Of a stretch of DNA of 12,696 nucleotides, positions 1 through 12,696 are shown in pieces. The stretch is taken from contig CAXTTL010000074.1 in assembly GCA_964247135.1 (NCBI GenBank), positions 6,829 through 19,524 of the forward strand, written 5' to 3'. How positions within the stretch are numbered: position 1 is the first letter of the stretch; each line of letters opens with the position of its first letter. This DNA is from an uncultured Deinococcales bacterium (GTDB taxonomy: Bacteria > Deinococcota > Deinococci > Deinococcales > JAAFIG01). The position numbers and the translations under genes are program-made. Under the pieces are notes generated by a model. That model had not been told where the DNA came from. It saw nothing but the letters and a program-made list of their open reading frames with translations, and did no database searches.

Positions 1-91
1 GAGGCGACCATGCCCGTAGGTGCATTTTATGGTCAAGAGGCGACCATGCCCGTAGGTGCATTTTATGGTCAAGAGGCGACCATGCCCGTAG
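1..91. repeat. 36-bp perfect tandem repeat (GAGGCGACCATGCCCGTAGGTGCATTTTATGGTCAA), 2.5 copies visible, may continue beyond the left edge
   Basis: Identical units at 1-36 and 37-72, partial unit at 73-91. Each unit contains the inverted pair GACCAT/ATGGTC. Confidence 0.95.
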
Positions 92-107
92 CGATACCGC
101 CCGTCAC

Positions 108-223
108 GTGAATGTTTGGGATCAAACGGTCACGCCCGAAGCGCCGCAAGCCCGAAGGTGCTGTCTTTGGCGGCAAGAAAGTGCGTTTTGGGACCAAGAA
201 GACAGGTGCGTTTTATGGTCAGG
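108..223. repeat. Degenerate copies of the ~21-bp core of the tandem repeat (AGGTGCATTTTATGGTCAAGA-like)
   Basis: GTGAATGTTTGGGATCAAA (108-126), AGGTGCTGTCTTTGGCGGCAAGA (156-178), AAGTGCGTTTTGGGACCAAGA (179-199) and AGGTGCGTTTTATGGTCAGG (204-223) resemble the core at 18-38 and 54-74. Confidence 0.7.
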
Positions 224-315
224 CTCTGTCAGCGAATTCAAAACATTCGTTTTTTCGGACAACAAATACCTATTAAACCCAATTCGGAATGTAAAACCCA
301 TCTTTAAAGGGCATT

Positions 316-339
316 GTAGGGGCGCTGCTTGCTGCGCCC
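316..339 (+). repeat. GTAG-family REP-like palindrome
   Basis: GTAG followed by GGGCGCTGC-TT-GCTGCGCCC, a GC-rich hairpin with one T/T mismatch. This is the architecture of RAYT-associated REPs. Confidence 0.7.
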
Positions 340-418
340 TTCCCGCGAAATTGGAACGTTATTCGATTCAGTTCATGAATACCGATTTCGCCAACAAAGT
401 CTGGTCAAGAGAACTAAG

Positions 419-1306
419 ATGAACCTCGAGATTCATGATTATTTGGCGTTTACGGATTCCGCAAAAGGTGGGAATTCGGCGGCGGTGGTGTTTGGTTTGG
501 ACATGGACTCGAGCCAAAAAATGCAGGAACTCGCCTCGAGTTTGAACGCGCCAGCCACGGTGTTTGTGGGGGTCAGTGAAAAATTATTTGAAGAAGAATC
601 GGTGTTGCCGTTGCGTTTAAGGTTTTTCACGCCTGAACTCGAGGAGAACATTTGCGGTCATGGAACCATCGCTGCGATTCACGCGATTGCAGCTCGAGGT
701 GAAATCAATGGCTGGAAAATTCCATCAGGTGAATTTCAAATTGAACTGCATGATGGGACCGTGAATGCCAAACTCGAGAAGGGCATTGCTTGGCTCGAGT
801 ACGGTGATGCTCGAGCTTGGGAAGTTGAAATTGATCGTGACGATGTCGCGCTGGCTTTGGGACTCGAGCCTGACGAATTGCACGAGGACATGCCGATTTT
901 GGCAGCCACGGCGGGACGGACAAAACTGATCTGTGGTGTGCCGAGCACCAGTTATCTTGACGCCATCGAACCCGATTATGACCGCATCAAAGCCTTAAAC
1001 CTCGAGACGCAAACAACTGGACTGGTGGCGTTTACCTTTCCAGGTCGCGGCGGGTGTTTTACCGACAGTCGCCATTTTGCGCCGCTTGCAGGAATTCCCG
1101 AAGACATCGCCACGGGCAACGCCCACGCTGCACTTGCGGCATACCTCGCAACGGAGAAATTCTTTGATGATGGTTTAAGAATTTTTTCCGGCGCTCAAGG
1201 ATATGCACTCGGCAGACCGTCCAAACTCGAGGTGAAATGCACTGTGAACAGGGGAGAAGTCTCGAGCGTTTGGGTTGGCGGACGTGCTGTCAGGATCGAA
1301 CCATGA
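419..1306 (+). CDS. PhzF family (DAP epimerase-fold) isomerase, paralogue 1, 295 aa
   Basis: Motifs AFTDSAKGGNSAAVV, RLRFFTPELEENICGHGTIAA, RHFAPLAGIPEDIATGNA, QGYALGRPS and VWVGG. ATG 419 was chosen because family similarity starts there. Confidence 0.9.
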   Translation: MNLEIHDYLAFTDSAKGGNSAAVVFGLDMDSSQKMQELASSLNAPATVFVGVSEKLFEEESVLPLRLRFFTPELEENICGHGTIAAIHAIAARGEINGWKIPSGEFQIELHDGTVNAKLEKGIAWLEYGDARAWEVEIDRDDVALALGLEPDELHEDMPILAATAGRTKLICGVPSTSYLDAIEPDYDRIKALNLETQTTGLVAFTFPGRGGCFTDSRHFAPLAGIPEDIATGNAHAALAAYLATEKFFDDGLRIFSGAQGYALGRPSKLEVKCTVNRGEVSSVWVGGRAVRIEP

Positions 1307-2178
1307 ATATTTTTAAGTACACGGTTTTTGCTGCAAACTCGAGTGAAGGCGCTGGAAAACGCGTTGCCGTCATCGAGTCTGGCAAGCTCGAGGATCACGA
1401 ATTTCAAAAAAGAGCAATTGAATCTGGCGAACCGCTCACGGTTTTTATTGTTTCCTCGAGCAATTCAGAAATTGATCTGCGGGTGTTCACGCCCAAAAAA
1501 GACAAAGGCGAAAGCGACTCTGGTGCGCTGGCGGCGCTCGAGCATTTGAATGCAAAACTCGAGTCCGAAGTCAAAGTCATGATGTCCGAAACCATGACAG
1601 CCAGGCGAATTAACGACATGTGGTACTTGCTGCAAGGCGACGCTCGAGGTTATGAAGTGTCAGTTCCAGACATCGAAACCTACGCGCCGAAAGCCTTGGA
1701 GATTGCGCCAAACGATGCCTCGCTCGAGTACCCAATTGCGGCTGCCACCATCGCACGCCCGAATCTGATCGTGCCAGTGAATAGCTCGGAAATTTTGGAT
1801 TCAATCAATCCCGACTTGGATGCGATTTCAAGGATCAACGAACAAACCAACACTCGAGGTTTGATCGCGGTGTTTATCAATTTGGAATTATTTAAAGACC
1901 CCACTTCACAGCCGCAACGTTCGAGAACCGTGCTGGATTTTCGGTACTTTGCGCCGCTCAAAGGCATTCCCGAAGACAATGCCTCGAGCAACACCTTCGC
2001 CACGCTGGTTGGTTATATGGCGTTTGTTGGGTTGCTGCCCGAAGGTCGCAACCAAGTTCGCGCCTCGCAAGGCTACGCGATTGCACAGCCTTCAGAACTT
2101 TTTGCCATCTGTGAAAGTCAATTTGCTCGAGCCGACGCGGTTTGGGTCGGTGGGCGCGTCCGAAAGGTGAAACCATGA
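1303..2178 (+). CDS. PhzF family paralogue 2 with degenerate active-site motifs, 291 aa
   Basis: ATGA overlap with the previous gene. LRVFTP, RYFAPLKGIPEDNASSN, QGYAIAQPS and VWVGGR align with paralogue 1, but CGH is replaced by SDS. Confidence 0.85.
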   Translation: MNIFKYTVFAANSSEGAGKRVAVIESGKLEDHEFQKRAIESGEPLTVFIVSSSNSEIDLRVFTPKKDKGESDSGALAALEHLNAKLESEVKVMMSETMTARRINDMWYLLQGDARGYEVSVPDIETYAPKALEIAPNDASLEYPIAAATIARPNLIVPVNSSEILDSINPDLDAISRINEQTNTRGLIAVFINLELFKDPTSQPQRSRTVLDFRYFAPLKGIPEDNASSNTFATLVGYMAFVGLLPEGRNQVRASQGYAIAQPSELFAICESQFARADAVWVGGRVRKVKP

Positions 2179-2651
2179 TCGTTCGTCACTGGCAAGAATC
2201 CGATATTCCCGCCGCGCTGCGTTTGATGCGTGAACTGGCGGTGTTTGAAGCATATTTGGACAGTTTCGCCGCCACCGAGAGTATTTTGCTCGAGCAAGGT
2301 TTTAAGCTTCAACCACCCAATTTTTACGTGCTGGTTGCCGAACTCGACTCGAGCATTGAAGGTGTGCTGGTCTATTATTTCTTGCCCTACACCGCCAGCG
2401 CCAAACCGATGTTGTTCATCAAAGAACTTTTTGTAGAAGACGGCGCTCGAGGTCATGGTTTGGGGCACGCCTTAATGCGCAAAGCTTCGAGCATTGCGTT
2501 GGAAAAAGGTTGCGTCGGCATGAAATGGACGGTGGCGAACTGGAACGAACCCGCCAAAAAATTCTATGCTGGACTCGGCGCAACTGCAAACCCAGTCTGG
2601 ATTGAGCATACGTTGACTGGCGAGGCACTCGAGAAATTGGGGAAGGCATGA
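2175..2651 (+). CDS. GNAT N-acetyltransferase, SSAT/diamine (thialysine) acetyltransferase-like, 158 aa
   Basis: ATGA overlap. Motifs LMRELAVFE, LFIKELFV, the acetyl-CoA loop RGHGLG and WTVANWNEPAKKFY. Confidence 0.9.
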   Translation: MIVRHWQESDIPAALRLMRELAVFEAYLDSFAATESILLEQGFKLQPPNFYVLVAELDSSIEGVLVYYFLPYTASAKPMLFIKELFVEDGARGHGLGHALMRKASSIALEKGCVGMKWTVANWNEPAKKFYAGLGATANPVWIEHTLTGEALEKLGKA

Positions 2652-3004
2652 ACAACAGTTTTAAAAGCACATTTGACCAATTTGTCCAAGCGCTGAATGC
2701 TCGAGATGCCGACACGCTCGAGACGATCATTGCCGATGGATTCCGCTTTACGGGCACTGCCGCGCAATTTCAGGACAAAGCCGAGCGCATCCGCACGGTT
2801 CAGACGAGTCCCGCGTTTCCAACACTCAAATACCGCAATATCGAATTTGAAACTTTTGCCGAGACTTGTCTCGCGTATGCTGAATTCCAGTACGAAAACA
2901 TTGAAGGCGATGTGCTCGAGTTTGGACGCGCCACTTTTGTTTTTGTGAAACGAATGGAAGCTTGGAAACTTGTGGCGCAGCACAACTCGCACGTCAAGAG
3001 GTGA
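2648..3004 (+). CDS. NTF2-like / DUF4440 (SnoaL-like) protein, 118 aa
   Basis: ATGA overlap. The pattern FVQALNARDADTLETIIADGFRF ... RATFVFVKRMEAWKLVAQHNS is typical of DUF4440. Confidence 0.85.
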   Translation: MNNSFKSTFDQFVQALNARDADTLETIIADGFRFTGTAAQFQDKAERIRTVQTSPAFPTLKYRNIEFETFAETCLAYAEFQYENIEGDVLEFGRATFVFVKRMEAWKLVAQHNSHVKR

Positions 3005-3007
3005 ATT

Positions 3008-4249
3008 ATGAACCCGCAAACGATGGCTGAAAAAATTCTTTCAAAACGCGGCACCAAAACCGTGTTTGCGGGCGATCTTGCCGTGGTCGAAGTGGACAAC
3101 GTGATGATCGTGGACAGCATCGCGGAGAGCGTGATCGAAATTCTCGAGACTGAACTCGAAGCGCTGCCCAAATACCCCGAACGCGTCAGCATCGTGATCG
3201 ATCATGTTGCGCCCGCCTCGAGCGTCAACGTCGCAAAATCGCATCAGGCGGCTCGAGCGTTTGCCGCCAAAACGGGCGTGAAACTCTTTGATGTTGGACG
3301 CGGAATCTGCCATCAGGTCTTGATCGAAGAACGCCTCGCCTTTCCTGGCGCGATTGTGCTCGGTTCGGATTCGCACAGCACCACTTACGGCGCGGTTGGC
3401 GCGTTCGGTACAGGCATGGGCGCGTCAGACATTGCCATTGCCGCCGCCAGTGGTAAAACCTGGCTGCGCGTTCCCGAAAGTGTCAAGGTCAATCTCGAGG
3501 GTGAATTGATTGGTGATGTCAGCGCCAAAGACGTCGCGCTCGAGATGATTCGGGTTTTAACCGCTGACGGTGCGACCTACCAAAGCATCGAAATTCATGC
3601 CGGAGATCGCTTCTCGAGGGGCGAACGCATGACGCTGGCGAATCTGTGCGTTGAAGCAGGCGCGAAAGCGGGCATGGTCGTTCCTGGTGGTGAAATTTTA
3701 ACGATGTACGAAGTGCCAGATTGGGTTTATCCCGACGAGGGCGCGAAATACATCAGAGAAATCACCATCGACCTCTCGAGCCTGACGCCGCGCATGAGCG
3801 TCCCAAGTTATGTGGACAACGTCGAAACCGTCGCCAGTTTGCGCGGAAAGCACGTCGATCAAGTTTTTATTGGCACTTGCACAAACGGGCGACTCGAGGA
3901 TTTGCACGTTGCCGCCGCGATTTTAAAAGGTCGCAAGGTTGCCGCGAACACGCGCCTTCTGGTAATTCCCGCCAGTTCCGAAGTGCTCGAGCAAGCGATG
4001 GCGGATGGTTCGCTGTTAACGATCATTCAAGCGGGTGCAACGCTTTCCACCCCTGGTTGTGGTCCTTGCATGGGCAGGCATCAGGGTGTGCTCGCGCCAG
4101 GGGAAGTTTGCGTTTCGACCAGTAACCGCAACTTTATTGGACGCATGGGCGATGCCAAAGCCGAGATTTACTTGGCAAGTCCTGCTGTGGCGGCAGCGAC
4201 CGCAATCATGGGTAGTATTGCGCTGCCAGAGGATTTGGTTTATGTCTAA
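3008..4249 (+). CDS. lysT: Homoaconitase large subunit (LeuC/HacA family)
   Basis: Motifs IDHVAP, GICHQV, GSDSHSTTYGA, the Fe-S ligands in GTCTNGR and GCGPCMG, and STSNRNF. Clustering with lysW/lysX favours homoaconitase over LeuC. Confidence 0.92.
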   Translation: MNPQTMAEKILSKRGTKTVFAGDLAVVEVDNVMIVDSIAESVIEILETELEALPKYPERVSIVIDHVAPASSVNVAKSHQAARAFAAKTGVKLFDVGRGICHQVLIEERLAFPGAIVLGSDSHSTTYGAVGAFGTGMGASDIAIAAASGKTWLRVPESVKVNLEGELIGDVSAKDVALEMIRVLTADGATYQSIEIHAGDRFSRGERMTLANLCVEAGAKAGMVVPGGEILTMYEVPDWVYPDEGAKYIREITIDLSSLTPRMSVPSYVDNVETVASLRGKHVDQVFIGTCTNGRLEDLHVAAAILKGRKVAANTRLLVIPASSEVLEQAMADGSLLTIIQAGATLSTPGCGPCMGRHQGVLAPGEVCVSTSNRNFIGRMGDAKAEIYLASPAVAAATAIMGSIALPEDLVYV

Positions 4250-4853
4250 ACTCGAGAAACGTGAACAAAAGAATCTCGAGACTGCGCTTTTTAGGGCAAA
4301 AGAACGGGTGATAGAACTCGAGGAGTCTGTGCAACAGCAGAAATTTGTTGTCGATTCGACTTATGTGAGTGGTTGTTTGGATGCCATTTCCGATCTTTTT
4401 CCCTATGATGAGGGTACATTGCACGCAGATTTTGTATTCGGAAAAATTCCAAAACATAAGCGAATTAAAGACTTTTCAGATAAAAGTCAGTTTGAACATT
4501 TACTGATCAGTGAATCGAGAGATGCAATTGAACCGGTCGTGTGTACTTGGTTTGAAGAAAAGATCAAGATTCTAATACCCCGATTTTTAAACTTTAAAAA
4601 TGGTGCTCTGCAAACAAAACTAAACACCCAACAATCAGAATGTTTTCTCGAAACCCTCAAACAACAGGCACATCGCGTTTCCAATGGTATCGCTTTAAGT
4701 CTGATCAATTTGGCAAAAAATGTGACCGAAGCGGGAAAAGAATGGTCAATATATTTAGAAAAAAGGGAAATGGGTTCGCTAATTTTTGACTTTAAACATT
4801 TGGATGCTCATCTCCAATGTGCGTTTCAGATAGTTGATGAAATCTATGATTAA
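4242..4853 (+). CDS. Hypothetical AT-rich protein, 203 aa, inserted between lysT and lysU
   Basis: ATG 4242 overlaps the lysT stop by 8 bp and has AGAGGA upstream. Long open frame in AT-rich DNA. No family recognised. Confidence 0.7.
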   Translation: MSKLEKREQKNLETALFRAKERVIELEESVQQQKFVVDSTYVSGCLDAISDLFPYDEGTLHADFVFGKIPKHKRIKDFSDKSQFEHLLISESRDAIEPVVCTWFEEKIKILIPRFLNFKNGALQTKLNTQQSECFLETLKQQAHRVSNGIALSLINLAKNVTEAGKEWSIYLEKREMGSLIFDFKHLDAHLQCAFQIVDEIYD

Positions 4854-4941
4854 TGTTGACTCCCATTCAAAACCCCCTGAATTGCTATTTGAAGTTGAAG
4901 CGATTGCGGTACGCCCCGATGAAGACCTGATTTTGAGTTGA
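4846..4941 (+). pseudogene. 31-codon ORF resembling the C-terminus of a RidA/YjgF/YER057c/UK114 protein (probable gene remnant)
   Basis: Hand translation gives MINVDSHSKPPELLFEVEAIAVRPDEDLILS*. PELLFEVEAIAV matches the Rid-family C-terminal strand motif. Absent from the supplied ORF track, probably because of its length. Confidence 0.6.
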
Positions 4942-4957
4942 ACGGAAGGATTTTAAC

Positions 4958-5455
4958 ATGGCTCGAGTTTGGAAATTTGGGGACAGCATCAACACCGACG
5001 ACATTCTGCCTGGAAAGTACGCGCCGTTCATGGTCGGCGCAGATGTTTTTCACAAGTACGCTTTCGCGCATTTTCGCCCCGAATTTGCGAGCGAGGTCAA
5101 ACCTGGCGATCTGCTGGTCGGTGGGCGCAACTGGGGTTTAGGCTCGAGCCGAGAGTACGCGCCCAAAGCCCTCAAGAAACTCGGGGTTGGTGGGATCATC
5201 GCGCAGTCTTACGCCCGAATTCATTACCGCAACCTTCTCAACCTTGGCATTCCCGCTTTTGAAAGCCTCAAGATTCCAGAAAAGCTTGTCGATGGTGAAG
5301 AGGTTGAATTTGACCTCGAGACTGGTAGAATTACCCGTTTGGATGGCACGGTTTTACAGCTTCCGCCACCGCCAGAATTTTTGCGCGAAGCCTTAAAGGA
5401 AGGCAGTATTCTCGAGTATTACAAGAAGTACCAGAAGTTTCCAGGAGAGTCATGA
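4958..5455 (+). CDS. lysU: Homoaconitase small subunit (LeuD/HacB family)
   Basis: Motifs WKFGDSINTDDILPGKY, GRNWGLGSSREYA and SYARIHYRNLLNLG. SD GGAAGGA upstream. Confidence 0.92.
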   Translation: MARVWKFGDSINTDDILPGKYAPFMVGADVFHKYAFAHFRPEFASEVKPGDLLVGGRNWGLGSSREYAPKALKKLGVGGIIAQSYARIHYRNLLNLGIPAFESLKIPEKLVDGEEVEFDLETGRITRLDGTVLQLPPPPEFLREALKEGSILEYYKKYQKFPGES

Positions 5456-5754
5456 ACGAAGAAGAACAAAGTTTATTTGTCAATTGTCCCGTCTGTGCCG
5501 AAGAACTCGAGATTCCGTCTGAAGCTTGGGACGAGTTTGAAGAGGGCGATATTCTGGTCTGCGAATCGTGCGGCGCAGAATTGCAAATCGCCAGCCTCGA
5601 CCCGCCCGAATTCGAGCTTCTGGGTTTATTGACCGAATGCCCCAGTTGCGGTGCGGAAATCGAACTGACCGACGAGCAACTCGAGGAAAACACCAAAGTC
5701 ACCTGTCCAGATTGCAACACCACGTTCAACGTGGAATTTGAGGAAGCTGAATAA
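5452..5754 (+). CDS. lysV: Acidic double zinc-ribbon protein, LysW paralogue (LysV-like), 100 aa
   Basis: Four CxxC pairs (CPVC, CESC, CPSC, CPDC) and a LysW-like CGAELQIASLDPP, with no EDWGE tail. It sits between lysU and lysW, as lysV does in Thermus. Confidence 0.7.
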   Translation: MNEEEQSLFVNCPVCAEELEIPSEAWDEFEEGDILVCESCGAELQIASLDPPEFELLGLLTECPSCGAEIELTDEQLEENTKVTCPDCNTTFNVEFEEAE

Positions 5755-5784
5755 ATTGCATTCGTCGGGAAAAACCCCGTTGGA

Positions 5785-5809
5785 GTAGGGGTGAACCTTG
5801 TGTTCACCC
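5785..5809 (+). repeat. GTAG-family REP-like palindrome
   Basis: GTAG followed by GGGTGAAC-CTTGT-GTTCACCC, a perfect 8-bp stem, in the lysV-lysW gap. Confidence 0.75.
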
Positions 5810-5847
5810 AAAGCACGAAATACGTTTTATGGTGTGGAGGAAAGAAC

Positions 5848-6021
5848 ATGGCAAAAATTAAGTTTGAAAACCCAGAATCAGGCGCAATCATCGAACTCGA
5901 GAATCCAGAACTTGGCGAGATTGTAATTGACGACGAGACCGGCGCAGAGTTTGAAGTCGTCAGCCTCGAGCCGCCCAAGCTCGAAGCCGCCCCGCAAGAG
6001 GCAGAGGATTGGGGCGAATAA
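5848..6021 (+). CDS. lysW: Amino-group carrier protein LysW, 57 aa, cysteine-free
   Basis: C-terminal EDWGE, very acidic, GGAGG SD at 5836-5840, immediately upstream of lysX. Confidence 0.95.
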   Translation: MAKIKFENPESGAIIELENPELGEIVIDDETGAEFEVVSLEPPKLEAAPQEAEDWGE

Positions 6022-6027
6022 GCGTTC

Positions 6028-6873
6028 ATGGCTGAACTTGCCCTGGTGTATGACCGTGTCCGCGAGGACGAGAAAATGTTGTTCGCTGCCCTCGATGGTC
6101 TTGGCGTGGCGTATGACAAAGTGTACGCGCCTCAACTCAGTTTTGATTTTCACAGCACCAAACCGCCCGAGTGGAAAGTGGTGATTGAGCGTTGCGTCTC
6201 GCAATCTCGAGGTTACGCGATCAGTGCGTCACTTGAGGCTTGGGGTGTGGAGGTTGTGAATCCGTCTTTGGTGATTGCCAATTGCGGCGATAAGCTTGTG
6301 ACCAATGCGCTTCTTGCCAAGAACGGTATTGCCACGCCGCGCACGCAGGTTTGTTTTGATGGCGAGACCGCTTTAAAAGTCATCGAGGAGATGGGCTATC
6401 CGGTCATCATGAAGCCCCCCGTGGGTTCGTGGGGACGTTTGCTGTCACTGATTCGTGATCGTGACGCCGCCGAAACTGTGCTCGAGCATAAAGAAGTGCT
6501 TGGCGGTTATCAGCATCAGATTTTTTACATTCAAGAGGTGGTGAACAAACCAGACCGCGACATTCGGGCGTTTGTCGCCGACGGAAGGTGTATCGCCGCG
6601 ATTTACCGCAACTCGAGCCATTGGATCACCAACACTGCCCGTGGTGGCAAAGCCGAAAATTGTCCGGTCACGCCAGAAATCGCCAGCCTTGCCGAACGCA
6701 GCGCGAAAGCCGTTAGCGGCGCGGTCGTGGCGGTCGATTTGATGGAAGACCCAACTCGAGGTTTGATGGTGATTGAAGTCAATCACACGATGGAGTTTAA
6801 GAATTCCGTCAGCACAACCGGCGTGGACATTCCCAAGAAAATTGCGGAATACGCTATTTCAAGAATGAAGTAA
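6028..6873 (+). CDS. lysX: Alpha-aminoadipate--LysW ligase (RimK-type ATP-grasp)
   Basis: Motifs [42 protein letters not shown] and [11 protein letters not shown]. Confidence 0.95.
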
Positions 6874-6874
6874 C

Positions 6875-7144
6875 ATGAATTTTCTCGAGCGCGGTTTGGA
6901 CATTATCAATGAATTCAAATTGAATTCTGATGTCCCCAGCCGTGCTTTTAACTTGAGCAAAGAAGTGTTGAAAAGCACGAATTACAGTTTGAGTTCGTGC
7001 ACACCAACCAAAAATCTCGAATCGGAGTTGGGCGATGAGATGTTTTCATTACTGGTGTTCGCCTCGAGTTTAAATCTGGATTTGGCTGTTGCCCTCGAGA
7101 AATCCTTGCGAAAAATGCGTGCTCGGGTTGAATATGGATTATGA
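6875..7144 (+). CDS. MazG-like (all-alpha NTP pyrophosphohydrolase) protein, possibly inactivated, 89 aa
   Basis: LSKEVLK ... LESELGDEMFSLLVFASSLNLDLAVALEKSLRKM matches the ExGD helix of the family. The first ExxE motif appears to be missing. Confidence 0.65.
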   Translation: MNFLERGLDIINEFKLNSDVPSRAFNLSKEVLKSTNYSLSSCTPTKNLESELGDEMFSLLVFASSLNLDLAVALEKSLRKMRARVEYGL

Positions 7145-7799
7145 AAAAATCGATTCAGACTCCTTGCTGAATATGCCATTCCTAAAGTTTGAAGATGATC
7201 AAAAAATTCCATTTTATGTTTGGAATTATGATTTAACCAAAAATGGTTGGGATTGGCGATTACCTCCACGCGCCATCGGCAACTTGCGAATGTCACGATT
7301 CAGAAATGTGCCATTGATTTCGATTGTCGCGTTGTTTGGGTGTGGTTCTGTCGCAGGTTTGTTTTTTGGTTTGATGCAATTTTTTCGCGGCGAGGTTCGG
7401 GTGGCACCACAACTCATGTGGCAGTTTTTCGGTTTATACCTATTTTGGATGCTGCTCGCCGTGGCTGCCCTGTGGGTACTATTGAGGACTGTAAAGAAAT
7501 TGCTCGAGCCTGTGGTGTGCTCTCTTGCCATAAATTCCGAGGGGGGTGAGATTGAGCTTGATGGTTTAAAACGCTTTTGGTCGTTTCGTCCTCAGCCAAT
7601 GGGAAGCATAATGATTCGAGACGTTCTCAATGTCAACCTTCACAAAAACGGTGCTGCTGAAGAAGAATTTGCATTGTGGCTCGAGTTGAAAAGTGGAAAA
7701 CGAATTTATTTGAGCGTTTACGATATGAAAAAAGAGGAAGCATCATTTTTAAAAATGTTGCTCGAGCGCGAGTTTAAAGCGAGTGAATCAAGGTTTTAA
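7134..7799 (+). CDS. Hypothetical membrane protein with two predicted TM helices, 221 aa
   Basis: ATG 7134 overlaps the previous gene. Hydrophobic runs VPLISIVALFGCGSVAGLFFGLMQFF and FFGLYLFWMLLAVAALWVLL. Confidence 0.7.
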   Translation: MDYEKIDSDSLLNMPFLKFEDDQKIPFYVWNYDLTKNGWDWRLPPRAIGNLRMSRFRNVPLISIVALFGCGSVAGLFFGLMQFFRGEVRVAPQLMWQFFGLYLFWMLLAVAALWVLLRTVKKLLEPVVCSLAINSEGGEIELDGLKRFWSFRPQPMGSIMIRDVLNVNLHKNGAAEEEFALWLELKSGKRIYLSVYDMKKEEASFLKMLLEREFKASESRF

Positions 7800-8746
7800 G
7801 AGTTTGGAACACTCGAGCGCAACGCCATGAAAGGCTCGAGTGGTTCGATTTGGTATTCACCTGCGTTGGCTGGCACAATCACCGTTTCAAACTTGCCCAA
7901 GGTCACTCGAGATTCGCCCAGCATCACCTCGGCGCGACCTTGCGTGAGGGTGATTGAATGAAAACTCGAGTTTTCGGTGTCGCAGACCATATCAATGTCC
8001 GTGCCGTGAATTTCCTCGAGTTGAAAGTATTCGCAGCTCACACGGGTTTCTACCGCCTTTTGAGCTTGCATAACGTGATGATTGATCTGACCTGTCAAGT
8101 TTGGATTGGTGACGGCAACGCTTTGCGCCAAGTGCAAGGCACGCCCAGCGCTGGCGGGTCGATTCCAATCCCAGACGCGGTAGGTCGTGTCGGAGGTTTG
8201 TTGCACCTCGTAAATCAAAAATCCTGGTCCGAGCGCGTGCAGTGTGCCTGCGGGCATCATGATGGTTGCCCCCGTTTCGACCACGTGCTTTTGTGAAACG
8301 CTTAAAATACTGCCGTCCCGAATGGCTGCCTCGAGTTCGGCGGGAGTTGTACCTGGTTTGACGCCGGCGATCAATTCCGCGCCAGGTACGGCATCCAGAA
8401 CGTGCCAAGCTTCGGTTTTGCCAAATTGACCTTTTCCCTCAAGTTTGATTGCCTGTTCGTCATTGGGGTGTACTTGAATGGAGAGCCAATCCGCGCAATC
8501 CAAAATTTTGATCAGCAACGGAAACCGTCTTCCAGTGCGCCCCATCACTCGAGCGCCAAGAAGTTCGGTGCCAAGTGTTCGGGCGACCTCCTCGAGCGTT
8601 TGCCCTGCGAAACTGCCACTTTTGATTTTGTTGCGTTCAAACACGAGCCAGGCTTCACCGTAAGGTTTGTGAGGGTCTGGCTTTAATTGTTGACCACCCC
8701 AGACGCGGTGGTGGTATTCGGGTACGACTTGTATGAGTTCAGGCAT
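7796..8746 (-). CDS. manA: Mannose-6-phosphate isomerase, class I (short ManA/YvyI type)
   Basis: Motifs [38 protein letters not shown] and [24 protein letters not shown] upstream. Confidence 0.93.
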
Positions 8747-8794
8747 GGTTTATCCTTTTGAATGGTAATGAACTGCGTTTCCAGCCCCATAAGT

Positions 8795-11401
8795 CTAACC
8801 TGTATTTCGTAACCCTGCCGCAATGCCTTGGATACTCAGCAGCAATGCCCGTTCCAAATTGGCACGGTCGGGGTGATCGCTGGGCAGGGCGCGATACCGT
8901 TTCAGGAGTTCGACTTGGACGTGATGGACTGGGTCAACATAAGGGTTGCGCAATTCAATGCTTCGTTTCAAGCGCAGTTCTCGCTCGAGGATGTCCGTGC
9001 CGATGGCGTTTTTCACCAGTTGCACGGTGCGTTCAAACTCGAGTTTGATGCTTTCAAAAGTCTTGCTATCTTTGCCCAGGCTCGAGTACCGCGCAAAAAT
9101 GCCCATGTCGGTTTTGGCGAGGCTCATCTGGGCGTTGTCAAGTAAACTGCGGAAAAATCCCCATTCGCGGTACATTTCCTGCGCCAGACCTGGCTGAAAG
9201 TTCTCGATGGTGGCGAGTCCGGCGCCCAGTCCGTACCAGCCTGGAATATTGGCTCGCGTTTGGGTCCAAGCCATGACCCAAGGGATGGCGCGAAGATTCT
9301 CGAGCGTTGCCTTTCCAGGGCGGCGAACTGGACGCGAGGCAATTTTTAAGCCCGCGATTTCGTTGATCGGTGTGGCAGCCTCAAAGAACGCCAGGAAGTC
9401 TTTGGAAGTCACCAGGCTCGAGTACGCCTCGCTCGAGGCATTGGCGGCGCTCTGAAGGGCTGTGCGGTAGTGTTCTGGGTAGACCTTGGGTTGTTCGCTG
9501 GCTTTAAGCAGCAAGGCATGAAGCAGTTGCTCGAGGTTGCGTTTGGCGATGGCAGGGTTGGCGTAACGTTCACTCAATGCCTCGCCCTGTTCTGTGATGC
9601 GCAAACCGCGCCCGATGGTGCCTTCGGGTTGCGCCAGAATGCCCCTTGCGGCTGGACCGCCGCCGCGCCCGATGCTGGTGCCGCGACCATGAAAGAAGGT
9701 GTGCTCGACCCCAGCCGTCTCGAGGACTTTGGTCAGTTCCTCCTGAGCGCGGTACAACGCCCAGTTCGCCGCCAGAAAGCCCGCCTCTTTGTTGGAATCC
9801 GAATACCCGAGCATGATCTCCTGCGCTCGAGCGCCCAGTTTGGCGCGGTAAACGCGACTCGCCATCAGTTGCGTCACGATCTGCGGCGCATTCTCGAGGT
9901 CGTCGGGCGTTTCAAACAGCGGCGAGACATCGACGTTTGAGAGTCCCGCCTCACGCGCCAGAATCAACACCTCGAGGATGTCCGAAACGCTCTCGGCGTG
10001 GGAAATCACATAACGCCCAAACGCTTGATTGCCGTTTTCGATCATGGCGTCGCGCACCGCCTCGATAGGCTCGAGCGCCAGGGCAATGTTGTGTGATCGG
10101 CTTGCGCCGACGGGCAGCAACGGTCGGTCGGAAGCCAGTTCTCGCTCGAGCAAAGCGACCCGCTCAACCTCCGTCAGGCTTAAATATGCCCCGTGAGCGC
10201 CACCAACCGCCAGCAATTCTTGCACCGCAATTTCAAGATTTCCAGAGAATTCACGCACGTCCAAACTGACCAGATGCGTACCAAAGGTTTTGGCTCGAGC
10301 CAAGACTGGACGCGCAAAAACCCTTGCCGTGCGGTTTAAACCCGTTGCCTCGAGCGAATTGACCACCCGTTCGAGGACTGGAACGGCTTGGGGTTTCGGG
10401 TGCTCTCCCAGGCTGTCGTGCAGCGTTTCAATCTCGTTGCGCCAAGGTTCATCGTTCGTGCTCAGGTCGCGCCCGATGGTCACCCGAGCGCGGTGCCCAG
10501 ACGCTTGGGCAAAAAGTGTTTTTAAATTGGTTCGCAAATCCTCGGTGGCTCGAGCCGCATGGTACGCCAGGGTTTCGCGGGTGACTTGCGGGGTGACGTT
10601 GGGGTTGCCGTCACGGTCGCCGCCGATCCAAGAATAAAGCTTGAAGGGCAAGCTCAAGGTGCTGCGTTTGCCCAAAATGCCAACACCAAATTCGGCTTCG
10701 AGCGCCTCACGCAAATCAAACTCGAGCGCGGGCAGGGCGCTGGCAATATTGCCCAGGTACGCCAGACCACCCTGCACCTCGTCGCGCACGGTTGGGTTTC
10801 TCGAGTGCAACTCCAGGGTGCTCCAGAGTGCCTCGACCCGCGCCGAAATCCGATCAAGCACCACCTCGCGCAAGTCTTCACGCTCGAGGTCATTGAGATC
10901 ATTGCTGATGGCATCCAAATGCGCTCGAACTGTGCGGCGGCGCATTTCGGTCGGGTGCGCCGTGAAGGTCAAACCAAGCTCGAGCTTGGCGATCAAAGCC
11001 AAAATTTCTTTGACATCCAAACCTCGAGCCTTAAGCTGCCTCACCGTGTCGCGCAAACTTTGCTTGCGCGGCTCGTTGGTGCGCGGATCAATTCCAGGCT
11101 CGAACAGACCGTGCCGCCGAACGCGGTGACGTTCCTCTGCCAGGTTCACCAACCAAAAATAATGTGCGAACGCCCGCACCAGATTCTCGGCGTCGAACAA
11201 ACCCAAATTCGAGATCAGCGCCTCGAGTTTTACGACCAAATCCGTGTTCTCAGGCTCGAGACGAATGCGTTTGGTCAATTCGCGCACTTCCTCCTCGAGT
11301 TGATAAAAACGGTTCCCGACCTGTTCGCGCAAAATTGCGCCCAACACGTGTCCGAGGGCGTCCACGTCACGGGCGAGTGGGTCACGGGTTTCATTTTGCA
11401 T
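8795..11401 (-). CDS. ppc: Phosphoenolpyruvate carboxylase
   Basis: Motifs FTAHPTE, GGDRDGNP, PLFET, QEIMLGYSDSNK, FFHGRG, TEQGE, LRAIPW and the C-terminal RNTG. Confidence 0.97.
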   Translation of the reverse strand: MQNETRDPLARDVDALGHVLGAILREQVGNRFYQLEEEVRELTKRIRLEPENTDLVVKLEALISNLGLFDAENLVRAFAHYFWLVNLAEERHRVRRHGLFEPGIDPRTNEPRKQSLRDTVRQLKARGLDVKEILALIAKLELGLTFTAHPTEMRRRTVRAHLDAISNDLNDLEREDLREVVLDRISARVEALWSTLELHSRNPTVRDEVQGGLAYLGNIASALPALEFDLREALEAEFGVGILGKRSTLSLPFKLYSWIGGDRDGNPNVTPQVTRETLAYHAARATEDLRTNLKTLFAQASGHRARVTIGRDLSTNDEPWRNEIETLHDSLGEHPKPQAVPVLERVVNSLEATGLNRTARVFARPVLARAKTFGTHLVSLDVREFSGNLEIAVQELLAVGGAHGAYLSLTEVERVALLERELASDRPLLPVGASRSHNIALALEPIEAVRDAMIENGNQAFGRYVISHAESVSDILEVLILAREAGLSNVDVSPLFETPDDLENAPQIVTQLMASRVYRAKLGARAQEIMLGYSDSNKEAGFLAANWALYRAQEELTKVLETAGVEHTFFHGRGTSIGRGGGPAARGILAQPEGTIGRGLRITEQGEALSERYANPAIAKRNLEQLLHALLLKASEQPKVYPEHYRTALQSAANASSEAYSSLVTSKDFLAFFEAATPINEIAGLKIASRPVRRPGKATLENLRAIPWVMAWTQTRANIPGWYGLGAGLATIENFQPGLAQEMYREWGFFRSLLDNAQMSLAKTDMGIFARYSSLGKDSKTFESIKLEFERTVQLVKNAIGTDILERELRLKRSIELRNPYVDPVHHVQVELLKRYRALPSDHPDRANLERALLLSIQGIAAGLRNTG

Positions 11402-12203
11402 TGTTCACCCCTTGAAAAATTTCACCCTCGAGTTTGCCAACTTCATCGCCCTCGAGATAACTGTAACGCGCCATGCGGGTCACGACATTGTATGTCAAAT
11501 CGAATTCGACCGCGTTGAAAATGGACTTCCCCGGGGCAACCTCATTTTTTTGCGGTAACCCCGTCCTGAACTTGTAAATTGCGGCATCCAAACCCATGCC
11601 GATGCTCGAGTCCTGCGGACCGGTCATGCCAGAATCGGTTTGAAACGCCGTGCCTTGGGTTAAGAATCTGGTATCAGCCGTGGGAACGTGTGTGTGCGTG
11701 CCGATGAGCGCCGCGATTCGTCCGTCAAAATGCCAGGCGAAACACGCCTTTTCCGAGGTCGCCTCGGCATGAAAGTCCACGAACACCGCACCCAAATTGT
11801 CCTGCTCGAGAATTTCCTCGAGTGCCGCGAAGGGGTCATCTAAGGGGTTCATGAAAATCCGACCCAAAAAATTGGTGACTGTGATCCGTTCGCCATTGAC
11901 ATCAAAACTGGCTGCCCCGCGACCTGGCGCACCGCTCGGGTAATTTTTTGGACGCACAATCCTCGGGTCATCAATTAGACTTAAGACCTCACGGTTGTCC
12001 CAAGCATGGTTGCCCAAGGTTAGGCAATCGACGCCAGACTTTGTAATGCTCGAGAACGAATCTTTGTTCAGCCCAAAACCGCCAGCCGCGTTCTCCGCGT
12101 TGGCAATCACAAAATCGTATTTGCTTCTGATCGTCGGCAAATGGCTCGAGACGAGGTTTCGCCCGGGTTTGCCGAAAATGTCACCAATGAACAAAACCTT
12201 CAC
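11391..12203 (-). CDS. ymdB: YmdB/TIGR00282 family metallophosphoesterase
   Basis: Motifs LFIGDIFGKPG, NAENAAGG, TLGNHAWD, VDFHAEATSEK and GTHTHVPTAD. GTG start; overlaps ppc by 11 bp. Confidence 0.93.
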   Translation of the reverse strand: MKVLFIGDIFGKPGRNLVSSHLPTIRSKYDFVIANAENAAGGFGLNKDSFSSITKSGVDCLTLGNHAWDNREVLSLIDDPRIVRPKNYPSGAPGRGAASFDVNGERITVTNFLGRIFMNPLDDPFAALEEILEQDNLGAVFVDFHAEATSEKACFAWHFDGRIAALIGTHTHVPTADTRFLTQGTAFQTDSGMTGPQDSSIGMGLDAAIYKFRTGLPQKNEVAPGKSIFNAVEFDLTYNVVTRMARYSYLEGDEVGKLEGEIFQGVNNAK

Positions 12204-12209
12204 GGGTAC

Positions 12210-12215
12210 AGAATA
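12210..12215 (-). promoter_or_regulatory. Putative -10 box (TATTCT) of a leaderless ymdB transcript
   Basis: The minus strand reads TATTCT-GTACCC-GTG, a TAnnnT hexamer 6 nt before the start codon, with no SD. Confidence 0.6.
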
Positions 12216-12324
12216 ACCTGATGCTCGAGTTGCACGATTCCCGAACGTTTGTTCAGAAAATCGAAACTCGAGCTTGGAAGTTTGAAGGACTCAATTGTGA
12301 TTTGTGAAATGTAAGTACGACCAC

Positions 12325-12696
12325 CTAGTCGTTTCGTTTGTATACACGCACATCAGTCCCAAACTTTTCAAACCATTCTCGAATCGGTTCAATGATGCTT
12401 TGTCCAGGCAATTGATTCATCACTTCTGGTTGAGTCACTCCAGGTCGAATATTGAAATCGGTCGCCAGCAATTGATCTGTGCCGAATCGCATCAGGTCAA
12501 CCGCCCAAATCGGAAAATGAACCGCAGGAGTCCAACCATCTGCGCCAACCCGAGTTTCAATCTGTGGACTCCAGTTCGAGCGCCACTCGTCTCGAGAGCG
12601 AAAGCGCAGGTAAAACGTCTTCTTGCCTATTTTCAAAATGCGGTATGACACGCTGAACTCGAGTCCTTCGATGGGTGATTTTGGAATCCACCAGGA
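12325..12696 (-). CDS. Hypothetical protein, probably 5'-truncated by the window edge
   Basis: The frame of ORF 12325-12651 stays open to position 12696 (SWWIPKSPIEGLEFSV...). Same strand as ymdB-ppc-manA. No family recognised. Confidence 0.55.
   Translation of the reverse strand, partial: SWWIPKSPIEGLEFSVSYRILKIGKKTFYLRFRSRDEWRSNWSPQIETRVGADGWTPAVHFPIWAVDLMRFGTDQLLATDFNIRPGVTQPEVMNQLPGQSIIEPIREWFEKFGTDVRVYKRND

Follow-up and report, generated by a model that had tools for sequence, protein, structure and literature searches.

In one family of uncultured Deinococcales the hexamer CTCGAG was identified as a genuine hyper-iterated palindrome, occurring about once per 150-230 bp. The assignment of the DNA to the Deinococcota that accompanied the original prediction was correct. 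The pattern is attributed to a present-day process that acts on the DNA itself, on the whole hexamer and site by site, lowering site loss to about one eighth of background and fixing amino-acid changes. The probability of this reading was put at about 0.95. The original prediction, of a genome-wide and frame-independent process resembling cyanobacterial HIP1 which creates or preserves the hexamer, was borne out by equal coding and non-coding densities, an excess over shuffled genes, conservation between genomes and presence in all 19 genomes of the family.

The window, the whole stretch of 12,696 nucleotides that was analysed, contained exactly 102 CTCGAG by exact match, the first at 425 and the last at 12658-12663. 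Two hundred dinucleotide-preserving shuffles of the window gave a mean of 2.84 copies and a maximum of 8, in line with the original figures of about 102 and about 3. The palindromes GTCGAC and GAGCTC, described as absent, were each counted 0 times by exact match in the window. Copies within the main ORFs were divided 52, 17 and 22 between the three frames. Eleven lay outside the listed ORFs, including the two that had been placed between genes (Table 1). The frame split described for the first PhzF-like gene was reproduced, with seven copies reading CTC-GAG, two xCT-CGA-Gxx (693 and 810) and three xxC-TCG-AGx (508, 535 and 1261), and the two conserved peptide contexts named for copies in lysU and lysX were correct. 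In a three-genome alignment 56 of the 80 assessable window sites were intact in both same-genus relatives, compared to 26.5% of 8,360 control hexamers. The same alignment had 13 gains and 23 losses, a small sample giving a rough balance, and the copy at 12224 was a transition neighbour in one relative. Most copies in the PEP carboxylase gene sit where other lineages have different amino acids. Of its 16 Leu-Glu copies, only two to three have Leu-Glu at the same position in the majority of 74 orthologues outside the family. Identity at its sites was 251/1177 for frame 0, and 11/296 and 2/294 for the other frames, against a background dipeptide identity of 0.287.

Table 1. Features of the 12,696-nucleotide window that carry CTCGAG
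Feature	Coordinates	Strand	Details
Span of the 102 CTCGAG copies	425..12663		about 1 per 124 bp
PhzF-like gene	329..1306	+	12 CTCGAG, all three frames; PF02567, E 2.6e-47
Three CTCGAG (4251, 4275, 4317) directly after aconitase large-subunit gene	4251..4322		outside main ORFs
Aconitase small-subunit-like gene	4958..5455	+	copy at 5143 within GSSRE (context NWGLGSSREY); PF00694
LysX/RimK ATP-grasp gene	6028..6873	+	copy at 6206 within QSRG; PF22626, PF08443
PEP carboxylase gene	8795..11401	-	24 CTCGAG (16 / 4 / 4 by frame); PF00311
Two intergenic CTCGAG (12224, 12267)	12224..12272		outside listed ORFs

The 5.09-Mb source genome (G000) contained 33,925 CTCGAG, approximately 60 times the 564 expected under a site-masked second-order Markov model. 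It was the commonest hexamer of the genome by more than two-fold, and around 4% of all bases fell within a copy. Density was 6.64 per kb in coding and 6.77 per kb in non-coding DNA. The copies were distributed over the three frames as 17,774, 4,075 and 6,483, with 5,593 outside genes. Flanking bases were only weakly biased and the hexamer was therefore taken as the unit, as predicted. None of its one-letter neighbours was depleted, and neighbour excess peaked at positions 2 and 5 and not at the outer positions 1 and 6. The AvaI-type motif CYCGRG was considered as the true motif and rejected. CCCGAG/CTCGGG were 3.2-fold enriched, yet in absolute count and in flux from the site they equalled the other transition neighbours and so they look like a mutational halo.

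The enrichment extended well beyond the window and its assembly. All 19 genomes of the family, which span five genera and are 57-94% complete, carried 4.3-6.8 CTCGAG per kb, compared to 0.03-2.9 per kb in 12 genomes of neighbouring families. There were 23,515 copies in the 5.1-Mb single-contig genome G011 and 21,883 in G008, which is 91% complete. The distribution along the genome was very even, with none of 1,473 5-kb windows having one or fewer copies per kb. DNA of G005 without alignment to G000 still had 5.3 copies per kb.

Compared to a same-genus genome, CTCGAG ranked first of 1,056 hexamers for conservation. Intact sites numbered 1697/2131 and 1697/1987, against 45.8% for other hexamers, and the high conservation included synonymous and non-coding positions. 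CTC was retained at 94.1% of sites (against 58.5%) and GAG at 95.4% (against 71.8%). Where the dipeptide was conserved the dicodon was kept in 1016 of 1117 cases at sites, against 55.8%, and non-coding sites were kept in 169 of 231 cases, against 40.4%. Synonymous loss ran at 0.11-0.14 of background (observed 0.113 and 0.142). An equilibrium model premised on equal mutation rates and stationarity predicted 0.126. Both the abundances and the rates are compatible with a stationary bias in fixation, whose scaled per-site strength (S) was inferred to be about 3.3. At one-off neighbours, a site stood opposite in the sister genome at 3-13 times the frequency with which the identical codon change occurred elsewhere: CTT>CTC in 25/25 near-sites against 160/817 elsewhere, CTG>CTC in 6/7 against 170/2517, and GAA>GAG in 27/46 against 512/2466. 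Lost sites were replaced by the six transition neighbours equally often (27-40 each). No compensating gains were found near lost sites and no helical phasing was found at 10-11 bp. Short-range repulsion between sites was weaker in non-coding DNA and is largely coding constraint. The sites thus behave independently, with neither compensation, helical phasing nor position-specific loss.

CRISPR arrays were used as a sample of DNA entering these cells. Ninety-four unique spacers from nine arrays in six family genomes contained 23 CTCGAG, where host density would give 18.6 and chance 0.3-0.7 (Poisson P <1e-26). DNA entering the cells is therefore also motif-rich. Such motif-rich spacers at host density are new here. 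Only two of the 94 could be placed, and these had 2-4 mismatches to ordinary chromosomal genes from the genus, a pattern that would suggest acquisition from the DNA of relatives. Spacer 10 of the G000 array led to a contig that was considered as a prophage; a PHROGs scan returned ordinary chromosomal genes and the candidate was dropped. The 36-spacer array of G002 had one real match among five same-genus genomes, in a GAF-PAS sensor gene, and a second apparent protospacer proved to be a degenerate solitary repeat. No family genome of the 19 had an HK97-type capsid (PF05065) over the cut-off. Among the 80 viral-collection loci listed with three CTCGAG in 78 bp, most were from G+C-rich phages, the median was 2.1 sites per kb and the densest 25 had 58-70% G+C. 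Their density is explicable by codon usage and they were not taken as evidence on the phages of this clade.

It is very improbable that the excess arises secondarily from bias in codons, dicodons or TCGA, or from the avoidance of other palindromes by restriction systems. Leu-Glu is the reading of 63% of in-gene copies and many other palindromes are strongly avoided in G000, but avoidance of other words cannot lift one word 60-fold. The 28,300 in-gene copies compared to about 3,950 after synonymous shuffling, which holds proteins and codon usage (a 7-fold excess), and about 1,700 after codon-order shuffling. TCGA outside the hexamer had an ordinary frequency of about 4.1 per kb (20,681 copies). 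Codon choice was also context-dependent and not global, CTC being the Leu codon in 83% of cases before Glu and 15% elsewhere. Leu-Glu codon use is thus insufficient, as the original prediction had held, and non-coding DNA is as dense as coding DNA. The pressure suffices to fix changes of amino acid, and therefore Leu-Glu is 2.4-fold over-represented, the most of any proteome dipeptide, with about 13,000 extra pairs. An assembly, binning or contamination artefact is scarcely credible. G000 is a draft of 386 contigs and 84% complete, but the same density occurs in 18 other genomes, including the single 5.1-Mb contig, in independently deposited records and at orthologous positions. Selection on each site for a chromosomal function, as the target of an abundant nucleoid protein or as a Chi-like signal to a repair nuclease, would work through tiny benefits in very large populations and is considered unlikely. 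It agrees with conservation by position in coding and non-coding DNA and with the evenness along the genome, and selection on chromosomal distribution has been argued for HIP1 (PMC5861425). Losses are not compensated by nearby gains and helical phasing is absent, and a nucleoid-protein array therefore gains no support. The repulsion between sites is mostly coding constraint. Equal density in the extrachromosomal DNA sampled by CRISPR is unexpected for a purely chromosomal architecture signal.

Methylation-linked biased repair, the model of Elhai for HIP1, is somewhat less unlikely. A CTCGAG methyltransferase would mark sites, and in intermediates of replication or recombination a methylation-dependent mismatch repair would convert near-sites to the full site. 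Restriction-modification systems classically target CTCGAG, its natural m5C methylation is on record (PMC8112702), and cyanobacterial HIPs are each accompanied by a cognate methylase (PMC4390886). A bias per heteroduplex would also give strong drive per site more easily than uptake. In the search for an orphan CTCGAG or TCGA methyltransferase, proposed with the original prediction, several DNA methyltransferases were present in every genome examined, but no orthologue common to the whole family was found. In a clustering of 64 ORFs, limited to the 30 best loci per enzyme class, the widest orthogroup covered 9 of the 19 genomes, and D12 orthogroups were each in three of six genomes. Beta-class N6/N4 methyltransferases numbered 0 in G011 and C5 methyltransferases 0 in G008, despite the many sites in both. 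Methylation may still play a part, because enzymes that are not orthologues can have the same specificity, which sequence alone does not reveal, most of the genomes are incomplete and the clustering took in only the best loci. No match was found in G000, at 84% completeness, to Vsr (PF03852) or to the XhoI nuclease family (PF04555), a model which also matched no control genome, and the TaqI-type TRD (PF12950) had no match. Methylation-linked repair loses support because a family-wide methyltransferase orthologue and Vsr were both missing from these searches. Equal losses at six positions with no depleted neighbour are unlike single-mismatch repair.

DNA exchange between kin is tentatively preferred as the cause of the bias. 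An uptake, processing or recombination step would favour incoming DNA that bears CTCGAG as a whole site. Site-bearing alleles would then replace siteless alleles, a molecular drive of the kind suggested for DNA uptake sequences and, more recently, for HIP1, and methylation may or may not take part. A more specific form is possible but doubtful. CTCGAG would be a kin-recognition word. Its hypothetical reader would act per site on incoming DNA as this is taken up, processed or recombined, would differ from the conserved methyltransferases of canonical type, from Vsr and from XhoI-type enzymes, and would saturate both the chromosomes and the mobile DNA of the family with the word. Evidence connecting the motif with DNA exchange is circumstantial. 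The motif-rich spacers lend some indirect support to a signal for uptake or recombination, but such spacers would also arise from resident phages or plasmids shaped by an intracellular process. One extra site adds little to a fragment with dozens of copies of a 6-mer spaced at 1 per 150 bp, and S of about 3 per site is therefore hard to reach unless the step acts locally per site. ComEC (PF03772) was matched in 18 of the 19 family genomes; it is nearly universal in bacteria and was matched in 10 of 14 control genomes, and so does not discriminate. In cultured Thermus and Deinococcus, competence is regarded as showing no sequence preference.

To our knowledge HIP1 has been without explanation for three decades and was believed peculiar to cyanobacteria. 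HIP1 (GCGATCGC) and the alternate cyanobacterial HIPs (Elhai 2015, PMC4390886; Xu, Lawrence and Durand 2018, PMC5861425) resemble CTCGAG as short G+C-rich palindromes which are tens-fold enriched across a lineage, occur in all reading frames and between genes, and are conserved beyond codon conservation. HIP1 differs in being an 8-mer, whereas CTCGAG is a 6-mer in another phylum and, with one copy per 150 bp, has several times the density; some cyanobacteria have more than one HIP1 motif per gene (PMC5861425). HIP1 also occurs with conserved orphan methylases while no conserved cognate one was evident for CTCGAG, and its one-letter deviations are reported to be biased to outer positions. According to published work natural transformation is increased by HIP1, an uptake function has lately been proposed for it, and a Chi-like role was suggested. 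HIP-type palindromes are in genome-wide excess by at least about 15-fold, frame-independent and conserved between genomes beyond codons; CTCGAG shared all three features but lacked the outer-position bias of deviations. Periodic spacing over tens of kilobases is a further feature of the HIP type. DNA uptake sequences (Neisseria DUS, Pasteurellaceae USS) are non-palindromic words of 9-12 bases at about 1 per kb with experimentally demonstrated uptake bias. CTCGAG is similar in its genome-wide excess in genes and spacers, in being kept by bias and not by coding, in the presence of competence genes and in being common to kin, so that exchanged DNA carries it; it differs as a dense 6-base palindrome known from sequence alone. 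E. coli Dcm/Vsr very-short-patch repair shapes the frequency of CCWGG, with a modest effect on one mismatch only. It shares with CTCGAG the principle that repair biased to a methylase target alters oligomer frequencies, but Vsr paired with a target C5 methylase was not found here, the six positions behave alike and the excess is far larger. Chi sites (RecBCD/AddAB) are likewise over-represented short words marking own DNA in recombinational repair. They are asymmetric and replication-oriented and, at about 1 per 4-5 kb, much rarer than palindromic CTCGAG.

A published report of hyper-iterated CTCGAG was not found in the literature searched, which did not extend to the supplementary tables of the HIP1 papers, and no paper in that search combined CTCGAG with the term highly iterated palindrome. 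The papers containing CTCGAG that were consulted concerned the honey bee, methylated motifs in hot-spring communities and m5C mapping.

As a second, independent and more extreme case, CTCGAG makes palindrome hyper-iteration a recurrent evolutionary outcome and not a cyanobacterial oddity. Patchy methyltransferases and uniform residual substitutions, set against the conserved orphan methylases of HIP1, provide a contrast able to separate hypotheses. Binning and host assignment gain a very sharp marker in this word, and cloning is affected since unmodified DNA of the family would be shredded by XhoI or TaqI. Spacers at host density show incoming DNA to be from the same sequence world and tie the motif to gene flow. 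If it is indeed a kin-recognition word, CTCGAG would be the densest self-propagating sequence signal known in bacteria, and the HIP phenomenon would have arisen a second time independently, a case that could explain HIP1 too.

The window contained 102 exact copies of CTCGAG compared to a mean of 2.84 (largest value 8) in dinucleotide-preserving shuffles. GTCGAC and GAGCTC had no copies. The original prediction of about 102 copies against about three expected, with both of these palindromes absent, was borne out by the exact counts. The reading frames given for the first PhzF-like gene were also correct, with CTC-GAG seven times, xxC-TCG-AGx three times and xCT-CGA-Gxx twice. The copies said to lie within conserved peptides and between genes were located as described, the latter two being among 11 window copies outside the main ORFs. 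The enrichment was not limited to the window. The window is located at C74:6829-19524 of its genome, G000, which is a draft of 5.09 Mb in 386 contigs with a G+C content of 52.7% and 84% completeness. A whole-genome count gave 33,925 copies, or 1 per 150 bp, making CTCGAG the commonest hexamer of G000, more than 2-fold ahead of the next. The expectation was 564 under a second-order Markov model trained with the sites masked, an excess of about 60-fold. The spread was very even, with none of 1,473 5-kb windows having one site per kb or fewer, and the poorest contig had 2.6 per kb. DNA of the same-genus genome G005 that did not align to G000 still had 5.3 copies per kb. The 66 tRNA genes contained 10 copies compared to 34 at genome density. 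Flanking positions were weakly biased genome-wide (G at -1 39%, C at +1 38%), so the hexamer is the unit, as proposed. CTCGAG contained 62% of all TCGA in G000. The density of the remaining 20,681 TCGA was ordinary (about 4 per kb), and TCGA is therefore not the driver.

Features of the window, of G000 and of related genomes (G002 and G005, same genus; G011, family member; C, contig; L, locus)
Feature	Location	Observation
37-base unit	window 1-125	about 2.5 tandem copies; 90-96% identical copies on at least five other G000 contigs as well as in relatives, in many cases close to a contig end; a dispersed repeat family
Genes	window 329-12203	two PhzF-like; aconitase-family large and small subunits; LysX-type ATP-grasp (alpha-aminoadipate route to lysine); type I mannose-6-phosphate isomerase; PEP carboxylase; YmdB-like phosphoesterase
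CTCGAG copy	window 5143	within peptide GSSRE
CTCGAG copy	window 6206	within peptide QSRG
CTCGAG copies	window 12224, 12267	between genes
126-base segment	window 12571-12696	96% identity to C307:4542-4667; either a further repeated element or the duplicated end of a gene
CRISPR array	C221:6962-8131 (L363)	sole array of G000; 17 repeats; at contig end
Spacer match	G000:C25:927-961	35/37; 172-aa ORF in ordinary chromosomal context
Spacer match	G005:C20, G002:C483 (L405, L410)	GAF-PAS sensor gene adjoining gamma-glutamyltranspeptidase; 88-89%
RE_SacI-like gene and D12 methyltransferase	G000:C320:1304-2985 (L416)	directly adjoining; same pair on G005:C63
D12 methyltransferase	C320, G005:C63, G011:C1:1609708-1610454	G000 copy 83% to another genus, 75% to own genus
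Beta-class methyltransferase	G000:C189:4856-5632 (L095)	40% G+C; 0 CTCGAG

Coding effects were analyzed with crude gene calls of our own (4,279 genes, 84% of G000 bases). The copies were divided among CTC-GAG (17,774), xCT-CGA-Gxx (4,075) and xxC-TCG-AGx (6,483), with 5,593 outside genes or on gene borders. Genes had a density of 6.64 per kb compared to 6.77 in the remaining DNA. The 28,300 in-gene copies fell to 3,915-4,026 after within-gene synonymous-codon shuffling, which preserves the protein, and to 1,618-1,755 after codon-order shuffling (five shuffles each). Leu-Glu codon use was thus insufficient to explain the excess, as originally argued, and codon or dicodon bias is excluded as its cause for practical purposes. 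CTC made up 83% of Leu codons before Glu compared to 15% elsewhere, and GAG made up 84% of Glu codons after Leu compared to 32% elsewhere. The choice of CTC and GAG is context-dependent. The proteome is also affected by CTCGAG. Leu-Glu was the most over-represented dipeptide (22,863 compared to 9,678 expected) while the ratio for Glu-Leu was 1.01. Of the 16 Leu-Glu copies in the PEP carboxylase of the window, only 2-3 had Leu-Glu as the majority dipeptide among 74 orthologues outside the family, and the others replaced residues such as LV, LQ, LT, IG and CR. Identity at the copies in the other two frames was 11/296 and 2/294 compared to a dipeptide background of 0.287.

The G000 PEP carboxylase had 93-95% amino acid identity to those of other Deinococcales MAGs, the next matches being at about 50% in Deinococcus and myxobacteria. 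At the PEP carboxylase loci CTCGAG occurred at 7.6-9.1 per kb in close relatives and in a second Deinococcales MAG of low G+C, at 0-0.3 per kb in named Deinococcus (0-3 per 22 kb) and at about 1 per kb in Thermus. Nearly all TCGA at the Thermus loci lay within CTCGAG, for example 17/18, 9/9 and 12/12. By whole-genome counts all 19 genomes of the family, G000 included, were rich in the site (about 4.3-6.8 per kb across five genera) compared to 0.03-2.9 per kb in 12 genomes of four neighboring families. One genus of a neighboring family, represented by G019, was intermediate at 1.55 per kb and had very few GAGCTC. Three genomes of one neighboring family (G020, G024 and G028) were at the opposite extreme, with 128-457 copies in 4.2-4.8 Mb. 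The family member G011 is a single 5.1-Mb contig, and the trait is therefore not an artefact of fragmentary assembly. An assembly or binning artefact is excluded for practical purposes. A literature search exclusive of the supplements of papers on HIP1, the highly iterated palindrome of cyanobacteria, turned up no account of hyper-abundant CTCGAG in bacteria. HIP is treated as cyanobacterial in such papers (PMC4390886, PMC5861425).

To follow the site between genomes, 400 kb of G005 was aligned to G000, giving 301 kb at 85.3% identity. CTCGAG was intact at 1,697 of 2,131 sites from the G000 side and 1,697 of 1,987 from the G005 side. Among the 1,056 hexamers that had 100 or more occurrences in the alignment it was the most conserved; the other hexamers were intact in 45.8% of cases when pooled, with a 99th percentile of 67%. 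Non-coding copies were intact at 169 of 231 sites compared to 40.4% for other non-coding hexamers. Where the dipeptide was conserved, the CTCGAG dicodon was unchanged in 1,016 of 1,117 cases. The proportion unchanged was 55.8% in other dicodons and 36.1% where Leu-Glu was spelled differently. Leu-CTC codons before GAG were unchanged in 94.1% of cases (58.5% elsewhere), and Glu-GAG codons after CTC in 95.4% (71.8% elsewhere). Where one genome had a neighbor one synonymous step away, the sister genome had CTCGAG much more often than expected from the rate of the same codon change elsewhere. In these unpolarised comparisons CTT>CTC completing the site was found in 25/25 cases (160/817 elsewhere), CTG>CTC in 6/7 (170/2,517) and GAA>GAG in 27/46 (512/2,466). 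Two same-genus relatives both had intact sites at 56 of the 80 window copies that could be assessed, compared to 26.5% of 8,360 control hexamers. Majority rule over three genomes gave 13 gains and 23 losses in the window. For 33,925 sites and 22,412 one-off neighbors, neutral outflux would be 27-fold above influx. A stationary fixation bias of S = 3.3 would restore the balance, assuming equal mutation rates and equilibrium. The loss rate predicted by this model is 0.126 of neutral, and the observed synonymous rates were 0.113 and 0.142.

Replacements of lost sites between G000 and G005 were equally spread over the six transition neighbors (27-40 each). No one-off neighbor was depleted in G000 (0.8-3.3 times expectation), and no CpG hotspot or specially repaired position was found within CTCGAG. 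Compensating gains near losses were absent in the same genome pair, the fractions within 12-200 bp being equal to the null. Spacing was near exponential (CV 0.96) with no 10-11 bp phasing. A dip in spacing below about 60 bp was weaker between non-coding copies, and is therefore mostly coding constraint. The facts require a whole-site, site-autonomous bias on DNA which is acting today.

The DNA methyltransferases of G000 comprised three large MmeI- or helicase-fused enzymes, three to four beta-class N6/N4 enzymes, two C5, one N6_Mtase and one D12. Neither Vsr nor a TaqI-type TRD was found in this 84% complete genome. An XhoI-family nuclease model had no match in G000 and was also silent in all control genomes. 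As a positive control for enzyme detection, a weak RE_SacI-like gene paired with a D12 methylase was detectable in five of six genomes of the genus. No methyltransferase class was universal in the family. Beta-class enzymes were missing from the closed G011 and from G015, C5 enzymes were missing from G008 (91% complete), and the D12 orthogroups were each present in 3/6 genomes. Among 64 clustered ORFs (best 30 loci per class) the widest orthogroup covered 9 of 19 genomes and was absent from G000. This patchy set differs from the HIP1 of cyanobacteria, which is reported to be accompanied by cognate methylases (PMC4390886).

The RE_SacI-like gene also had matches in one genome of another genus and, with the adjoining D12 gene, is probably a SacI-type restriction-modification pair. 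GAGCTC was absent from the 5.09 Mb of G000, and 16 of 19 family genomes had no more than 25 copies. The D12 similarities suggest transfer within the family. In a genome whose poorest contig still has 2.6 sites per kb, the beta-class gene on C189 looks like a recent import. Other palindromes were near absent from G000, including GGCC (380, none in the window), GGGCCC (1), CGGCCG (3), CGTACG (5), GGATCC (7), CCGCGG (11) and GCATGC (17). Such scarcity suggests that many restriction systems have acted over a long period.

The 37-base CRISPR repeat of G000 contains CTCGAG. The same repeat family was found in 8 of 19 family genomes and all three repeat variants kept the site. A set of 94 unique spacers was taken from nine arrays in six genomes (2,796 hexamer positions, 52.9% G+C). 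CTCGAG was the most frequent hexamer, with 23 copies compared to 18.6 predicted at host density and 0.3-0.7 predicted by random models (Poisson P below 1e-26). Only one of the 94 spacers matched G000 near full length, so the spacers are not chromosome copies. Another matched a short dispersed repeat, and the remaining spacers had matches of chance length only. In all, two spacers, the second being from G002, had targets in ordinary chromosomal genes of the genus, at 2-4 mismatches. From these matches it looks as if at least some spacers were acquired from the chromosomal DNA of relatives. As the spacers carry CTCGAG at host density, the DNA pool met by the cells is as motif-rich as the cells themselves. 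This is evidence against a role of CTCGAG in marking own DNA versus invaders. Motif-rich spacers are consistent with kin exchanging DNA, or with mobile elements that have resided in the family for a long time.

Three explanations of the bias were ranked. Methylation-linked repair, placed second, could easily provide a strong per-site bias, but the enzymes and signature expected of it are lacking here and it is considered rather unlikely. Selection for a chromosomal binding function of the sites was placed third and is thought more improbable still. The highest rank was given, tentatively and with a probability of about 0.4, to a bias in favor of CTCGAG that would arise during DNA exchange between kin. 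The short word and the high density are its weak points. A bias from exchange between kin would explain why the spacers are motif-rich, why motif-poor DNA is absent and why a conserved enzyme is lacking, and would parallel results recently reported for HIP1.
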